A stretch of 64,000 bases of DNA from a virus (lineage: Duplodnaviria > Caudoviricetes), in the IMG/VR virus record IMGVR_UViG_2595698524_000001, positions 32,001 through 96,000 of that record. One strand, 5' to 3'. Position 1 is the first letter of the stretch, and the number at the start of each line of letters is the position of its first letter. The notes beneath the pieces were generated by a model. The model searched no databases. It saw only the letters and a list, made by a program, of their open reading frames with translations, and had not been told where the DNA came from. Of the stretch, positions 1 to 64,000 are shown piece by piece. The position numbers and the translations under genes are program-made.

Positions 1-2
1 AC

Positions 3-149
3 CACAACACCATCATAGGTCGTCGTTCTGCTGTCCCAATGTTTTTCTATGAGGGCCAGCAAGATTACCTTGACAACATCGGCTTTTGGACCGACCGTGT
101 GCGTCCTGCGTCTCTGTATGACGGGGCGATGCCGGCGGTTAAGAAATAA
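3..149 (+). CDS. C-terminal fragment of probable non-virion RNAP beta' C-terminal subunit (phiKZ gp74-like), partial
   Basis: Open frame HNTIIGRRSAVPMFFYEGQQ...PAVKK* to TAA 147-149; RS..MFFYEGQ resembles beta' C-terminal motif; directly upstream of SF2 helicase as in phiKZ-like phages. Confidence 0.55.
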   Translation, partial: HNTIIGRRSAVPMFFYEGQQDYLDNIGFWTDRVRPASLYDGAMPAVKK

Positions 150-152
150 ACT

Positions 153-178
153 GAGGGGCTCCGGCCCCTCTCTTTTTT
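153..178 (+). terminator. Intrinsic terminator
   Basis: GAGGGGC-TCCG-GCCCCTC then T-run. Confidence 0.75.
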
Positions 179-190
179 GTGAGGGGCAAG

Positions 191-1891
191 ATGTTCGTCA
201 TTAACGTTATGCATACCAGCATGGGCTTTCGAATAGAAGTGCCCGTGAGGGTTATCGAATTAGCCATTTTAAAGTTCGCTGAAGATAACTTGCATGCGCC
301 CAAGATGGGGCGCGACCATGGGAGAATTACCGTCGAAAAGGGGGACGCCTATTACGTACACGTTCCTTCGATGAACTGGTTCTACTTCCACAAGGACTAC
401 TTCCATCGCATTAAGCAGATTGTTCTGAACACTGCGATTGAGTACAACAAGCAAGTGGAGGTGAAGGAACACACCTACCAACGCGGTGAGCCGTACAAGT
501 GCGAATTCGATAACTATGGATTTCAGATGGAAGTGACCGACCCTGAGTCGCGTTTCTACTATCAGAATGAAGTGGTAGAAAAAGCACTTGACCCGCTGTA
601 CCTGCAGATTATCTTTGCCATCCAGACAGGGAGAGGTAAGACAAAATCAGCACAAAAGGTCATGGTGAAACGCGGTGTTCGCACCGTATTAATCCATCGC
701 CCCACTTACGTAGCCAAGTGGAAGTTCGACTGTATCGACGATGAAACCGGTCTGCGTGTGGATGAGAAGCACGTGTACGTTGCGCAGGGAACGCAAGGTA
801 TTTATGACCTGATTGAAGACGGTCGAACCGGCAAGCTCGACAAAATGGGTATAAAGGTGGTTATCCTCCCGACGGTGTCACTGTTTAACTTCATGAAGGA
901 AGCGATTGCAACCATGGCGTCAAGCCCGGTGAACTTCGAGTCTTTCTACGACGATATCGGTGCCGGTCAGGTGGTGTACGACGAAGTGCACGAACACTTC
1001 CTGTTGGTGTACCTCAGTGGGATTTTGTTGAACCCGCCGTACTCACTGGAGATGTCTGCTACCTTGAAGCCGGGCGCTGCGAAGAAGTTTATCGCTGACC
1101 GTTATCTGGAACGTTTCCCGATGCGCTTCCGCGTCAGTGTTCCTTATATCCCAGTGGTGGATATCCGTGGCCTGTACTACAGCATTGATGACCCAAGCTT
1201 TATCAGGCGTGTGGGTCGCATGTCGCCGTATAACCACAAGTTGTTCGAGCAGCAACTTATTAAACACAAGCTTGAAGATTCGTACTTCTCGATGGTGTTT
1301 GATATCATGAAGCGGTCCTTCCTCGATAAGTATGAGCCGGGTCAAAAAGCGTTGGTATTCTTCTCCTTAGTAGAAATGTGCGTCGCGTTCACAAAGTATG
1401 TGAAGCACCGACTGCGTAACGGAGATGGGCCAAGCGGACTGACCGTGGCGAAGTACAATGCGGGGGACAGCTACGACGAGTTCATTGCTGCAGATATCGG
1501 GGTCTCGACTCCGGGGAAAGCAGGTACCGCAATTGACATACCCGGTTTGGTGGTGGCTATTGTTACCATTGCAATCGATGACCGTCAGTTGAATGAGCAG
1601 ATTGCTGGTCGTCCACGTGAAGTGACTAAGTGGGACTTAACACCAAAAGTGTTTTTCCTGCATTGCAGTGAAATGCCAAAGCACTTGCAGTATTTGGCGT
1701 CACGGCAAGAGTCGCTGAAGGAAGTAGTGAAGTCGTTCCTGACTTCATTCTCCCCTTACGTTATAAGGAAAACGCATGCTAGCTCCTCCTTCTCCGGCAG
1801 TGCCCCTACCGCCGTATCAAGGTTTAAGTCTATCAAGCCTTCTCGAAAAGGTTTTACGGGCTTACCCGGCCGTCGAGGACGCCGTCGTTAA
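191..1891 (+). CDS. Superfamily 2 (UvsW/Rad3-like) DNA helicase
   Basis: Walker A QTGRGKT, DEVH, SAT, motif VI QIAGR; ATG 191 after GAGGGG preferred to GTG 179. Confidence 0.85.
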   Translation: MFVINVMHTSMGFRIEVPVRVIELAILKFAEDNLHAPKMGRDHGRITVEKGDAYYVHVPSMNWFYFHKDYFHRIKQIVLNTAIEYNKQVEVKEHTYQRGEPYKCEFDNYGFQMEVTDPESRFYYQNEVVEKALDPLYLQIIFAIQTGRGKTKSAQKVMVKRGVRTVLIHRPTYVAKWKFDCIDDETGLRVDEKHVYVAQGTQGIYDLIEDGRTGKLDKMGIKVVILPTVSLFNFMKEAIATMASSPVNFESFYDDIGAGQVVYDEVHEHFLLVYLSGILLNPPYSLEMSATLKPGAAKKFIADRYLERFPMRFRVSVPYIPVVDIRGLYYSIDDPSFIRRVGRMSPYNHKLFEQQLIKHKLEDSYFSMVFDIMKRSFLDKYEPGQKALVFFSLVEMCVAFTKYVKHRLRNGDGPSGLTVAKYNAGDSYDEFIAADIGVSTPGKAGTAIDIPGLVVAIVTIAIDDRQLNEQIAGRPREVTKWDLTPKVFFLHCSEMPKHLQYLASRQESLKEVVKSFLTSFSPYVIRKTHASSSFSGSAPTAVSRFKSIKPSRKGFTGLPGRRGRRR

Positions 1892-2153
1892 GTTATGTGA
1901 AGACTCGGTGACTCGCCGAGCTTTCCATTACTACATGGTGACCGAGCATTACGCTGGAATGTTTATCACCCAACGCGGAAAGACGTACTACGTAACTCGT
2001 GTTAGCAGCATCCGCAATACCGCCTCGTATGAGCAGTATAGTTGGGTACTCTGGCACGATGACCAATCCGGTACGTCGGTAGACGAGAACCCGAAAGTGG
2101 CCTATCGCTTGTATTCACACAAGTGGATGGACTGGGTTACCGTTAAACATTAA
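1776..2153 (+). CDS. Hypothetical protein
   Basis: 125 aa ORF overlapping helicase 3' end, followed by hairpin and T-run. Confidence 0.55.
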   Translation: MLAPPSPAVPLPPYQGLSLSSLLEKVLRAYPAVEDAVVKLCEDSVTRRAFHYYMVTEHYAGMFITQRGKTYYVTRVSSIRNTASYEQYSWVLWHDDQSGTSVDENPKVAYRLYSHKWMDWVTVKH

Positions 2154-2219
2154 TAACAAGGGGGACATTCATTATGTCCCCCACTACCCTTATTTTTTTG
2201 ATAAAAGGAAATAACGAAC

Positions 2220-2840
2220 ATGTCTCGTCGTAAAAAGAAACCGTCCTATAATCCGCGCTCTGGCGGTCGTAAAGAGATCTTCGGTGCGGTACAAAACATC
2301 CTGCGCTGCGAAGACAAGTGGAAAGACCACGCCGAGCGTGTAGGTCTCATGATTGAGCAAGAGCGCGAAGCTGTTGCTAAACTGGAAGACGAACAGAAAA
2401 AAGCGATCGCTGAACCGGCACTGGAACGTATGTACGCCGCTTTTGTTGGCTGGTTGGACCATTACAACAAAGTGTACGCTGACGCCAGTGTGCGCGCTGA
2501 CCAAATCGGTACAACCGCGCTGGAAATGGTGAACACCAAAGACGTTAAGTGGAAAGACATTGAGCTGATGCTTATTGAACCGACCGCTTCACTGGCGGAA
2601 CTGGATGCAGAAATGACCAACATGCTGCTGACCGCTACCTCTTCTATTCTTCCTGCGATTGCTGAATACCAGCTGAAAACTGGCGACGGTAAAGACAATG
2701 CCGACATCGCCGCGGTGCTGGAAGCTATTCAGGCCAACGCAGCACCTCTTCCGGAGCCGGCCTTCGAAGCTGTTGACGAAGACACCACCCGTGAAGATCG
2801 CGCCGAAGACGCGTTCGAGCGCGCATCCGCCCAGTCTTAA
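2220..2840 (+). CDS. Hypothetical helical protein, basic N-terminus
   Basis: AAGGA SD; biased codon use; MSRRKKKP start. Confidence 0.8.
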   Translation: MSRRKKKPSYNPRSGGRKEIFGAVQNILRCEDKWKDHAERVGLMIEQEREAVAKLEDEQKKAIAEPALERMYAAFVGWLDHYNKVYADASVRADQIGTTALEMVNTKDVKWKDIELMLIEPTASLAELDAEMTNMLLTATSSILPAIAEYQLKTGDGKDNADIAAVLEAIQANAAPLPEPAFEAVDEDTTREDRAEDAFERASAQS

Positions 2841-2860
2841 TCTGTAGGGGTATCTGACCA

Positions 2861-5023
2861 ATGAGTCAAGAAACTGAAAACCAAGGTCGCCCATTTATGG
2901 GTGGCCCTGCTCACCATGTGGACGAAGCACTGCCGTCCGCTGAAGACCATGGCTTCAAAAAGATTGATGAAGAGGATTACGATCCGGAAGCCGCCCGTAA
3001 ACTGTGGTTAGAAACACGTGAGCGTGAGCGCAAAGCCGCACTGGAGGCAGGGAATGGTGGTGAAAGTGGCAATAGTGGGGGGCATGCCTCTCCGACTGCG
3101 CGCGTTATCAATCCAAGCGCTCCTGCTGGCGGGCGTGCAGATAGCGAGCGAGCAGGAAGTGGAACAGGACAGGAAGTCGAGACAGCCGTTCACCGACACG
3201 TCGATCCTACCCCTGTGCAAATCCCTGTTCAGCAGCCCGTGGAACGGCAAGTTTCCACAGCACCCGCCGCACGAGCTGCATCCGAAGCAGTTCCACACGT
3301 TGACGCTGCCCCGGCACAGCCGCAGCATGCGCCGACCCAAACGCAGGAAGTGACGCATGGCATCAAGCAAGAAACCACGCAAGCGCAAGGCGCGGAAAGC
3401 GTTTTACAACGACCAGCGTCTGGCGGACAGGAACGAGGACATGTCCAACAACCTGTCTCGCCAGTCAGCCCAGCTCAACAGCCAGCTGCAGATGCTGCGC
3501 CGGCCGCAGCAGCGGATGACTCAGCTACGGACAAGACGCGTCGCATAGCGTCCCTGCTGGAATCTCCGGTACCGCGTGGTGAACGTAGCGAGTTGATGAA
3601 ACTCGATGACGATGACCCGGTTGGTATGTTGTCGGGTATGGCACTGGTCGGTGGTCTGCGTAATCTGGCGCAGTCATCCAAAAGCTTCAATGCGTTCTTC
3701 CGTACGCTGGAGCGTAATCAGGAAGGTCATCCGGTCTTCCGTTCGCCGCAAGAAGAGGATATCTACAACCGCATCCTGCAGATTATGCAGATCGCGTCCC
3801 CTTCTATGCAGAACGGTAATCAGGCTCAGTCCGAAGCTGCGCTGCGTGAAGACATCCAATGGCGTCAGGAACTCGATACCGGTTCAGATGAGAAGTTCGT
3901 CATCAAGAACCATCCGAAACAAGCGCACGGTTTGATGAAGTCTATCTACCGTCGTCAGAACTCGGGTGCGCCGGTTACGGTATTCCTACCTGCGTCGGGT
4001 TTCTTTATCACGTCGAAAGCGCCGCATGAAAACGATTTCTGCGACTACGACGTGGCGCAGACCATGGATACCAATCAGGTAGGTCTGTCGACCTTCGGTA
4101 TTCTGCTGTCCGCATCGTCTGGCCTGTATCTGAAGCACATGGTTAACTTCGCCCTGAAATTCGTCGTGGATACCACGCTCGATATCGGCGACGGTGACAT
4201 GCATCAGACGCTGTATGCGAAAATCGATGAACGTGACTACTGGCTGGTTGTCATGGCATGCACCATTGCGAAATACCCAGGCGGTATTCCGTGGCTGATG
4301 TCATGTACTGAACCGCAGTGTACGTTTGAAGAAGAGCAGAAGCTGAACATCGCCCGCTGCATTCGTTACGCGAACGGGATTCTGTCGCCGACTCAGCTGG
4401 CCATCATTAACCGCCAGCGTGAAGGTGAACCGTTAACCTTCGACCAGCAGAACGAGTATCGTCGTCAGCACGTGGTTGACCCATCCTCCAAATGGGAAGA
4501 CAACGACCTGACCTTCCGCTTTGCTCACGCGTCAATTGCTCGTTATATTGACACGTCTGAAGAGTGGGTGGCGGACATTAACCAGTCCACGACCGATGCG
4601 TTGGGTAACTATGCGACAGAGCAAGAGCGTAACAGCTACATGCGTACTGCCGCAGAGACCCGTCGTCTGACTCGTTACCTGCACTTCATCGAATCCATCA
4701 CTGCGAAAGCAGAAGGTGATGATGAGCCGTACGTTGAACGCGACCCGATTAAAATCCGTGAAGCGCTGGTTGCATTGTCTTCTGACCGTGCATTCGTTTC
4801 ACGCTTTGAAGCGGCTATCGAGAAGTTCAACGAGCGCAGTCGTCTGGCCATCTTTGGCTACATGTCCCATCGCTGTCCGCAGTGTGGTGCACAGACGGGT
4901 GAGAAAGATGGCGCGTTCCGTGGTATCGTTGAGATTTCACCGGACAGACTTTTTTTCGTGCTCTCTCGAGTGGTGTACGAGATTCAGAAACTCTTAACCG
5001 ATCAATACGAAAATATTGGTTAG
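2861..5023 (+). CDS. Putative tail/baseplate assembly chaperone with disordered N-terminus and Zn-binding Cys pairs
   Basis: About 230 aa P/Q/A-rich N-terminus; CTEPQC and CPQC motifs like T4 baseplate-hub assembly proteins; slippery T7 near the end. Confidence 0.6.
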   Translation: MSQETENQGRPFMGGPAHHVDEALPSAEDHGFKKIDEEDYDPEAARKLWLETRERERKAALEAGNGGESGNSGGHASPTARVINPSAPAGGRADSERAGSGTGQEVETAVHRHVDPTPVQIPVQQPVERQVSTAPAARAASEAVPHVDAAPAQPQHAPTQTQEVTHGIKQETTQAQGAESVLQRPASGGQERGHVQQPVSPVSPAQQPAADAAPAAAADDSATDKTRRIASLLESPVPRGERSELMKLDDDDPVGMLSGMALVGGLRNLAQSSKSFNAFFRTLERNQEGHPVFRSPQEEDIYNRILQIMQIASPSMQNGNQAQSEAALREDIQWRQELDTGSDEKFVIKNHPKQAHGLMKSIYRRQNSGAPVTVFLPASGFFITSKAPHENDFCDYDVAQTMDTNQVGLSTFGILLSASSGLYLKHMVNFALKFVVDTTLDIGDGDMHQTLYAKIDERDYWLVVMACTIAKYPGGIPWLMSCTEPQCTFEEEQKLNIARCIRYANGILSPTQLAIINRQREGEPLTFDQQNEYRRQHVVDPSSKWEDNDLTFRFAHASIARYIDTSEEWVADINQSTTDALGNYATEQERNSYMRTAAETRRLTRYLHFIESITAKAEGDDEPYVERDPIKIREALVALSSDRAFVSRFEAAIEKFNERSRLAIFGYMSHRCPQCGAQTGEKDGAFRGIVEISPDRLFFVLSRVVYEIQKLLTDQYENIG

Positions 5024-5412
5024 ACAACGTCGGCTTAAGCCATGAAACCCTGATTAACACGCTTAAGCTTGACACCACCTCTCTGTTTAAGCGTCGCGAT
5101 CATCGGGCCGTGACCTACCAAGAAGCGTTTGACGAGCTGATGGCCTCGTACGACGCCTCCTTGGAATTAGACACGGGGCGGTTTCACGTGGGGATGTCCA
5201 GTCAGGAAGACCCACTTGCTAACTCGCTGTACCAGATATGGGTGGAGACGTTCATTCGTGAGGATGTTTTCAAGTATACCGGGATGAACCTTGACCAGTT
5301 CTTAGACCAGCCGCGTTGGAAGATTGAGATGCAGTTAAAAGCTATCAAGCGTCGCCATCAGGACGAGAACGCACTGGCCACCGAAATACAGAACAGCCTA
5401 CCGAAAGACTAA
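4933..5412 (+). CDS. Downstream -1 frame ORF (annotated start GTG 5110); probable frameshift extension of 2861..5023
   Basis: Frame open from 4933 with no ATG or SD before 5110; C-terminal FKYTGMNLDQFLDQPRW resembles tail chaperone extensions. Confidence 0.65.
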   Translation, partial: DFTGQTFFRALSSGVRDSETLNRSIRKYWLDNVGLSHETLINTLKLDTTSLFKRRDHRAVTYQEAFDELMASYDASLELDTGRFHVGMSSQEDPLANSLYQIWVETFIREDVFKYTGMNLDQFLDQPRWKIEMQLKAIKRRHQDENALATEIQNSLPKD

Positions 5413-5415
5413 ACG

Positions 5416-5444
5416 GGTGCCCTTCGGGGCACCTTTCTTTTTTT
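5416..5444 (+). terminator. Intrinsic terminator
   Basis: GGTGCCC-TTCG-GGGCACC plus T-run. Confidence 0.85.
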
Positions 5445-5483
5445 GTCGCAATCGTATGTATCCACCATTAGGACCTTACAGTC

Positions 5484-6347
5484 ATGAACGAACTATACAA
5501 CTTCTACGCCAACTGCTTAATCGAGGTGCGCCATCCTGAGCGCGCTGCGCCGTTGTGCGAGTTGGTGATGATGGCCATCGACAACGATTACGAACCTGCA
5601 CTGGAGCAGATTTATAATCTGGAAATGGATGACGTTGCTACGCACATCGACACGCTGGAAGGTTGGATTATCAGCTGCGTAGTAGGGTTAGGTCATCGAC
5701 TGGGTATCGCTTTTGATGCCGACACCTGCTACCGCAATCCGCGTATTCCGCTGTTGGTATTAAAAGCCGTACTGGAAGACCTCGAGAACTTCGAGGACTA
5801 TGAACATTTGCAAGCGATTGCTGAATCGGGCGAGCCGGAAGTGATTGTGTTGGAAAACATGATTCGCTACGTGCGCGGGGATGATTTCTTTGAGATTGGT
5901 TCCGCGATTACGCTGGTAGAGCCACGCATCATGAACGTCATCGGCAACTTCCTGAACGCACGGGCAATCACTGACCAGGCGACGGCAATTGACGATGCTG
6001 AACTGCAACGTTTGGCTAAGTACATTCTGCTGTACCCTGAGAACCCATCCGTCTGGGCTTTCCAGAACGCTGCGCGTACCACTGAGCCGAATGTGTTGGC
6101 AACCACGCTTGTGTTTGAGAACACCGGTGTGCCAGAAGAACGCCTGCTGGAGATTTACGCGGTCGGGATGTCCATTTACAACAACGACACCTTTGACGGG
6201 GCGTATGCCGCACTGGAACAGCGTCTGGCAATTATCAATAACGATGCATTACCTGCCATGCCTATTCTTAAATCGGCGGTAGAGTCACTGCGCGCGATTT
6301 ACGAGGTCACGAATGGACAAGCTTCATTACCTGATAGCGGCGTGTAA
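5484..6347 (+). CDS. Conserved virion-associated protein (phiKZ gp79/SPN3US gp41 position)
   Basis: 287 aa, AGGA SD, preceded by TATG late-type motif, upstream of vRNAP subunit. Confidence 0.6.
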   Translation: MNELYNFYANCLIEVRHPERAAPLCELVMMAIDNDYEPALEQIYNLEMDDVATHIDTLEGWIISCVVGLGHRLGIAFDADTCYRNPRIPLLVLKAVLEDLENFEDYEHLQAIAESGEPEVIVLENMIRYVRGDDFFEIGSAITLVEPRIMNVIGNFLNARAITDQATAIDDAELQRLAKYILLYPENPSVWAFQNAARTTEPNVLATTLVFENTGVPEERLLEIYAVGMSIYNNDTFDGAYAALEQRLAIINNDALPAMPILKSAVESLRAIYEVTNGQASLPDSGV

Positions 6348-7608
6348 CAGTCACGCGTGGAAGCGACTGACGTGGCGCATGTCTATCTTTAACGTGTGCC
6401 GGTTTCCGGAGAACGTGGAGCCGAAAGCATACGACCTGAATTTCATTGACGGCATTCCGCACTTCTGGAACGTGGATGAAGATTCGTTGGGGAACTGGGA
6501 AGCGATTGCCGGAACGAAAAAGGATGAAGAACTGTTCTGGCCGGAAGAAGAAATCGCGATTAAGGCGGGGGATTATCCGGGACTGAATAAAGACCTGATA
6601 ACCTCAGCGGGTCGCTATGTCGCCAACTGGATTGTGGTGTACTTCTCAGTGGGCACTCGCTTACCTTATCTGGAAGACGGCACTTCGTTCTTGGTTTATG
6701 AGAACGAACTGTATAGCCGTTGTCTGGAATACGGCACGGATAAGCCGGACGACACGGAAGCGTTGCGCCCGAGCCATGTAGCCGCGTTTATACAGGGCCT
6801 GAGCGAGCTTTCTCCAATGTGTAAGGCGATTGCACCGACAGGCACGTTGCGTTCGTTAGAGACGCATCCAGACCTGTATAAGGTACGTGATGCTTTGCTG
6901 GAGAAGCACAAGGATGAGCTGGATGACCCGGCTGTCGTGGTGAAGATTCAGAAGATTCTGGATGACATGGATACCGAATGGTTGCAGGGCGACCAGTCAA
7001 TCGAGTTCTATAAGTCCAAGAAATCCCGCATGCGTCGTCGTAAGCTGCTTATCATGCACGGGATTGAAGCCGCCTTTAAAGAAGGCGGTGATTATACGCT
7101 GATTCCGACATCGCTGATTGAGGGCGGTGACCTGACCAAACTCGTTGAGAAGTTCAACGGGGTGCGTGAGGGTTCCTTCTCCCGTGGTGCCGAAACAGCA
7201 AAAGGTGGTGAACAGGTTCGAATCATCCAGATGATTTTCCAGAACCACCGTATCACCTCTGACGATTGCGGTACGAAGCTTACACATCTCGTCTTTATTA
7301 ATGAGGCGAATGTCACTCGCTATATCGGCATGAACATGGTTGAGACAGGGAAGCTTGTCCCGTTAACCAAGTCGATGCTGAACGGTATGGTGGGCAAAGC
7401 TATCCGCATTCGACGTCCTATCTTATGCCAACGAGGTCACGTTGACACTTGTGCCGGCTGCTCCAGCGTTGCAAAGTCGAAAGAAGAACGAGCGATTGCC
7501 GCGGATATTTCCGGGGCGATGTCGAACGTTATGTTGAACGCAATGGGTGCAATGCATGGCCGAGATACCGTGGTGGCCGAATTCAAACCCCGATTCCACA
7601 TTACCTAA
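6313..7608 (+). CDS. Virion RNA polymerase beta' middle subunit (phiKZ gp80/SPN3US gp42-like)
   Basis: beta' motifs REGSFSRGAETAKGG (bridge helix), DDCGT, RRPILC...CAGC Zn site, LNAMGAMH (trigger loop). Confidence 0.88.
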   Translation: MDKLHYLIAACNSHAWKRLTWRMSIFNVCRFPENVEPKAYDLNFIDGIPHFWNVDEDSLGNWEAIAGTKKDEELFWPEEEIAIKAGDYPGLNKDLITSAGRYVANWIVVYFSVGTRLPYLEDGTSFLVYENELYSRCLEYGTDKPDDTEALRPSHVAAFIQGLSELSPMCKAIAPTGTLRSLETHPDLYKVRDALLEKHKDELDDPAVVVKIQKILDDMDTEWLQGDQSIEFYKSKKSRMRRRKLLIMHGIEAAFKEGGDYTLIPTSLIEGGDLTKLVEKFNGVREGSFSRGAETAKGGEQVRIIQMIFQNHRITSDDCGTKLTHLVFINEANVTRYIGMNMVETGKLVPLTKSMLNGMVGKAIRIRRPILCQRGHVDTCAGCSSVAKSKEERAIAADISGAMSNVMLNAMGAMHGRDTVVAEFKPRFHIT

Positions 7609-7618
7609 GGAACTAGTC

Positions 7619-8200
7619 ATGGGAAACCAAGATAAGAACAAACGGCAGTCTACCGCTGAACAGTCCACCGTTGTAGAAACCACCGGTGTGTCACAGGACG
7701 CTGCCCGCCCGGAACTGACCTCTGCCGCGGCTGCTGACCCGCAGACCATCGCGCCTGCTGGTACTATCAACGCCGAAGAGCAGAACGACCTGAAACTGCT
7801 GGGTCAGTTGCTGGAAGAGTACAGCGCAAACTCCGGTATGCATGTTGACCTCAACAGCTCGAAGTCCAAAACGGCGTTCACCAAACTGCACCACGCTTTC
7901 CGCCTGCTGTTCAAACAGCGCGGCACCGCATTCAAACAAGCCTTCGCCCTGTTCGTGAAGTCTGTGGTTGAAGCGAAAACCAAAGCGTACCATCCGAAAG
8001 TGGTTAACTACCATCTGGATAACCTGAACGCTGACGAGCAGACCGCGTTTATCGTGTTCATCAACCTCGTCACCCGCTTTGCCCGTTTCGACAACAAGGC
8101 GAAGTTCGCGAAGAACACCAACGTGTCTCGCCTGACCGAACTGGTTTCCGATCCGGAACTGAAAGGTCTGCTGGACGAAGTGTTCCTCGTCAAGCACTAA
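7619..8200 (+). CDS. Hypothetical protein, probably highly expressed
   Basis: AAGGA SD before ATG 7619; optimal enterobacterial codons. Confidence 0.8.
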   Translation: MGNQDKNKRQSTAEQSTVVETTGVSQDAARPELTSAAAADPQTIAPAGTINAEEQNDLKLLGQLLEEYSANSGMHVDLNSSKSKTAFTKLHHAFRLLFKQRGTAFKQAFALFVKSVVEAKTKAYHPKVVNYHLDNLNADEQTAFIVFINLVTRFARFDNKAKFAKNTNVSRLTELVSDPELKGLLDEVFLVKH

Positions 8201-8214
8201 AAAATAAAAGGCAC

Positions 8215-8256
8215 CCTACCTTCCCTCGCGGGAAGGTAGGACCTTTATCTTTTTTT
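8215..8256 (+). terminator. Intrinsic terminator
   Basis: CCTACCTTCCC-TCGC-GGGAAGGTAGG plus T-run. Confidence 0.8.
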
Positions 8257-8257
8257 G

Positions 8258-8278
8258 GATAGATATCATCAGGGTGAC
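8258..8278 (+). promoter_or_regulatory. Putative early (vRNAP) promoter, degenerate
   Basis: GATAGATATCATCAGGGTGAC aligns with the 21-nt motif at 23510, 30900, 56184, 62041. Confidence 0.5.
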
Positions 8279-8335
8279 AGAACAATCCCGTCTCTGTTTG
8301 AGGTTAACACCTTACAATGGTTGAAAGGAGTGAGA

Positions 8336-8464
8336 ATGAAAAGTCCTACACCCAAGACGATACCTGTCCGCCAGCCTTCGTTGGCCGACACAATTAAACT
8401 GATGGCTAGTCTGACAGGACGACCATCACGTGTTCCCGTTTCTGCAAAATCAAAGGAGTTTTAA
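8336..8464 (+). CDS. 42-aa basic microprotein
   Basis: AAAGGAG SD, ATG 8336, own promoter motif and downstream hairpin. Confidence 0.55.
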   Translation: MKSPTPKTIPVRQPSLADTIKLMASLTGRPSRVPVSAKSKEF

Positions 8465-8470
8465 TTTAAT

Positions 8471-8494
8471 AGGGTGGTGTTAGCGCACCACCCT
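8471..8494. terminator. Hairpin between convergent genes (likely bidirectional terminator)
   Basis: AGGGTGGTG-TTAGCG-CACCACCCT. Confidence 0.6.
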
Positions 8495-8523
8495 ACTACT
8501 CCATATAATACTTATTTTTTTGT

Positions 8524-10326
8524 TTACGCGGCTTCTTCGTCGATAGTGGTAACCACTTCTTCGTTAGCTGCGTTCATGCGTTTCAAGAATGCTTCTAACA
8601 CCACATCTTTATCTGGCATCAGGAACAACTCGTTCGCAATTTCCATGGCGTTGACACGGCCGGCGGTCAGGTTAACACCTGCACGACGACGAACTTCTTC
8701 ACTTACCCCTTCGATAGAAATCAATTCGATGATAGTGGTCTCACGAGACTGGTTTGCCATGTTCGTACAAGACGGGTATGCCTGTGTTAAGTCCGCATCC
8801 GCCGTTTGACCACGGAAGGCAGTCAACAGCGATGGTACTTCTTTAACCACATGCAGACCGTTCTCAGCGTTCATGTGTGCCGGCAGGGTAACAATCCAGC
8901 CATCTGTCCCGATAACCTCTTCATCAAAGTCATTCTTAATCGCATTACCCACTGAACCGATAACCAGACCCTGCTCCCAGAGGAAGTAGGTGAACTCGTT
9001 ACAGATACGTTTAGGTAATGACGGGAAGATATCGTACATCGATACACCCGAAAGAATCGTAAGTGCTGAAGACAGGTCGTTCGTCTGTTCATCCAACAAC
9101 ACAATGAGCAAGTTATCCATTATGTTGTATGCGCAGTATTCGAGCGGGAAGTCTCTCTGCGCTTGTATGTGCCAGTCGACGTTGTCTTTATACTCGAGTC
9201 CCGGGATATCTAACTTACCCACCCCCACTTCGGTTTCCAGAATGGCGGAAAGTCGATAGGTCGGGCGGTTACCTTCGTGCGTACGGATTTTCTTAAACAG
9301 ACACATGGCATCTACAGCGTAGAAAGATGCCTGGCAGTACAACACGTGCCACTGGTCAGCAGGTGACTTGGTCAGTGTCTTCGATTCGGTTTTCTTCGAA
9401 GCCTGGTCGCGCTTATACCACACGTTGCGGTATTTGTGCGGCACATCCGGATGGCAGAAGACGTCTTCGTACGGAATACCTTCGGCGTCCAGCTCCTTCA
9501 TCATGATTGTTAAGTCGTAGTCGATGTTCCACGCTACCAGTAAGTCAGGCAACAGTCGGTGAACTTCATGGAACATGGCCACGATACATTGCGCAGGCGT
9601 TGCACAACGGTGAACGAACAGCTCGTACCCGTTTTCCTTAATCAGGTCGCGGTATTCGATTTGCCCTTTCGGGAGTTTCTTGCCCTTTTTATTTTTTGTG
9701 AACGGAACCCGACTTAACAGTTCAATCGTTTTCTTTTCAATGGCCTCATGACCGCCCTTAATACGGTCAAAGTATTCTGCATGCGCAAAGAAGTGAATCT
9801 CTTTGTCACAAACAAATGAGACCATCTCCATACGTTTCGAACCGTCGTCTTCTTTGGTTTCGACGTCGAATACGCAGGAGCGGTTAAGTGATTGTGCATT
9901 CGGATACTTCTCTTTGTACTTCTGTTTAATCCAACTGGTGACCGGTAAGTCTGCCCAATACACAAACGGGCTGCGACATGCCATTTTCAGCGACAGTTTT
10001 GGATTCGGGAAATTGTGCCCCAGCGCCATTTGAATGGTCTGTGACATCTTAACATCCGTCGTGTGGTACTCAACGCACTTCTCACGCAGTTCGAACTCTT
10101 TCTTTTCCTGATGGTTACGGAAAGAAGGTCCTTCGCGGGTAACAAAAATCGGTCGTTTTACGTTCTCACGCATTACCAGTCGCGGGATTTGACGCCCATC
10201 TTTAGTATGGACGACCTCCTTTATGACGACCAAGTCGTTTTGCTTTTCGGCATCGGTCGAGTAGGCGACGGACTTACATTCTTTGCCAACGACATCTTCG
10301 GGGTTAAAGTGTAAGTTGCTTACCAT
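8524..10326 (-). CDS. Split family B DNA polymerase subunit (3'-5' exonuclease plus motif A; phiKZ gp82/SPN3US gp44-like)
   Basis: ExoI VFDVET, ExoII AWNIDYD, ExoIII YNIMD, motif A DADLTQAYPS; no motif C. Confidence 0.85.
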   Translation of the reverse strand: MVSNLHFNPEDVVGKECKSVAYSTDAEKQNDLVVIKEVVHTKDGRQIPRLVMRENVKRPIFVTREGPSFRNHQEKKEFELREKCVEYHTTDVKMSQTIQMALGHNFPNPKLSLKMACRSPFVYWADLPVTSWIKQKYKEKYPNAQSLNRSCVFDVETKEDDGSKRMEMVSFVCDKEIHFFAHAEYFDRIKGGHEAIEKKTIELLSRVPFTKNKKGKKLPKGQIEYRDLIKENGYELFVHRCATPAQCIVAMFHEVHRLLPDLLVAWNIDYDLTIMMKELDAEGIPYEDVFCHPDVPHKYRNVWYKRDQASKKTESKTLTKSPADQWHVLYCQASFYAVDAMCLFKKIRTHEGNRPTYRLSAILETEVGVGKLDIPGLEYKDNVDWHIQAQRDFPLEYCAYNIMDNLLIVLLDEQTNDLSSALTILSGVSMYDIFPSLPKRICNEFTYFLWEQGLVIGSVGNAIKNDFDEEVIGTDGWIVTLPAHMNAENGLHVVKEVPSLLTAFRGQTADADLTQAYPSCTNMANQSRETTIIELISIEGVSEEVRRRAGVNLTAGRVNAMEIANELFLMPDKDVVLEAFLKRMNAANEEVVTTIDEEAA

Positions 10327-10370
10327 AGCGGCCCTTCTTATTCGGTTGCTCGATTCTGGATTCTTAGGTA

Positions 10371-10400
10371 TCTATACTAGAGCATTCAATTGTAAAAAAT
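10371..10400 (-). promoter_or_regulatory. Putative middle promoter for DNA polymerase
   Basis: Minus strand TTTTTTACA-N14-TATAG, same spacing as at 29856 and 52952. Confidence 0.6.
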
Positions 10401-10413
10401 TCTGAGGACTCCC

Positions 10414-11754
10414 ATGGGACACTGGTTAAACCTTGCTGCACGTCTCGCGAACGGACAGCATGTAGCTACGGAATCTATCCGATTCCAAAACCGCGACAAA
10501 TTTGAGAAGGTCACTGCTGCCGTAGCCGAAATGCGTAAGACCGATTATAGCCGTACGGCGTATGAAACGTCGACCATTCCTGCGGTGATTAAGGAATGCT
10601 TCGGTATCACCGTGCGACTGTGCGATGCGTCGGAGCTGGGTCTGGCTGACCAACGTCTGGCTGCCGTGCACCCGCCTGAACTCGACAAGAACCACCCGTT
10701 GGTTCCTGAGTTCCAACGCATTACCTACAAAGGTAACAACGATTTAGGGATTTACAGCAAGTTCGCGAAAGACGGTGTTATCATCGGCGAAGTGAACGAC
10801 CTCGAAGCAACCGTGGGTGGCGATTACAGCAAAGTTATTTGTCAGCTGTACGTCACCCCTGCGCTTTTTGCTGACGAATCTTTCACAGATGAAGAGCTCG
10901 GGGCCATCATTCTGCACGAAGTGGGTCACATCTACACCTACTTCAAACTCATTGGTCGTACGCTGCTGACGAACATGATTGCGGACGCTGCTGCCAACCG
11001 TCTGATGAAAATCGAAGACCCGAAAGAGAAAATGAAGGTTGTGGCTGACGTTGAGAAACTCCTCAACACCAAAATTGCCCAGCCGGAAACTCTGCTGGAA
11101 GAGTACCGCAAAGAGCCTCTGTATCTGCACTTGGTGACCGAGCTGTCACAAACGCGTGTCAATGCGGTGGCGTCTAACGGTTACGTCAACCGTAACTGGG
11201 AACGTCTGGCCGATGACTTTGCCGCCCGTTGTGGTGCCGCTCAGCATCTGGCAACCGGTCTGTACAAACTCGAAACGTCGCCAATGTATCTGGCACGCAA
11301 CAATTCGTTTGTAGACTATGGTACCCACATCGTTGTACAGGCTGCCATCCTGAGCTTTTATATTTACAATGCTGTGTACATGCCGTTCATCACCGCGGGC
11401 TGCTTTATCTTCGGGCTGATTATCACCGACCCGCAGGATTACATCTACGATCAGCCGCATGAGCGTTTCGCCACCATGCGCCGTACGATGATTGAAGAAC
11501 TGCGTATTTACGAAGGTGTAAACAGTAAAGAAGCCAACGAGTACCGCAAGCGTGTATTGCGCGAAATCGCTGTGGTTGATGACCTGTTGTCTCAGGTAAA
11601 CGATAAGTCGAACATCTTCAAACTGTTCCACGATTACCTGACCCCGTCAGGCCGTCGTGAGAAGAAGGCCATCGACTTCCAGCAGGACATTGAGAAATTC
11701 TTGACGTCCGATTTGGCCGTGGCTTCCGCTCGACTGAGCGCCGGGGCGAAATAA
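10414..11754 (+). CDS. Head protein with HExxH zinc-metallopeptidase-like motif (SPN3US gp45 position)
   Basis: N-terminal ATES site; IILHEVGH and ERLADDFA; hydrophobic segment about aa 305-338. Confidence 0.7.
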   Translation: MGHWLNLAARLANGQHVATESIRFQNRDKFEKVTAAVAEMRKTDYSRTAYETSTIPAVIKECFGITVRLCDASELGLADQRLAAVHPPELDKNHPLVPEFQRITYKGNNDLGIYSKFAKDGVIIGEVNDLEATVGGDYSKVICQLYVTPALFADESFTDEELGAIILHEVGHIYTYFKLIGRTLLTNMIADAAANRLMKIEDPKEKMKVVADVEKLLNTKIAQPETLLEEYRKEPLYLHLVTELSQTRVNAVASNGYVNRNWERLADDFAARCGAAQHLATGLYKLETSPMYLARNNSFVDYGTHIVVQAAILSFYIYNAVYMPFITAGCFIFGLIITDPQDYIYDQPHERFATMRRTMIEELRIYEGVNSKEANEYRKRVLREIAVVDDLLSQVNDKSNIFKLFHDYLTPSGRREKKAIDFQQDIEKFLTSDLAVASARLSAGAK

Positions 11755-11772
11755 CTTTAACGAGGAACTATC

Positions 11773-12213
11773 ATGACACACAAAGTTACCATGGGTGCGT
11801 TGATTTATGATTTCAAACGCAAGAATGAAGGTAAAGGCGTTCAGGCTACACAGGCGCTGACCACACTTGTTGCAATCACGCTGGCCTATAATGCCCCGCT
11901 GCCGAATAACGGCCCGACCGGTGGTCAGGAAGCCGCTCGTACAACCCTGCGCCCGTACATCACTGATATCGCTTCGCGTATCAACGAAATCATGCACATT
12001 GATTTCACCTCCATTGACTCGCTGTCGATTGCGCTGTACTGCAACCGCTACGAGCAAGCGTGGAACCCGCGTGGCGCTATCGACGCGTTCTCTATCCAGC
12101 AGATTGTCCACGAAGGCATCGGGTCGGACATCTGGGAAACCGTGAAACTGTGGCTGGACCGCTTTATGGACGCCATCAGCTTCTATCAGTTGGAACAACG
12201 CGAAGAGGGCTAA
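11773..12213 (+). CDS. Virion structural protein (SPN3US gp46 position)
   Basis: GAGG SD; in head-gene operon. Confidence 0.65.
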   Translation: MTHKVTMGALIYDFKRKNEGKGVQATQALTTLVAITLAYNAPLPNNGPTGGQEAARTTLRPYITDIASRINEIMHIDFTSIDSLSIALYCNRYEQAWNPRGAIDAFSIQQIVHEGIGSDIWETVKLWLDRFMDAISFYQLEQREEG

Positions 12214-12216
12214 GCC

Positions 12217-13917
12217 ATGACCGGAACTACTGGTTTAGTTTCTAACCCTCGCTACCGTTTAGGCGAACTGGGCGAACTGGCTCGCCAGCAAGCGCAGATT
12301 GATGTCAACTCCACGCAGGAAGTCGTTGACTTTCTGAAGAAGACTGACCTCGTTGCTAACCACAATCTGAAAGTGCTGGAAGCACTGGAAGACGTGATTG
12401 CAGAGATTCGCAATTACGGGATGAACACAGACACGTTCATCGCAGTCGAATCTATCCGCCCGGGGACTATCCCTCAGGCGGTACGCAATGTGCTGACCAG
12501 CAACTACTCTCGCACCCATCGTGAAGAAACGGTGGTTGCACTGGAGTCGTACGCACAGGTTGGTAAATACGGCATCCTGCTTCTGCTCGTGGGCGCGGTT
12601 ATCAAAATTCTGTCGTGGATTGTCGGTAACGCTTCTGCGGCTGCCGGTGGTGCAGGTTCAGAAGGTGATGACTATAAGTCCGATGCTGACGGTCGTGTTG
12701 AAGGGGCAGAGCTGGGTGATAACTCGATTCTTGAGTCCCTGAAGTCCAGTTCGGTACGTGATGCTTACGTTACCGTGTTCCCGCAGGCGAAGGATGACAA
12801 GTCGAAGAAAGCGCTGAACGATGTGGCGGCGATTCTTGATGCTCGTGTGCAAGAAGCACAGGGCGAGAATTACTTCAACGACTTGTCTGCAGCGGCCATG
12901 GGCGGTAAGTCATTCTTCGGACCTATCCTCAAGAAAGCGGCCGATGGTGATATCAGTCAACGTGAAGCAACGCTCGAACTGATTACCCAAATCGTGGCAA
13001 CCGGTGCACCGTCTGCTATCTTCAATGACCGTGCCGCACAAAGTGCGTGGGCTGTTCTGCCGAAAGGGGCTAAAGAGTGCGGGGTGCGTTATGCAACTGG
13101 CTCTCTGTTCAAGCGTTATGCGAATAACCTGAACAACTTGAACGGTGATGCGGATAAGCTCACGAAGACTATTGAGAAGGTGGTGTCTAACCTGCTGTCT
13201 AATGCAGCTTCCGACGAACGTGAGGCCGCAAACCTCGCGCTGGACTTCGTACAAGAAGTCTCCACTATCTCAGCGGTGGTCTTCTCCATGCTGGAACGCG
13301 ATGGCAGTGGTAACCCAACGATGTCGACTGAATTGTCGTCTGTTGGCTTCCGTATCAAACCGGACTTCGCTAAGAAGTTGATTGGTTATACCGAAGCGAC
13401 GGGTACCACCGGGTCGTATGAGTTCCGTTACGTGACGTCCTCAGCGTTCATGTGCACAGAACTGTTGACTGACCTTGTGAAGGATTCCGGTATCTCCGAT
13501 ACTGACCATCCGGCACTGTTGCGCTCACTGGTCATGCTCGGCCCAAGCGAGCTGGAATCGAACCCACGTACCGATATTGAGAAATACTCGGCACTGCAGA
13601 AACGTTTCCAGTCGCTGTACGATCAAATCGACACGCTCGGTAAGAAGTTTACCAAAGCGAGTAAGAACCCGCCGCTGTTTACTAAGTTTGAAGAAAACAT
13701 CTTTGACATGATTTCTAAGAACAAGCAGACCGCGGCCATCGGTAAAGACACGGGTCTGTACGAAGTGGGTGCAGCCAGTGACGAACCGGGTTCGAGCTTC
13801 TTCAAGGGTACCAAGGCAGTCTTGGCAGTGTGCCGTGACTTTGCCAAGGTAGGCGGGGCGTTAACGAAGGTTGTTGACCGCCACAACAAATGCCCGTGGA
13901 CGAAGATGAAAAAATAA
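12217..13917 (+). CDS. Processed head/ejection protein (SPN3US gp47 position)
   Basis: AVES and ALES sites followed by hydrophobic YGILLLLVGAVIKILSWIVG. Confidence 0.7.
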   Translation: MTGTTGLVSNPRYRLGELGELARQQAQIDVNSTQEVVDFLKKTDLVANHNLKVLEALEDVIAEIRNYGMNTDTFIAVESIRPGTIPQAVRNVLTSNYSRTHREETVVALESYAQVGKYGILLLLVGAVIKILSWIVGNASAAAGGAGSEGDDYKSDADGRVEGAELGDNSILESLKSSSVRDAYVTVFPQAKDDKSKKALNDVAAILDARVQEAQGENYFNDLSAAAMGGKSFFGPILKKAADGDISQREATLELITQIVATGAPSAIFNDRAAQSAWAVLPKGAKECGVRYATGSLFKRYANNLNNLNGDADKLTKTIEKVVSNLLSNAASDEREAANLALDFVQEVSTISAVVFSMLERDGSGNPTMSTELSSVGFRIKPDFAKKLIGYTEATGTTGSYEFRYVTSSAFMCTELLTDLVKDSGISDTDHPALLRSLVMLGPSELESNPRTDIEKYSALQKRFQSLYDQIDTLGKKFTKASKNPPLFTKFEENIFDMISKNKQTAAIGKDTGLYEVGAASDEPGSSFFKGTKAVLAVCRDFAKVGGALTKVVDRHNKCPWTKMKK

Positions 13918-13924
13918 AGTAAGG

Positions 13925-13945
13925 CCCTACCCCATCGGGGTAGGG
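13925..13945. terminator. Bidirectional terminator
   Basis: CCCTACCCC-ATC-GGGGTAGGG between convergent genes, A-rich before and T-rich after. Confidence 0.75.
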
Positions 13946-13951
13946 TACCTT

Positions 13952-16876
13952 TTATTTTGTTTGGTCGTGACGGTTGTAGCTCAGCACCACATCGTCCTTC
14001 AGACCGATACTGCCATCCGGTTCGATTTCCAGTTTCTTACCAAGCGTCGCACGTGCAGCAGGACTGAGTACCGTAAAGATACGCATGTCTTTGTCCACAC
14101 CCATCCCTTCCATCTCCGCAGAGATAATCGAACCTTGCAGCGCGGTTTTCAATGCTTCGGTGATGTCGGAGGTGGATACCGTTTGGTTCGATGCCAGCCA
14201 GTCGGTAATCACCAGACGGGTTTGCTCGCGGATTGCCTTAATCAGGTCAGAGTTCTGACGGTTAGACGCGGTCAGGTAGTAGTTAATGCTGAAGCGATTC
14301 TCGGCTTTAATCGGTGCCACAGTACCGTCGCCCAGACGAGCGTCGATATAACCCATGGTCGTTTGCGGCACGAAGTACCCGGTGGTACGTTCAAGCAGCT
14401 CGCTTTGAATCTTCGGCAATACTTCCGTCACGGTCTCAACGACAAAGTCTGTTACCTTATCGCGGTACGCCCGCACCTCTTTCGTGGTGGAGAACAGGTA
14501 ACGTGCGTCAAACACACCCATCTCACAGCGGAAGCGAACTTTACGCGGCTCAGCAATGATGGAGTTCCCTTGCGGGTCTTTCACCAGTTCGCCGGCTTTG
14601 TATTTCACTTTCTGTTTACCAGTCAGCTCGTCAATAACCGGGTCACCTTTACGGTGTAGGTATTGGAAGACAATCGGCGGGTCTTGTGTTTCGTCGATGG
14701 TGTATTTCGGCACACCACGCTCGTTACGGTCATAGACATCGTACTCCCATGTCGCCAGCACGTCTTGCGTGTAACGCAGGTAGTTAATCGAGTCAGTGAC
14801 TGGACGAGACTTACACCAGTACGCAGACAGGGATTTACCCAGTACCAGCTCCAGCGATTCATGGGTAATACCAATCGCGTCACGAGAAGGCGGGGTAATG
14901 TAAGTGTCCAGCGTTGCGCGTTCGTAATCCCGCGGGAAGTAGTTCGAGCAACCGTAGAACACGCTCATATCCACCGTCAGTGCCATCGGTAGCATTAACG
15001 TGTTTTCACCGACGTTGAAATTAGTCATAATCATTTCGTGATTACGGTCAACGTCAAGGTTGGTTTTCAGTTCAAACTCGAACACACGCTCATCATCTAA
15101 GTAACCGACCAGTTTACCGTTGACATACGCACGGTCTGTCCCGTACCCACGCGGGGTAAAGGAAATCTGTGCCCAGCACTGGTCATCCGCTAACGCTTTG
15201 TACGCTTCTGAGGAACGAGTCACCACACGCAGTTTGTACCCTTCTTCCGTACGCACCACCTCGTAGTTCTCGGTTACCACCTGCAGTTCCGTTGTCGGGT
15301 TGGTCGACATAAAGCGCTTCGACTCAATCGCTGGTTTTGCCAGATGGTAAACACGGACACTTAACGCGTCGTTGTTTCGGTCAACCACGTAATGGAACGG
15401 CGTGTAGTAGTAACTCGCTGCGTTAGCTGCGGCCACCAAATCACGGCTGGTCATAAAACGCTGACCTTCCGTCATCGCAGGGTCAACATACAACCCGGTA
15501 CCGTCTGACTTATAAATAGTCTCCGGCAGGATGGTTGCGCGGTTACCATTGAATCGCACTGTCGAAAGGGCTTCCAGCTCTTCCCACGTAAAGTACAGTG
15601 GGGCTGCTAACGTACCAATCGGCGAACTGACTTCTTTCAGTGTGGACTCCGGCATCGGCGATGACAAGTGATACGTCCGCGAGGTAACGTAGTCAATTGG
15701 CTTGGTCAGGCTGAGACCGTACATCGTGTCGACAGTTGAACGCAGTTGTGCTTCACTGATAGGGGCCTTACGCGCACCAATCGAGTTATCGATAACGCGA
15801 GCACGGAACTCTTCCAGCGTCAACGGGTTACGCCCACCGACAGTCGTCGCCTGTGAAATCACACGACGCACTGAGAGCGATTTAAACGGGTTGGAGTAGT
15901 TCTCGTCCGTCTCTTCGTTCAAGTCCGCCATGTACATCTGGAAGTCGTCAGCAGGATAGTTGCTGAGGTCAATCGACAACGGCCCCAATGTGGTATACAC
16001 GTCAATGCGCACATCGCCGGTCACTTGCCCACTATTGATGTACACTTCTGGAATCTTCACCGAGAGGACATTCGACCCCAGTTCCATGACCGCGGTAGGA
16101 ACAGATGGGTCATAGACTTCTTTCGAGAAAGTCTGTGCCAGCTCTTTCCATTTATTCCCGGTTGCGGTGTTACGCATCCACGCACGAGCATAGAAGAACT
16201 TGTTGTTGAACGGGAAGGTACGCTTCCAGCCGGTGTCCGGCAAAATCACATCGGTCGCAGTCGAGATAGCATACTGCATCATCGGGATTTTGATACGCAG
16301 CAAGTTGACACCGCTGTCGGCCGTCGTGACCATCCAGTCCAAGGCGTTGGTGTCAACCTCTTTTACTGGGTTGGCCGGTTCTGTGACCCACAGCACTTCG
16401 AAAGAGTCAAACGGCAGCACCTGAATCTCGATAGCGTACTGTAATGTGAACGTGTAGCCCGCCACTTTAACGTACGAGTCACGAGGAATAATGATACGAC
16501 GAATCCCTTGTGTCTCCAGCGGCATCGCACGGGTACGTAAGGAGTCAACGTCCACGTAAAGTAGCATGTGCGTGGTAGAAGGCTGGGCAAAGATGTCCAC
16601 AGCATCGCGGTCGGACATGTGGCGGTACAAGTCTTCCCACGACGTTGCCATCGATGCGTACATCTTCGGCAGTAACTGACGCATACCTTCAATCGTCGAG
16701 TGGCTCAGCATCACACCCATCTCGGCAATGAATGCAACCGGGTCAGTTGGGTCGGCCAACGTCATTCCCGGTTTAGCAACGGCCTGACGCAGGGTGTTCA
16801 GCGACAACGTTTGCATTAAAGCGGGGTTGTGTGCCACGGTGAGCACTTTACCAGAGAGGTCCTGAATTGTTTCCAT
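13952..16876 (-). CDS. Large virion structural protein, probable baseplate wedge (phiKZ gp87/SPN3US gp48 position)
   Basis: 974 aa from ATG 16876 (TAATG coupling); GGRNPLTLEEFRAR resembles baseplate J/gp6 motif. Confidence 0.7.
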   Translation of the reverse strand: METIQDLSGKVLTVAHNPALMQTLSLNTLRQAVAKPGMTLADPTDPVAFIAEMGVMLSHSTIEGMRQLLPKMYASMATSWEDLYRHMSDRDAVDIFAQPSTTHMLLYVDVDSLRTRAMPLETQGIRRIIIPRDSYVKVAGYTFTLQYAIEIQVLPFDSFEVLWVTEPANPVKEVDTNALDWMVTTADSGVNLLRIKIPMMQYAISTATDVILPDTGWKRTFPFNNKFFYARAWMRNTATGNKWKELAQTFSKEVYDPSVPTAVMELGSNVLSVKIPEVYINSGQVTGDVRIDVYTTLGPLSIDLSNYPADDFQMYMADLNEETDENYSNPFKSLSVRRVISQATTVGGRNPLTLEEFRARVIDNSIGARKAPISEAQLRSTVDTMYGLSLTKPIDYVTSRTYHLSSPMPESTLKEVSSPIGTLAAPLYFTWEELEALSTVRFNGNRATILPETIYKSDGTGLYVDPAMTEGQRFMTSRDLVAAANAASYYYTPFHYVVDRNNDALSVRVYHLAKPAIESKRFMSTNPTTELQVVTENYEVVRTEEGYKLRVVTRSSEAYKALADDQCWAQISFTPRGYGTDRAYVNGKLVGYLDDERVFEFELKTNLDVDRNHEMIMTNFNVGENTLMLPMALTVDMSVFYGCSNYFPRDYERATLDTYITPPSRDAIGITHESLELVLGKSLSAYWCKSRPVTDSINYLRYTQDVLATWEYDVYDRNERGVPKYTIDETQDPPIVFQYLHRKGDPVIDELTGKQKVKYKAGELVKDPQGNSIIAEPRKVRFRCEMGVFDARYLFSTTKEVRAYRDKVTDFVVETVTEVLPKIQSELLERTTGYFVPQTTMGYIDARLGDGTVAPIKAENRFSINYYLTASNRQNSDLIKAIREQTRLVITDWLASNQTVSTSDITEALKTALQGSIISAEMEGMGVDKDMRIFTVLSPAARATLGKKLEIEPDGSIGLKDDVVLSYNRHDQTK

Positions 16877-18096
16877 TATAAAAGTCCTGCTTGTTTCAGC
16901 ACGTACTCGTAATCGGTCTGATAGACCCACCACGACAGTTGCCGACGGATGGTATCGATGTGCGGATAGCCGTAGTAGTTGAACAGCGGCAGTTCATGAA
17001 CTTCGAGTTTGCGAAGGAAGCTCGCCCCGATAGGCATAAACTCATCGTAGTTCGGGTCCGGAATCATATCCGGGTTAAAGATGGCGACCGTACGGTTGAA
17101 CATGTCCATGTAAAGCGGGTCATCGTAACGTGCCCCAATCATCTGCCATTGAATGGTGATGGTCACATCGTCGTTAAGCTGTGGCTTGGTGTTGTCGACA
17201 CTGGCCATGGCCCCGGCGTTGTTATTGGTCGGCCACATGATGCAGCCACACGTAAAGCGCTGGATGTTACCGAGAGAATCGTAGTTGATGGTGTAGATAC
17301 GAGACTGGTAATCGATACGGCGCTGAATGGAGTTAATGATACGTGGCTTAAACTTGCCTTTACGTACCCCCGCCATATACTCGAGCCATACCGTCATCAT
17401 TTTCATAATCGGGTTACCGACCATGTTGTTGAAAGTAGTCGAGCCACTGTAGGCGTAGTTCACTTCCCACGTCGAATCGACAATACCCCACTGCTCACGT
17501 TCAATACCTTCGTTCGATAACCAGCTGTCAACCGAGTTGTCTGGCGGGCCTGAGAAACTCACCAGCGAGGAGCTGAGTAATGGTATGAAGGCCTGCAAGT
17601 TGTCAAACGGCACTTCCGGGCGAAACGGTTTACCCAAAGCGGGTTCATCGCTGGCAGCAAAGCCAAATGGGAACAAGGGGTCAAGGGCCGCAAGGATAGA
17701 GTAATCCAGCGACGCGGTGTCCTGCGCACACATATTCGCAAACCGTCGGGATTGCGAGATATTGTTGTAATCGAGGTTTAAATCGGGCCTTACGATAAAC
17801 GACACCCCGCCGTATTCGCGGTTCACGGGAACTGGGTTGTTCGCCATCCTATGGTTGAACCCCATTAAGGGGTTAGTGAGCCTTTGAGCCGCTAAGCCCA
17901 TACCCTTTGACAACCCGATACGGTTTTTCCACGTGGTCAATTCATCGTTGAGATTGTACGGAGTTACCGGGTTAGTGGTAGACGTACGACTGTCTAAGTA
18001 ACTCGCGAGAGATGGGATTTCCGCCCCTTCACCGGTGGCGTCGGATGTTTCTTTTCTTAACGCTTCAATCTCTGCCTGTTGTTTATAATCGGCCAT
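16876..18096 (-). CDS. Virion structural protein, probably baseplate or tube-fold
   Basis: 406 aa, translationally coupled to the wedge gene. Confidence 0.6.
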   Translation of the reverse strand: MADYKQQAEIEALRKETSDATGEGAEIPSLASYLDSRTSTTNPVTPYNLNDELTTWKNRIGLSKGMGLAAQRLTNPLMGFNHRMANNPVPVNREYGGVSFIVRPDLNLDYNNISQSRRFANMCAQDTASLDYSILAALDPLFPFGFAASDEPALGKPFRPEVPFDNLQAFIPLLSSSLVSFSGPPDNSVDSWLSNEGIEREQWGIVDSTWEVNYAYSGSTTFNNMVGNPIMKMMTVWLEYMAGVRKGKFKPRIINSIQRRIDYQSRIYTINYDSLGNIQRFTCGCIMWPTNNNAGAMASVDNTKPQLNDDVTITIQWQMIGARYDDPLYMDMFNRTVAIFNPDMIPDPNYDEFMPIGASFLRKLEVHELPLFNYYGYPHIDTIRRQLSWWVYQTDYEYVLKQAGLL

Positions 18097-18117
18097 TTTT
18101 CAACTCCGGAGTTAAAA

Positions 18118-19266
18118 ATGAAAAAAGATGTTGAGACAACTCTTGTCTCTTTCTTAACTAAGTTCCCTGATTTTATCAGGCAGCGCCATGATAGCCTCGA
18201 AGAGTTCAATGCGCAGCTGTATAACGAATATCTGACCATGGTCGAACAGTCGTTGTCCTCGCTGGACTATCTGCCGGGCATTCTGGACTCTATCCAAACC
18301 TTGCTGGCAGCCAACCAATTGACGGCGATATCGCTGTTGGTCGGTGTACCTGATGTGGACATCGTGGGGACGCTGGATAAGATTTCTACTAAGCGCTCAC
18401 CGCTTGACGCGGCCGCACGTACCGGTTCACGCTTAGGTGCAGCGTTCGCTGCTGGTGAATCGACCCGTCTGGGACTGCCGTCATACGATAAACTCATCCC
18501 TGCGGTTGAGTCTACTCGTCCGGGACGTCGCGTTGCTCGTGAATCTACCGAGAACGTAGAAGACATCCTGCTGAACGGCGACAAGACCGCCAACGCGGGT
18601 TACGGCAAAGACACGCTGAAACAGATTAACGACATGGACAAATTGTCCACCGGTAAGATGTTCTCCTGTGTGTTCGAGCGCGACGGTAACAAAGCTGAGC
18701 TGATGCTCCGCCTGCGTCTGGCTGTTAAGTCTGCGCCGACGGCTGCTATGCGTACCTTCATCGCTTTCAGCGACCAAACCAAAACCTTCTCTGAGCGCTG
18801 GATTAAAGCCGGTGTGGGTCAGCTGGGTTATGCGAAGGATATCTTCTTCTCTAACGACCTGATTGACGAGTACCGTAAAAATCGCTACCGCGACAAGACC
18901 GGCTACTACAAGCAGCTCATGGAACGCCGCAACGGTAACTGGCTGTCTGGCCTGCTGAGCTTCTCCCCGTCTATCAACAACGCTTCGGCTGTGATGATTG
19001 TGTCTCGTGACACTCTCGATGGCCTGCAGGCTGAACTGGGCGGTGACTTCGACGATTACAACGTTCGTAAGCGCGTCTTTGAAGATACGCTGACCGTGTA
19101 CTTCGTGGTAGTCGATACCCAGTGGAACCGCGTGGTGATTTACACCCGTGGCATGGACGGCGCAATGGAGTTGGATAAGTCTGACTTCGCGAAATCCAGC
19201 AAGGGCGGTTCAAACGTGAACCAGATTATCGAAGCATATCGTTCTGGCGCACAGCCGGTACTGTAA
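18118..19266 (+). CDS. Head/inner-body protein (phiKZ gp89/SPN3US gp50 position)
   Basis: GGAG SD before ATG 18118; AGES, AVES, ARES sites. Confidence 0.7.
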   Translation: MKKDVETTLVSFLTKFPDFIRQRHDSLEEFNAQLYNEYLTMVEQSLSSLDYLPGILDSIQTLLAANQLTAISLLVGVPDVDIVGTLDKISTKRSPLDAAARTGSRLGAAFAAGESTRLGLPSYDKLIPAVESTRPGRRVARESTENVEDILLNGDKTANAGYGKDTLKQINDMDKLSTGKMFSCVFERDGNKAELMLRLRLAVKSAPTAAMRTFIAFSDQTKTFSERWIKAGVGQLGYAKDIFFSNDLIDEYRKNRYRDKTGYYKQLMERRNGNWLSGLLSFSPSINNASAVMIVSRDTLDGLQAELGGDFDDYNVRKRVFEDTLTVYFVVVDTQWNRVVIYTRGMDGAMELDKSDFAKSSKGGSNVNQIIEAYRSGAQPVL

Positions 19267-19276
19267 GGGCGGTGAA

Positions 19277-20197
19277 ATGAACATTTCGAATGTATTAAGC
19301 ACCATGCTGCCGAGCTTTGAAAGCTCCCAGCTGAAAGACAGCGTCCGTGACAACACGGCGGCTATCACCAACGAACTGCTGCCGCAGTACCAAACACTGC
19401 GTGAAGTCGTCGGTGTTGATTTCAAATCCGCAGATGTGAAGAAGATGTCGAAAGATATCACCGGCTATCTGCGCGATACTAAACTCGAACTGAAGGGTGT
19501 GCATAACGCCACGATGGTCGACTACATTATCGAAGTCATGAAAAACATCGGCACGCTGCAGGGCTTCCTGATTGAGCGTATCGATGCGGACATCGGTAAA
19601 AAGGTGATGACGGCCCAGCTGTCATTTAACAAACAAACCCTGCTGCACCTGATTGACCTGATTGAGTTCTATGGTCAGTACACTGCGACGTTGATTAACT
19701 GGCTGACGCACGAAGAGCTGCAAGCCGTTGACACCAACATCAAAACGCAGGGTGTGGCACCGACTGACCTGAAATACCTGCAGATGCGTATGGCGACCTT
19801 TGGTGTGGCCACCCGTATTCTGGGTACGCCGGTCAACAAACTCAAAGCGGACTACGGTGAGATCCCGGATGCGATGTTCACGGAAGAAACCTTCTATGAA
19901 CTGACCCGCGCTTTCGGTCAGGAAAAGACTGACCCGATGGGGATGTCCTCCGTTCCGTTCCCGCTGTCTGTTATCTTCCGCATTCGCCTGAACATGGCTG
20001 AGCGTCAGATGGACCACCTCGATGAGCTGACCACTGCTGCAAAAGCCACCGAGCTGCGTCTGATGCTTTACCGTCGCCAGCTGGCCGAAGGTACGGGTGA
20101 TGCGTACACCGAAGACCTCATCGAAGCACAAGAGAAACGTCTGAACGATCTCAAGTACAAACGTGAGCGTCTGGAGAAGAAGTATGGATTACAATAA
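19277..20197 (+). CDS. Head/inner-body protein (phiKZ gp90/SPN3US gp51 position)
   Basis: 306 aa, coiled-coil C-terminus, synteny. Confidence 0.65.
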   Translation: MNISNVLSTMLPSFESSQLKDSVRDNTAAITNELLPQYQTLREVVGVDFKSADVKKMSKDITGYLRDTKLELKGVHNATMVDYIIEVMKNIGTLQGFLIERIDADIGKKVMTAQLSFNKQTLLHLIDLIEFYGQYTATLINWLTHEELQAVDTNIKTQGVAPTDLKYLQMRMATFGVATRILGTPVNKLKADYGEIPDAMFTEETFYELTRAFGQEKTDPMGMSSVPFPLSVIFRIRLNMAERQMDHLDELTTAAKATELRLMLYRRQLAEGTGDAYTEDLIEAQEKRLNDLKYKRERLEKKYGLQ

Positions 20198-20741
20198 CCC
20201 AGATTACAGTGCTGCCGTACGAGTCATTGACGATTATATGGAGAAGCTGCAAAAGAACCCGATTATGGTCCATGACGACACCGTTATCCATGGGGTTCTC
20301 GCGGCTGCTGCTGTCATTCTCCCGCGGTTTAAACTGATGTGTGTTGAATCCGTTCAACGCGTATTATATGACGACTTCAAACAGTTGGGATATACGTTCA
20401 ATGCGTTTTATAATGAAACGATTGCGTTTGTCTTAGACGGGAAGCGTCGCCAATCGGGAACAGGCAGCTACGCGTCGATAATTCAGGCGTACCTGAACGA
20501 CATTACCAGCACCGTGCATGCCGACGATTTCGGTAGCCTGGGTGCGGCGATTTTGAACTCGACGTTTGGACGCTCAGGAACGGTACGTTCAATGGGTCCG
20601 GTGAATTACTCCATCAAGCCGGACATGCGCGCATTATCTTATGCAGACCACGAATTACTGGCACAATGGATTACGCGTGTAAACGGTCTTTCCGACATGG
20701 TTACATCGTTATCTGTTTTCTTGAAGATCGCACGTCCCTAA
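20184..20741 (+). CDS. Virion protein (SPN3US gp52 position)
   Basis: ATG 20184 overlapping the upstream gene end. Confidence 0.6.
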   Translation: MDYNNPDYSAAVRVIDDYMEKLQKNPIMVHDDTVIHGVLAAAAVILPRFKLMCVESVQRVLYDDFKQLGYTFNAFYNETIAFVLDGKRRQSGTGSYASIIQAYLNDITSTVHADDFGSLGAAILNSTFGRSGTVRSMGPVNYSIKPDMRALSYADHELLAQWITRVNGLSDMVTSLSVFLKIARP

Positions 20742-20801
20742 GGGGGCCCCTTTCTAGGGGCGTGTAGTTTACATGGTTAACCAAAAACAGGAACCACAAA
20801 T

Positions 20802-22097
20802 ATGAACTTTATGCAAAAACGGGCAGCTCGTGAGTCTATCGAAGACGGCGCTACCGACGCAGGTATCAGCAACATCTCTACCGGCGAAGACAACCTGGAC
20901 GTCCAACTGACCGAAGTTGCTCCGCTGGATCAACAGATGGATCAGCTGGCGGGCGATGCTGAAGTCCTGGCTGCCGACACCGAGCGTACCGAAGCTGCGA
21001 TCGACAACGCTGATGAAGCGCTGGCCGCTGGCGAAGAACTGCCAGAAGAAGAACTGGCACCGGCAATCGTTGCTGGTGAGAGCATCCGTCGCCGCTGGCG
21101 TCTGGAGACCCCGCAGGTTGCTCGTGAAAGCTTCCGCCGTGGTCGTGGCCTGACTCGTTCTGCCTGCGAAGGCTGGAAAGAGAACCTGAAAAAACTGTGG
21201 CAGGCGTTCATCGAAATGGTGCGCACTGTTATCCGTAAAGCGAAAGAGCTGAAGCTGAAATATTTCAACGTCGGCAAATCTGCGGTCAAGCGTGCGAAAG
21301 CGTACGAAGAGCGCATGAAAAAGCTGGGCACCAAGAAAGAGAAAGACGAAATCTCTGGTAGCTTCGTAGACAAACTGTCTATCGAAGGCAAATTCGATCC
21401 GGAAGCGTCTGCCTCTATCGCGAAAGAAGCGACCCAGGGTAAAGCCAAAGGCGCGATCAGCAAACTGGCTGCTCAGGCTGACAAAGCTGCTGCATTCGTT
21501 GTTTCTGCTTCTGAAGGCGGCGAAACTTCCTTCTCCGATCCAGCTGGCGGTAAAGTTGAGCTGTTCGGTACTGCCGGTTCTAAACTGCGCGTGCTGCCTC
21601 AGTTCGATGACGCTACTGGCGTCGATGCGATGCAGACCATCATGGCTCTGCCGGGTAACGCCTATATCCAGTGCGCTACCAAAAAGCTCAGCACCAAAGA
21701 CGGTGAATCTACTCTGACCGTTGTTGCGTTCACCACTACTGGTGATGCGAACGATGAGAAGAACGTCCCGACTCCGGACGCGGGCAAACTGCGTGCCGCT
21801 ATCTCCAGCCTGAAAGCTGTCGGCGAAGGCTTCGAAAAAGTCCTGAAAGACTTCGATGCGTATGACCGTGAGCTGGACAAACTGGAAAAAGCTGCTGATA
21901 AAGCATCCAAAGCGTTCGATAAAGCGACCGACGAAGGTGACCGCACTCTGCTGTCTAACTCTCGTACCATCGCTGATCAGGCGGTTCGTAACTATCAGGC
22001 TCTGAACCGTGGCGTACAGCACGTTGGTCGTACTGTTATCGCTGGTCTGTCCGGTTACATCGGTGCCGGCATCGGCGCGTACGGCAACAGCAAGTAA
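20802..22097 (+). CDS. Abundant internal head protein, phiKZ gp93-like paralog (SPN3US gp53-like)
   Basis: Acidic propeptide with ARES/AGES/ARES; extreme codon bias; paralog of next gene. Confidence 0.8.
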   Translation: MNFMQKRAARESIEDGATDAGISNISTGEDNLDVQLTEVAPLDQQMDQLAGDAEVLAADTERTEAAIDNADEALAAGEELPEEELAPAIVAGESIRRRWRLETPQVARESFRRGRGLTRSACEGWKENLKKLWQAFIEMVRTVIRKAKELKLKYFNVGKSAVKRAKAYEERMKKLGTKKEKDEISGSFVDKLSIEGKFDPEASASIAKEATQGKAKGAISKLAAQADKAAAFVVSASEGGETSFSDPAGGKVELFGTAGSKLRVLPQFDDATGVDAMQTIMALPGNAYIQCATKKLSTKDGESTLTVVAFTTTGDANDEKNVPTPDAGKLRAAISSLKAVGEGFEKVLKDFDAYDRELDKLEKAADKASKAFDKATDEGDRTLLSNSRTIADQAVRNYQALNRGVQHVGRTVIAGLSGYIGAGIGAYGNSK

Positions 22098-22168
22098 TTG
22101 CTGAGCTGGTAAGATAACCGTCCAACTTCTTTAACGAGGGGCCAGGTGGCCCCTTAGAGGAATCGATA

Positions 22169-23443
22169 ATGAACTTTATGCAACAACGTGCTGCGCGCGA
22201 ATCTATCGCCGACGACATCATCCTGGTTGACGCAGTAGACCTGCCGCAGGATTCTGTTGAAGGTATTCTGTCTGACGTACAGTCTGACACCAAGCAGATC
22301 GACAGCCTCGACGCTGACGGTCAGCTGATGGCTGAAGATGGCGACGAAACCGAAGCAACTCTGGGCGTGCTGGACGAAGCTCAGGCGGCTGCTGACGGCG
22401 AAACGCCGGAAGACGGTTCTGACCCGATGGAAGTTGAAGACGACATGAGCGAAGATGCTGCGGAAGCGGTTGAAGTGGCTCAGGAGTCTATCCGTCGTCG
22501 CTGGTTCCCGCACAAAGCTTCTGTAGCGCAGGAAAGCTTCGGTGCTCGTCACCGTCGTACTGCGGTTCGTGAAAGCCTGTGGGATACCATCAAACAGTTC
22601 CTGCGTAACGCAGTTGAGTGGATCAAAGCACAGTTCCGCAAACTGAAAGACCGCTGGCTGAAATTCAGCAACAAAGGTAAATCCATCCAGAAAAAATCTA
22701 AAGCTTTCGACGCGGCTATCCGTAAACTGGGTACCAAGAAAAAAGACGAGATCTCTGGTGGCTTTATCAAACAGCTGTCTGTCGGTAAATCCTTCAAAGG
22801 TAACGACACTGCGTTCCTGAACGAGCAGCTTTCTGGCGTGATCGGCTTCCAGTCCTTCCAGGCTGGTGTGCTGGACGGCATCTCCGGTATCGTTGAGAAA
22901 GCGGCTGCAGGTACTGTAACGGCTGAGCAGGTTCGTTCTGCTATGGCAGAGCAGAGCAAAGACGCTGAGAAAGAAGTCGGCGGCAACGGTGAAGAAAGCA
23001 TCATCGGCGGCAAGTTCATCAAAGTTGAAGCATCTGAGTCTGATGCAGAGATGGCTACCATCTCCCTGATCGACGACGAAGCTGAAGCTGAATCCGAAGT
23101 TCCGACTCCGGCTATTCCGCAGATGAACAACGTCAACACCTTCTTCAACAAGCTGGGCATCGAGATCGAGAAACGCGTTAAAGCGTATCACTCTAACGAA
23201 CAGAAAGCTGAAAAATACCGTAGCGGTATTGAAAAGGTTCTGCGTAAAGTTGACAACATCAAAGTCGGCGAAGACAAAGAGCTGGAAGAAGCTGTACGTC
23301 AGCTGCGCGTAGCGGTTAACGGCGCGAACTCCTTCGTGTCCTTCACTGAGCGTGTTGCTGCACACGTGCTGGTCTCTCTGACCGCGGGTGTGAACGGCTA
23401 CCTGGCTGCAGGTATCGCTGCGTACGACAAATCCAAAAGCTAA
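22169..23443 (+). CDS. Abundant internal head protein, paralog (SPN3US gp54-like)
   Basis: Shares MNFMQxRAARESI, AxESIRRRW and KLGTKKxDEISG with the previous gene. Confidence 0.8.
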   Translation: MNFMQQRAARESIADDIILVDAVDLPQDSVEGILSDVQSDTKQIDSLDADGQLMAEDGDETEATLGVLDEAQAAADGETPEDGSDPMEVEDDMSEDAAEAVEVAQESIRRRWFPHKASVAQESFGARHRRTAVRESLWDTIKQFLRNAVEWIKAQFRKLKDRWLKFSNKGKSIQKKSKAFDAAIRKLGTKKKDEISGGFIKQLSVGKSFKGNDTAFLNEQLSGVIGFQSFQAGVLDGISGIVEKAAAGTVTAEQVRSAMAEQSKDAEKEVGGNGEESIIGGKFIKVEASESDAEMATISLIDDEAEAESEVPTPAIPQMNNVNTFFNKLGIEIEKRVKAYHSNEQKAEKYRSGIEKVLRKVDNIKVGEDKELEEAVRQLRVAVNGANSFVSFTERVAAHVLVSLTAGVNGYLAAGIAAYDKSKS

Positions 23444-23466
23444 TCATTGATTAGTCGATGGTGAGT

Positions 23467-23498
23467 AATGGGGCCTTCGGGCCCCATTTCTTTTTTTT
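23467..23498 (+). terminator. Intrinsic terminator
   Basis: AATGGGGCC-TTCG-GGCCCCATT plus T-run. Confidence 0.88.
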
Positions 23499-23509
23499 AA
23501 TTTTTTACG

Positions 23510-23530
23510 GATATATGTAATCGTAGTGAT
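23510..23530 (+). promoter_or_regulatory. Putative early promoter
   Basis: GATATATGTAATCGTAGTGAT matches the 21-nt motif. Confidence 0.55.
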
Positions 23531-23547
23531 AACCACGAGGAGAAATC

Positions 23548-24021
23548 ATGAAAGAATTACACATTTTGAATCTGTCCGGCGTCAAAGAAGCCGAGCACGA
23601 TAAAGATTATCTGTTCCTTACCTTCCACGGCGAGAGCGGGAACTACTTGGTTCACAAGGTAGTGGCTGAAGGTATTGTGACGTGGATGCTCGCGAACGAA
23701 GACCAAGGCGGTTACTATCCGCTCGTGTTTGGCGACTTTAAACTCAACGCAGGCCGCCCGTACAAACACCACCACAAAACGCACAAAGAACGTCTGCGTA
23801 ACAAACGTTATTACTTCCGCGAATGGTTTGCTTGTGAAGCGGAAGTAAATCGCACGAAAACGGAACATCCGGGTATTGCGATTTCCATACCGGGTGGTAA
23901 TGTCCGTGTTCGCCGTAATAGTACCCCTGGCTGGGATAAAGGCCCACACGACTGGCATTTAGAGTGGCGCATCTTCATGCCCGTTGCTAACTTCACCATT
24001 AAACCAACTACTGACTTCTAA
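23548..24021 (+). CDS. Hypothetical early protein, paralog A
   Basis: GAGGAG SD; aligns with 24047 ORF. Confidence 0.75.
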   Translation: MKELHILNLSGVKEAEHDKDYLFLTFHGESGNYLVHKVVAEGIVTWMLANEDQGGYYPLVFGDFKLNAGRPYKHHHKTHKERLRNKRYYFREWFACEAEVNRTKTEHPGIAISIPGGNVRVRRNSTPGWDKGPHDWHLEWRIFMPVANFTIKPTTDF

Positions 24022-24046
24022 TTCTATTTATACTGAGGAATCAATC

Positions 24047-24574
24047 ATGACCGTTCGTCAATCTAAAGGCCGTAAAGAAAAACTGTCCCTGCACGTTCTG
24101 GATATCGCCAACGTGTATACCGATGCCAATGGCCAAATCGTACTGGAGTTCGAAGGGAAAAACGCCCGTGAAGTGCGCCTTATCAAAGAAACCGCTTACG
24201 GCATTCTGGCGTGGCTGTCTGGCTGGACTGAAGACAACCAGCAGGTTAATCTGGAATTCAACGATGTGATTCTGGATGCCTCTCGTCCGAAAAGCAAACG
24301 CACCGAAAAGCACTATGACCGTCTGCGCGAAGTAATGGCGCTGATTAACACCGCTACCCGTATCAATATCGACAGCGGTAGCTTTGCCTGCTACTTCACC
24401 GTGGGTGATGTTGACCCCGAACTGGAGCCGCATGTGGTCCACCGTCTGTTGGTCGACGATGCTGACATTCGCGTTGACTTCACGGAAGAAGTGGCCAACA
24501 TCTACGTTTATAAGCCGGTGCGTCAGGCGTTCCTGTCGCAGTACACTCGTACTCCTGTAGAGGAAACAGAATAA
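24047..24574 (+). CDS. Hypothetical early protein, paralog B
   Basis: GAGG SD before ATG 24047. Confidence 0.75.
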   Translation: MTVRQSKGRKEKLSLHVLDIANVYTDANGQIVLEFEGKNAREVRLIKETAYGILAWLSGWTEDNQQVNLEFNDVILDASRPKSKRTEKHYDRLREVMALINTATRINIDSGSFACYFTVGDVDPELEPHVVHRLLVDDADIRVDFTEEVANIYVYKPVRQAFLSQYTRTPVEETE

Positions 24575-25131
24575 TGTTGACCGAACAACAAAAAGACAGT
24601 CTGCGTAAAGCAGGTAATCGTCTGCACAATCTGATGGACTACCATGTCGAACATCGTCCTGCGATGCAGTTGCAGCAATATTTCTTCTTAAAAGACTCCC
24701 GGCCATTTATCTACGTTCACTCGCGTGTCCATTTGGCGATTTTAACGTGGTACGCGATGTTGCGTAAAGGCGACGAGAGCGGGTTCCGCGATGGGCCGTT
24801 GCAACTTGATACGCACGACATGGTTCTATTCGAGGAGCTCACCGGCAACCATAAAACCTTCTTTGAAGGCATGCTTGCTGGTACCATTTTACTGGAATTA
24901 GAAAAGGGCGACATGGAGACCGCCTTTATTCTTGGCCGCACACAGGAAAATCCTGGGTTCGATTTGGCAGAAGACGATACGGACCCGTTCTACTTGCCAT
25001 TGCAATTCGAAGGACGTTATGTGGGGGTTGAGGCTATCGGTTTGGGGAATAATGAGGTGGTATACGTCCCATTCATCACCGCGCCTACTGGTGAAACCCA
25101 GATAAATGTGCGCGAAGCCCACAAGCTGTAA
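24574..25131 (+). CDS. Hypothetical protein
   Basis: TAATG coupling, followed by terminator. Confidence 0.75.
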   Translation: MLTEQQKDSLRKAGNRLHNLMDYHVEHRPAMQLQQYFFLKDSRPFIYVHSRVHLAILTWYAMLRKGDESGFRDGPLQLDTHDMVLFEELTGNHKTFFEGMLAGTILLELEKGDMETAFILGRTQENPGFDLAEDDTDPFYLPLQFEGRYVGVEAIGLGNNEVVYVPFITAPTGETQINVREAHKL

Positions 25132-25135
25132 TAAT

Positions 25136-25164
25136 AACCACCCTTCGGGGTGGTTGTTTTTTTT
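25136..25164 (+). terminator. Intrinsic terminator
   Basis: AACCACCC-TTCG-GGGTGGTT plus T-run. Confidence 0.85.
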
Positions 25165-25206
25165 CGTTTCAAATGGTATGAGGCGCTTATCCAGAGGACA
25201 CTCCCC

Positions 25207-26694
25207 ATGCTCCAGTATTTTGAAATACCGTCATTGGACGCTACCATGCGTAAGTCCATGGCTGATGGTATCATATCTCGCGTCCTCTTAGAGTCCGGCA
25301 TCGACCCTAAGAAAGTCATCTACACAGATGACCTCGACAACGCGCAACAACCCGGTGCCACTGTCGGCGACCAGACAGAGATTCTGTACGCATCGCCCGA
25401 TTTGATTGAAGTGGAAATTGTCGAAGAACGAGACGAGATGGAACGTATCGCACGGGGTGTGGGTCTGCATCGTGAGCGCTACTTCTTTGAGAACAAACAT
25501 GACCACGTGAGAGCGTGGGCTACTCGTGTCTTTTATAATGTCACGGTGAACATCAAACGTCGTTCTAAGTCACGTACAGACTTGCATCGTTGGTGTAACC
25601 GTCTGAACTCCCTGATTGACATGGGGCGTTATTCGACCAAGATGGAATCCGAATCGTACTTCCTGATTCCGATGGAAGCACTGCGTTTACTGAACGCCTG
25701 TTACGTCGCGGCCGAAACCCGTGTACCACGTCACGCCAGCTTTAAGGATTACCTCAAAGCGTATTTCAGTGACGAGATTACCGTTACTACCGACGTTGCT
25801 GGCCAGAAGAACCGTTTAGCGGTTCGTCACTCCCCAACCCGTGTGGAAGTGGTGTACGACGTTAACGGGCCGCAGACCGGTAAGGATGAAAACGATTGGA
25901 GCGCAACGTTCAGCTTCAACTACCGTTATCAGCGCCCTGAAGAGGTACTGATTGAACATCCGTACATCTTAAACCAGACCCCGATTGCCAAAGAGTATTT
26001 CCCGCAGCCTGAACCACCCTTCTTATCTAACGAAGAGATGGTTGACCGTGGGATTGTACAGTCTCTGCAAGATGCGCTGGCCTATGAAGGTACTCGCCCC
26101 CCATTACTGCAACTGCCGTATTTGTTGTCGGATGAAGAGCAGTATCTGAAGCTCCATCGTGTCCGCCGTGCCTACGAGATTCCTATCTTTGGCACCGACG
26201 TCGCCTTCGGACCTGAGAACATGTCAAACCCTGACGTGCTCAGTATCGACCAAGTGCCGTACACGTGGGTTGAGCCGATTAAGGAGTACATCCAATATTG
26301 TCGTGACCGCGACCCAACAGGCCAGTGCTGCATCTTCCAGTTCCAGCTGTACAAAAACACGTTCTATATCGAACCGTCGAAATACCGTTGGGATGGTGAG
26401 TGGTTGATTCTCGAAGATGAGATTGATGTCACTGCGCAGTATTACGCTATGGAAGTTCTGCGTACCGACTGGGGTAACTTCCCGAAACAGTGTTTGTCTA
26501 TCATCGACAAATTCCCGGGTGTTATCGACTGGATTATTGATTGGCTGATTCCGGGTCGTGTTAACCCGCGCCCTGTTAAACCGACCGTACCGGATGTCAT
26601 TGACCACATCGACAAAGACCGCCCTGATAACGGTTACTGGCTGACCATCTTCAACACGAGCATTATCGACGCTCGCAAAATGGGAGAACGTTAA
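25207..26694 (+). CDS. Virion structural protein (tail/neck; SPN3US gp61 position)
   Basis: GAGG SD before ATG 25207, late TATG motif at 25177. Confidence 0.6.
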   Translation: MLQYFEIPSLDATMRKSMADGIISRVLLESGIDPKKVIYTDDLDNAQQPGATVGDQTEILYASPDLIEVEIVEERDEMERIARGVGLHRERYFFENKHDHVRAWATRVFYNVTVNIKRRSKSRTDLHRWCNRLNSLIDMGRYSTKMESESYFLIPMEALRLLNACYVAAETRVPRHASFKDYLKAYFSDEITVTTDVAGQKNRLAVRHSPTRVEVVYDVNGPQTGKDENDWSATFSFNYRYQRPEEVLIEHPYILNQTPIAKEYFPQPEPPFLSNEEMVDRGIVQSLQDALAYEGTRPPLLQLPYLLSDEEQYLKLHRVRRAYEIPIFGTDVAFGPENMSNPDVLSIDQVPYTWVEPIKEYIQYCRDRDPTGQCCIFQFQLYKNTFYIEPSKYRWDGEWLILEDEIDVTAQYYAMEVLRTDWGNFPKQCLSIIDKFPGVIDWIIDWLIPGRVNPRPVKPTVPDVIDHIDKDRPDNGYWLTIFNTSIIDARKMGER

Positions 26695-28028
26695 TGCAGT
26701 TCATTCAAGCAGGTGGACGCCAAAAGTCCGAAGTCGTGACGGTCGAACCGCCCCGTCCCGAGATTACCAAAGCCAAAGACGGCGTGGTCGAAAAGACGAA
26801 CATCACCACCGAGCCTTCACGTACGACGGTAGTGGACTTGGAGCGTATCCCCAAGAGACACTTGTTGCAGTATACGTCAGGCTCGCCTTGGCCGGTGGAT
26901 TACTACCACCGACTGTCTGGGATAAATGACCCGAAGGCGTTCTTTGACCCGTCGGTGGACAACGCCACCCAGCAGTTCGAAGAAATCAAAGGGCAGATTC
27001 TTCGTGTTGGTTCTGCGTTAAGCTGGAATCAGGACTCCAAGAGTAAGGAGTTCACAATTACCGGTGAAGCAACGTTGGCCAACAGTATTATCCCGACCGA
27101 AGGTGATATCTTCATTGCTGACATCGGGGATGCACGTCGCGGCATCTTTGCGGTCAACAGCACCCAACGTAACGCCTACAACAAAATCGCCACGTACCAG
27201 ATTACGTACACAATGCTTTACGAGACCACACCGGAAACGGACAGGGCTTTACAGGCAGCGATTAAACGTACGTTCTTCTACGTGGCTGACCGGGCGTGGG
27301 TATCTGAAGACACGCTGTTAACGCAAGACGAGTATAACACGTTCCTGAGCGTGCGTGCTGAGCTGGAGTATCTGGAGAATATGTACGTTCGCATGTTCTA
27401 CGACCAAGAGATTGGTTCACTCCGCCTGCCAGTTACAGCCCGCAAGAACTACGATGTCTTCCTGACGCAGTTTGTGCGTGATATTGGCCTCAACCGTACC
27501 CCGGATGAGTTAACCATTTATCCACACACGCCATATCGTCATGATGACATGTTCACGGTCTGGAAAGCGCTCATCTGGCATAACGCGTCGATGTTACCGC
27601 AATGTCACAAAGACGGGAAGTGGTTCCAAGTCCAGACTTTCCGAACCTATCAGGTGCCGAACACCGTAGGGTGGTCACGCGTCCAATCCACCGTTTTCTT
27701 TGAGGGTCATTTACGACTGAAGAACATCCCGGACAACGTACCGGACTTCGACGCCGTAGAGGACCGTAGAAGCGATTTTACGGGCACTGTGCTTAAAGAC
27801 CTACCCTTGTTCGTTAAACCGTCGTTAACGCCGTATGTGTTCTCTGAGGCGTTTTACGGGGGGTCTTACGCATCGGTACTAGAATATGCAATCCAACTCT
27901 ATCTGAAGAAAGATAAACTGCGTGCGGATATCCCGTTAAAACTGGCAGAAGAATGTAAGCGACTCCCGCTGACTGCCCAGTTCTATTACGCACCGGTGGT
28001 TTATCTCCTGCTTAAATACGTGAGGTAA
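26694..28028 (+). CDS. Virion structural protein (neck/head-tail joining-like)
   Basis: TAATG coupled; PTEGDIFIADIG motif like neck proteins. Confidence 0.6.
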   Translation: MQFIQAGGRQKSEVVTVEPPRPEITKAKDGVVEKTNITTEPSRTTVVDLERIPKRHLLQYTSGSPWPVDYYHRLSGINDPKAFFDPSVDNATQQFEEIKGQILRVGSALSWNQDSKSKEFTITGEATLANSIIPTEGDIFIADIGDARRGIFAVNSTQRNAYNKIATYQITYTMLYETTPETDRALQAAIKRTFFYVADRAWVSEDTLLTQDEYNTFLSVRAELEYLENMYVRMFYDQEIGSLRLPVTARKNYDVFLTQFVRDIGLNRTPDELTIYPHTPYRHDDMFTVWKALIWHNASMLPQCHKDGKWFQVQTFRTYQVPNTVGWSRVQSTVFFEGHLRLKNIPDNVPDFDAVEDRRSDFTGTVLKDLPLFVKPSLTPYVFSEAFYGGSYASVLEYAIQLYLKKDKLRADIPLKLAEECKRLPLTAQFYYAPVVYLLLKYVR

Positions 28029-28579
28029 TGATGAAGAAGTCGCCTGCTTTCTACCTGTTCCATTCGTGGTACGGCTGGCGTGTGCCCGAGTATGCCACGC
28101 TTACCCGCTATGCTCGTGAAGAGCACGGGTTGTTTCTGCCAGAAGATCGCAACAAAGCGAAAGCAATTCTGCTGAACAAAAAGACGGTATTCTTAACCGT
28201 CGCGCAGGCGGCTGAGTACCTCAAGGATGGCGGGTCTTTAGATATCAACGACCCCGATAACGATGCGTTGCCGGTGTATCAGTTAATCATGGAACATCTG
28301 AACAACTGGTACATGTACCTGACACAACCCTCGTTGATTGTGCGTAAGGTGCCTATTGAGGGATTGCGTGAGTTTAATAAACTGGCGGGCGACCTCTTCC
28401 CGGTGGCCAACCGCAAAGGGTATTTCAAAAAGCCGGAAATCACCATGTCCATGCAGCTGGCGTCGTTCTTCGAAGACATTAAGCCGACGGCTCAACAGCA
28501 TCGCTTTAATGACCAGCTGATGTTGATGATTGAAAGCGCTTACCGCAAACGTGGGGGTGGTTATGTTCGCTCGGTTTAA
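28028..28579 (+). CDS. Conserved hypothetical protein
   Basis: Coupled in the structural operon. Confidence 0.7.
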   Translation: MMKKSPAFYLFHSWYGWRVPEYATLTRYAREEHGLFLPEDRNKAKAILLNKKTVFLTVAQAAEYLKDGGSLDINDPDNDALPVYQLIMEHLNNWYMYLTQPSLIVRKVPIEGLREFNKLAGDLFPVANRKGYFKKPEITMSMQLASFFEDIKPTAQQHRFNDQLMLMIESAYRKRGGGYVRSV

Positions 28580-29852
28580 AGCGATTGTAGGCAAACACAT
28601 CGCAAAAGCCGTCGGTAGTCCAAAGCTTACGTACACTGTGGTTTTGAAAGCAAACGGAATTGCGGTCAAAGCCATGAAAGTGCACTCCATTACCCGACGT
28701 TCGGAATTCGTTCGCACGATGGGTACCACCACGTTCATCACAATCCTTGTTCCAATGACGCAGTTGCGTCTGTTGCTGTCAAAGACCTACGGGAACCTGA
28801 CGTGTACGCTCGGCACGTTCTCGCAAGGCAAGCTGTTACGTCGTGAGGTGTTGTACGGTGTGGTTCAAAACGCACAAGACCTTGACATGACCGCGCCGAC
28901 AAAGAACATGGGTCTTGGTGATGAAATCGATTTCTCGGTGGTCACACTGGAGTTGATGAACGAGGCTATCTGGAAACTGCGATTGGTGCAGCAGGGTCTT
29001 AACGTGCAGCGTAACGACCCGTTAACGGTATGTCGATTTCTCTTAGCACGTACGACGAGGGCACAGGATGCACAGAAGGGCGAGACGGAAGGGTTACAGT
29101 ATGCTGAGGAGCCGCAGACGCCATATTCATCGATTGTGGTTCCTGACGGCACCCCATTCCGCGGTATCTTCGATTACCTCCAAAACCGATACGGTGTGTA
29201 TGCCCAAGGGTTGGGCGTGTTCAACTATGAAGATGTGTGGTTTCTCTTTAGACCGTGGAATAAAGCCCGGTTTCAGGAAGACGACTATCGGTTGGTTGTC
29301 TACGCTGTAGCGGCCGATGACATGGCACAGCCTGACCACACGTTCCGTATCGAAGGGAAGACGTATTACGTCGTTGTAGCGGGCGATAATCGCCTCGTCG
29401 ACCAGCGTGACCAGTCAGCCCTTAATGAGGGCACAGGATACCGTGTAGCCTCTGTGCGTGCGTTAGATGGCCGTACTATCGACCAGACCGAGAACGGGCC
29501 CACACAGACCGTCTCAGACGCGTTTGTAAGCACCGCTAACCCGTCACCGCATAACTCTGGGTTAACCAATGCTAACTTCGGCGAGAAACGCTTTGCAGAC
29601 AGCGATAAAGCGATACGTAGCGAGCTTGCTCGAAAAGCAGGTCGTTATCTGACCGTACGCTGGTCACACGCAATGTTTGGGGCAGTACGTCCGGGTATGG
29701 GTGTGCAGTACAACTATGCCAACGACGGTGGTATGTTCACCAAACACGGGACGGTTATTGGGGAAGTCTACCACACGGCATTAGACGGTGGGGGTGCTGC
29801 TGGCGAACAGTACGTTTCGTCATCAGACATCATGCTCTGGATTGCTGACTGA
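28563..29852 (+). CDS. Virion structural protein, possibly baseplate hub
   Basis: ATG 28563 after GGGGGTGG; FDYLQNRYGVY, VRPGM segments typical of hub proteins. Confidence 0.55.
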   Translation: MFARFKAIVGKHIAKAVGSPKLTYTVVLKANGIAVKAMKVHSITRRSEFVRTMGTTTFITILVPMTQLRLLLSKTYGNLTCTLGTFSQGKLLRREVLYGVVQNAQDLDMTAPTKNMGLGDEIDFSVVTLELMNEAIWKLRLVQQGLNVQRNDPLTVCRFLLARTTRAQDAQKGETEGLQYAEEPQTPYSSIVVPDGTPFRGIFDYLQNRYGVYAQGLGVFNYEDVWFLFRPWNKARFQEDDYRLVVYAVAADDMAQPDHTFRIEGKTYYVVVAGDNRLVDQRDQSALNEGTGYRVASVRALDGRTIDQTENGPTQTVSDAFVSTANPSPHNSGLTNANFGEKRFADSDKAIRSELARKAGRYLTVRWSHAMFGAVRPGMGVQYNYANDGGMFTKHGTVIGEVYHTALDGGGAAGEQYVSSSDIMLWIAD

Positions 29853-29880
29853 TTTTTTACAACTGAAAGATTAGATATAG
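29853..29880 (+). promoter_or_regulatory. Putative middle promoter driving a non-coding cassette
   Basis: TTTTTTACA-N14-TATAG. Confidence 0.6.
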
Positions 29881-30030
29881 GCAGCCAGGGGATACCTGAG
29901 TTGGGGAGGGGGTTTTTTAACGAGTGATGAGCGTAGCGAATCACGACTTCCTTATTCCTAAGTAATCCTCTCTAAGGATTACGCTCAGTAAGTGTGCTCT
30001 CCCTTCGGGGAGAGTCCTTATTTTTCTTTT
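29880..30030 (+). ncRNA. Structured non-coding cassette (candidate sRNA or replication-primer RNA/origin)
   Basis: Own promoter and terminator, three hairpins, G4AG5T6 tract, no credible ORF. Confidence 0.45.
29997..30030 (+). terminator. Intrinsic terminator
   Basis: CTCTCCC-TTCG-GGGAGAG then T-rich. Confidence 0.75.
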
Positions 30031-30084
30031 ACGTCATTTTCTAATCCTATGCTAACAAACACCTCTTTAACAAGGAATTATTCG

Positions 30085-30828
30085 ATGAACGAAATTATCC
30101 GTTACATGCTCTCCGCCGATGTCATTCTGAAGATTGACGAATACGAGAAAGCAACGTTCGGTAAAAAAGCCACCAAGCTCTGGGACCGTATCATCAAAGT
30201 CCTGCCGCACGGTGAGCAGATTGAAATTCTGGGTGTGCAGGCAACCAACCGCGATACCACCATTGCTATCCTCTATAAAGTCGATGGCGTGGAAGGCGGT
30301 AAAAACCTGCCTATCGCTGACGAAGGTTCACTGGGCAACCTGCTGTTCATGCACTGCGTAGCGTTTGCTACCCCGTACCAGATTTTGCATACGCTGTATA
30401 GCTTCGACTATATCTACGCGATTGCAAACATCATCTCGGGCCGTATTAAGCCGGGCGACTCCGACACTTATCCGCAATACGTTAAGCGTATCCGTCCGGA
30501 AGACTTCGACGACGAAGTTTCGCTGGATGTGTTCCGCTTTGAGCTGATTGGTGAAAACCGCACCGACGACTTCGTGACCTACCTGAAAGCGATCGTGCGC
30601 TACCATGCGCAGATGTCGACTGACGATATGTCCAACAACCACAACGAGCTGTATCCGGTTCTGATGTACGGTAACCGTGTAGCCTTCGGTACGTACATTC
30701 CGTTCCCAGCCCGTATCCTCGCACCGTACCACGACAGCACTATCCTGCCCGAGCCGGAAGAGCTGGGTCTGTTGTTCAGTGATGCGGTCAATGTGATTAG
30801 CGAACAGCGTCACCATCTGCAGCATTAA
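30085..30828 (+). CDS. Conserved hypothetical protein
   Basis: AAGGA SD before ATG 30085; TTTACG-N14-TATG promoter motif at 30028. Confidence 0.75.
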   Translation: MNEIIRYMLSADVILKIDEYEKATFGKKATKLWDRIIKVLPHGEQIEILGVQATNRDTTIAILYKVDGVEGGKNLPIADEGSLGNLLFMHCVAFATPYQILHTLYSFDYIYAIANIISGRIKPGDSDTYPQYVKRIRPEDFDDEVSLDVFRFELIGENRTDDFVTYLKAIVRYHAQMSTDDMSNNHNELYPVLMYGNRVAFGTYIPFPARILAPYHDSTILPEPEELGLLFSDAVNVISEQRHHLQH

Positions 30829-30840
30829 AAATAAAGCCGA

Positions 30841-30880
30841 CTACTACCCTTCGGGGTAGTAGCGGTTATTTTCTTTTTTT
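30841..30880 (+). terminator. Intrinsic terminator
   Basis: CTACTACCC-TTCG-GGGTAGTAG plus T-run. Confidence 0.8.
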
Positions 30881-30899
30881 CCTAACGAAAAATATTTCA

Positions 30900-30920
30900 G
30901 ATATATATTACTTTTGTGAA
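30900..30920 (+). promoter_or_regulatory. Early (vRNAP) promoter
   Basis: GATATATATTACTTTTGTGAA contains the phiKZ early consensus TATATTAC; near-identical copy at 56184. Confidence 0.75.
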
Positions 30921-30965
30921 CGAGATACATTATCTCTTAATCTAATACACTGTGGAGCTATTCAA

Positions 30966-31241
30966 ATGTCTATTATTCGTGTTCTGATTCATACCCTCGC
31001 TATTCTGGCTGTCGCTGTATTCTTCATCCTGTCTCCATTCGCAGTAATGGATTTGCTGGGTGGTCAAGAGAATGCAATCGTTGCTGGTTTAGGTGGCGCG
31101 CTTTACATCGTCACCGCTTTAGGTTTCCTCTTCAGCGATGCTTTAGAATTGAACTTCGGTCCATTCCGCTGGTACCGCAATCTCGTTGAAAAGAACCGTT
31201 ACGTGGCTCCAGTGTGGAACTACATCTTCGGCAACGAATAA
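30966..31241 (+). CDS. Small two-TM membrane protein
   Basis: Two hydrophobic helices; GGAG SD. Confidence 0.75.
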   Translation: MSIIRVLIHTLAILAVAVFFILSPFAVMDLLGGQENAIVAGLGGALYIVTALGFLFSDALELNFGPFRWYRNLVEKNRYVAPVWNYIFGNE

Positions 31242-31290
31242 CCCCAACTCTTAACTGACTCACAACAACTCATTTATAAGGAATACTATT

Positions 31291-31464
31291 ATGCGCAACG
31301 ACAACCTCGACGCCCTGCTGAAACTCTCTGGTAAAGAACTGGCTGCTGTAATGGCTCAGGTTAAAGCTGAAAAGGCAGCGGGTCAACGCCTGGCGTCTGT
31401 TAATCCGGTAAAGGCGTACCTGTCTACCGATTCCCATCCTAACCGTATCATCAATAAGGTGTAA
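31291..31464 (+). CDS. 57-aa protein (not in ORF track)
   Basis: TAAGGA SD; MRNDNLDALLKLSGKELAAVMAQVKAEKAAG...NKV*; optimal codons. Confidence 0.75.
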   Translation: MRNDNLDALLKLSGKELAAVMAQVKAEKAAGQRLASVNPVKAYLSTDSHPNRIINKV

Positions 31465-31466
31465 CC

Positions 31467-31916
31467 ATGTACGTACTGAATGACAAAGGCGCAGCACGCG
31501 TCGCTGAACTGAAAATTCTCTCCGGCGTTGAACTGACGCCGGTACATGGCAAACAAACCATCCAACGTGACGGAGGCATCTACCGTAAATTTAAATTGAC
31601 TAACCACGGACGGGTGCACTTCGTCGAACTGGAGCTTGATGAATACAGTCTGACACATCCGGCTGACATTCAACCAATCACGCTCGACGATGAAGAACCT
31701 ATCGTGTTCGAAACCATGCACAACTGTTCACGTGGTGCACGCTACAAAGTCGAGCTGTGTCGTGACGGCGGACGTGGGTTCATCAAAGTGAAAACACTGG
31801 CAGGCATCAACCCGAGCGATTTCAGCTTTGCCATTAACCACATCATCCAAGACCTGTTAACGAGCGCTGCTCAAAACATGCGGATGAAAATTAACTCTTT
31901 CCCTCAAATTTCTTAA
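31467..31916 (+). CDS. Hypothetical early protein
   Basis: TAAGGT SD, in operon. Confidence 0.75.
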   Translation: MYVLNDKGAARVAELKILSGVELTPVHGKQTIQRDGGIYRKFKLTNHGRVHFVELELDEYSLTHPADIQPITLDDEEPIVFETMHNCSRGARYKVELCRDGGRGFIKVKTLAGINPSDFSFAINHIIQDLLTSAAQNMRMKINSFPQIS

Positions 31917-31930
31917 TAAGGATTTCCAAC

Positions 31931-32068
31931 ATGAAAGCTTACTTCAATACTCGCGTTCTGGCTGTTTTCATCATCGCAACCCTGCTGGGTACTCTGGGTG
32001 CCAGCGTGGTTAAAGGCTACGAGCAGTGCCGTGCTAATGGCCATAGCAGCATGACCTGCAACCGTTAA
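31931..32068 (+). CDS. 45-aa single-TM protein with two C-terminal Cys (not in ORF track)
   Basis: TAAGGA SD; MKAYFNTRVLAVFIIATLLGTLGASVVKGYEQCRANGHSSMTCNR*. Confidence 0.7.
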   Translation: MKAYFNTRVLAVFIIATLLGTLGASVVKGYEQCRANGHSSMTCNR

Positions 32069-32141
32069 GTAATACCGTAGTACCCGATAAATAAAGTAAT
32101 CATACCTTCTGCAAATCTATCTAATATACTTGGAGCTAATC

Positions 32142-32585
32142 ATGACTATCACCGTTAACCACCTGACTGCATCTACTATCACCACCGAAGTTAAAGATTA
32201 CGTGCGTAATCACCCAGTTGCTCTGCTGTGCCTGACTAACTACGTTTACTCTGGCCGTGACCTGCAAGAGCTGACTGTAGATGAACTGAGCCGCGTTCAC
32301 GATGAGAACGTTGCCAAAGTTTCCCAACTGAAATTGGAAGTACCTGAAGCCGACCAGCCTCAGGAAGTTCTGAATCAGTATTACCATAACGCGATTGTTC
32401 ATGCGCTGGTATCTGACGAAATCAATCGTCCTTTCGAAGCGTCTACTATCCCAACGATGGTAGACGAACTGGTTGAACGTGTTCGCACTAGCGACCGCGT
32501 TGGTCAGTATTACGCAATCCTGCTGAAGTCAGAGCCGGAGTCTGAGAAATTCTTCGACGACATGAAAGCTTTGATTTTAGAGTAA
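32142..32585 (+). CDS. Hypothetical early protein
   Basis: TGGAGCTAATCATG leader. Confidence 0.75.
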   Translation: MTITVNHLTASTITTEVKDYVRNHPVALLCLTNYVYSGRDLQELTVDELSRVHDENVAKVSQLKLEVPEADQPQEVLNQYYHNAIVHALVSDEINRPFEASTIPTMVDELVERVRTSDRVGQYYAILLKSEPESEKFFDDMKALILE

Positions 32586-32593
32586 GACCAACT

Positions 32594-32627
32594 GGGGAAC
32601 TTCGGTTCCCCCTAACTTTATTTTTTC
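32594..32627 (+). terminator. Intrinsic terminator
   Basis: GGGGAAC-TTCG-GTTCCCC then T-rich. Confidence 0.7.
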
Positions 32628-32642
32628 CTGAGGAGTAATCGA

Positions 32643-33230
32643 ATGACGTTTGAAATGGGCACCGACACTAAAATCCCTGTTCTCAATGCAAAAGGCGTAG
32701 CGGCACATCCATACGCCCCGCTTGAAGTGGGTATGCTGGTAAACCAGCGTAACCGTAACGGAATGGCACAACCTGACCATGTCCGTAAATCAGCGTTTGT
32801 CTTTAACTGGTTCCGTGAATTCCACTTCATTGAATTGGAAGACGATATGATTGACTGGGTCGATGATTCCCCGTGGTTGCAGAAACCGATTTTCATGTTC
32901 CACATGGACCTGCCGGATTACGGTGAACCGCTGTTACGTAATGCCATCAAAGACGTTCCTATTCAGCACGCGCTGCGCCGTTGTGATGGCTACAAGGGTA
33001 TGATTTACACCATCGAAGACTTCGGTGACATTCACGGGAACTTCAAAGAAAGCGTCACGACCAGCCGTGCGAACTTCCTGAACAAAGTTAAGGAGAACAT
33101 CCCAGACTTCCAGTTCCCGACCAGTAACTACATTAGCCCAACCGTCTGGCGTGAGGTATCTCACCTCATCGTTAACGAATACGGTAATCTGGTAGAAACC
33201 GTTGTTCGCGAGCCGGTTGAACGGACATAA
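32643..33230 (+). CDS. Hypothetical protein
   Basis: GAGGAG SD. Confidence 0.75.
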   Translation: MTFEMGTDTKIPVLNAKGVAAHPYAPLEVGMLVNQRNRNGMAQPDHVRKSAFVFNWFREFHFIELEDDMIDWVDDSPWLQKPIFMFHMDLPDYGEPLLRNAIKDVPIQHALRRCDGYKGMIYTIEDFGDIHGNFKESVTTSRANFLNKVKENIPDFQFPTSNYISPTVWREVSHLIVNEYGNLVETVVREPVERT

Positions 33231-33236
33231 AGCCCA

Positions 33237-33262
33237 CCCCCGTACCCACAAGGGTACGGGGG
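33237..33262. terminator. Bidirectional terminator
   Basis: CCCCCGTACCC-ACAA-GGGTACGGGGG between convergent genes. Confidence 0.7.
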
Positions 33263-33292
33263 TCATAAACCTCTTCGGTTTATTTTTTTTGC

Positions 33293-34834
33293 TTAGAACA
33301 AATCTCCGGACATGCCGCCGGTGAACTTATTGATAGAGTTGGCAGTTACTTCAACTTCCTTATCCACATCCCAAGGCAGGATGCAATGGTCTTCAAACGG
33401 TATTACAGTGTAGTGATGTTTTTCAGGCGTGTCGATAATGGTACGATGTTTACCACGCTGCACTTCTAAATAACTACGTCCTTCAATTACACGCTTGTTG
33501 AAGAACATCTCACCGTCGGCTTCGTTATCCAGAGAGGAACAGGTATCGTACAGACCGCGACCCGGTAACGACTTAACGAATGCAGATTCATCAATCGCTT
33601 TCAGTCGTTTACCTTCCGGGCTAATCTGGTGTGGGCCTAAGATGAACCCACGGTTACGTACCACCTGAATGTTACGGGCGATACGATAAATCTCTTTAAT
33701 GTCGGAACCTGCAATACCGTTTCCGTGACCTGCTTTGTTGATGGTACCAAAGTAGTCTGCACGAATCCCAACAACATGATAACCACGACGCTTCGCATCG
33801 CTGATAAGGTCATTGAGGTAGTGCACTTTGAAATCGGAGTTGGTATGTTTCTGGAACTCATAGTTCCATCCGTTCCGGTTCAGTTTCGAACAGACGTAAT
33901 CTGCCATCGCAGTGACGTCCTGATTCACCATGTCCGCTTTCACGCCTTCGAAGTGACCATACAGCATCTGATAAGCAGTTGCGATATTGATATCGAGTTC
34001 GTTCTCAAGCGACAGGTCAAGAATCATTGGCTGCAAATCACCCTTGACATCTTTCATCACGTATTCCGGTGTGTTGAATACCGGAACCGAGATTGCCATG
34101 CAAAGACTAAACAGAGACTTACAGTTAAACGGCAGAGCGGGCATCAGCCACATCTCTTCGGTAATCCCGCCATTACAACCCATCATACGGTTTATGGATT
34201 GCCAGCCCGTACGTAAGCCGTGACCCGCTGCTTTATCTTTGATGGAGCTAAACACTTTCGCAAACGGTGCAGCGTTCGCTGTGTTCAGTGTGTTCACCAA
34301 AGATGGAATCTTATTATGACTACGTTCAGTGAACGTGGAGATGGAGTCACGAAGATTACCTAAAGCGGTGCTGAGGTCAATACGGGTCTCGGTACCGTTC
34401 AATGCACCAAATGCTTGACCCAGAGTTTTACGCAAAGTAATCGCGTTTAATGACTGGCGCAATTGGAAGTAATGACGCGATACCATCTTATTGAGGTAAG
34501 CAACACGCTCCTCGGGTTTTGTGTCGTCCGGTATATCGTCGCCCGCGATAAATTCTACTACGGTATCGTATAGGGGACGATTCTGCGTTGTTGCCAGTTT
34601 TAACTGGCGCATGACGGCATCGTGATCGTATGTAACCTGTCCGTCAATGATGGGTTCGATAATCGCTTTGATTTCGGTGAGTGCGAGACGTTCGTCGTCC
34701 TCATCGACATAATCCGGAAGACGAGATTCCGCCAATACCTTTCTTATGACCTCATGATCAGTTTGAGGTTCGGTTAAAAGGCTTTCCGCGTGCAAAGTGG
34801 CTAATGCGGTAATCAACATCGTCTTAATATTCAT
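33293..34834 (-). CDS. dnaB: DnaB-like replicative helicase (phiKZ gp118/SPN3US gp73-like)
   Basis: GLRTGWQSINRM, Walker A-like ALPFNCKS, LSLEN, ADYFG, PHQIS, RGKHR; divergent from capsid operon. Confidence 0.85.
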   Translation of the reverse strand: MNIKTMLITALATLHAESLLTEPQTDHEVIRKVLAESRLPDYVDEDDERLALTEIKAIIEPIIDGQVTYDHDAVMRQLKLATTQNRPLYDTVVEFIAGDDIPDDTKPEERVAYLNKMVSRHYFQLRQSLNAITLRKTLGQAFGALNGTETRIDLSTALGNLRDSISTFTERSHNKIPSLVNTLNTANAAPFAKVFSSIKDKAAGHGLRTGWQSINRMMGCNGGITEEMWLMPALPFNCKSLFSLCMAISVPVFNTPEYVMKDVKGDLQPMILDLSLENELDINIATAYQMLYGHFEGVKADMVNQDVTAMADYVCSKLNRNGWNYEFQKHTNSDFKVHYLNDLISDAKRRGYHVVGIRADYFGTINKAGHGNGIAGSDIKEIYRIARNIQVVRNRGFILGPHQISPEGKRLKAIDESAFVKSLPGRGLYDTCSSLDNEADGEMFFNKRVIEGRSYLEVQRGKHRTIIDTPEKHHYTVIPFEDHCILPWDVDKEVEVTANSINKFTGGMSGDLF

Positions 34835-34845
34835 GGAGCAACCTT

Positions 34846-35388
34846 ATGCTAATTCGTTTTAGTCCGCCGTGGGAAGATGGTCCTGACATAGATAAAGGTG
34901 CTAGTGTAAAAAAGTTAGCAGACCTTCAGGCCATGTTCTTTAATTGGCTCTACGATTGCCAACAAGGTTTCAGTTCTAAGACCTTACCCGAGCAATCCCC
35001 TGTTCGACTGTTTGAAGTGTTCATGGCCCGCCCTGAGTGTTCGAGCAGTTATTATGACTACCTACTCAACTTAGTTGAAACGGGTGGAAAAGTGACTCTG
35101 TCTGATTTATATGGGATAGAGTTTCCTGAAAGTCGACTCCGTTGGAAGTTTAAACTCCTGGACGACAAAACGGTTGTAGCGAAGTTGGTTGGTGAATCAG
35201 ACCTATCATGTGGGTTCGACGTTACCGACGAGCTAACTGCAAAAAAGATGTTCTGCGCAGAACTTTTTAAATTCATGCGTCCGAAGACTCGCGTCGTCGA
35301 CGACACGTATAGCACTTCTACGCAATTCGCGCAAAACGAAGTGTTAACGGCGTTATACGCATGTCATCTAACTGAAAGGGTATTATGA
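34846..35388 (+). CDS. Virion protein upstream of the capsid gene (phiKZ gp119 position)
   Basis: GGAG SD; synteny. Confidence 0.6.
   Translation: MLIRFSPPWEDGPDIDKGASVKKLADLQAMFFNWLYDCQQGFSSKTLPEQSPVRLFEVFMARPECSSSYYDYLLNLVETGGKVTLSDLYGIEFPESRLRWKFKLLDDKTVVAKLVGESDLSCGFDVTDELTAKKMFCAELFKFMRPKTRVVDDTYSTSTQFAQNEVLTALYACHLTERVL
34887..34913 (-). promoter_or_regulatory. Putative middle promoter for dnaB, inside the opposite-strand ORF
   Basis: Minus strand TTTTTTACA-N14-TATG. Confidence 0.55.
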
Positions 35389-37643
35389 TGAAAGAAAGTC
35401 GTATCATTAAGCTGGAGTCGCTGATCGACGTTGGCCAAAAAATGGTTGATAACGCTAAGCTTAGCGGTAACTCCGAAGTGCTGTGGAAAACCATGGTAGG
35501 GCGCGAGTCCATTAAAGGCAGTCGTGATCTGATGAAAACTCAGACCGAAACCGCGGTCGCCAATTATCAGGAAGTCGACGGTAAGAAACTGGGCGTAGCT
35601 GCACAGCGCGCATCCAACATGATCCTCGCTGCGGCTCACAACCCAATGGGCTTCGTCACCACCGTGGCGCAAGAGTCCCTGAAGGCTGACTACGACAAGT
35701 TCCAGTCTGCTTCTTTCGCCGGCGCAACCGACGTTGACTACGGCAAAAACTTCATCGGTGCAGAATACTACTCCGATAAAGACCTGGACAAAAACCTGGG
35801 CCTGAGCTGGACTCTGAACGTACGTGCACTGGAAACCCAGTCCCGTTTCGCAGAAACCCTGTATCCGACCATCACCGTTGACAGCAACGATGTTGGTATC
35901 ACGATCCGTACCAAAATCACCACTGTAACCCGCGGCGTCATGAACGCACTGCTGGCCAAAGACAGTGTTGAAGATAACCGTCGTCCGCTGCACGATGCGC
36001 TGACCGACCACCGTGTTCTGCAGGATGATGCAATCCGCATCGTTCCGTACATCATGGAAGACGGCAAAAACGCCGAGTTCTTCGTTGACCCTAACATCAT
36101 CGAAAACACCACTGTACAGCTGGGCCGCGTGCCGGCGTATCCGACTAACTACCTGAACTTCGAGCAAACCCAGCTGAACCTGTTCCGTCTGGCCGCTCAC
36201 CCGGGTATCGTTACCGAAGGTTACGACGAAACCGACGAAATCGCACCGGGCGCAGCTCTGGGCGAAATCCTGCTGTCCGTGCGTAAGAAAGGCGAAGCGA
36301 TCGCTGATGGCGCGCTGTTCAAAATCAACACCCGCGACATGCAATACTCTACTTTCCAGCGTCCTGCTGAAGGTGGTGGTCGTGAGCTGCTGCTGAACTT
36401 CCGCGCAACTGTGTTTACCATCAACGGTAAATCCAAAGACTGGAAAGGCAACGAAATGCCTGCCCTGGACGCGCTGAAAGCGAACGGCTATAGCCTGCGC
36501 TTCGTGATTTCTGTGAACATGAGCATGCACACCACTGGTGACCGCTCTGGCTTCGTGGACATCACTGGTAAGTCTCTGCGTATCGACTCCGTGGTAACTG
36601 CTGACGGTACTAAACTGCCGATCAACGAAGGCTCCGTGAAAACCATCCTGGACAACATCCAGCTGGAACTCTACGGCTGGCGCTTCGATGGTACTCGTAC
36701 CAACGAAAACCGTCGTACTCAGGGCCTGATGCTTGACCCGATCTGGGAGCAGGAAAACTACAAACTGCAGTACGGTTCTCCGCTGCTGACCAAATCTCCA
36801 ATCGGTCAGGAGTACGATGACGCTGAGCGTCTGGATGACCTGATCTCTGCGGTTAACATCCGTAACGAATCCCTGGCTGTTAGCCAGACTCTGAACTACA
36901 CCGAACAGCTGCGCGAAGTTGTTGCTGCTAAAGTTACGGCGTACGACAAGTCTGCTATCCGCGGTCTGGGCCGTCACTGGGTGTCTGCATGGTTCGAAGA
37001 GCTGGAATTCGATGTGTCCAAACACATCCAGACCTCCGATACCAAAGATGCGCTGGTTAACGCCCGTCAGGGTCTGCTGAACCGTCTGGGTGATCAGGTT
37101 ACCCGTGCAATTCAGGAATCTCGCTACATGCCGGCTCTGCGCCTGCTGACTGCGAACCCTGACGCACGTCCGGTAGTTGTGATTGCAACTGACGAGCCGA
37201 CTGCTTCTATGCTGCTGCTGCAGCAGGGTGAAACCCGTATCCTGGGTGACCGCTACCAGTACGAAGTCGTTACCACTAACGATGACCGCTGGCGTGTGAA
37301 AGACGCGGATTACAACTCTGTAACTCGTCGTCTGCAATGGGTGCTGCGTGTTGACCAGGAGAACGACGGTTCTTACTGCGTTCTGAACTGGGGTAACCAC
37401 TTCTGGTCTCCGGTAATGGTAACCAACATCAACATCCAGCGTAACGGTGGTGTGTCTAAAGAGCTGGCAGTTCAGCCTCGTAACGCGCACATCAACCACT
37501 GCCCAATCGCCGGGGTTATCCTGATCAAAGGTATCACCGAGTTCGTTGCGAAGAAACTGGCTTACTATGTCGAGCTGGCTAACGCACCGACCGACGACAC
37601 CAATCTGGGTCCGGTTGACGGTTCTGATGGCGCTGGCGCGTAA
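35385..37643 (+). CDS. Major capsid protein (phiKZ gp120/SPN3US gp75-like)
   Basis: 752 aa, extreme codon bias, AQES site, FAETLYPTI and VQPRNAHINHCP motifs; synteny with dnaB and nvRNAP. Confidence 0.88.
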   Translation: MMKESRIIKLESLIDVGQKMVDNAKLSGNSEVLWKTMVGRESIKGSRDLMKTQTETAVANYQEVDGKKLGVAAQRASNMILAAAHNPMGFVTTVAQESLKADYDKFQSASFAGATDVDYGKNFIGAEYYSDKDLDKNLGLSWTLNVRALETQSRFAETLYPTITVDSNDVGITIRTKITTVTRGVMNALLAKDSVEDNRRPLHDALTDHRVLQDDAIRIVPYIMEDGKNAEFFVDPNIIENTTVQLGRVPAYPTNYLNFEQTQLNLFRLAAHPGIVTEGYDETDEIAPGAALGEILLSVRKKGEAIADGALFKINTRDMQYSTFQRPAEGGGRELLLNFRATVFTINGKSKDWKGNEMPALDALKANGYSLRFVISVNMSMHTTGDRSGFVDITGKSLRIDSVVTADGTKLPINEGSVKTILDNIQLELYGWRFDGTRTNENRRTQGLMLDPIWEQENYKLQYGSPLLTKSPIGQEYDDAERLDDLISAVNIRNESLAVSQTLNYTEQLREVVAAKVTAYDKSAIRGLGRHWVSAWFEELEFDVSKHIQTSDTKDALVNARQGLLNRLGDQVTRAIQESRYMPALRLLTANPDARPVVVIATDEPTASMLLLQQGETRILGDRYQYEVVTTNDDRWRVKDADYNSVTRRLQWVLRVDQENDGSYCVLNWGNHFWSPVMVTNINIQRNGGVSKELAVQPRNAHINHCPIAGVILIKGITEFVAKKLAYYVELANAPTDDTNLGPVDGSDGAGA

Positions 37644-37698
37644 GCGTTTATGCCATTGAGCTGGTAAAAAATACGCCGAGAAATCGGCGTATGGTATT

Positions 37699-37738
37699 CG
37701 GGAGTCCCTTCGGGGGCTCCCGTATATTTTTATTTTTT
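37699..37738 (+). terminator. Terminator after capsid gene; second hairpin ATACGCCGA-GAAA-TCGGCGTAT at 37671-37692
   Basis: CGGGAGTCCC-TTCG-GGGGCTCCCG plus T-rich tail. Confidence 0.8.
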
Positions 37739-37834
37739 ACGTGATGAGTATGTCTTATGCAAGAGAGGTGCAGTGTAAAAAAACATAGACATATGTTATT
37801 TTCGTGACATCCTGCAATAAAAGAGGTCTACGTT

Positions 37835-38842
37835 GTGAACTTCCAGCAACAACGGCCCTCTGCAATAGCGACTATAATGCCAGCTTATCAACCGTTCAGT
37901 AGGACGGTGGTCTATGAGAATCGTACGGGCTTTCCAATTACAGCCAGTCAAGCTCATGGCGAGTACGTGGTTATTCACCCGTTGAATGAACAAGTGCCGA
38001 AGATGGAATTTAGCGTCTATGTACATTACCACGCAAGAACCGAAGCAAACCTTGCGGGTTTAAAGGGGGCCTTAACCGATACTGAATATAGTTTGGTTAG
38101 GGATGGAATCGTAGAGCGCGGTCATGCCACGTTGAAGTATTGCGTGACAGATTTCAGTGCGTTCGCGTTGGAAGAGGGAATCCATCTTCCTGCGGTGGGG
38201 GTTGCGTTAGTGAAGGGTGTGGTAACGAACCATGTCTATCCGACGGAGAAACCTGCAGTAAGCGAATCATTGGGAAGTTCTCACTTACAGATTGCCGTAA
38301 GTGTAGTAACAGACCAAGTCCTACGGACAGAACGAAAATACATTCGATTTCTCTCTAGCGTTATTGAGGTGCAACCTCAGGCGAGTTCAGTTTACGAACC
38401 TGGCGTATACATCATGATTAATCCTAATGGGCCAAAACCCATGATGGAGTTTTTCCCACTTGGCGACAGACGATGTCCGTTCCAAGTGTTCCCTAGTCGA
38501 GCACAAGCAGAGGCATTTGAATGGGAGGATAGTTCTCCTGAGTATTTGTCGATGCTGAAAGAACAAATTGCTCGAGATAGGATACTGTTAGATAAGGAGG
38601 CTACAGAGAAACGCAATGAGTTGGAGCTTGCACATAAAGCACAACTCGATGACCTTGCGCTAAGAAAAGAAGAGATGAGCATGGAACGTAAGGAGCGTGA
38701 GTACGAATTCAAGACGCGCCTAGAACAACAAAAGGCGTATTACGAAGAACGTTCATACGCACGAAAGGACTCTTCAGAGCTGCTGAAGTGGCTACCTGCA
38801 TTAATAACAGGTGCAGCAGCATTGTTTGGATTTTTAGCTTAG
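37835..38842 (+). CDS. Hypothetical protein with C-terminal coiled coil and hydrophobic tail
   Basis: GTG start after GAGG; EKRNELELAHK... heptads; terminal LPALITGAAALFGFLA. Confidence 0.7.
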   Translation: MNFQQQRPSAIATIMPAYQPFSRTVVYENRTGFPITASQAHGEYVVIHPLNEQVPKMEFSVYVHYHARTEANLAGLKGALTDTEYSLVRDGIVERGHATLKYCVTDFSAFALEEGIHLPAVGVALVKGVVTNHVYPTEKPAVSESLGSSHLQIAVSVVTDQVLRTERKYIRFLSSVIEVQPQASSVYEPGVYIMINPNGPKPMMEFFPLGDRRCPFQVFPSRAQAEAFEWEDSSPEYLSMLKEQIARDRILLDKEATEKRNELELAHKAQLDDLALRKEEMSMERKEREYEFKTRLEQQKAYYEERSYARKDSSELLKWLPALITGAAALFGFLA

Positions 38843-38853
38843 CGAGGCAATCA

Positions 38854-40629
38854 ATGTTTAAGGACGCAATAGATTTGTTAGTGTCCTCGGGAGACGTTCC
38901 TAAGTTTAATAAAGCAATTGCGGAAGGTGTGGGCTTTACGCAAGCTAAGGACGGCATCCACAAACGAGTACATTCTATCCTTAAGCGTGAGCTCGTTCAC
39001 AGCAGTGATAACCCCAAACTTCCCGAGGGTTTGGAGTACGTAGGGCTACGACATATGTCGCCGCTGGAAACCTACGTCTTTAGCCTTAAGGATGACAGTA
39101 ATAAGAAGTCACGTCGACGCGGTGTTGCCATCTCCCCATCTGATAAATACATGGTGGCGTTGGAATTCAAAGTGCCGGGTGTCGGACAGTCGGTGTGGCG
39201 TCAGTTATTCTTACCGTTCATCCGTCGTGGTGGGTTTATGTACTCGTGGGGTACGTTGTATCACGTGGCACCGGTAATCCACACACCGGGCATTGTACGC
39301 GAGCACGGTGGTCTCTTCATTAACTTTGACTTTACCCGTAAGGTTACGTTGCAGTTCTGTGACCGCACGGTGAAGATTCTGGTCAATGGTCGTGAAGAGC
39401 AACTCTTCATCCCGGGTTCTTCCACGCTGTACGGTGGTAAAGGACAAGGCGGTGCAGAGAACGGTCCGAAAGCATTACCTTACTGGATATTCGGCAAGTA
39501 CGGGTTCACAGAAGGTATTAAGCGCATGACCGGCGCAAACGTCTTTATCTATCCTGCACATCGTGTCCATGAGCTGGACTTGACGAAGTATGTGGTCATC
39601 CAATCGGGTGAACGTGCGCACTCTCGTGAAATCCAATATGTTCTGGTCACCGACGCGGCAACAATGCCTTCGTCGACACGCGGGGGTTGGACCGAAGATG
39701 AACACGTCTTACTGGTGATGTGTGCGGCATTCTTCCGCGCAGCGCACTTCTATGCTGGTAAACGTATCGGAAGACGCGGGGGAGGACGTGAATTAGCACC
39801 GCTGTTCACCCGCCTCGAGTTAGAATCCGAAGCGGAAGATTTAGCGAACTTAGACTCCGCCGATACATGGAAGGAGATTCTGGGTCGTAGCTGGCTGGGG
39901 AATAAACCAACGGACATTGATGTGCTTCGCAGTATGGAAACACACTTCTCTGAATGTGAACGTTATCTGACGTCACAATTCCGCGGGGAACTGATGATTA
40001 CCGACCCGGAAATTAAACCGGACATTGACTTCTTCGAATTCCTGTTCTACATCGTGAAGTTAATGACGCGTACTCGTCTGACTCGTCAACGTGATATTTC
40101 GTCCATGTATGGTAAGCGACTGACTGTGACGGATTATTTGTTGTTGGGTAATAACGGCTTTACAGCTACTATTTCTAAACTACGTTGGCGTCTCGAAGGA
40201 CTTGATAAGTTTAGTAACAACGGTGAGCGTGCAAACCTCGGTAAAGTCATCACCGACCAACTGAATCGGAACATTATTGCTAACCTCGTTCAGCGTTCTG
40301 AATCGAGCAATGGTGGTATCAGTACATTCAACGCATCCACCGAGTCTCTGGTGCTGGCTATCTCTACGCATGCTATCTCACAAACGGAAACGGATGTGAA
40401 GAAAGGCGGCAGTGGTAAGACGGTTAACCTCAGCGACAAAACGAAACAAGTAAGTGCGTCCATGGCGGAAAACGGTAACGTGTACTACGTGCCGAAGTCT
40501 GCACCGTTTAAATACAACATGCTGAACACTTACATGAAAACCACACCAACGCTGGTGATGGTGCCTAACCCGAAATTGCGTCCGATAATTTCGGTGATTG
40601 AAAACGATTTGGCCAAAATCGGTAATTAA
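38854..40629 (+). CDS. Non-virion RNA polymerase beta N-terminal subunit (phiKZ gp123/SPN3US gp77-like)
   Basis: LFLPFIRRGGFMYSWGTLYHVAPV (beta N motif), SMYGKRL; synteny two genes after capsid. Confidence 0.78.
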   Translation: MFKDAIDLLVSSGDVPKFNKAIAEGVGFTQAKDGIHKRVHSILKRELVHSSDNPKLPEGLEYVGLRHMSPLETYVFSLKDDSNKKSRRRGVAISPSDKYMVALEFKVPGVGQSVWRQLFLPFIRRGGFMYSWGTLYHVAPVIHTPGIVREHGGLFINFDFTRKVTLQFCDRTVKILVNGREEQLFIPGSSTLYGGKGQGGAENGPKALPYWIFGKYGFTEGIKRMTGANVFIYPAHRVHELDLTKYVVIQSGERAHSREIQYVLVTDAATMPSSTRGGWTEDEHVLLVMCAAFFRAAHFYAGKRIGRRGGGRELAPLFTRLELESEAEDLANLDSADTWKEILGRSWLGNKPTDIDVLRSMETHFSECERYLTSQFRGELMITDPEIKPDIDFFEFLFYIVKLMTRTRLTRQRDISSMYGKRLTVTDYLLLGNNGFTATISKLRWRLEGLDKFSNNGERANLGKVITDQLNRNIIANLVQRSESSNGGISTFNASTESLVLAISTHAISQTETDVKKGGSGKTVNLSDKTKQVSASMAENGNVYYVPKSAPFKYNMLNTYMKTTPTLVMVPNPKLRPIISVIENDLAKIGN

Positions 40630-40664
40630 TTTAATACACTAAAACATAATGGAGTAATCAAGAC

Positions 40665-42209
40665 ATGTCTATTACAGCTCAACACCTGAAAGATCTGCTC
40701 ACTGCTGCTACTTCCGGTAACCCACGTCTGAAGACCATCATCGATGGCGCAACAGCGAAAGGTGTTAGCATGGATAACGCGGCGAAGGCAGCTATGATTG
40801 TTGCTAACCTGATGTTCTCTCAGAACACTCCGCCGAACATCGTATCTGCTGCTACAGTACGTACGTTCGAAGCGGTTCTGTACGTTGACCTGTCTCAGGC
40901 GACGGGTATTCAACTCGATAATGCAACGCATAACGAGCTGTTGAACAACCGTCAGCAGGCGCTGGACTTTGTGCAGAAACAAAACGGCAACAGCGGCAAC
41001 CCATTCACCAGCGGTGGCGGTAGCAGCAATAACCCGTTCTTGGGTAGCAGCAACAATAACGCAAGCAACAACAATCCGTTCCTGAGTAATAACAGCAGCA
41101 ACAATACTCAGGGCACCACCAACGATAATCCGTTCCTCGGCACCACCAGTAACAACGGTAACGAAGGCGAAAACATCTTTACCTCCGCGCCGTCGGCACC
41201 TGAAAAGCCAGCGGCACCTGCACAACCTGCACCACAGACTACTGTGGAGCCGGCCAAACATAAAACAATCAAGGCGGGAACCTCAATGGAAAAGTATCAA
41301 GACCATGAGCTGAACGTGGACTATACGACTGCGGCACAACCTCCTCGTAAGACTAACGAAACCCTGAAACAGTTCAAACTGAACGGTGACTGGGCTGAAC
41401 GTGTGTGTAATGCGCTGGACGAAGGCAAAGTCATTATCAACTTTGACGACGCAGAAGTCCTCGGCAAACTGATGGTTGATCGTCGTACCTTCAGCGGCTT
41501 CAACGAGCAGACTCAGGATAAGTTCAACGACTGGATTGAAAAGCATCGTCAGGCTATCAACGATCTCGATGGTCTGCAGGAGCAAGATGACATTCAGATT
41601 ATCATGAAGAAAGTCATCAGCACCATGCACACTCTGCGCGACAACGCGATGGAGTATTTCCGTTACGTTGAAGAAGCTGGCGTACCGAACACGGTGAAGA
41701 TGGATGTCTCTGCGCTGGTTGCGTGTTACCTGAATCGTCTGGAAGAGCTGGTACTCAACGGCTTCCGTATCGGTTCTGGCCAGTGCCATACTCCGGACGG
41801 TCGTCGCTTCGGTATTAAGAATACCTTTGCTGACCTCGCCGACTTTGCTGATAGTGTGTTCAATCACTTCTGCGACAATAACGGCGTGTGCATGGAGCAA
41901 GACTACTTCCGCGAGCTGTATCTGAGCGTTGCTGCGCAGCTTAAGAAACTGCGCCTGAAAGTTCAGGAAGCAGGTGAAGTGGATGTTGAGATGGTAACCT
42001 TCGAAGTCGTCACCGCAGGTAACTACACGAACTACGATAAAGATAACGTGGTAACTGTAAACTCCTTCGGCCCGCTGGCAGAAGTGTTGTCTTCTATCTA
42101 CGAAGTGATCGCTGAAAAGGTACCGTACGCGTCTGTAACCGTACAGTTACCAACCGGTAATATCGAACTGCTTCAATCCCTTGACCTGGGTGCGCCGATT
42201 CGTTATTAA
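40665..42209 (+). CDS. Hypothetical protein with internal NPF/N-rich low-complexity region
   Basis: GGAG SD; four NPF repeats in an N/S/G-rich linker. Confidence 0.8.
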   Translation: MSITAQHLKDLLTAATSGNPRLKTIIDGATAKGVSMDNAAKAAMIVANLMFSQNTPPNIVSAATVRTFEAVLYVDLSQATGIQLDNATHNELLNNRQQALDFVQKQNGNSGNPFTSGGGSSNNPFLGSSNNNASNNNPFLSNNSSNNTQGTTNDNPFLGTTSNNGNEGENIFTSAPSAPEKPAAPAQPAPQTTVEPAKHKTIKAGTSMEKYQDHELNVDYTTAAQPPRKTNETLKQFKLNGDWAERVCNALDEGKVIINFDDAEVLGKLMVDRRTFSGFNEQTQDKFNDWIEKHRQAINDLDGLQEQDDIQIIMKKVISTMHTLRDNAMEYFRYVEEAGVPNTVKMDVSALVACYLNRLEELVLNGFRIGSGQCHTPDGRRFGIKNTFADLADFADSVFNHFCDNNGVCMEQDYFRELYLSVAAQLKKLRLKVQEAGEVDVEMVTFEVVTAGNYTNYDKDNVVTVNSFGPLAEVLSSIYEVIAEKVPYASVTVQLPTGNIELLQSLDLGAPIRY

Positions 42210-42231
42210 TCGGTAAAAAAAATATAAAGAG

Positions 42232-42264
42232 ATACACCCCCGGTTGGGGGTGTATTCTTTTTTT
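42232..42264. terminator. Bidirectional terminator
   Basis: ATACACCCC-CGGTT-GGGGTGTAT flanked by A-run and T-run. Confidence 0.8.
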
Positions 42265-42272
42265 GTTTCGAC

Positions 42273-45011
42273 TTAGAACTTCAAGTCGGGGTCGGTGCCG
42301 TCGTCTGTCCCGTCACCTTCAGTACCATCATCCTCGGTACCATCCCCTTCCGTGCCGTCATCCTCAGTACCATCGTCTTCAGTTCCATCCCCGGCGTCGG
42401 TACCGTCATCCGTTGTATCGTCGTCAAGCGACATATCGTCCGCGTTATCGTTCATGCCGTCGTCTTCGGTAGTATCGCCCGTTCCGCCAGTATCATCGTC
42501 AAATCCAGTATCGCCGCCACCTGCATTATCACCGAAGCCCATGTCACCACCTTCCTGTCCTACACCGGCTTGTTTAGCAACCGTTTCAACTTTACCGGTC
42601 GCACGCTTAGCCATCTGCAGGAAGAACTGTGCCACTTTCTGAGTTTCGTCTGTGATAGTCTTAATAACATCAGCACGTTTCTCTTCATCGAACAGGTCGA
42701 AGAAGTCAGATTCGATACCGTTGTTCTTAAGCCAGCTGCGCAGGTAGTAGTTCTTAACCATCGCCTTCAGGTCATCCGGCTGCATTTCAATGTTGTTCTC
42801 AGACAACAGTGAAGTCAGCTCTTCAGACATTACAGTATCCGCAATCTTCTCGAGGAATTCAACGCGCTTGTCGAACTGCTCCATCTGAGAGGACGCTGCA
42901 GAGGTATCCGGCGGCGGTAAGGTTACCAACAGATTCTCGGTGAAACGTCGAACGACCTGACTGATTTGTGGCATCAGGTTTTCGATGTTCAAATCCGGTT
43001 TCTGGGTTTTGTAGAACTCAACAACTTCTTGCAGCAACTCAGCCTGCAGTTTCGGTGACGCTGTGGTCATCGTTTTGCAGTACAGAGTAATCGGCTTAGA
43101 GAGCTGTTCTTGTTTCTTGGTAACCTGCTGGGTAGTAATCAACGACTTAGAATAAATCTGGCTGGCGAACTCAAGGTTCTCCGGGGTCAGTACCAGATCC
43201 GGGTCAACCCCGGCGATAGCACACGTACGACGCAGAAGCTTATCATCCAGTTCGGAATCCGGCTCTTTATAGTCAGGCGTGTTATCTGACACAGACACTT
43301 TGTGCGAAGCGTAATGGTCGTTACCTTCAACGTTAAACGCAATACCTGCGTTCGTGGCGTTGGCGAAGGTGTCGTTCATGTCGCCCCACATTGGCATACG
43401 ACGTGCGTAAGAGTTAATGATGTCCGATTTGATACGGTCAACAGACTCCTGCGGGTTCATGTCATCCGGAGACAACTGAATATCGTACTGTAAGTGACGT
43501 GCAGAGTTCAGAATCGCGGTGTTCATGCCTGCGAACAGTAATGACATGCGAATGGTCGAGATAACGAACGAGCGCTCGGTAATCGACACACCGATACCGT
43601 CTTCATTGAAGTCGGTTGCAAAGTACGGCATGTTCTCAGCAGGAACGTACAGCACTTGGGTGTGTTCTTTCGCCAGATGGCGACCGAGCATTACACGACC
43701 AAAGTCCTCGCTGATATCTACGGAAACATCACCGCCACCCAATGCCGTGGAAATCATCCGCGACATTTGGTCTTCGGCCAGCTCACCGTAACGGGCAATC
43801 AGTTTGTTAGCGATGTCAGGCGATACGCTGCCTTGGTTGCCAAGGTTAAGACTCGTGCGGTTAACAATGGAGTCCACCTGACCATCGTTGGTCAAGTAGT
43901 TCATGAATGTAGCATCGCCGTAGATAGACGATTTCGCACTCACGAAGTTACCGATGTCATCCAGAATCAATAACCAACCAATCGGATTTCTTACGTCGCC
44001 AGACAATACTACGGGTAACGCACACTCTGGAGGAACGCGTCGACGAATAGGTTCAAGTCGGTTCTTTTCCCCAAACTCAATCAGCGGTGCTTCTTTATAA
44101 GTGTGCAGTTCGAACTGACGATCGTATTTCGGGTTTAAATCCGCACCAGACATCAGTTTCTTTTCGTCAGCCTGGCCTTGCAGAAGATTCCCACCGCTCG
44201 GCTCAGATAACGTACCCTGCACGCCATTATATGACGGCACGCCCATCTGCTTGCGCAATGCGCCACGCGCGCTCTCCGTTGCTAAACGGCGACGGAAGGC
44301 TGCAAGCTGAGTAATCTGCGGGTTGTCAGTCACCGTTATTTTTTGGGTTGCCAGTTCTTCTTTGAACAGGCCATCCAGTTTTAAAACGAATTCCTGAGGT
44401 TTCTCCGAAGCGCTTGCTGCGTTCAGGATAGACTCCAGCCCAGCGAGTTTTTTCTCTGGGTTGATGTTGCGAAGGATGCCGAGTTGTCCTTCGAACGTGG
44501 ATTTAAGTTTGGTACGAAATGATTCCTGCGCCACCTGCTCGTTGAGGTTAAACATCTCATCGAAGCCGGAGTCGGACGTAATCAGAATCGGCGTTGCACC
44601 TTTCGAACGCTGGGCGTCATAAAGCCACTCGTAAAGGTTACGCGGCAGGTTGTCTACGTCATTGAAGAAATCCCGGACGCGGCGAACCATGTTTGTACGC
44701 AAATCCAGTGGAATCTCATCGTCGAGACATTCGTAAACCAATGACGTTGTTACGAGGTCTTTTGTTGACAGAAGAGATGAGGTAGAGATTGTAACAATCG
44801 TCTCTAACTCAGGCAGTGCGTCGAATATTTTTTCGGCATTACGAATGGCGCGAATACGCGAGCCTGCCATACCTACCAACTCACCACGGGTGGGAGTTAC
44901 ACCGCCCTGGTCACGTTGGCCGCGTCGCTGTTGCGGCGCTGGGCTCGTGGTCTTTCTCAGTATAGCGCTCATCGATTCGTCTTGCGCTGTTAATTTCTTT
45001 AAATCGTCCAT
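42273..45011 (-). CDS. Portal protein (phiKZ gp129/SPN3US gp81-like)
   Basis: About 912 aa from ATG 45011; AQES/ATES sites; acidic C-terminal tail; synteny. Confidence 0.72.
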   Translation of the reverse strand: MDDLKKLTAQDESMSAILRKTTSPAPQQRRGQRDQGGVTPTRGELVGMAGSRIRAIRNAEKIFDALPELETIVTISTSSLLSTKDLVTTSLVYECLDDEIPLDLRTNMVRRVRDFFNDVDNLPRNLYEWLYDAQRSKGATPILITSDSGFDEMFNLNEQVAQESFRTKLKSTFEGQLGILRNINPEKKLAGLESILNAASASEKPQEFVLKLDGLFKEELATQKITVTDNPQITQLAAFRRRLATESARGALRKQMGVPSYNGVQGTLSEPSGGNLLQGQADEKKLMSGADLNPKYDRQFELHTYKEAPLIEFGEKNRLEPIRRRVPPECALPVVLSGDVRNPIGWLLILDDIGNFVSAKSSIYGDATFMNYLTNDGQVDSIVNRTSLNLGNQGSVSPDIANKLIARYGELAEDQMSRMISTALGGGDVSVDISEDFGRVMLGRHLAKEHTQVLYVPAENMPYFATDFNEDGIGVSITERSFVISTIRMSLLFAGMNTAILNSARHLQYDIQLSPDDMNPQESVDRIKSDIINSYARRMPMWGDMNDTFANATNAGIAFNVEGNDHYASHKVSVSDNTPDYKEPDSELDDKLLRRTCAIAGVDPDLVLTPENLEFASQIYSKSLITTQQVTKKQEQLSKPITLYCKTMTTASPKLQAELLQEVVEFYKTQKPDLNIENLMPQISQVVRRFTENLLVTLPPPDTSAASSQMEQFDKRVEFLEKIADTVMSEELTSLLSENNIEMQPDDLKAMVKNYYLRSWLKNNGIESDFFDLFDEEKRADVIKTITDETQKVAQFFLQMAKRATGKVETVAKQAGVGQEGGDMGFGDNAGGGDTGFDDDTGGTGDTTEDDGMNDNADDMSLDDDTTDDGTDAGDGTEDDGTEDDGTEGDGTEDDGTEGDGTDDGTDPDLKF
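42290..42420 (-). repeat. Acidic pentapeptide repeat (D/G)DGT(E/D) in portal C-terminus
   Basis: DDGTDAGDGTEDDGTEDDGTEGDGTEDDGTEGDGTDDGTD; degenerate 15-bp units. Confidence 0.85.
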
Positions 45012-45026
45012 CCGGAGTTGTCTCCA

Positions 45027-47198
45027 ATGCAAAGATACAATATATTCGTTGGGCAATGTATTGACTTGGCAGACTCAATGATTATTAAATCAGAGGCAAT
45101 TGCCGATGCCATGAACAGGCCCCTTCTGGAATCCGGAAAACAGATTCCTACGGACAAGTCACAATGGCGTTATTATCAACATCTCGCCGGTCAGCGGTTG
45201 AGCACCGACAGTCCGGTGATGATAACGTCACTGGATGATCAGAAGTCAATTGAGCTTACGGTTGAGAACCTTGCTCGCCATAAGAAGACTTCTAATGTGT
45301 ATCGGGCCAATCCCACGTATATTACCGCGTTGGTGTCCGATTACCCTGACATGGTTGTCTACATCAAAGGCTGCTTCACACCGATTCCACTGTCTGAATC
45401 CTTAGCCGCCCCCGACTGTACCGTTATGCGCTACAGTAGGCTGTTGGTTGAAGAGCAAGAGCAGTCTATCATCAGTGACCTCCAGACGTGGATACTCGCG
45501 TCACACCGACGTTGGATGTCGGAAGGGTGGAAGGTACACAACGATGCTTTTGAAGCGGCATTCTATGCACAACTGTATCCACAAATTCCCGGTAAGATTA
45601 TGGAACTGCGGATGGCACGATGCCACACGCCGGAAGTCCATAGCTACCACGTCGAGGAATTCTTAGCCTCTCACCAGAAGCTTAACGAGTTCCTTCCTTA
45701 CCTGACACCGGCTCAAAAGTTCACGTTGTATCGCAACATCCGTTATTGGGAACGTAACACCGGTAAAGATGATATCTTTACATGGTTAGTCGACGTCTTC
45801 CTGACAGGCTGGAACATGCCAACGGTGGCCTACGACGTGGGCCAGCAGATTCATGATGCGTCGGATGACAATCACCTGCGCCCGGAACCGGTCGGGTACA
45901 AAGTCCCACTTAACTTTGATGAGATTCAGGGCGGTCGTGACCTGCAGTTGGTGTCGACTACTGAAATCATTAATAAAGAGTACGGACTGGCTGACGAGAA
46001 CTACCTCTATCAAGAGGAGATGCTCAACGAGCTCAATGAGAACCTCTCGCTGACTCAGTACCCTGACCAGCCGACGAAGCTCATTGAAATCACAGCGATT
46101 GACCCCGAAGCTGTGGAGCGTGACCAGCTCGATATGACGCTCTTTAATGAGCTGTTACATCTGGCTTGTCTGGGGCGTTACAATATCCAACACGAAATCA
46201 TTAACCCGACAAACGGTGATACGATGCGCATGTCAACCAAAGAGTTGATTGCGCTATACTTGTACGCTGGCTTCCAAGGTTATTCGGGCATCACGCTCGA
46301 ACACATCCCGACATTGAACTGTCAGGGTGTGCTGATTAAACGTTGGGTTACCGTTGATGAGTTAATGGCGTTTCTGCCAGAATCTTATCCGGGTCGTTGG
46401 ACGCCTACTGTTAACTATTATGTTGACACGCACACAGAGATTTACAGCAACTTATTGAGTGCTGATGAGTTTTATGAGTCGGTCGCGAAAATCCTCGAGA
46501 TGAAACGCAACCGGTGGAAGTACACACATAACCGTCGTCGTGGCACGGATACTATCGCAGGTCAGCTGCTGTATCAGTATTACTACCGCAGTTACGAGTG
46601 TGACTTGAAACTCAACTTCGAGAATTACGCTGAGTTCTTTGCGAAGTTTGCAATGGACTACGAAATCATTTCCTCCGAATCCTGGGCCGACATTGCGGTT
46701 GATGCGTTCAATATCTTGACTGCGTACGAGACAAACACCTCGGTTACGCAGAGCGAGATTCAGCGTGCAATGGTGCGACTGCTTTCAATGCTGTCGTCGT
46801 ATACGATTCACTTTGCGACACGTATGGCGTCAGACTCCTTTATCGTTACCGAACCGGTGGTGATTAAGCCCGATGAAACCTTAACGTCTGCATCGTTAGG
46901 TGAAGTGATTATACAGGAAGCTATCGAGCCCATCGATAGCAAAATAAAAGCACGTGGGAATATTGAAATCGATTCACCGATGCCCGATGTGGTAGAAGTG
47001 AATATCCCACAGAACTTTAATTTCTTCTTTAACATGCGTCCTCGTATCGAGGTGCAGGTCGAAACCAAACTGGACGTATCGATTGACCAACCGCTGGCAA
47101 TGCCTGACGTGACATCAATTGATCGTATTCCGTGGGATGGTCGCCGACTCGTTGAACGCGTTGTTATAAGGGATAACGGGCCGTATACCGCCCCGTAG
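45027..47198 (+). CDS. Virion structural protein, probably baseplate (phiKZ gp128/SPN3US gp82 position)
   Basis: 723 aa; divergent from portal. Confidence 0.6.
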   Translation: MQRYNIFVGQCIDLADSMIIKSEAIADAMNRPLLESGKQIPTDKSQWRYYQHLAGQRLSTDSPVMITSLDDQKSIELTVENLARHKKTSNVYRANPTYITALVSDYPDMVVYIKGCFTPIPLSESLAAPDCTVMRYSRLLVEEQEQSIISDLQTWILASHRRWMSEGWKVHNDAFEAAFYAQLYPQIPGKIMELRMARCHTPEVHSYHVEEFLASHQKLNEFLPYLTPAQKFTLYRNIRYWERNTGKDDIFTWLVDVFLTGWNMPTVAYDVGQQIHDASDDNHLRPEPVGYKVPLNFDEIQGGRDLQLVSTTEIINKEYGLADENYLYQEEMLNELNENLSLTQYPDQPTKLIEITAIDPEAVERDQLDMTLFNELLHLACLGRYNIQHEIINPTNGDTMRMSTKELIALYLYAGFQGYSGITLEHIPTLNCQGVLIKRWVTVDELMAFLPESYPGRWTPTVNYYVDTHTEIYSNLLSADEFYESVAKILEMKRNRWKYTHNRRRGTDTIAGQLLYQYYYRSYECDLKLNFENYAEFFAKFAMDYEIISSESWADIAVDAFNILTAYETNTSVTQSEIQRAMVRLLSMLSSYTIHFATRMASDSFIVTEPVVIKPDETLTSASLGEVIIQEAIEPIDSKIKARGNIEIDSPMPDVVEVNIPQNFNFFFNMRPRIEVQVETKLDVSIDQPLAMPDVTSIDRIPWDGRRLVERVVIRDNGPYTAP

Positions 47199-47221
47199 CG
47201 GTCCTAATTACTGGAGGAATC

Positions 47222-47737
47222 ATGAGTTACCGCCTAGACATGACCTTGCGACCCGAGGTCATCTTGCGTTCGTTAGTTAACTACCGTAACCACACGAACT
47301 ATAAAGAGAACCAATTAACATGGCACCCGAGTGGGGCGCGTGAACTCGAAAAACGCTTGCGTGATACGTTGGTACCGCGTTGCGATACTTACGCGTTGGC
47401 GAGCTTCTCACACGGTTATATCGGTTCGCGAAACTTTACCTACCTGCGTGTAGACCTCGACGAAATGTTCGACGGTCAGGTAGCGTACGCGCCTGCGAAT
47501 GAACACACAGAAACTGACGAGCTGCTGCCTTATATCCTCGCCGACCTCGGTGTTAGTCTGACCCGTAAAGACATTATCCCTCTGTTGATTCCTGAAGATG
47601 CAGAGGAAGTAGATGTTTTGATTGCGCCTCGTCATCTGACGTATAAAGGCAAGATTACGGTCTCGCTGACAGGTGGGAAGAAGCGTTTGGTGGAGCGCGT
47701 GTTGATTACTGACGTGGGTCCTTACCCAACTGCTTAA
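47222..47737 (+). CDS. Virion structural protein, tail/baseplate paralog family
   Basis: GGAGG SD; FTYLRVDL...LTYKGKITV; C-terminal motif shared with the upstream gene. Confidence 0.6.
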   Translation: MSYRLDMTLRPEVILRSLVNYRNHTNYKENQLTWHPSGARELEKRLRDTLVPRCDTYALASFSHGYIGSRNFTYLRVDLDEMFDGQVAYAPANEHTETDELLPYILADLGVSLTRKDIIPLLIPEDAEEVDVLIAPRHLTYKGKITVSLTGGKKRLVERVLITDVGPYPTA

Positions 47738-47748
47738 TGGAGCAATAA

Positions 47749-48630
47749 ATGTCTAAGGTTTATGATGGGAAACTCTCGACGCCTACTCTCAGTGCCATGC
47801 GTTTAGCAATGGCGTTGATGACCGGCTCGCTGATTAAGTACCCCGAGAAATCAACTCTGAACGAACACTTTAACTTGCTGGCAAACCGTATCCCGGATGG
47901 GACGGAACGTGCAACGTTGAAGTATCTCTGTATCGGCAACCGTGGCCACGTCGCGCAGACTGAAAGCGACGGCTTTACTGACTTCGTACCTGTCGGTAAA
48001 GTGGCGAATGCCTCGGGGATGTTTAACGCAGTGCCGTTCGTGCTGCGTGAACTTGATAATGACCTGAGCGATGCACAGCGTAAGAACTATGCGTTCCGCA
48101 CACAGGTCAACATCAATGGCCGTAACTACTGGGCGTATTACCTCAAGCGTATCGACATGCGTACCGTGGAAACCAACGACTACCTGATTACCAAGCAAGG
48201 TTCAGTGCAGACGGTGGTTGACCACGTGTACACCGACAATGAGCTCTTCCCTAAACCAATTGAGCTGCCGGAGTATGACTACGACGATGATCAGCGCGTC
48301 GATATCCCGGACGGTCGTTACGTAACCTCGAACGCAGATATCAAAATTGTCTTCGATGAGTTCGACGTGCAGGAGTACATGAACGTCACCGCGATTATGC
48401 GTGGTAGTTCGCGTTCTTCTGTTATCTCGGAAATCGCGTTGGCCTCAGGTATTGACGGCGTAGCGACGGGTGAATCTGCAACCGGTTCTCCGTTCTCTTA
48501 CGACGAAGCGCTGGGTGTGCAGGTCCTGTACTACATTACGCTGTACAGCAACCTCGCCATCACCAACGAAAACCTGAACATGACAGTGAAAATCGGTCAG
48601 TCATCGCCGTTCTTTATTGGAGCGGTCTGA
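47749..48630 (+). CDS. Virion structural protein (baseplate/tail-fiber attachment)
   Basis: YLCIGNRGH, ISEIALASG motifs typical of this phiKZ-like family. Confidence 0.6.
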   Translation: MSKVYDGKLSTPTLSAMRLAMALMTGSLIKYPEKSTLNEHFNLLANRIPDGTERATLKYLCIGNRGHVAQTESDGFTDFVPVGKVANASGMFNAVPFVLRELDNDLSDAQRKNYAFRTQVNINGRNYWAYYLKRIDMRTVETNDYLITKQGSVQTVVDHVYTDNELFPKPIELPEYDYDDDQRVDIPDGRYVTSNADIKIVFDEFDVQEYMNVTAIMRGSSRSSVISEIALASGIDGVATGESATGSPFSYDEALGVQVLYYITLYSNLAITNENLNMTVKIGQSSPFFIGAV

Positions 48631-49295
48631 TGCTAATCCCTGCTCCGCGCAAGCCAGAAACCATGCTGCGTATTGTTGGGGTCGACCCCGGCACTTCGCA
48701 TCTTGGTCTTGCAGTTCTGGACTGGGAGTGGGGTGCCGAGCAAGCTGAAGTGGCTTGGTCCAAAACGATTCACGTGAAAGATGCCACCCACGATTCTGAT
48801 TTTACCGAGAGTTGTGGGAAACGTGATAAACGACTTCAGCAACTGAAGGACGCGTGGTCTGAGTTCTTAGACTTAGTCGGCGGTACGTTCTTCATTACTG
48901 AAACCCCGTTTATGCTGCGCAGTAAGTTAAGCGCTTATGAATCCGGCGTCGAGTTACAGAAAATGTTAAGAGAAGGTCTGTGGGATAAACACCCGCAGAA
49001 ACTCTTGCATGGCATTAACCCGATAATGGTAAAGTCTTTTGTAGGAGTTGCGGCAAAAGGGACGACCAAGGAAGATATGGCAGTAGCAGTAACTAAGCTG
49101 TACGCCAATCACACCTTGATTGACCTCTCAGTTTTAGACGAACACTCGATAGATGCCATCGCAGTTGCGAACTACTTTGTACGTTCGTCGCTGCTTAACC
49201 TTAACACTCTACTACCGCCGAAGGAAAAGAAACCGGAAAGTGGTGTGGGTGGGAAAAAGAAACGGCGTGGTCGTTTCAGGAGAAAGAAAAAATGA
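48630..49295 (+). CDS. ruvC: RuvC-like Holliday junction resolvase
   Basis: IVGVDPGTSHLGLAV, ITE, P..VK..VG, HSIDAIAVA. Confidence 0.88.
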   Translation: MLIPAPRKPETMLRIVGVDPGTSHLGLAVLDWEWGAEQAEVAWSKTIHVKDATHDSDFTESCGKRDKRLQQLKDAWSEFLDLVGGTFFITETPFMLRSKLSAYESGVELQKMLREGLWDKHPQKLLHGINPIMVKSFVGVAAKGTTKEDMAVAVTKLYANHTLIDLSVLDEHSIDAIAVANYFVRSSLLNLNTLLPPKEKKPESGVGGKKKRRGRFRRKKK

Positions 49296-49879
49296 GTGAA
49301 GTTGCTGAGGCCGTGAAGACTGTAAGTGCGCCTTCTGCCCATGACGTGGTGGGACCGATTCTTGATATCCTCATCAAAGCTGGTACGGATAAGATTGCCA
49401 ACGATGAAGATGCCAAGAAAGTTGTGGACGCCGCGAAAGACGCACTGGGTGTCACGGTGGATGTCACCAAACCCGCTTCGGAGATTCTCGGTAATCTCCG
49501 TCCGATGATTGTGGGGACGGTTGGGCAGATGTCCGATGTCTTCGCAAACAAAGCTGCTGCCGCAGTCGATAACCTCAATGAAATCTACGGCAAAGAAACC
49601 CTGCTGACGATTTACCCAACACTTCAGTTCGCCCAGAAGCTGCTAATTTGGCTGTTCTTCTTGGCGTCGTGTGGTGTGTCCGCAGCCCTGACGTTGGATT
49701 TCATCAAAGCCCCCGCGTACGATTACTTCGACCTTATCTTTGCGGCCGGTTGGCCGGTGCTGGCTGGTTTCGCGTTCTGTACGTGGCCAATCAAAACGCT
49801 GGCACTGACCTCGCTGCAGATTGGTTCGAAGGCTGTCGCGATTAAGCTTGAACGTACTGCGAAAAAGACGAAAGTCTAA
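49292..49879 (+). CDS. Membrane protein with two C-terminal TM helices
   Basis: LLIWLFFLASCGVSAALTL and LIFAAGWPVLAGFAFC. Confidence 0.7.
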   Translation: MSEVAEAVKTVSAPSAHDVVGPILDILIKAGTDKIANDEDAKKVVDAAKDALGVTVDVTKPASEILGNLRPMIVGTVGQMSDVFANKAAAAVDNLNEIYGKETLLTIYPTLQFAQKLLIWLFFLASCGVSAALTLDFIKAPAYDYFDLIFAAGWPVLAGFAFCTWPIKTLALTSLQIGSKAVAIKLERTAKKTKV

Positions 49880-49963
49880 TAGGCTGGCCAGTCACCTCGG
49901 TGGCTGGTCGCTTTTATTTTTAAACATCAATTCTCCATTATGTGTAAATTAATGAGGTGAACT

Positions 49964-50563
49964 ATGGACATTCGTATTGTTTATCGGGATATCTTAATCC
50001 CCGTGCGCGGTTTGAAGAAAACTATTCCTACCGGGCGCAAGTACCGTATCACTGAAGATAAAAAAGAAGAAATTATCTTAGCCGCTTTCCGCGACTGGTT
50101 CTCCATTACGCGCCGTTGCCAACATGCTGACGAGGTGGATACCCCGAAACCTGCCAGCAGGCTCGTACCGGTGCTCGCACAATTGCCGTACACTGACGAA
50201 GAGCGGAAATATATCGCGTCGATGTTGCCTGTCGAGATAGAGAAAATCCTGCGCACGATGCACATGGACACGGTCGATTTTGGTGGTGGTATTACCTGTG
50301 CGTTTTGGGGTGAGAACATGTATTCGTTACGCTTTACTCGTAACTGTGTTGTGTTCCGCTTCCCTCGGGTGTATCGCGATTACAAACTGATTACCGCGAA
50401 TCACTATATTGACGAATGCGTCCGTAAAGTCTCTCTGCGTTTGAAGATGAGTCAGAACGAGGTCTATAAAGAGTTAACCGCACTGACTGGCAACGATTTA
50501 CTTAAACCTGATATCACCAATGTGCTGACCGAAGCTATCCGCACTCGCTTGAACATTATTTAA
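49964..50563 (+). CDS. Hypothetical protein
   Basis: GAGGTG SD. Confidence 0.75.
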   Translation: MDIRIVYRDILIPVRGLKKTIPTGRKYRITEDKKEEIILAAFRDWFSITRRCQHADEVDTPKPASRLVPVLAQLPYTDEERKYIASMLPVEIEKILRTMHMDTVDFGGGITCAFWGENMYSLRFTRNCVVFRFPRVYRDYKLITANHYIDECVRKVSLRLKMSQNEVYKELTALTGNDLLKPDITNVLTEAIRTRLNII

Positions 50564-50571
50564 GGACCGCT

Positions 50572-51048
50572 ATGTATCTCATCGATGTTGAACGTGACAA
50601 AATTCCAGTCGGGACATTCCCCGGCCTGAATGAATGGTTAGACGATATTAATTCGGTTCGCTCGACACCGGTAACCTTTACGTTAGCGGTAGAAGACGAT
50701 GTGGCTGTGGGCGTGTGTATCCATGAGCCCGGTCACATTCTGTATCTGATCGTGGCGAAAGACGAACGTCGTCAGGGTTACGGGTCTACGTTATTGAAGA
50801 ATGTAACCAACCTCTCTAAAGGCCCTGTATGGCTCCGTATCGAACCGAATAACTGCGAAGGTATTTGCTTCTTTACCTCTCACGGAGCGGTTATAGACCG
50901 CGTACACGTCGCAGAAGAGGGTGGTGTGTTTCATCGTATGGTACTTGGTGCCAAATCGAAACGCGCAACCCCGCCAGAGGAGACTTCTTTACTACATTAT
51001 TTAGCTAACACACCTGTGTTCGTTTCGGTGGCGGGTAAGATCGTATAA
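50572..51048 (+). CDS. GNAT acetyltransferase
   Basis: Motif A LIVAKDERRQGYGSTLL; N..GICFF...G. Confidence 0.8.
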   Translation: MYLIDVERDKIPVGTFPGLNEWLDDINSVRSTPVTFTLAVEDDVAVGVCIHEPGHILYLIVAKDERRQGYGSTLLKNVTNLSKGPVWLRIEPNNCEGICFFTSHGAVIDRVHVAEEGGVFHRMVLGAKSKRATPPEETSLLHYLANTPVFVSVAGKIV

Positions 51049-51072
51049 TTTACCCCTGGGAGCGAAGTAACT

Positions 51073-51597
51073 ATGAAACGTGTTGTCTATGAAAAATGGA
51101 TTTCATGCGAAGAAGGGCCCAAACGGGTTCGTTGTGTGGATGTAGTACCGACTTACGAAGTCAACGAAGCCGCATCCACTCTTCGTGGCTCGACTGTAAA
51201 CTTTCTGAGTGTGAAGTCTGTTGAATTGAAGCTGCCCCAACAGCCTCGACCGACAACCAAATACTCAGGCCCGCAGTTCGAGCCTTTGCGACAGCACCTT
51301 TATCGGCACTATCGACGTTCATCTTGGCGCGCCTGCGTTGAGTTGCTAATCGATGATCTAATAGTTGACCTAGAATGGGACAGGGTCGTGGCACAAGCTG
51401 GCTATGACCAGATCCCATTTCAGGTACGCTGGAATAAATTTAAAGAGGCCTACCACAAGGAACTGTACTGGTCACCTAACACACGCAACATGATGCGCCG
51501 TCTTGAAACCATGCCGTGGCTTCAACCTTATCTTAATCAGAAACCTTGTCATAATGCGAATGTACTGATGTCGACCCCAGACCACGCCCCCGTTTAA
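51073..51597 (+). CDS. Hypothetical protein
   Basis: GGGAG SD, 174 aa. Confidence 0.65.
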   Translation: MKRVVYEKWISCEEGPKRVRCVDVVPTYEVNEAASTLRGSTVNFLSVKSVELKLPQQPRPTTKYSGPQFEPLRQHLYRHYRRSSWRACVELLIDDLIVDLEWDRVVAQAGYDQIPFQVRWNKFKEAYHKELYWSPNTRNMMRRLETMPWLQPYLNQKPCHNANVLMSTPDHAPV

Positions 51598-51626
51598 TAT
51601 GACCTTCGGTTATCGGGAGATTGGTT

Positions 51627-52301
51627 ATGTCAAAAGAGCTCTACACTCTCATCCAAGAACGGATGAAGAAAGACCTCGTCTACACCGCCAAGGTTGACGG
51701 TGTTTGGGGTGGCGGAAGTGAACGCGCTTTTGCTACGGGTATCGCGCGGGGAATCGATTATGCCGATGGTCTGTTCGACATTGCATGGTCTGCAAAAGTG
51801 TCCCCGGAGTTTGTCCGTAAGCTTAAAGGGATTGCACAACAGCTACAGCTTACTAAAAAAGGTCCGGACGAAATGATGGGCTGCATGGCTTTTGAGTCTG
51901 GTGAGACGTTCAGTCCTACCATTCGCAACGGAGCCGGCGCGCCGTATTACGGCATCATTCAATTCGGTGAAGACGCAGCGAAAGATGCAGGTACTACTTT
52001 ATCTGCTCTGTTGAAGATGACTGCTGAAGAACAGCTCGACTACGTGTACCGTTTCTTTAAACCGTACACCGGCAAGCTGCATGATATCAGCGACATCTAC
52101 ATGCGCATCCTTTGGCCTGCTGCGGTGGGTAAACCGTTGAACTCGGTCCTTTGGGACCAGAAGACACGGCCAACCACGTACGCGCAGAATAAAGGTCTTG
52201 ACTTGAACTTCGACAAAGTCATCACTAAAGCCGAAGCTGCTGCAAAGGTACAAGAAAAACTGAACCGTGGGATGTCCCCACTTTTCCGTCGGCCATTATA
52301 A
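51627..52301 (+). CDS. Lysozyme-fold peptidoglycan hydrolase (endolysin/lytic transglycosylase)
   Basis: MAFESGETFSP (catalytic E), GIIQF, EQLDYVYRFF, YAQNKGLD. Confidence 0.78.
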   Translation: MSKELYTLIQERMKKDLVYTAKVDGVWGGGSERAFATGIARGIDYADGLFDIAWSAKVSPEFVRKLKGIAQQLQLTKKGPDEMMGCMAFESGETFSPTIRNGAGAPYYGIIQFGEDAAKDAGTTLSALLKMTAEEQLDYVYRFFKPYTGKLHDISDIYMRILWPAAVGKPLNSVLWDQKTRPTTYAQNKGLDLNFDKVITKAEAAAKVQEKLNRGMSPLFRRPL

Positions 52302-52310
52302 GTGTGTCTA

Positions 52311-52339
52311 TAAGGGGGCGTTTGCCCCCTTATTTTTTT
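52311..52339 (+). terminator. Intrinsic terminator
   Basis: TAAGGGGGC-GTTT-GCCCCCTTA plus T-run. Confidence 0.8.
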
Positions 52340-52376
52340 GTCTCAATTACTATGACTAGGGCGAAGGAGTAGTAAA

Positions 52377-52907
52377 ATGGGTTACGTTATTAATTTTGGA
52401 ACTAAGCATGATACGTCGCTCTTAGAGAAAATCAACGCGATAAACGCAGCCACTGTAGGCCGGAAGCTGAAGGTTGAGGATATCGAAATCGTTGAATTAA
52501 GCGAGCTGCCTTCCGGGGCATTTAGCGTGGAGTTAATCAACCGTGAAGACCTGACGGATACAGTGGTCATTTCACATGAGAAGCTCGATTTAGCGGATTT
52601 TCTTAAGCATGAACTGGCAGATTTAACATGGTGGGACCCGGACAACTTTGATGCAACACGCGATACCGCGGCTGCAACGGTGATGTTCAACAACGCCATT
52701 ATCAAAGCAGGTATTATCGCCTCCAACGCATGGGAACCCGGCAGTGGCAAAATAGCAATCGTCTACGATGCCGCCACGTCGCAATACACCATGGTGTTTA
52801 CGTGTACATCGCACGTGTGGAAAGAATACCGCTTCGACCTGCCGCGCAGTTTTGCTAGTGTGTTCTCTGAGCAAGTTCTGCCGGGGTTTGTAGCTGACGA
52901 CGTCTAA
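52377..52907 (+). CDS. Probable virion (tail-associated) protein
   Basis: Late TATG motif at 52351, AAGGAG SD, monocistronic. Confidence 0.55.
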   Translation: MGYVINFGTKHDTSLLEKINAINAATVGRKLKVEDIEIVELSELPSGAFSVELINREDLTDTVVISHEKLDLADFLKHELADLTWWDPDNFDATRDTAAATVMFNNAIIKAGIIASNAWEPGSGKIAIVYDAATSQYTMVFTCTSHVWKEYRFDLPRSFASVFSEQVLPGFVADDV

Positions 52908-52915
52908 GAAATGCA

Positions 52916-52947
52916 GAGAGTATCTTCGGATACTCTCTTTTTCTTTT
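52916..52947 (+). terminator. Intrinsic terminator
   Basis: AGAGAGTATC-TTCG-GATACTCTCT plus T-run. Confidence 0.85.
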
Positions 52948-52948
52948 A

Positions 52949-52977
52949 TTTTTTACAACAGACCTGTTTGATATAGA
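52949..52977 (+). promoter_or_regulatory. Putative middle promoter
   Basis: TTTTTTACA-N14-TATAG. Confidence 0.6.
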
Positions 52978-52998
52978 TGAGCAGCGAGGTGAGGTCTA

Positions 52999-53595
52999 AT
53001 GGGAGCCGCAATTCGGATAGCCATTATTGGTTCAAGAAAAACTGACGGGGAAACCATGTCAGAGATGGGGAAGGTCATGGCGGCAATGATTCGTAAGGCC
53101 GTCAGTATGGAGATACCCATCGAAATTACATCCGGAGCTTGTGCGGAAGGACCTGACCAAGTACAACTCATGTTGTCGCGCATATTCGACGACGAGTTGG
53201 TAACGTTCACTGCGTATCTACCGGACGATAAAAAGCTTTGGCTTTCTAAAGTCTATCCTAGGGTTAAGTTTGTTGTGGGAACAGACGATGACCGCCATCG
53301 AGCGACAGTCGAAGAACTGCATCCTGCCCCACAGAACTTAAAAGATTATGCGTACAAACTACACGGGAGGAACTTAGAGATAATAGCTGGCGAGAGTTTA
53401 GGGGACCTCGTCGACGCAGTCTACTTTTCAGCACCTGAGAACGAAAAGGGAATTGTTTCAGGTGGCACAGCAATGGGGGTATCGTACGCACGACAGCGTA
53501 ACGTCCCTACATTCAACGCATCTACACCTGACGGAACTGATGCTTTTATTAGACATGTGCGTACTCTCATCCGTAACTACTCACGGAAAGAGTGA
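52999..53595 (+). CDS. SLOG superfamily (DprA/Smf-like) protein
   Basis: IAIIGSR, ITSGACAEGPD, HGRN, SGGTA. Confidence 0.75.
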   Translation: MGAAIRIAIIGSRKTDGETMSEMGKVMAAMIRKAVSMEIPIEITSGACAEGPDQVQLMLSRIFDDELVTFTAYLPDDKKLWLSKVYPRVKFVVGTDDDRHRATVEELHPAPQNLKDYAYKLHGRNLEIIAGESLGDLVDAVYFSAPENEKGIVSGGTAMGVSYARQRNVPTFNASTPDGTDAFIRHVRTLIRNYSRKE

Positions 53596-53653
53596 CAGTC
53601 AGAACGGAGTTATGTGATAGAGAGTGTAGCAGTACAGCCCACTGGGGGTTACT

Positions 53654-54901
53654 ATGCTTTCCATCAGCAACGCGAATCTGGAGATGGTTCGTCGCTTTTG
53701 TACTGTAGAGACAGCAATACACACGTGCCCTGACACGGTATTAGACCTCGATAAAAACGTGGTCTTAGAGATGCTTGCCACTAACGAGATTTCTAAGGAA
53801 GTGGCATTGCGTGCAGCGTATGTTTTAGGATGCACTTTGGGAACGGTTCGGGACATGACCCTGTTGGAGCGTATTGCTTCACTGAGTAACCCTGCCTACG
53901 CAAAGAGCTGGTATAGCATGAGAGACTACTGGTCTCGCCTGCTTTATTGTAACCCAGAAAATTCCGACCTGCTCTCCGTGGTCTTACGTCATTTGAATCC
54001 TGAGGATATCAGACGTCATGACTACAGTGTTGAGCGGTATTTGGCCGCGAAGGTGCCTTTTATCGGCGACATTGCTGGTGCGCCTTCCAGTGCGACGATT
54101 CGCTATGCCCAACCGAAGTTCGAACCGAACGACCCGGTATTGGCTGAATGGCGTCGTCGTCTCACTCCCGCCATGGCAGTTAAATTGTTTGATAGTACCG
54201 GCTGGGATATTTTCAACCCGGCATCGGATGACTACATCATGGTTGACACCACTGATGAGCAAACCGAACTGTTGTTGGATTCTGATAAACCGTTAACCGT
54301 GGTGGTATCTCGCGGACGTTGGACACGGAGTAACATCGAGCGTATCTTGAGTCGAATCGAGAACTCGCCTGCACGAGACGGGCTGATGATTATTCTGTAC
54401 GAACGTGTTTGCGAATTATGGGGAGATTCTTCTGTTCTGGCGAAATTGGTCCGTGACCATCTTCGTTACGCAGCCATTATGGATGCTGAACATGTGCAGA
54501 AGATTTATACCACCGGTTGGCATTGTTGCGTGCCGCCAATCCATTATTACTTGGTTAACGCCAACTATTTGGATTTGCGTCGTTTGATTGAAACGAATTT
54601 CAATGCCCGGGTAACAATCTTTGACATCGTTAGGAACGCCACGCCAGAGGCTATTCGAGCAGTAGGCGTAGAAGCCGTTCGCTGGCTCGTGGAGTACCAT
54701 CCGCACGACTACAAAGGTATCCGTAACGTGTTAAACGTTATTGCCAATCACACGACGTCCGTTGCGTGGTCGGAAGATACTGCTGCGATTATGATGCGTG
54801 GTCTGCGTAGAACCTACACGAAAAAACTGATTCTTCAGTTTATTCTGATGTCGACTTTCCCACACGAGTTAAAAGAGGAGCTCGTGCAATTACCGTGTTA
54901 A
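53654..54901 (+). CDS. Hypothetical helical protein
   Basis: 415 aa ORF, GGGGG SD. Confidence 0.7.
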   Translation: MLSISNANLEMVRRFCTVETAIHTCPDTVLDLDKNVVLEMLATNEISKEVALRAAYVLGCTLGTVRDMTLLERIASLSNPAYAKSWYSMRDYWSRLLYCNPENSDLLSVVLRHLNPEDIRRHDYSVERYLAAKVPFIGDIAGAPSSATIRYAQPKFEPNDPVLAEWRRRLTPAMAVKLFDSTGWDIFNPASDDYIMVDTTDEQTELLLDSDKPLTVVVSRGRWTRSNIERILSRIENSPARDGLMIILYERVCELWGDSSVLAKLVRDHLRYAAIMDAEHVQKIYTTGWHCCVPPIHYYLVNANYLDLRRLIETNFNARVTIFDIVRNATPEAIRAVGVEAVRWLVEYHPHDYKGIRNVLNVIANHTTSVAWSEDTAAIMMRGLRRTYTKKLILQFILMSTFPHELKEELVQLPC

Positions 54902-54947
54902 CAAACTTTCCTCTTGGTATGGTTGTACTCGCCTAGGAGAGAAAGGT

Positions 54948-55220
54948 ATGAAAGCTTCACTTGTTAACGTGGGACTGGCAGTGCTTAAACTGCTTTCATT
55001 AGTAAAGCGTCCCAAACCCGTGGCCCGACATGAGCCGTGGGAGGGTTCTGAGGAAGACTTCTTTGACAAAATGCTCAATGAAGGTACGTACGCGGTATCT
55101 GACAACACTGCACGCGCGGTGGTTACCACGTATCACGACAAAGAGACTCACGAACAACTGGGAATGGCTGTTCGCTGGCCTAACCGTCATCTCTACTTCG
55201 AAACCACGCGGAAGAGTTGA
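54948..55220 (+). CDS. Hypothetical protein
   Basis: AGGAGA SD; followed by hairpin 55234-55270. Confidence 0.65.
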   Translation: MKASLVNVGLAVLKLLSLVKRPKPVARHEPWEGSEEDFFDKMLNEGTYAVSDNTARAVVTTYHDKETHEQLGMAVRWPNRHLYFETTRKS

Positions 55221-55365
55221 GGTATCGGCACCCAAAGCCCCGTGTTAGCACGACGTTGATACGGGGCTTTTATCTTAAAACAAATTCTCTCCCTTATTGT
55301 GAGCAGTACAAATCTCTCTTACCGTATTGGTAAGACATTTTGACTACAACAGTAAGGTGCGTGCT

Positions 55366-56118
55366 ATGGGACGTGAAAAACAACGTGTAGGTCGTAAAGC
55401 TCGTCAGCAGTCTGGTAAAGGGCAAGTTATCCCGTTCCCTGACCAAGACCTTGATGAATCGTTGCCGCAGTTAAAACGCGATACCAGTCCGATTGAACCA
55501 CGCAATCCGTGCCAGCAACATTACATGCTCGCACTGGAAACGAAAAATCTTATCTTCGCCACCGGCGAAGCGGGGTGTGGGAAAACGTTTATTTCCGCCG
55601 CATACGCTTGCGAACGTTTGCTGGCCAAAGATATCGAACGTATCATCGTCACTCGTCCGGTGCTCTCCGCAGATGAAGATTTAGGCTTCCTGCCCGGCGA
55701 CGTTGCCGAAAAATTCGCCCCGTACTTCCGCCCTGTTTATGACGTTCTTCAAAAACGTCTCGGTAGCCGCTACCTGCAATACTGCCTTAAGCCCGGTATC
55801 GACAAAGTGGAGATTGCTCCTTTTGCGTACATGCGTGGCCGCAGTTTCGAAAATGCGGTTGTCATTTTAGATGAAGCTCAGAACACTACTGCTCAGCAGA
55901 TGAAGCTCTTCCTGACACGTATCGGGGAGAACTGTATCGTTATCGTAAACGGTGACGTCACACAGTGCGACTTGCCCAAAGGGGTGAAGTCTGGACTGGC
56001 CGACGCGTTGACCCGTTTCGAGGAAGACGATTTAGTTGGCGTCGTTCGTTTTACGAAAGACGACTGTGTGCGCTCTTTGCTTTGTCAGCGTGCGTTGAAA
56101 GCGTACGGGGACGAATAA
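55366..56118 (+). CDS. phoH: PhoH-family ATPase
   Basis: GEAGCGKT, LGFLPGD, YMRGRSF, DEAQN, NGDVTQCD; very close to enterobacterial PhoH as recalled. Confidence 0.93.
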   Translation: MGREKQRVGRKARQQSGKGQVIPFPDQDLDESLPQLKRDTSPIEPRNPCQQHYMLALETKNLIFATGEAGCGKTFISAAYACERLLAKDIERIIVTRPVLSADEDLGFLPGDVAEKFAPYFRPVYDVLQKRLGSRYLQYCLKPGIDKVEIAPFAYMRGRSFENAVVILDEAQNTTAQQMKLFLTRIGENCIVIVNGDVTQCDLPKGVKSGLADALTRFEEDDLVGVVRFTKDDCVRSLLCQRALKAYGDE

Positions 56119-56123
56119 AAAAA

Positions 56124-56158
56124 GTGAGGGGCTTTTGCCCCTCACCATTTATTTTTTT
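56124..56158 (+). terminator. Intrinsic terminator
   Basis: GTGAGGGGC-TTTT-GCCCCTCAC plus T-rich tail. Confidence 0.8.
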
Positions 56159-56183
56159 CATTTTGCGAACGAAAATAATCTCA

Positions 56184-56204
56184 GATATATATTACTTTAG
56201 TGAA
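56184..56204 (+). promoter_or_regulatory. Early (vRNAP) promoter
   Basis: GATATATATTACTTTAGTGAA, 20/21 identical to 30900. Confidence 0.75.
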
Positions 56205-56248
56205 TAACAATGGTTATTCTTTATTCAACTATCGTGGAGATTTCATTT

Positions 56249-56725
56249 ATGTTCGCTATTCAATCTTTCAATTTCGAAAAGGTTTGTGATGTGGTTCGTG
56301 AAGACGGCTTTTACAATAAAGCCAAAGACGGGCTGCCGAAGAATATGCAGGTGCTTGAGAAAGCCACTGAGCAGCAGCTCGCTGCATTCGCCATTCATCG
56401 TACCGGTATTAATGAACATGTTCTGCCGTGGCTGCCGACCCTGAACATTATCCCTTCGCCGATTAAGAAGTATCAGGCGTTGATTGTGGTCGACCGTGGG
56501 AATAAAACTTTCCTTGAAACAATGGAAGGTTTCAAAGTTGCACGTGTAGTCCGCGTACCGCACGGTACCGCTGAGCCAATACTGCACGAAGGCAAAAGCG
56601 TTATTATCAACCTGTCTGAGCACAAAATCGCGTTCAGTCGTATTGCCCTGTTCTTTACGGGGTTCTGGGCTGCGTATCAGGAAGGTAAAAAGAATGCGTT
56701 ACTGAAACGCATGTTTCGTAAGTAA
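56249..56725 (+). CDS. Hypothetical early protein
   Basis: GGAG SD before ATG 56249. Confidence 0.7.
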   Translation: MFAIQSFNFEKVCDVVREDGFYNKAKDGLPKNMQVLEKATEQQLAAFAIHRTGINEHVLPWLPTLNIIPSPIKKYQALIVVDRGNKTFLETMEGFKVARVVRVPHGTAEPILHEGKSVIINLSEHKIAFSRIALFFTGFWAAYQEGKKNALLKRMFRK

Positions 56726-56772
56726 GTTGTAGTAACAGTAGTACAAAAATAATCGATTAATTAGGAGCTATC

Positions 56773-57204
56773 ATGGAATACACTTTTGAAAATGTCACTA
56801 CTCGTAAATATACCGTTGGCGTGTGCACCATCACGTGGATGGATAACGGTAATCAGCGTAAAGCAACCCTGTCGCTGAACGGGAAGGAAATGTGCAAGTG
56901 GGAAGAGAACGAAGAAGGTCGCTGGATTGCCTCCGCCGCTATTGAGTTCATGGACCGTTTGAAGAAACGCAAATTCTCCCACGAAAATACCTTCTGCATC
57001 TACGCCTGTATCGGCCGTATGCTGGAAGCGCCTCATGCTGGCCTGCACTGGCAGGATTTCCACCGCCCGGGTTCTGTTGGTTCGGCTATCGTCCGTGCAC
57101 AAGCAATGTGCGGGTTGATTTTCCGTGTTAACAAGAAGTACCAAATTCCGAGCACCGTCTCCTCCATCAATACTGCCGATGTGTCTCGCGCCCATCTGCA
57201 CTAA
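56773..57204 (+). CDS. Hypothetical early protein
   Basis: AGGAGCT SD. Confidence 0.75.
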   Translation: MEYTFENVTTRKYTVGVCTITWMDNGNQRKATLSLNGKEMCKWEENEEGRWIASAAIEFMDRLKKRKFSHENTFCIYACIGRMLEAPHAGLHWQDFHRPGSVGSAIVRAQAMCGLIFRVNKKYQIPSTVSSINTADVSRAHLH

Positions 57205-57227
57205 GCATTAGTGGCTGTCGACGTTTA

Positions 57228-57255
57228 GCCCCTACTTCGGTAGGGGCATCTTTTT
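57228..57255 (+). terminator. Intrinsic terminator
   Basis: GCCCCTAC-TTCG-GTAGGGGC plus T-run. Confidence 0.8.
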
Positions 57256-57301
57256 AATTTCTTCGTGTCAAACAATCTATCTAACTTATCTGGAGCTAAT
57301 C

Positions 57302-58090
57302 ATGTTTAAATTCGAACCTACTGACATTCTGCACAACATCGACAACAACGCACTGGAAAACAACTATGCGGTTAACTGGGAAGCGCTCGACGCTGCTGGT
57401 TTCCGCTTCGACGCCTACAAAGGCGAGAAAGAAGGTACCGAGTATCTGCTCATCGTCGCCGGTCGCAACGTGGGTATGATTACGCGCACTAAAGGTGTGG
57501 TCGAAGCGATTCGTGTGGCTGACGACGCACAATCTCGTCAGGCGCTGGAAACTCTGATTGAGAAGAATCTCGATTGGCGCTTCTACGAGAACGGTAGCTT
57601 AGGCTATACCGTGCAAAAACCACGCGCTTTCCTGAGCCGTCTGTTCGGTAAGAAAGCATCCAATATCGCCGCTGTTAAAGAAGAGGTAAATGCACAATTG
57701 AAAAACGCACAGGAAAAACTGGCTAAAGCCAAAGAAGCGTTAAAAGACGATACTTCTCCTGAAGCAGCTGCGGCTGCAGAAGCAGTTGAAGGTTTAACGC
57801 AGGTTGTACAGGCGATGAGTGACGACGTTAACTCGCCGGAAGTCAAAGCGGAAGAAAGCCAGAGTGAACCTAAGCGCAACCTGTCTATGGCAGTGGCTGC
57901 GATTAATCACAACGGCCAACCGCTGGCTGACCGTCTGGCGGCAATGCGTCTGCTCGTCGATATGGAAGAGTTCGCTAACGACCCACAACTGCCTGCACTG
58001 CGTGTCAACCTTGGCCAATCGGTGATGGTGAAAGTGGAAGTCGAAGTAGAAATTCCTAATCCGGATGCGGTCGCCGCATCTGCGAACTAA
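57302..58090 (+). CDS. Hypothetical protein with amphipathic helix and coiled coil
   Basis: AFLSRLFGKK followed by A/E/K-rich helix; optimal codons. Confidence 0.78.
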   Translation: MFKFEPTDILHNIDNNALENNYAVNWEALDAAGFRFDAYKGEKEGTEYLLIVAGRNVGMITRTKGVVEAIRVADDAQSRQALETLIEKNLDWRFYENGSLGYTVQKPRAFLSRLFGKKASNIAAVKEEVNAQLKNAQEKLAKAKEALKDDTSPEAAAAAEAVEGLTQVVQAMSDDVNSPEVKAEESQSEPKRNLSMAVAAINHNGQPLADRLAAMRLLVDMEEFANDPQLPALRVNLGQSVMVKVEVEVEIPNPDAVAASAN

Positions 58091-58095
58091 GAATA

Positions 58096-58123
58096 AGGGG
58101 CTCCGGCCCCTTTTCTTTTTTTG
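58096..58123 (+). terminator. Intrinsic terminator
   Basis: AGGGGC-TCCG-GCCCCT plus T-run. Confidence 0.8.
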
Positions 58124-58160
58124 CCCTTTGATATGTATCCCTCAACCTCCGAGACAAACT

Positions 58161-59213
58161 ATGGACCTTTTAGACCATGACTTGGACAGAGACTTTGCCG
58201 TACTGTCGGAAGACTTCGAAACAGTGCTGGCACTCGAGTCCTTAGGCGTTAAGCCGCATGACGTAGCACTGCTCACCATTGCTAACCGTTGGGTTGCTCG
58301 CGAGTATTACGGCGAAGGTGGCGTTGCATTAGGTAAACGTATCACGAAAGATGCGGCGAAAGCCGCACTCCGTGGTGCGGCAACTGGCACTAAGAAACTT
58401 TCATCACATTTGGCCAATACTTTTATGGAGTGGGCTAAAGCACGCGACGGACAAATCCGCGCGAAGCTTGCCGACGCCACATCGAAGGGCGAAACCCTCC
58501 GGGGTAAAACGGCTAAACTCCAATCGCACGTTCTCGGTTTGAAGTCGCTCAATAAGCACGACGTGAAAACCGGGAGCTGGACCTCCAAAGTTTGTCAGGA
58601 AGATAAGGTCAATGTACAAGCATGCATTCAATTGGCTCATGGCCATGCTAGTCTCGACGATATTGTCGAAGCCTATACCGTATTCACCAAATCCGTTCTC
58701 AAGGGTCCGGCCAAACGTGAAGGTAATGGGCTTACCAAACTCGGCCACTCCACCGCCAGCGCTGTAAAACGTGCCTCAGGCATTCTCGGCTTATTGCACA
58801 CCAAATCCGTTGATGGGTATCCACTGCCCGGTAACGTCTTTGTTGTGGTGTCTAATCCCGGCACCCGCACTGAGCGTGTACAGTTCGCTGTAGCCCGTGA
58901 TGGTGAATATGGCGACACTGTCCCGTCGTTATCCTTGCAGCAGTGTAAGGACGCGTTAAATGCCGCAGAGACGCTCAGTAAAGCTATCTATCAGCGCGGT
59001 ACGAAACGTGGCGTATTTTCCTACAGCGGCATTTACGACAACATCCAATCTATTGAGGGTGAACTCGACCGCGACGACATTTCCAATCGTGAAGTGCATG
59101 AGATTACTCAGCGCTACAAAAACGCGATTGAAATCGAGGATGCCATTACCACGGCGTTGGTACGTGTAACCGAAGGGTTGCTGGAATACGTCCAGCGTTC
59201 AATCAAATCCTAA
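58161..59213 (+). CDS. Internal head protein, distant paralog of 20802/22169 family
   Basis: ALES site; LPGNVFV vs LPGNAYI; VPSL and GLLEYV segments; late TATG at 58132. Confidence 0.62.
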   Translation: MDLLDHDLDRDFAVLSEDFETVLALESLGVKPHDVALLTIANRWVAREYYGEGGVALGKRITKDAAKAALRGAATGTKKLSSHLANTFMEWAKARDGQIRAKLADATSKGETLRGKTAKLQSHVLGLKSLNKHDVKTGSWTSKVCQEDKVNVQACIQLAHGHASLDDIVEAYTVFTKSVLKGPAKREGNGLTKLGHSTASAVKRASGILGLLHTKSVDGYPLPGNVFVVVSNPGTRTERVQFAVARDGEYGDTVPSLSLQQCKDALNAAETLSKAIYQRGTKRGVFSYSGIYDNIQSIEGELDRDDISNREVHEITQRYKNAIEIEDAITTALVRVTEGLLEYVQRSIKS

Positions 59214-59216
59214 ATA

Positions 59217-59242
59217 AAGGGGCTTCGGCCCTTTTATTTTTT
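59217..59242 (+). terminator. Intrinsic terminator
   Basis: AAGGGGC-TTCG-GCCCTTT plus T-run. Confidence 0.7.
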
Positions 59243-59264
59243 TAATACATGAAGGTGTCCTTAT

Positions 59265-59741
59265 ATGGGCGAAATACGAGATGTCGAATTTGTGGTGTTT
59301 ACGGATATGGAGAGTGGTCTGTATCGCCAGCTTGAACCGCAACTTTTGAAGTTGCAGGAAGAGTTAACAAAGCAGGAGCTGACATCTAGCTTCGCCGCTT
59401 TAGGGATTGACATGGGTGACTTTACCATCCCGCCCGTGAATCCGGGTTGGTGGAAAGGTTCCCTGTTGGTTGCTTACAATGAAGACCGTGTCCATGGGAT
59501 GCTTAGCATTCGTCCAGACACCTCGGCTGAGCAGGCTAAGATTACCAATGTCATCGTCCATCGAGACTCTCGCGGGTTTGGTATTGCAACGGAGCTTATG
59601 AACCGTGCGACTGAACAAGCAAAGGGTGAAGGGTTTACTACCGTCACTTTGGATGTGATGCACGACAACACAATTGCTGAAGAGTTCTATCGGAAGTTGG
59701 GTTACGCGCAGCTCACCAAAAAGATGTTTAAATACCTTTAA
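59265..59741 (+). CDS. GNAT acetyltransferase (RimI-like)
   Basis: VIVHRDSRGFGIATELM; LDVMHDNTIAEEFYRKLGY. Confidence 0.88.
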   Translation: MGEIRDVEFVVFTDMESGLYRQLEPQLLKLQEELTKQELTSSFAALGIDMGDFTIPPVNPGWWKGSLLVAYNEDRVHGMLSIRPDTSAEQAKITNVIVHRDSRGFGIATELMNRATEQAKGEGFTTVTLDVMHDNTIAEEFYRKLGYAQLTKKMFKYL

Positions 59742-59799
59742 GTTCAATAAAAACAATAAGTTACTGTAGTATGGATACGCAAGCAGAGGAGTTTTTGGT

Positions 59800-60432
59800 A
59801 TGGTTTGTATTAAAAACGCTGTTGCAAGCGAAGGACGCCGCTACACCTTTAAAGTTAAGCGCTATTCGCTACCAGTTCATCTAGGCTGGACTGCCGTGCG
59901 GTTGTGGGGTAGGATTTGGAACCTCCCGCCCGGTTTGACTCGCCACCTCGAAGTGGAGTATATCGACCGTGTCTTTCGAGACGGTCCATCTCCACAGCTC
60001 CGTAACTTTGAATCCGTCTGCGCGTTACGTCCTACTGGGCAGACTACAGACGCGACAAAGCCGGGGGTGTATTGGGACGGCGCTAACCTTTTTCACGTTG
60101 GTCGAAAATGCTCTAAACCCAGTGTTACCGAAGTGATAGTGGAAACCGAAAAACAACGCTTCATTGGAATCGAAATCGCAGTCGAGAAAGACGGGGCCGA
60201 GTTACGGTATCAACTACTTACTGATAAGGACGTGGATATTAGGACGTTCTACAAATATCTCTTATTTCAGAAGCACCGTATTTCGGTGCGCGGCGTATCT
60301 GGCGCGTTTGGTAATTTCGCCACGATGCGTTTTGGACGTGATAAACGTTTGGAGGGTGAATGTATTACCACGAACTTAGACGGTACACGACTGCGCTTGC
60401 CGCAGCCCGAACCGCAAAAGATAACAGCCTAG
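59800..60432 (+). CDS. Hypothetical protein
   Basis: GAGGAG SD. Confidence 0.7.
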   Translation: MVCIKNAVASEGRRYTFKVKRYSLPVHLGWTAVRLWGRIWNLPPGLTRHLEVEYIDRVFRDGPSPQLRNFESVCALRPTGQTTDATKPGVYWDGANLFHVGRKCSKPSVTEVIVETEKQRFIGIEIAVEKDGAELRYQLLTDKDVDIRTFYKYLLFQKHRISVRGVSGAFGNFATMRFGRDKRLEGECITTNLDGTRLRLPQPEPQKITA

Positions 60433-60731
60433 CCGATGTCAAGGCTGCACTGGAGTCGATTGAGAACCCCCCGATTGTTATTCTGCAGGAGCGGAAAATC
60501 GGACGGTCTACTCAGGCGCATCTGCGTGTGGCTATCGGTAATGACTGTTTTCACTTGCGTTGCGTTATCAGCGAGCTTGCGTTTGCGATAATGCGTTCGA
60601 GTGTGAGTATCGATGGCACGAGAAAAGAGTGGTGCTGGAATAACAAACCAGTGGACTTTAAATTTGATGCAACAGACGAAGAACGTCAGACGCTGCATTC
60701 GTTTATAGCCGCAATCATTAACGCGTTATAG
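60360..60731 (+). CDS. Hypothetical protein
   Basis: GGAGG SD; overlaps the upstream gene. Confidence 0.6.
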   Translation: MYYHELRRYTTALAAARTAKDNSLADVKAALESIENPPIVILQERKIGRSTQAHLRVAIGNDCFHLRCVISELAFAIMRSSVSIDGTRKEWCWNNKPVDFKFDATDEERQTLHSFIAAIINAL

Positions 60732-60739
60732 GTGCTGTT

Positions 60740-61342
60740 ATGATTTTAGAATCTCTTTTACGAATTACCAGAGCTCGCTTTAAAGAATCTGGGAAGTTGC
60801 CTGCACACGTGACTATCCGTCGTCACGGTTTTGAGCGTAAGTATCACATCACAACTATCGTGGCTATCGCCTCCCGTATCGCCGGTAAGAAGCGTACGAT
60901 TGGCGTTAGTGATGAACAGAACGCGGCGTGCATGATCCGTATTGCCAGTCGTGAAATGTATAAGTACCGCAAACAGTCCCCGGTCGCTTGCTGGGCTTTG
61001 CGCGATGTCGAAAAAACTCCGTTGCCTGCGGCGGCACGTGTTATCGACCTGCGTGAAGACTATTGCAACGTCGAAGGTCTGGTGCTTGACCGCTTAATGC
61101 GTGTCATTAAAGCCGACCAGTCAGGTGAGTGTTCGCAACAGCACGGTGTCGCGGCAGTTCAAAAGCTGCTGGAAACGGACATCATCATTGTTAACACCCC
61201 GCTCGAATCTGCACGTATGCAAGATTACCTTGCTCGTCGTGTTCTCAAGCCGGTCGTGGTAACAGGGGAAGAAATCGCGGGTTACTACGACGCGCCGGTT
61301 ACAAAGGGCGAGTGGAGTAAACCCACTGTAGCGTACGGTTAA
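60740..61342 (+). CDS. Hypothetical protein
   Basis: 200 aa in operon. Confidence 0.7.
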   Translation: MILESLLRITRARFKESGKLPAHVTIRRHGFERKYHITTIVAIASRIAGKKRTIGVSDEQNAACMIRIASREMYKYRKQSPVACWALRDVEKTPLPAAARVIDLREDYCNVEGLVLDRLMRVIKADQSGECSQQHGVAAVQKLLETDIIIVNTPLESARMQDYLARRVLKPVVVTGEEIAGYYDAPVTKGEWSKPTVAYG

Positions 61343-61346
61343 TAAA

Positions 61347-61994
61347 ATGCAAAAGCCTTTTGTTATTGCTATAGGCGGTCCCGATTATGGTGGGAAGTCT
61401 ACTTTTTGTAAGTCAGTAACGGAACTACTGGCCGCGTCTGGGTACAAAGCAGTGACTATCGGTTTCCCTAGCACGACTGAGCTAGGTCTGGCTGCCCGTG
61501 AATCTATCCGGGCAGGTGAGCCTGCTGAAGTGCAAGCGGCGAAACTGATAGCCGACTTCAAATCGCACCTGAACACGTTCGGGAAAAGCGATGCGGATGT
61601 CATCCTTCTTGACCATTTCGTTATCTCAACGATTATGCATCAGGGGGACGCTGGAAAAGCGGCTGTCTTTAACAGTGCGATACTGCGCCACAACTACGCC
61701 CCGTCAGTCTTCGTGGAAATTACCTGCGACTACGAGACAATGCTTCAACGTGCGAAAGCGCGCTTCGAAGAGAAGGGTGAAACGTGGGACGATGTGTTGA
61801 CTGCGAAATACACCGCGTCACCGGAGAAGTGGGAAGCCTTAGTGCAGCGAAGTGAATTCGCCCACCGTATAGTCACCGAATCAGGAGAACGTCGTGAGTG
61901 GATTCGTCTGAGTCCACATTGGCAAACCAGCGATGCGTTGCAGCTGGTCCTGAAGTTGGTGAATACGTTTGAGCACGAACGCCAGCCTGCTTAA
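61347..61994 (+). CDS. tmk: Thymidylate (dNMP) kinase
   Basis: P-loop GGPDYGGKST, FP..TELG, VILLDHFVISTIMHQG. Confidence 0.8.
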   Translation: MQKPFVIAIGGPDYGGKSTFCKSVTELLAASGYKAVTIGFPSTTELGLAARESIRAGEPAEVQAAKLIADFKSHLNTFGKSDADVILLDHFVISTIMHQGDAGKAAVFNSAILRHNYAPSVFVEITCDYETMLQRAKARFEEKGETWDDVLTAKYTASPEKWEALVQRSEFAHRIVTESGERREWIRLSPHWQTSDALQLVLKLVNTFEHERQPA

Positions 61995-62003
61995 GATGTG
62001 CGT

Positions 62004-62038
62004 CCTGACTTCGGTCAGGACGTCATCAATTATTTTTT
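62004..62038 (+). terminator. Intrinsic terminator
   Basis: TCCTGAC-TTCG-GTCAGGA then T-rich. Confidence 0.7.
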
Positions 62039-62040
62039 CA

Positions 62041-62061
62041 GATATATTTTATTTTGATGAA
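62041..62061 (+). promoter_or_regulatory. Putative early promoter
   Basis: GATATATTTTATTTTGATGAA matches the 21-nt motif. Confidence 0.55.
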
Positions 62062-62109
62062 AATAACATGGTATCGCCATGCTATGCCGAAGAACCGTGG
62101 AGCTTTAAA

Positions 62110-62967
62110 ATGAAAACCGTGGAATTAACTTTGTCCCATTTACATCGCAGTGAATGGATTAAGCAACTGAATGCGATGTCCGATAAGTACCCTGTTCGTA
62201 AGACGTTACTCGACATGAAAAAGAAAGACGTCAAGATTGCGATACAGGTAACAGACGATAAAAAGCTCCTTGCCTTTTTAGCCATGATGGACGGCGTACA
62301 GGAAGGCGACGCTGTGGGTCTGTGCTTCGGCAATGCGCCAGCCGCTACCGCTGATTTTGCTGGAGAGGCCATGCGCCTTTTCAACTACAAGGTACTGCGT
62401 ATGCAAGTACCACAGAAACACTTCCACCCAGAAGCAGAACGTCTGGGCATCCTGAAGAACTTTACCATGCTGCATCGTCGTGGCGTGTATGACGGTGAAC
62501 CGGTTGAAGATGTTGAACTGGTAAGTGGGGAAATATTCCCGTCAGTAGATGCGCGTGACATTGTTAAGATGCGTGACTTACTGACGTATGCGGTGAGCGT
62601 GGAGGAGAAATTCGACCGCTTAGGCCGTGACCACTTAAGTCACTATAGCAGCCAGCATGTGATTGGGCGTATGGAGAGCTTTGGCTTCTTTGCGCTTGTC
62701 CATCGCTGTGAAGGGGAAGTGGTGGGGATGATTACGGCACAAGCCGGGTCAGAGTTTATAGAAATTAATGGCTTGGCGGTGGCAGCAGAACACCAACGCA
62801 AAGGCATTGGCACCAAACTGGTAAAAGGTCTGATGCATCTGGTCAAAGAGTATTACGACCAGACCGCTGCAATGGTCTTTACCAATAACGTAGGTTCGAT
62901 TGCTCTGTTTGAAAAATTAGGATTCGTTGAAGAGTCCGCCCTATTCATGAAAATCATTGAGGATTAA
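62110..62967 (+). CDS. Tandem-domain GNAT acetyltransferase
   Basis: C-domain LAVAAEHQRKGIGTKLV...NVGSIALFEKLGF; degenerate N-domain; TGGAGCT SD. Confidence 0.82.
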   Translation: MKTVELTLSHLHRSEWIKQLNAMSDKYPVRKTLLDMKKKDVKIAIQVTDDKKLLAFLAMMDGVQEGDAVGLCFGNAPAATADFAGEAMRLFNYKVLRMQVPQKHFHPEAERLGILKNFTMLHRRGVYDGEPVEDVELVSGEIFPSVDARDIVKMRDLLTYAVSVEEKFDRLGRDHLSHYSSQHVIGRMESFGFFALVHRCEGEVVGMITAQAGSEFIEINGLAVAAEHQRKGIGTKLVKGLMHLVKEYYDQTAAMVFTNNVGSIALFEKLGFVEESALFMKIIED

Positions 62968-62970
62968 TTA

Positions 62971-63828
62971 ATGGAATATGCACTGTTAGATGTCACCAGT
63001 AACGACCCGATGCCGCTGGTACCGGAAGAAATGCAGCATGCTATCGTTGGCATGACAATGCAAGGCGGTAAGGTTTTCGTTGCTGAAGATAAAGAAGCCG
63101 GCGAAGTCCGCGGTATTCTTGGTGTATTCCCTTCCTACATTCCGACTGCGCTGGAAATCGGGATGATGTACACGTTCGGCGATGAGAACGCTATCACGCC
63201 GGAATTCATTAAGCACGTGCTCACCACGCTGGAGTGCGATACGTTACGTTGTCAGATGCGTGATGACCCTTCCCGTGAAATGGTGGCGGCTCTGGGCTTT
63301 AAGCAGGAAACCACTATCTACGCAACTGACCTCGCGGACGGCGACACCGAAGCGGATATCGTGTCTGTTGCCGGTGATAAGTTCGATTACCTGACGCCCG
63401 AGCAGGTTGAGCAGATTCGCATGCTCATTCGCGTCGGTGGGGCTGAAGAAGCTTCCTTTACAGGTAAGCCACATACCCCGTCCGATGAAGACATCGAAAT
63501 CATGCTGCAGACCGTCAAAGATGCACAGGTCGATTTGCTGCTGCGGATTATCGATGAGAAGGTCGTTGGGTTGTTGGCCGTAGAACCCTGCCCGGGCCAT
63601 GCGACTATTACTTGCTTGACGGTACACCCTGAATATCGTTTACAGGGTATCGGTCGTAAGCTGGTGAATCGTGCGGCGATTGAGTACATCCGCAATGACG
63701 GCGAACTGCTACTGGCAAACGTAATGGAATGCACTCCGCATCTGAAAGAGTTTGCCTACTCGATCAAGATGGTGCCGGTTGCTACAGTTCACAAATTCGT
63801 TCTGCTGGAGGAGAAGGAGGCAGCATGA
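62971..63828 (+). CDS. Tandem-domain GNAT acetyltransferase
   Basis: LTVHPEYRLQGIGRKLV; N-domain VFVAEDKEAGEVRG...ALGFK. Confidence 0.82.
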   Translation: MEYALLDVTSNDPMPLVPEEMQHAIVGMTMQGGKVFVAEDKEAGEVRGILGVFPSYIPTALEIGMMYTFGDENAITPEFIKHVLTTLECDTLRCQMRDDPSREMVAALGFKQETTIYATDLADGDTEADIVSVAGDKFDYLTPEQVEQIRMLIRVGGAEEASFTGKPHTPSDEDIEIMLQTVKDAQVDLLLRIIDEKVVGLLAVEPCPGHATITCLTVHPEYRLQGIGRKLVNRAAIEYIRNDGELLLANVMECTPHLKEFAYSIKMVPVATVHKFVLLEEKEAA

Positions 63829-64000
63829 TTGTTGCAGGACACAAATCGGATCTCCCGTTAGTAGTCTGGGAGAGTGCAAGCAAGAAAATGCCGGATGAGC
63901 TTCTCCGGCAGTCTCGTTTCCCTAACGTCAAGTTCATTATTGAAACCGACGACGACGGGGAAGTGATTGCTTTTGCCGCTGGCGAGTCGACGATGGTTTA
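63825..64000 (+). CDS. Partial ORF, probably another GNAT-fold paralog
   Basis: ATGA coupling, AAGGAGG SD; FIIETDDDGEVIAFA resembles GNAT beta2-beta3. Confidence 0.5.
   Translation, partial: MIVAGHKSDLPLVVWESASKKMPDELLRQSRFPNVKFIIETDDDGEVIAFAAGESTMV

Follow-up and report, generated by a model that had tools for sequence, protein, structure and literature searches.

Programmed -1 ribosomal frameshifting in tailed phages is known from the tail assembly chaperone (TAC) pairs, such as G/GT of lambda and E/E' of P2, whose upstream protein comprises about 100–150 aa. Beyond tail genes, dnaX (tau/gamma) and the orfAB genes of the IS3 family shift at the heptamer A AAA AAG, and these sites combine an upstream Shine-Dalgarno (SD)-like element with a downstream hairpin or pseudoknot. 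Here we analyze a candidate of this kind in the window, by which we mean the whole stretch of 64,000 nt of viral DNA under study; all features described below lie on its plus strand. The original prediction had been that a -1 shift at T TTT TTC joins a 720-aa protein to a downstream ORF, and that the two represent a TAC-type G/GT pair of a phiKZ-like phage. The latter assignment holds for the phage, as the upstream protein belongs to the family of phiKZ gp77, PhiPA3 gp074, 201phi2-1 gp136 and SPN3US gp39 (E = 1.5e-290 against PHROG 8054). phiKZ, PhiPA3, 201phi2-1 and SPN3US are models of the phage nucleus; core-genome, essentiality and proteomic work draws on their gene lists. A literature search returned no report of a frameshift in this gene, all hits to 'gp77' referring to the numbering of other phages.

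Results

The zero-frame ORF (2861..5023; gp77 family, PHROG 8054/4585) encodes the predicted short isoform of 720 aa and terminates with TAG at 5021-5023, 22 codons past the proposed shift site T TTT TTC (4951..4957), a slippery heptamer of the X XXY YYZ type that encodes Phe698-Phe699. The T run occupies 4950-4956 and is followed by C at 4957, the zero-frame codons being CTT (4949-51), TTT (4952-54) and TTC (4955-57). The -1 frame is closed upstream by TGA (4930..4932), which marks the 5' limit for a productive shift, and from there runs open for 159 codons up to TAA at 5410-5412. Its portion downstream of the shift (4957..5412; 151 codons plus stop; PHROG 7580) would give rise to a second product of 699+151 = 850 aa. 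The 720-aa form is predicted to end in the zero-frame helix ...FFVLSRVVYEIQKLLTDQYENIG, and the ~850-aa form in a helical extension of 151 residues (RALSSGVRDSE...SLPKD). Both frames are used in the putative dual-coding overlap (4958..5023), with the zero-frame tail reading VLSRVVYEIQKLLTDQYENIG up to its stop and the -1 frame reading RALSSGVRDSETLNRSIRKYW. The subsequent stretch (5024..5109; …LDNVGLSHETLINTLKLDTTSLFKRRDHRA) contains no start, and in relatives it is annotated as intergenic; not until GTG at 5110..5112 does the -1 frame offer a canonical start. By eye, no SD of the GGAG/AGGA type was seen within 20 nt before this GTG, in agreement with the earlier statement that neither ATG nor SD precedes it, and the positions originally assigned to heptamer, frame, stop, open -1 frame, GTG and hairpin arms proved correct throughout. 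An intrinsic-terminator-like hairpin (8 pairs, 6 of them G-C) with a T run (5415..5444) directly follows the -1 ORF stop. Tryptic peptides predicted from the -1 frame between 4957 and 5109 include ALSSGVR, DSETLNR, YWLDNVGLSHETLINTLK and LDTTSLFK.

Taken by itself, the T7 run does not exceed chance expectation, as TTTTTTT occurs 21 times in the window, both strands counted, against 15.5 ± 5.6 expected; other T7 runs are found, for instance, at 2193, 8250 and 8515. What does go beyond chance, as judged from sequence comparison, is that the T run is conserved throughout the family together with its register and the -1 arrangement. Our comparison covered 28 two-ORF chimallivirus loci (15, 6 and 7 further close relatives), hand-picked rather than randomly drawn from 209 and 62 phage records matched by tblastn, not from IMG/VR; they comprise phiKZ, PhiPA3, 201phi2-1, SPN3US, Agricanvirus, a Bacillus phage and others. 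A small downstream ORF in the -1 frame, overlapped by the upstream gene, was found in 28/28 loci from about 19 genera or lineages, a count that is not equivalent to 28 independent events because the loci share descent. The T-run heptamer stands in the X XXY YYZ register in 24 loci, and T TTT TTC is identical in 13/13 genomes of the SPN3US/Machina/Wellington/Erskine/Derbicus group. The other four loci, three with T6 and one with T5, carry imperfect sites (G TTT TTT in PhiPA3 and FLC9, A TTT TTT in Psa21, C TTT TTA in pVp-JHP1101), the -1 layout being otherwise kept. The run is mostly T7, extending to T8 in Deimos-Minion, AH06, RSL2 and LucasX.

Codon usage at the site bears on an explanation that dispenses with recoding, according to which the downstream ORF represents a small gene of its own with a non-canonical or lineage-specific start, possibly reached by re-initiation past the upstream stop, and the T run is kept only for Phe-Phe. 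Such a reading would fit the annotation of two genes in all 28 two-ORF records examined, none of which annotates a frameshift. Yet the codon preceding the heptamer varies (CTT, GTT, ACT, GGT, ATT, AGT) with its third base always T, so that a T precedes TTT TTT whatever the encoded amino acid, and TTC TTC, the alternative coding for Phe-Phe, was found in 0/28 loci.

A further comparison concerns the stretch that lacks a start. Between the zero-frame stop and 5110, pairwise differences at codon positions 1/2/3 amount to 0.283/0.201/0.576 among 13 genomes, as in sequence that codes in the -1 frame, a pattern also seen downstream of 5110 (0.418/0.283/0.606). In the same number of genomes, FFRA[LI]S[SC]GVR...KLDTTSLFK.R...ITYQEAH is conserved across the start-less stretch, and both of the two strain substitutions in 5024..5109 (at 5025 and 5055) fall on third positions of the -1 frame. 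The first in-frame ATG, GTG or TTG is located 14–70 codons past the slip site (13 genomes); in 6 of the 13 this distance is at least 62 codons (62–70), and these codons are nevertheless conserved with third-position variation, which is difficult to reconcile with a separate gene. The GTG at 5110 is itself not conserved, being GTA in EarlPhillipIV and pEa_SNUABM_38. Conservation extends right to the slip site: tblastn alignments obtained with the -1 ORF begin at residues 2–4, the 91 start-less codons of phiKZ match the PhiPA3 -1 ORF from the slip site on (E = 5e-14, 39% identity), and in the Bacillus phage AgentSmith a conserved run of 94 start-less codons has its match in Deimos-Minion (E = 4e-5). 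Starts of their own are conceivable for several lineages with ATG, GTG or TTG no more than 40 codons past the slip site, as exemplified by the SPN3US ATG at 39 codons, and for Deimos-Minion (ATG) and RSL2 (GTG), where the candidate start lies upstream of the T run.

In the overlap (4958..5023), both reading frames are conserved at the sequence level. Mean pairwise amino acid identity among 13 genomes reaches 0.65 for the zero frame and 0.71 for the -1 frame, compared with 0.73 just upstream, and codon-position variability is flattened (0.28/0.125/0.26). Four Derbicusvirus-like genomes are 100% identical here at the nucleotide level, and 13/13 genomes have the zero-frame stop at +71 nt. A proponent of two separate genes could argue that -1-frame conservation in the overlap partly reflects the zero-frame constraint. 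Weighing these points, we consider an arrangement without recoding unlikely. Rather, the homologs, which keep the heptamer and the open -1 frame and conserve 4957-5110 at the protein level, lend support to the predicted shift at T TTT TTC joining the 720-aa protein to the downstream ORF.

We also considered the possibility that a single 850-aa gene had been split, either by a homopolymer sequencing error or by a recent frameshift mutation. Two fused sequences might suggest this. SEGD1, of the same species as SPN3US, is the sole record with one fused ORF (795 aa); however, it still has T7, and the fusion is caused by a garbled block of ~20 nt with one extra base just upstream. The second is a metagenomic fused fragment (P0007), which switches frame elsewhere, namely upstream of the zinc-ribbon cysteines. 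It was one of 28 matches among 1.84 billion representatives, all of them small ORFs save P0007 and the scrambled protein P0014, and clean in-frame fusions were not found in this set; a word-based search, a weak test, detected no longer proteins representing fusions either. The T7 run, moreover, can be taken not to be a sequencing error because it is unchanged, free of indels, in assembled contigs of four independent runs and in independently sequenced relatives, with T7 in 13/13 close genomes produced by different groups, and both the length and the sequence of the zero-frame tail are conserved. An artefact or gene decay is thus highly improbable. Contigs from three RNA-labelled libraries contain T7; one of them is 224 kb long, so that they probably represent DNA, and contigs drop minority variants, which makes them uninformative on transcription and slippage.

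The original prediction had further pointed to a small hairpin downstream of the heptamer. The arms TCTCG (4964-4968) and CGAGA (4978-4982) are indeed present 6 nt past the heptamer (4964..4982; weak 5-bp stem, 9-nt loop), but a stimulatory role is unproven: the folding energy of the downstream RNA did not differ from that of shuffled sequences (z = 0.29 and 0.16). The stem is intact in 8 and broken in 3 of 11 aligned genomes (consensus energy -4.46 kcal/mol), and compensatory changes were absent from this 11-genome alignment. Likewise, inspection by eye revealed no SD-like element at a suitable distance upstream of the heptamer. In SPN3US-like genomes, AGGG directly precedes the run; we rejected it as an SD-like stimulator, as it is only 0–2 nt away and is absent from the present locus.

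That no ribosomal stimulator was found would be in line with slippage during transcription, where an extra U would be added on the T7/T8 run in part of the transcripts, by the RNA polymerase of the phage or the host, leading to the same ~850-aa fusion. The site is a pure homopolymer in every lineage and RNA-polymerase subunit genes adjoin the locus, both of which would fit such a scenario; for transcription, chimalliviruses rely on multisubunit polymerases of their own. The layout is, however, kept at T6 (three loci) and T5 (one locus), and appreciable slippage by bacterial RNA polymerases is known only from runs of about 8–9 or longer. On balance, we regard transcriptional slippage as fairly unlikely and ribosomal slippage as the preferred explanation.

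To place the protein itself, we examined its family, predicted fold and genomic neighborhood. The upstream protein gave tblastn matches in 209 phage records, including PHIKZ077, PhiPA3 074 and 201phi2-1 gp136, and its ORF, 720 aa here, varies from 476 to 720 aa across relatives. The N-terminal ~245 aa are of low complexity and rich in P/A/Q, followed by a conserved domain (residues ~247-720); Cys pairs are found at C482/C487 and C672/C675. AF2 models had a pLDDT of 81.9 and a pTM of 0.83 for residues 247-720, and a pLDDT of 80.3 for the extension, which was modeled as all-helical. Neighboring genes encode a helicase, unknown proteins and a virion RNA-polymerase subunit, and a gp78-like gene upstream as well as a helicase nearby were seen at the phiKZ, PhiPA3, 201phi2-1, SPN3US and Derbicusvirus-group loci checked. 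Pfam and NCBIfam yielded no meaningful match. A PDB sequence search with family profiles gave no match for the core and a single one, at chance level, for the extension (E = 0.54), Foldseek against PDB gave no match at E<=0.001 for either part, and the best score in a wide VIA structure search (Z = 4.5) was at noise level. A solved structure for the gp77 family or for gp26 was not found in these structure searches.

The original prediction had also noted a likeness to T4 hub-assembly proteins. At the level of the fold, this received weak support from model comparisons: Foldseek against BFVD matched gp26-like models ('baseplate hub assembly protein, T4-like', ~250 aa) with E values of 1e-4 to 5e-2 and TM scores, normalized by target, of 0.43-0.52, and an ESM Atlas cluster scored 0.90, although with low recognition (PF12322 on 24% of members; 22 matches for the family set). 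At the sequence level, the PF12322 (T4_baseplate) HMM, which recovered T4 gp26 at 8.8e-64 as positive control, matched 0/18 family members at E<=10 and nothing in the phage's own genome, and hhalign against T4 gp26 reached a probability of 24% over 18 columns. Some GenBank annotators label homologs 'T4 gp26 like'.

Discussion

The reading that we favor, with moderate confidence, is a programmed -1 ribosomal frameshift at the T run of the gp77 family that yields two isoforms. It is based on features that the compared sequences display directly: the layout of the locus and its conservation across the family, a start-less stretch that bears a coding signature, and an overlap in which both frames are conserved. 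Ribosomes translating 2861..5023 would arrive at CTT TTT TTC, where a fraction may slip one base back on the U run; the Phe-tRNAs would re-pair on U UUU UU and reading would go on from 4957 in the -1 frame until the stop at 5410-5412 is reached. The resulting isoforms of 720 and ~850 aa would have their first 699 residues in common, and the 'downstream gene' of relatives (SPN3US gp40, 201phi2-1 gp135, PhiPA3 gp073, PHIKZ076.4) would mainly or wholly correspond to the C-terminal part of the long isoform. We infer that the shift takes place on the ribosome, and the same applies to its efficiency and to a need for both isoforms; in E. coli, U UUU UUC is not known to rank with the heptamers of highest measured efficiency. 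As to the biochemical role, we tentatively suggest a non-virion factor for assembly or scaffolding with a distant likeness to T4 gp26.

If a frameshift indeed operates here, a widely conserved gene has an unannotated second product with ~130–200 extra residues, a small hypothetical gene has been mis-annotated with arbitrary starts in all 28 two-ORF records examined, and the 219-nt 'intergenic' gap of phiKZ is conserved coding sequence. The setting of product ratios by -1 frameshifting in tailed phages would then extend to a new protein family, in a phage group with unusual translation and transcription. The site also provides a testable handle on the function of a family that is without a solved structure. 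Going further, one may speculate that the recoding is ancient and defines the Chimalliviridae, the jumbo phages that form a nucleus, from Pseudomonas phage phiKZ to the Bacillus phage; that gp77 is an enlarged T4-gp26-like factor that independently evolved the lambda G/GT logic of two isoforms at a fixed ratio; that gp77 plus its extension is the long-missing counterpart of the frameshifted tail or baseplate chaperone; and that the T run is perhaps a site at which ribosome-binding phage factors or phage RNA polymerases adjust the isoform ratio in the course of infection. As a whole, we consider this extended scenario doubtful.

How, then, does the locus relate to described systems? T4 gene 26 resembles it in having two annotated products, 26 and 26'; there, however, 26' arises from an internal in-frame start without a frameshift, and gp26 has 208 aa versus 720. 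The label of a TAC-type G/GT pair, as originally proposed, is not supported. Pfam, PHROG and NCBIfam contained no match to a TAC family, and in the wide VIA search the HK97 TAC appeared at rank 32 with a Z of 3.4, which is within noise. Unlike lambda-type TAC proteins, the upstream protein has 720 aa, and whereas the TAC pair sits between tail tube and tape measure genes, the present pair lies among helicase and RNA-polymerase genes. In PMC11849849, the homolog from phage Churi of the phiKZ group is counted with the non-structural (non-virion) proteins present 15 min after infection, which likewise speaks against this label. With dnaX and orfAB the locus shares a homopolymeric X XXY YYZ site, which here would likewise give rise to two isoforms with a common N-terminus and a ratio set by the site. 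It differs from them in that the run consists of U instead of A and in that defined stimulators are present there but were not found here; in dnaX, moreover, the shifted frame ends almost immediately, as opposed to the 151 residues added here. In architecture the locus resembles lambda G/GT and P2 E/E', where a -1 shift on a slippery heptamer close to the 3' terminus of the upstream ORF generates a short and a C-terminally extended form that have the N-terminal part in common, as predicted here, and where the layout is conserved throughout the group despite sequence divergence; nor is a strong stimulator known for the lambda G-T site.

Layout of the locus and proposed recoding

The zero-frame ORF 2861..5023, which encodes a 720-aa protein (P0001), terminates with TAG at 5021-5023 and carries near its end a T run (4950-4956) read as C TTTTTTT C. 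Since the zero-frame codons at this place are CTT (4949-4951), TTT (4952-4954) and TTC (4955-4957), the T TTT TTC at 4951-4957 is a canonical X XXY YYZ heptamer in the correct register, 22 codons before the stop. The -1 frame, closed by TGA at 4930-4932, is then open for 159 codons up to TAA at 5410-5412 (P0002), with GTG at 5110 as its first ATG, GTG or TTG; beyond the stop, at 5415-5444, lies a hairpin that, together with its T run, resembles an intrinsic terminator. Coordinates, frames, stops and starts were re-read, and the sequence description in the original prediction of a -1 frameshift was correct throughout. The T7 run by itself is unremarkable in the window (21 matches on both strands versus 15.5 +/- 5.6 expected). 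The locus is best read as a place where ribosomes slip into the -1 frame on the U run, which would yield an 850-aa form (699 + 151 residues) next to the 720-aa form.

The virus record comprises 223,989 bases, and the DNA of the locus is 77-81% identical to that of the Erwinia jumbo phages EarlPhillipIV, Derbicus, pEa_SNUABM_38 and Phobos (genus Derbicusvirus). P0001 belongs to PHROG 8054/4585 and the downstream ORF to PHROG 7580, both of unknown function; neither matched Pfam. In tblastn, the conserved C-terminal 474 residues of P0001 matched 209 phage records, including PHIKZ077, PhiPA3 gene 074, SPN3US and the 201phi2-1 locus (annotated there as gp136), and also phages of Serratia, Ralstonia, Aeromonas, Vibrio, Burkholderia, Xanthomonas and Bacillus. 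P0001 is therefore the product of a widely conserved gene of phiKZ-like, nucleus-forming phages.

The locus is flanked by genes for a helicase, a virion RNA-polymerase subunit and proteins of unknown function; tail genes are not among its neighbors. The helicase ORF (179..1891) and the following ORF (1776..2153; 125 aa, PHROG 9835) overlap by 116 nt in a +1 relation, as do gp38/gp39 of EarlPhillipIV, while gp39 of Phobos is annotated from directly after the helicase stop; the start may have been called wrongly, or this may be a further overlap of interest. Sequence near-identical to window 4600-5450 occurs in 20 public runs from 14 studies. Some of the runs are RNA-labelled libraries, one of which has a 224-kb contig, and the habitats are very diverse (microbial mat, wastewater, plant, food, marine plankton, whole organisms). 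This points either to a phage of very wide distribution or to contamination from laboratories or reagents.

Conservation of the proposed slip site and of the frame relation

The junction was analyzed by script in 29 related phage loci, hand-picked from the tblastn match lists obtained with P0002 and with the P0001 C-terminal 474 residues; T4 was kept apart from this set. In the first set (16 loci including the window), 15 have two ORFs; the small ORF lies in the -1 frame in all 15, overlapping the upstream ORF by 55-259 nt, and an in-register T-run heptamer is present in 13. Six further lineages gave the -1 frame in 6/6 and the heptamer in 4/6, and T7+C in register was also seen in each of seven additional close relatives. 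Thus, in favor of the original prediction, homologs have kept both elements: the -1 frame in 28/28 loci, which are related by descent and not 28 independent events, and a canonical heptamer (T TTT TTC, T TTT TTT or T TTT TTA) in 24/28. The remaining four have G TTT TTT (PhiPA3, FLC9), A TTT TTT (Psa21) or C TTT TTA (pVp-JHP1101). Among the surveyed loci, the codon preceding Phe-Phe (CTT, GTT, ACT, GGT, ATT or AGT) specifies different amino acids but ends in T, and Phe-Phe is never written as TTC TTC. The zero-frame tail after Phe-Phe ranges from 6 to 45 codons and, like the gap length, differs widely by lineage; indels have therefore been frequent in this region, yet the frame relation at the T run has been retained. 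Slippage during transcription of this run, which would give the same protein, is a less likely alternative; in view of the behavior of bacterial polymerases, the T6 and T5 variants are a better fit to ribosomal P-site or tandem slippage.

No stimulator for a ribosomal frameshift was found at the locus. The 5-bp hairpin originally proposed downstream of the slip site does exist as a stem, but downstream RNA folded no better than shuffled sequences (z 0.29 and 0.16) and the hairpin is intact in 8/11 genomes, without compensatory change; covariation could hardly show, because this region is dual-coding and almost invariant.

A coding signal ahead of any start codon

Tblastn with P0002 gave 62 records, with alignments beginning at P0002 residues 2-4 and spanning two annotated genes. 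In 13 genomes of the SPN3US/Machinavirus/Wellingtonvirus/Erskinevirus/Derbicusvirus group, the first in-frame ATG, GTG or TTG lies 14, 28, 33, 37, 39, 39, 53, 62, 62, 63, 63, 63 and 70 codons past the slip site. Despite these late starts, FFRA[LI]S[SC]GVR...IR[KR]YW[LI]D...KLDTTSLFK.R...ITYQEAH is conserved in all 13; this is the protein-level conservation of 4957-5110 that the original prediction requires. Mean pairwise differences at -1-frame codon positions 1/2/3 were 0.283/0.201/0.576 from the zero-frame stop to position 5110, the same pattern as in the undisputed downstream part (0.418/0.283/0.606). In the overlap, variability was flattened (0.280/0.125/0.260), as expected if both frames are read. 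Both C-terminal tails look to be under selection, because amino acid identity in the overlap is 0.65 (zero frame) and 0.71 (-1 frame) versus 0.73 for the 24 codons upstream, and because all 13 genomes place the zero-frame stop at +71 nt. In near-identical strains, both substitutions within 5024-5109 (5025 C>T, 5055 T>C) fall on -1-frame third positions.

For phiKZ, 91 start-less -1 codons match the PhiPA3 -1 ORF from the slip site onward (E 5e-14, 39% identity). They fall in the 219-nt gap left in RefSeq between PHIKZ077 and PHIKZ076.4 (3689-3906 of the phiKZ locus, L007); since no -1-frame stop interrupts this gap and its sequence is conserved, PHIKZ076.4 is annotated far too short. Likewise, a start-less run of 94 codons in Bacillus phage AgentSmith has its match in Deimos-Minion (E 4e-5). 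Such conservation marks the start-less stretch as coding. Lineages with a start, such as SPN3US with ATG at codon 39, may in addition make a small protein by independent initiation, but this offers no explanation for the start-less genomes.

Sequencing error and natural fusions

Sequencing error as the source of the frame break was rejected: T7 is kept without indel in contigs of four independent public runs and in all 13 close genomes, sequenced by different groups. SEGD1 and SPN3US are one species; the SEGD1 annotation shows a single fused ORF of 795 aa, yet its T7 is unchanged; the fusion stems from a garbled block of ~20 nt with one extra base just upstream of T7 (2980-3012 of the SEGD1 locus, L005, versus SPN3US, L004), probably an assembly error, less likely a natural fusion variant. 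Against 1.84 billion representative proteins, P0002 gave 28 matches, two of which are anomalous. In P0007, a fragment of 312 aa, the frame is broken upstream of the cysteine pair, and P0014 (165 aa) has ~20-aa blocks of the SPN3US -1 ORF in reverse order, as if a sequence in some public assembly had been scrambled or tiled synthetically. All other matches are small separate ORFs. A word-based search for proteins of greater length gave none, in itself weak evidence. Clean in-frame fusions hence seem to be absent, in line with a need for both forms.

Structure and possible function

Residues 247-720 of P0001 gave a confident AF2 model (pLDDT 81.9, pTM 0.83), and the 151-residue extension a helical one (pLDDT 80.3, pTM 0.47). 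The slip site maps to model residues 452-453, at the beginning of the C-terminal helix (448-473), so that a shift would exchange this helix for the helical extension. No solved structure in the PDB matched by sequence or by fold; the protein is thus absent from the virion structures in the copy searched. Beyond family members, BFVD gave weak matches to ~250-aa models of "baseplate hub assembly protein, T4-like" (E 1e-4 to 5e-2; TM by target 0.43-0.52), and ESM Atlas a cluster with PF12322 on 24% of its members (score 0.90, recognition low). The suggested likeness to T4 hub-assembly proteins is weakly supported by these fold matches, but the PF12322 profile matched neither family members nor the phage's own genome, and hhalign gave 24% probability for T4 gp26. 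In PMC11849849, Churi gp256, the homolog of phiKZ gp077 and PhiPA3 gp074, is listed among the non-structural proteins that two proteomic experiments picked up at 15 min post-infection, and it was not toxic upon overexpression. Our best guess, of low confidence, is an assembly factor outside the virion with a distant likeness to T4 gp26.

Residues 1-245 (window 2861-3595) are low-complexity, P/A/Q-rich and of lineage-dependent length, and this N-terminal third draws spurious weak matches, among them the DNA pol III gamma/tau linker and, in Aeromonas phage LAh10, an annotation as "ZipA-like". Two pairs of cysteines that hardly vary (C482, C487, C672, C675) suggest a structural zinc site; in the family alignment, all four are apparently missing from Ralstonia phage RSL2.

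Comparison with known systems

The openly accessible full-text literature yielded no report of recoding in phiKZ-like or chimallivirus jumbo phages. The only characterized gene with any likeness to the P0001 family is T4 gene 26 (15803-16429, minus strand, of the T4 locus, L029), which has two annotated products, gp26 and the internally initiated 26'. The original label of a tail-chaperone-type G/GT pair is not supported: gene position and size differ from those of the tail-assembly-chaperone family, and no homology was found. In its logic, two isoforms with a common N-terminus via a heptamer, the proposed recoding matches lambda G/GT, dnaX and IS3 orfAB, and it would be a long-familiar mechanism at a site that is new for it and shared by the whole family.

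Follow-up and report, generated by a model that had tools for sequence, protein, structure and literature searches.

A conserved, paralogous structured element in a jumbo phage genome is a candidate small RNA gene

Introduction

Jumbo phages that carry RNA polymerases of their own are explored both for their biology and for therapy. To our knowledge, very few non-coding RNAs have been described in these RNA-polymerase-encoding phages, and no replication origin has been defined in them. Several better-known elements provide points of comparison. In mitochondrial CSB II, a promoter is followed by a GnAGn tract and then by a U-run, and in oriF and oriG of phage T4 the origin includes a middle-type promoter and an unwinding element. 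Phage HK022 carries putL and putR, two similar, promoter-proximal structured RNAs that lie before terminators and act on the host RNA polymerase. Hairpin tips of the GCGNAGC type are known as hyperstable mini-hairpins in DNA.

The closest described RNAs come from phage 201phi2-1, in which 11 sRNAs are reported to arise from start sites lying closely before terminators; one of the 11 is conserved in phiKZ-like phages (PMC11512511). The promoters of phiKZ itself have an AT-rich block near -24 and the sequence T-3 A T G+1 (PMC7598289). In ColE1, a primosome assembly signal (ssiA / n'-pas) becomes exposed during replication, once the primer has been extended (PMC3167613), and CGTC/TGTC-tagged REPs are recognised by their tag and by a stem whose first pairs are A-T (PMC3733652).

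Here, we describe an intergenic element of a jumbo phage that invites comparison with sRNA005 of 201phi2-1 and with the phiKZ sRNA located upstream of gp182. These RNAs also belong to phages with their own multisubunit RNA polymerase, and they too extend from promoter to terminator, are shorter than 250 nt, lie before a gene and are conserved in kin along with their fold (PMC11512511). The element differs from the phiKZ-type sRNAs in having no sequence or model match to KTN4, in not lying upstream of a gp182-type tail gene (the neighbouring genes are ORFs of 247 and 364 codons), in forming two paralogs with an invariant purine tract, tip and pyrimidine tract, and in being predicted where the others are sequenced RNAs. 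What is new here is the second paralog (copy B), which has the same promoter, tracts and tip as the first (copy A), and a likely relative in an AT-rich jumbo phage. High conservation, two paralogs with an invariant core and a likely distant counterpart make the element a concrete, testable candidate. Its candidate roles are that of an RNA regulator, possibly aimed at ribosome-binding sites, and, less likely, that of a primer or origin module; in either case, the little-known regulatory repertoire of these phages would gain a named part.

Results

Conservation and coding potential

The window, a stretch of 64,000 nucleotides (positions 32,001 to 96,000 of IMG/VR record IMGVR_UViG_2595698524_000001), is part of the 223,989-bp (224-kb) genome of a jumbo phage whose kin are the Derbicusvirus phages Phobos, EarlPhillipIV, Derbicus and pEa_SNUABM_38. 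Among its genes are those for a multisubunit RNA polymerase of its own, including a beta-like ORF (PF00562, 25.9 bits). Copy A (Table 1) sits in an intergenic gap of ~230 bases (29853-30084; 41% G+C). In an alignment of five phages, including this one, the element is kept in 4/4 named relatives. Mean column identity reaches 89% across the gap vs 77% for the aligned flanking stretch, the latter figure referring to the 889 nt (about 81%) of a 1.1-kb query that are alignable to Phobos. The element is among the best-conserved stretches of its neighbourhood.

An earlier note, made from the letters alone, had described a promoter-driven non-coding cassette at this locus. This description holds: the promoter motif is enriched, the hairpins covary, a terminator closes the unit and the relatives keep it, and every feature that the note listed is found in the sequence, at or 1-2 bases from the coordinates it gave. 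Its suggestion to look for conservation of the G-tract and the GNA-tipped hairpin was likewise borne out, both being invariant in 5/5 copies of A and 4/4 copies of B. The statement that the element contains no ORF was nearly right. No conserved peptide is present, but a 12-codon ORF does exist (ATG 29927 to TAA 29965), and its ATG is ACG in three of the five aligned phages. We rejected a leader peptide at 29927-29965 because the EarlPhillipIV group lacks the ATG and the differences are compensatory hairpin changes. A mechanical 58-aa ORF on the minus strand (29768-29944) is annotated in 0/4 relatives.

Table 1. Features of copy A and of the promoter that follows it (positions in the window)
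Feature	Position	Strand	Composition
Phage-type promoter (putative)	29853..29880	+	TTTTTTAC 29853-29860, 15-nt spacer, TATA-G 29876-29880
5' hairpin P1	29882..29903	+	CAGCCAGG / CCTG-A-GTTG, loop GGATA
Purine tract and U-run	29903..29920	+	GGGGAGGGGG 29903-29912, T6 29913-29918, then AA
Hairpin P2	29924..29944	+	stem GTGAT/ATCAC, tip GAGCGTAGCGA (GA-GC-GTA-GC-GA)
Pyrimidine tract	29948..29959	+	TTCCTTATTCCT; anti-Shine-Dalgarno-like
Hairpin P3	29962..29982	+	GTAATCCT / AGGATTAC
Intrinsic terminator	29996..30025	+	GCTCTCCC-TTCG-GGGAGAGT, tail CCTTATTTTT
Second promoter, same type (putative)	30027..30087	+	TTTTAC 30027-32, N15, TATG 30048-51

Promoters

The putative promoter of copy A directly adjoins the upstream virion gene, whose stop codon is at 29850-29852. 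Its TATA box lies at 29876-29879, and the start is predicted near 29879. In the genome, the motif TTTAC-N14-16-TATR has 26 occurrences vs 9.8 +/- 3.2 (maximum 17) in 50 block shuffles; of the 19 sites with the strict TTTTAC form, 16 are on the + strand. Other copies of the motif mostly lie 20-60 nt 5' of a ribosome-binding site and start codon. At copy A, 5/5 phages keep the boxes unchanged or almost so, and the spacer is variable. This putative layout agrees with that of the phiKZ promoters (PMC7598289), and by analogy only, the promoter may be read by the non-virion RNA polymerase. A second promoter of the same type, which is a neighbour of the element and lies outside it, matches the motif in the genome scan and has its boxes kept in 5/5 phages. 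Its leader contains AAGGAA (30072-77) and leads to the ATG at 30085 that opens the 247-codon downstream gene.

Structure of copy A

Two of the eight P1 pairs change on both sides and two on one side, with 87.5% of cells paired, and the G.U pairs of this hairpin are present on this strand only. P3 also has eight pairs, all cells (100%) being paired and two pairs having changed on both sides, and its loop is GUAA (GNRA type) in the EarlPhillipIV group. The outer pairs of P2 show changes on both sides in 2/5 cases; the tip of this hairpin is invariant across copies A, B and locus L124, and the tip 11-mer occurs exactly twice per Derbicusvirus genome. A terminator scan gives the terminator a stem at 29996-30015 with eight pairs, five of them G-C, a loop of four and a T-rich tail to 30025; the stem is invariant and the loop is UUCG or UCCG. 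The upstream virion-gene operon and the small unit both end at this terminator. Across the four helices of copy A, 95.7% of cells are paired vs 32-45% when the partners are slid (32-56% for the slid controls of copies A and B), and 6 of 31 pairs have changed on both sides among three distinct sequences. The whole copy-A RNA folds better than most shuffles (z = -2.34; 3/200 fold as well). The GNRA and UNCG loops, together with the strand-specific G.U pairs, indicate folding at the level of RNA.

The tracts between the hairpins are conserved in a different manner. The purine tract is nearly invariant, the EarlPhillipIV group shifting the A by one position, and GGGGAGGGG is found at only three genome positions, all on the + strand: in copy A and at two adjacent sites near 13.2 kb. 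The pyrimidine tract is invariant among A copies except for one T/C difference and is complementary to the purine tract if G.U pairs are used. RNAalifold, applied to A, B and L124, joins the two tracts by 11 pairs, many of them G.U, and the single-sequence MFE structure contains the same pairing. Since this core is kept by identity and not by covariation, a DNA or protein-binding site would fit it equally well.

A second copy and a likely distant relative

The paralogous copy B lies outside the window, at genome positions 154,545-154,680, where minus- and plus-strand genes diverge and cumulative GC skew has a local minimum. The two copies share, in the same order, the promoter, the 5' hairpin, the purine tract GGGGAG(A)GGGGG, the U-run, the GAGCGUAGCGA tip and UCCUURUUC, the last extending to UCCUURUUCYU in both; the purine tract of B is that of A plus one extra A. 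Copy B is invariant over about 55 nt in 4/4 phages. Its counted helices (P1 and two tip pairs) have 36/36 cells paired, with 2 of 9 pairs changed on both sides, and its P1 loop is GAGA or GAAA, again of the GNRA type. The whole of copy B folds like its shuffles (z = -0.06; 89/200 as good). A covariance model finds only two strong copies per genome, at 75.4 and 71.4 bits in genome G000 and likewise two in Phobos and EarlPhillipIV.

An unrelated, very distant AT-rich jumbo phage contains a likely relative of the element. In five other RNA-polymerase-encoding jumbo phages (SPN3US, KTN4, Psa21, Ea35-70 and AR9), the covariance model gave 0/5 significant matches, with a best E value of 0.024; the best match in the phiKZ-type KTN4 (E = 0.026) falls at an ordinary terminator. 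By eye, Psa21 has a weak look-alike. An Rfam search of 29000-31000 returned four matches with E <= 10, none within 29853-30084 and none near the gathering score, and there was no Rfam match in eight bacterial look-alike loci either. Searching the literature by sequence string returned only primers or unrelated papers.

Discussion

On balance, the element is probably a gene of its own for a structured RNA of ~145 nt, belonging to a family of small phage RNAs that has not been catalogued. The locus combines a promoter motif, covarying folds, conservation, a paralog and an absence of coding, and we infer that the RNA is made and acts as RNA. The gene, one of two paralogs per genome, would extend from about 29879 to about 30025, with the phage's multisubunit polymerase starting at the promoter TTTTTTAC-N15-TATR and stopping at the intrinsic terminator. 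P1 would head the predicted RNA as a protective 5' hairpin. In the core, the Shine-Dalgarno-like purine tract GGGGAGGGGG would pair with the anti-Shine-Dalgarno-like UCCUUAUUCCU through G-C, A-U and G.U pairs, forming a helix that encloses a U-rich loop and the very stable GAGCGUAGCGA-tipped hairpin, and P3 and the terminator hairpin would finish the molecule. The likeliest modes of action are that the invariant tracts, which can be single-stranded, would pair with ribosome-binding regions of mRNAs or would titrate an RNA-binding factor. In a search of the phage genome for targets, neither of the two tracts nor the tip had an extended complement; there is one near match (10/11), in a ribosome-binding region of the minus strand (genome position 144,062). 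Of four RNA-library runs, three have contigs over the element: X15 has no contig across 29848-30062, X16 yields one 224,364-nt contig that holds the whole genome, and the contigs of X17 and X19 break off or begin within 29904-29943. Because these data are contigs, which show neither ends nor strand, they are no evidence on expression, ends or strand.

The earlier note had instead proposed a transcript-primed (R-loop) replication origin. Here, a G-rich RNA would stay on the template, possibly as a hybrid quadruplex, end or be cut near the U-run and prime the leading strand, and the displaced + strand would extrude the GAGCGTAGCGA hairpin as a loading site for a helicase or primosome. We consider this origin an unlikely minority rival, although not a refuted one. 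Several of its supports stand. The G-tract and GNA hairpin are conserved, a promoter lies directly upstream in both copies and reads into a G-rich non-template tract, and the G-run and the homopolymer run that follows it on the non-template strand are invariant. The element resembles CSB II in having GnAGn and a U-run after a promoter. The note was also right that GAGCGTAGCGA occurs in ColE1 (NC_001371), where it is found once (0.03 expected; 5/200 shuffles), downstream of the origin, before rop and in the same sense as the rightward primer, and where it may lie inside ssiA / n'-pas. Copies A and B are 93 kb apart (61.9 and 154.6 kb), with B at the gene divergence and skew minimum already described; past a third GnAGn site, at genome 13.2 kb, comes an island of 130 bp that is very AT-rich, and Phobos has a helicase gene about 3 kb 3' of A. 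However, no AT-rich unwinding element follows the G-tract of A, the next 200 nt having 39-40% G+C, like the whole gap, and GC skew follows gene orientation with no origin-like switch at A. The strong terminator at the end of the unit also counts against an origin, and an origin leaves unexplained why P1 and P3 covary, why the loops are of the GNRA and UNCG types and why the pyrimidine tract is invariant. Furthermore, two G-runs are too few for an intramolecular quadruplex, and because the 11-mer is common in bacterial hairpin repeats, its presence in ColE1 may reflect hairpin stability and not function. If the phage replicates in a protein shell like its phiKZ-type kin, host PriA may lack access. 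Like T4 oriF and oriG, the element would use a putative middle-type promoter as part of an origin; unlike them, it has no unwinding element, and in the comparison with CSB II and T4, the polymerase is multisubunit, not single-subunit. Set beside ColE1 RNA II, the element shares a promoter-driven RNA, a G-rich stretch, a homopolymer run and an identical downstream 11-mer of the same sense (PMC3167613; NC_001371). In ColE1, however, the 11-mer lies about 135 nt 3' of the G-rich stretch (G6CGGAG...A5) and in the phage 16 nt past the G-tract; ColE1 is without the pyrimidine tract, P3 and the terminator, and its replication function is shown, that of the phage element only proposed. It is similarly doubtful that the core serves RNA-polymerase-encoding jumbo phages as a module for priming replication, with the GAGCGTAGCGA hairpin loading a phage helicase. 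If it did, the first origins to be defined in this phage group would be the copies at 61.9 and 154.6 kb, and perhaps also the GnAGn site with its AT-rich island at 13.2 kb.

Three other explanations were considered. A cis-acting leader, that is, an RNA that acts only on the polymerase or transcript making it, seems rather unlikely to us. It could work as an attenuator, in which the purine tract and the 3' arm of the terminator compete for the CUCUCCC arm, or through put-like processive antitermination, with transcription continuing into the downstream genes. RNAalifold on the four A copies does pair the purine tract alternatively with the 5' arm of the terminator (eight pairs, kept in 4/4 sequences, with one G.U/G-C change), and the pyrimidine tract offers a third pairing partner. 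The layout of promoter, structured RNA, terminator and genes, with two copies per genome, recalls HK022 putL and putR, which are likewise two structured RNAs per phage genome, each preceding terminators. Compared by layout only, the phage element differs from put in that separate promoters follow the terminators. A second conserved promoter comes right after the terminator of A, and a conserved early-type promoter, TATATATTAC, lies 3' of B; with these promoters, read-through is not needed for the downstream genes. Moreover, A and B share only the core and not the alternative pairing: in B, a terminator-like hairpin arises when the purine tract pairs with the segment GCCUUCCUCC plus U6, and this segment is deleted in Phobos. 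It is very unlikely, in our judgement, that the element is the passive 3' end of the virion-gene operon that precedes it, with hairpins and a terminator that would only stabilise and terminate the late mRNA and with a 'promoter' that would be incidental. The terminator at 29996-30025 is indeed the first past the upstream stop codon, the pyrimidine motif UCCUUAUU is repeated in its tail, and contigs from two RNA libraries (29757-29931 and 29676-29943) span the upstream gene into the element, although contigs cannot prove a transcript. Yet copy B, with its divergent neighbour, has no co-directional upstream gene and still has the same promoter and core, the promoter boxes are invariant where the spacer varies, the element is conserved above its coding flanks, and plain terminators need no invariant 11-nt tip common to paralogs. 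The least probable of these explanations, and a highly improbable one, is a DNA-level REP or Ssn-target hairpin, in which P2 would serve as single-stranded DNA for a nuclease or other DNA-binding protein. The tip followed by TCCTTRTTC is present in 61 metagenome and 32 bacterial-genome stretches, with a [CT]GTC tag in 24/93 and a stem abutting the 11-mer in 25/93. This pattern resembles CGTC/TGTC-tagged REPs (PMC3733652) and the NTS hairpins cut by Ssn nucleases (PMC11893778); what the phage element has in common with these is a short hairpin with a GAGCG-N-AGCGA tip, in some copies followed by ATCCTTRTTC. The number of database matches, however, is near a rough chance estimate, and the likeness in TCCTTRTTC may therefore be pattern-selected. 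The phage copies have neither the tag nor A-T first pairs (...CGAG-TGAT... in A, ...ACACG... in B), there are two per genome and not hundreds, and the phage has no GIY-YIG gene (no PF01541 match). The published SRM search pattern fits 0/93 of the bacterial matches and neither phage copy; in the phage genome it has 2 matches vs 1.55 in shuffles. On the absent tag, the copy number, the missing nuclease gene and the SRM pattern, we rejected membership in the Ssn/REP class.

A wider phage module made of a G-tract plus a GAGCGNAGCGA hairpin was also considered and rejected, its total being at chance level: the real patterns gave 42 stretches (35 distinct strings) and the same patterns read backwards gave 36 (28 distinct strings). 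Matches in high-GC DNA are no evidence, including a hairpin in a microvirus Rep gene (L132). A 14-mer pattern proved too unspecific in the collection scan, with at least 109 chance stretches. Loci L133 and L271 were read, by eye only, as possible iterons. When only matches below 40% G+C are counted, there is an excess, with five distinct real strings vs none in the control, and among these matches L124 has extra, unforced features.

Identity of the phage

The window covers bases 32,001-96,000 of a virus record that is 223,989 bp long and is judged 99% complete. A 1.1-kb query around the finding gave a single megablast-level match, Erwinia phage Phobos (77.0% identity); in a more sensitive search with a 256-nt gap query, EarlPhillipIV, Derbicus and pEa_SNUABM_38 also match, and all seven records that cover at least 80% of this query are Derbicusvirus. 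The genome contains an RNA polymerase beta-like ORF (PF00562, 25.9 bits) and has no match to the beta-prime N-terminal family PF04997. Given this ORF and the Derbicusvirus matches, the phage is one of the jumbo phages that carry genes for multisubunit RNA polymerases of their own. When window positions 28500-31500 were compared with public sequencing runs, close relatives, sharing at least about two thirds of the sampled words, were found in 14 DNA runs, among them small isolate-sized assemblies and metagenomes of food, gut and wastewater origin; in one RNA-library run, a 224,364-nt contig belongs to a relative that differs by about 4%.

A conserved, structured intergenic element

The element, copy A, lies between a virion-structural gene and a 247-codon gene, in a gap that is also without annotation in all four named relatives. 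The observation itself is confirmed, and every feature that the earlier note listed is present in the sequence. A scan of the gap recovered the terminator and no sigma-70-type promoter on this strand. In an alignment of five phages the mean column identity of the gap is 89%, compared with 77% for the coding flanks, and a 12-codon ORF within it is not conserved among the aligned phages.

Compensatory changes occur in each of the hairpins P1, P2 and P3. Six of 31 pairs changed on both sides, and 95.7% of cells pair, compared with 32-45% after the partners are shifted by 1-3 columns; 2 to 6 of 500 column shuffles reached the observed values. Because the count rests on only three distinct sequences, covariation in copy A is suggestive, not strong. 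The terminator stem does not vary in this alignment. The copy A RNA folds at -53.3 kcal/mol (z = -2.34).

Coordinates of copy A, its paralog and other sites discussed
Feature	Position	Strand	Remarks
Copy A gap	window 29853-30084		structural gene ends 29852; ATG of 247-codon gene at 30085
Promoter motif after terminator	window 30027-30051		
Copy B	genome 154,545-154,680		outside window
Second promoter-like motif	window 30890-30915, 56175-56200; genome 154,701, 223,930	+ (all four)	...TTTCAGATATATATTAC(T/C)..GTGA; near-identical
Two-way terminator-like hairpin	window 30840-30863	both	CTACTACCC-TTCG-GGGTAGTAG
Gap between convergent genes	genome 13,080-13,392 (L119 1581-1893)		outside window
ColE1 11-mer	NC_001371 1332-1342		
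Psa21 site (L158)	112,309-112,385		
KTN4 site (L159)	173,699-173,741		
L279 repeats and motif	6230-6480		
L133 and L271 motif regions	7250-7520; 1700-1900		homologous small phages

A second copy shares the core

The 11-mer at the tip of P2, GAGCGTAGCGA, occurs exactly twice each in this genome, Phobos and EarlPhillipIV. Copy B follows the order of copy A: promoter motif, 5′ hairpin, GGGGAGAGGGGG, CUUUUAA, tip and UCCUUAUUCUU. Its core is invariant over about 55 nt in 4 of 4 phages, and its 5′ hairpin carries GNRA loops. In the helices counted (this hairpin and two tip pairs), 36 of 36 cells are paired and two of nine pairs are double-changed. Copy B as a whole is no more stable than shuffles (z = -0.06), and a segment able to close a terminator-like hairpin with its purine tract is deleted in Phobos. 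Thus, a core module is common to A and B, and their tails differ.

RNAalifold, applied jointly to A, B and the more distant contig L124, joins the purine and pyrimidine tracts in a predicted helix of 11 pairs, many of them G.U, whose U's tolerate the A/G differences between the two copies. The same pairing appears in the single-sequence fold of copy A; with RNAalifold on copy A alone, the purine tract prefers the 5′ arm of the terminator. The purine tract is much like a strong Shine-Dalgarno sequence, and the pyrimidine tract reads ...CCUCCUUA... in EarlPhillipIV copy A and Phobos copy B, which, as a lead, would match the 3′ end of 16S rRNA.

A covariance model of the element, run on three Derbicusvirus genomes, recovered A and B and no further copy there; it gave nothing significant in five of five other jumbo phages. 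In IMG/VR the invariant 19-mer was found only in the copies of Phobos and Derbicus. A pattern linking G-tract to tip also matches L124, a 104,780-bp contig (30% G+C, about 38% complete) with a PF00562 ORF. Several features there are not required by the pattern: the site is intergenic, between divergent genes; a hairpin directly precedes the G-tract and TTT follows it; a UUUAA/UUAAA stem encloses the tip; and TATAG lies about 25 nt upstream. L124 is a probable distant relative; its high covariance-model score is not evidence, because it is in the model's seed alignment. In the Pseudomonas jumbo phages Psa21 and KTN4, a C-tract/G-tract terminator is followed by a common motif, TATCGCATTAA; between this motif and a ribosome-binding site Psa21 has a hairpin and UUCCUUUGUUCUUAAU, an arrangement that loosely resembles copy B.

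Recurrent promoter motifs

The motif TTTTTTAC-N15-TATR is a real recurring one. Its strict form occurs 19 times in the genome (16 on the + strand) and a looser form 26 times, against 9.8 +/- 3.2 in shuffles, with most copies 20-60 nt 5′ of a ribosome-binding site and start codon. In the gap promoter the two boxes are kept and the spacer varies. According to a review of jumbo-phage polymerases, phiKZ late promoters carry a T-3 A T G+1 motif and middle promoters an AT-rich block centred at -24 (PMC7598289); the T-rich box here lies at about -26 to -19 from the R of TATR. By analogy only, we assign the motif to the phage non-virion polymerase as its promoter. A second motif, of TATATATTAC type, follows copy B, is conserved in relatives and has four copies in the genome; it probably represents the early (virion polymerase) promoter class. 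The two-way terminator-like hairpin lies after the 247-codon gene.

What the element may be

We judge it somewhat likelier to be true than false that the cassette, which has one paralog, encodes a small structured RNA, and we class it with the phage small RNAs whose start site is closely followed by a terminator. Rfam has no entry for it, a literature search by sequence string returned nothing relevant, and a literature search on jumbo-phage small RNAs, covering article text, gave other such RNAs and not this one. A purely cis-acting leader is unlikely; a further copy of the promoter motif, after the terminator, serves the downstream gene. A passive 3′ end is quite improbable: the left neighbour of copy B is a divergent structural gene, and copy B therefore cannot be a 3′ UTR.

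The earlier note read the cassette as an R-loop-primed replication origin with a hairpin for loading a helicase or primosome, which we consider decidedly unlikely. Its statement on ColE1 was correct, and the identical 11-mer speaks for this reading: it occurs there once (0.03 expected; 5 of 200 shuffles), about 135 nt right of GGGGGGCGGAGCC...AAAAA and left of rop, presumably inside the ssiA or n′-pas signal. ColE1 primer extension exposes this primosome assembly signal, according to a ColE1 paper that gives no sequence for it (PMC3167613). However, the G-tract of copy A is not followed by an AT-rich element, and P1, P3, the RNA-type loops, the pyrimidine tract and the terminator are left unexplained. 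Cumulative GC skew climbs along most of the genome and falls over the stretches of minus-strand genes, one after about 62 kb and one that spans 130 to 154 kb up to copy B; it cannot be told apart from an effect of transcription. A DNA hairpin site is very improbable. The tip followed by TCCTTRTTC does recur in 61 metagenome and 32 bacterial-genome stretches, where back-of-envelope estimates give roughly 23 and 20 by chance; 24 of these 93 carry a [CT]GTC tag, 25 have a stem abutting the 11-mer, and some are long palindromes or tandem arrays. CGTC/TGTC-tagged REPs are treated in PMC3733652, and Ssn GIY-YIG nucleases cut NTS/SRM hairpins in single-stranded DNA form (PMC11893778). In contrast to these families, the phage copies are untagged and number only two, a GIY-YIG gene is lacking in the phage, and neither copy matches the published search pattern, which rules out tagged REP/SRM membership.

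One other site looks more origin-like than copy A, with G-tracts beside an AT-rich stretch. In this 311-nt gap near 13 kb, a terminator and a pair of adjacent GnAGn tracts (GGGGGAGGGG followed by GGGGGAGGGGG; kept in EarlPhillipIV) accompany an island of about 130 bp that is very AT-rich and carries several GATC sites; a second terminator bounds the island.

The tip and G-tract in other genomes

The stretches L167-L259, from metagenome and bacterial contigs, include a widespread bacterial hairpin repeat: TGTCAT, then GAGCGTAGCGA between two complementary arms of 3-5 bp, then ATCC, frequently within long palindromes or tandem arrays. A crude pattern found a GIY-YIG-like ORF at only one of the 93 loci. 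A distinct multi-copy element of cyanobacteria has the 11-mer at its end. Neither repeat has an Rfam match at the eight loci tested, and none of the 93 stretches fits the SRM pattern as published.

Patterns of a G-tract followed by GAGCGNAGCGA gave 42 stretches in IMG/VR, including perfect-stem hairpins in a microvirus Rep gene, and a reversed-pattern control gave 36 (35 and 28 distinct strings, respectively). Because the control comes so close, and the real patterns exceed it only in contigs below 40% G+C (five against none, two of the five mutually homologous), we make no claim of a widespread phage module. In L279, a contig of 43% G+C, three tandem 38-nt repeats are followed by a G-tract and GAGCGAAGCGA motif, directly upstream of an ORF resembling a terminase large subunit gene; the region could serve in packaging or as an origin. 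By eye, L133 and L271 share four G-runs and a GAGCG(T/A)AGCGA motif, after which TTCC-N-ACAAG boxes recur in direct and inverted orientation, together with a TATAAT box and an AT-rich stretch.
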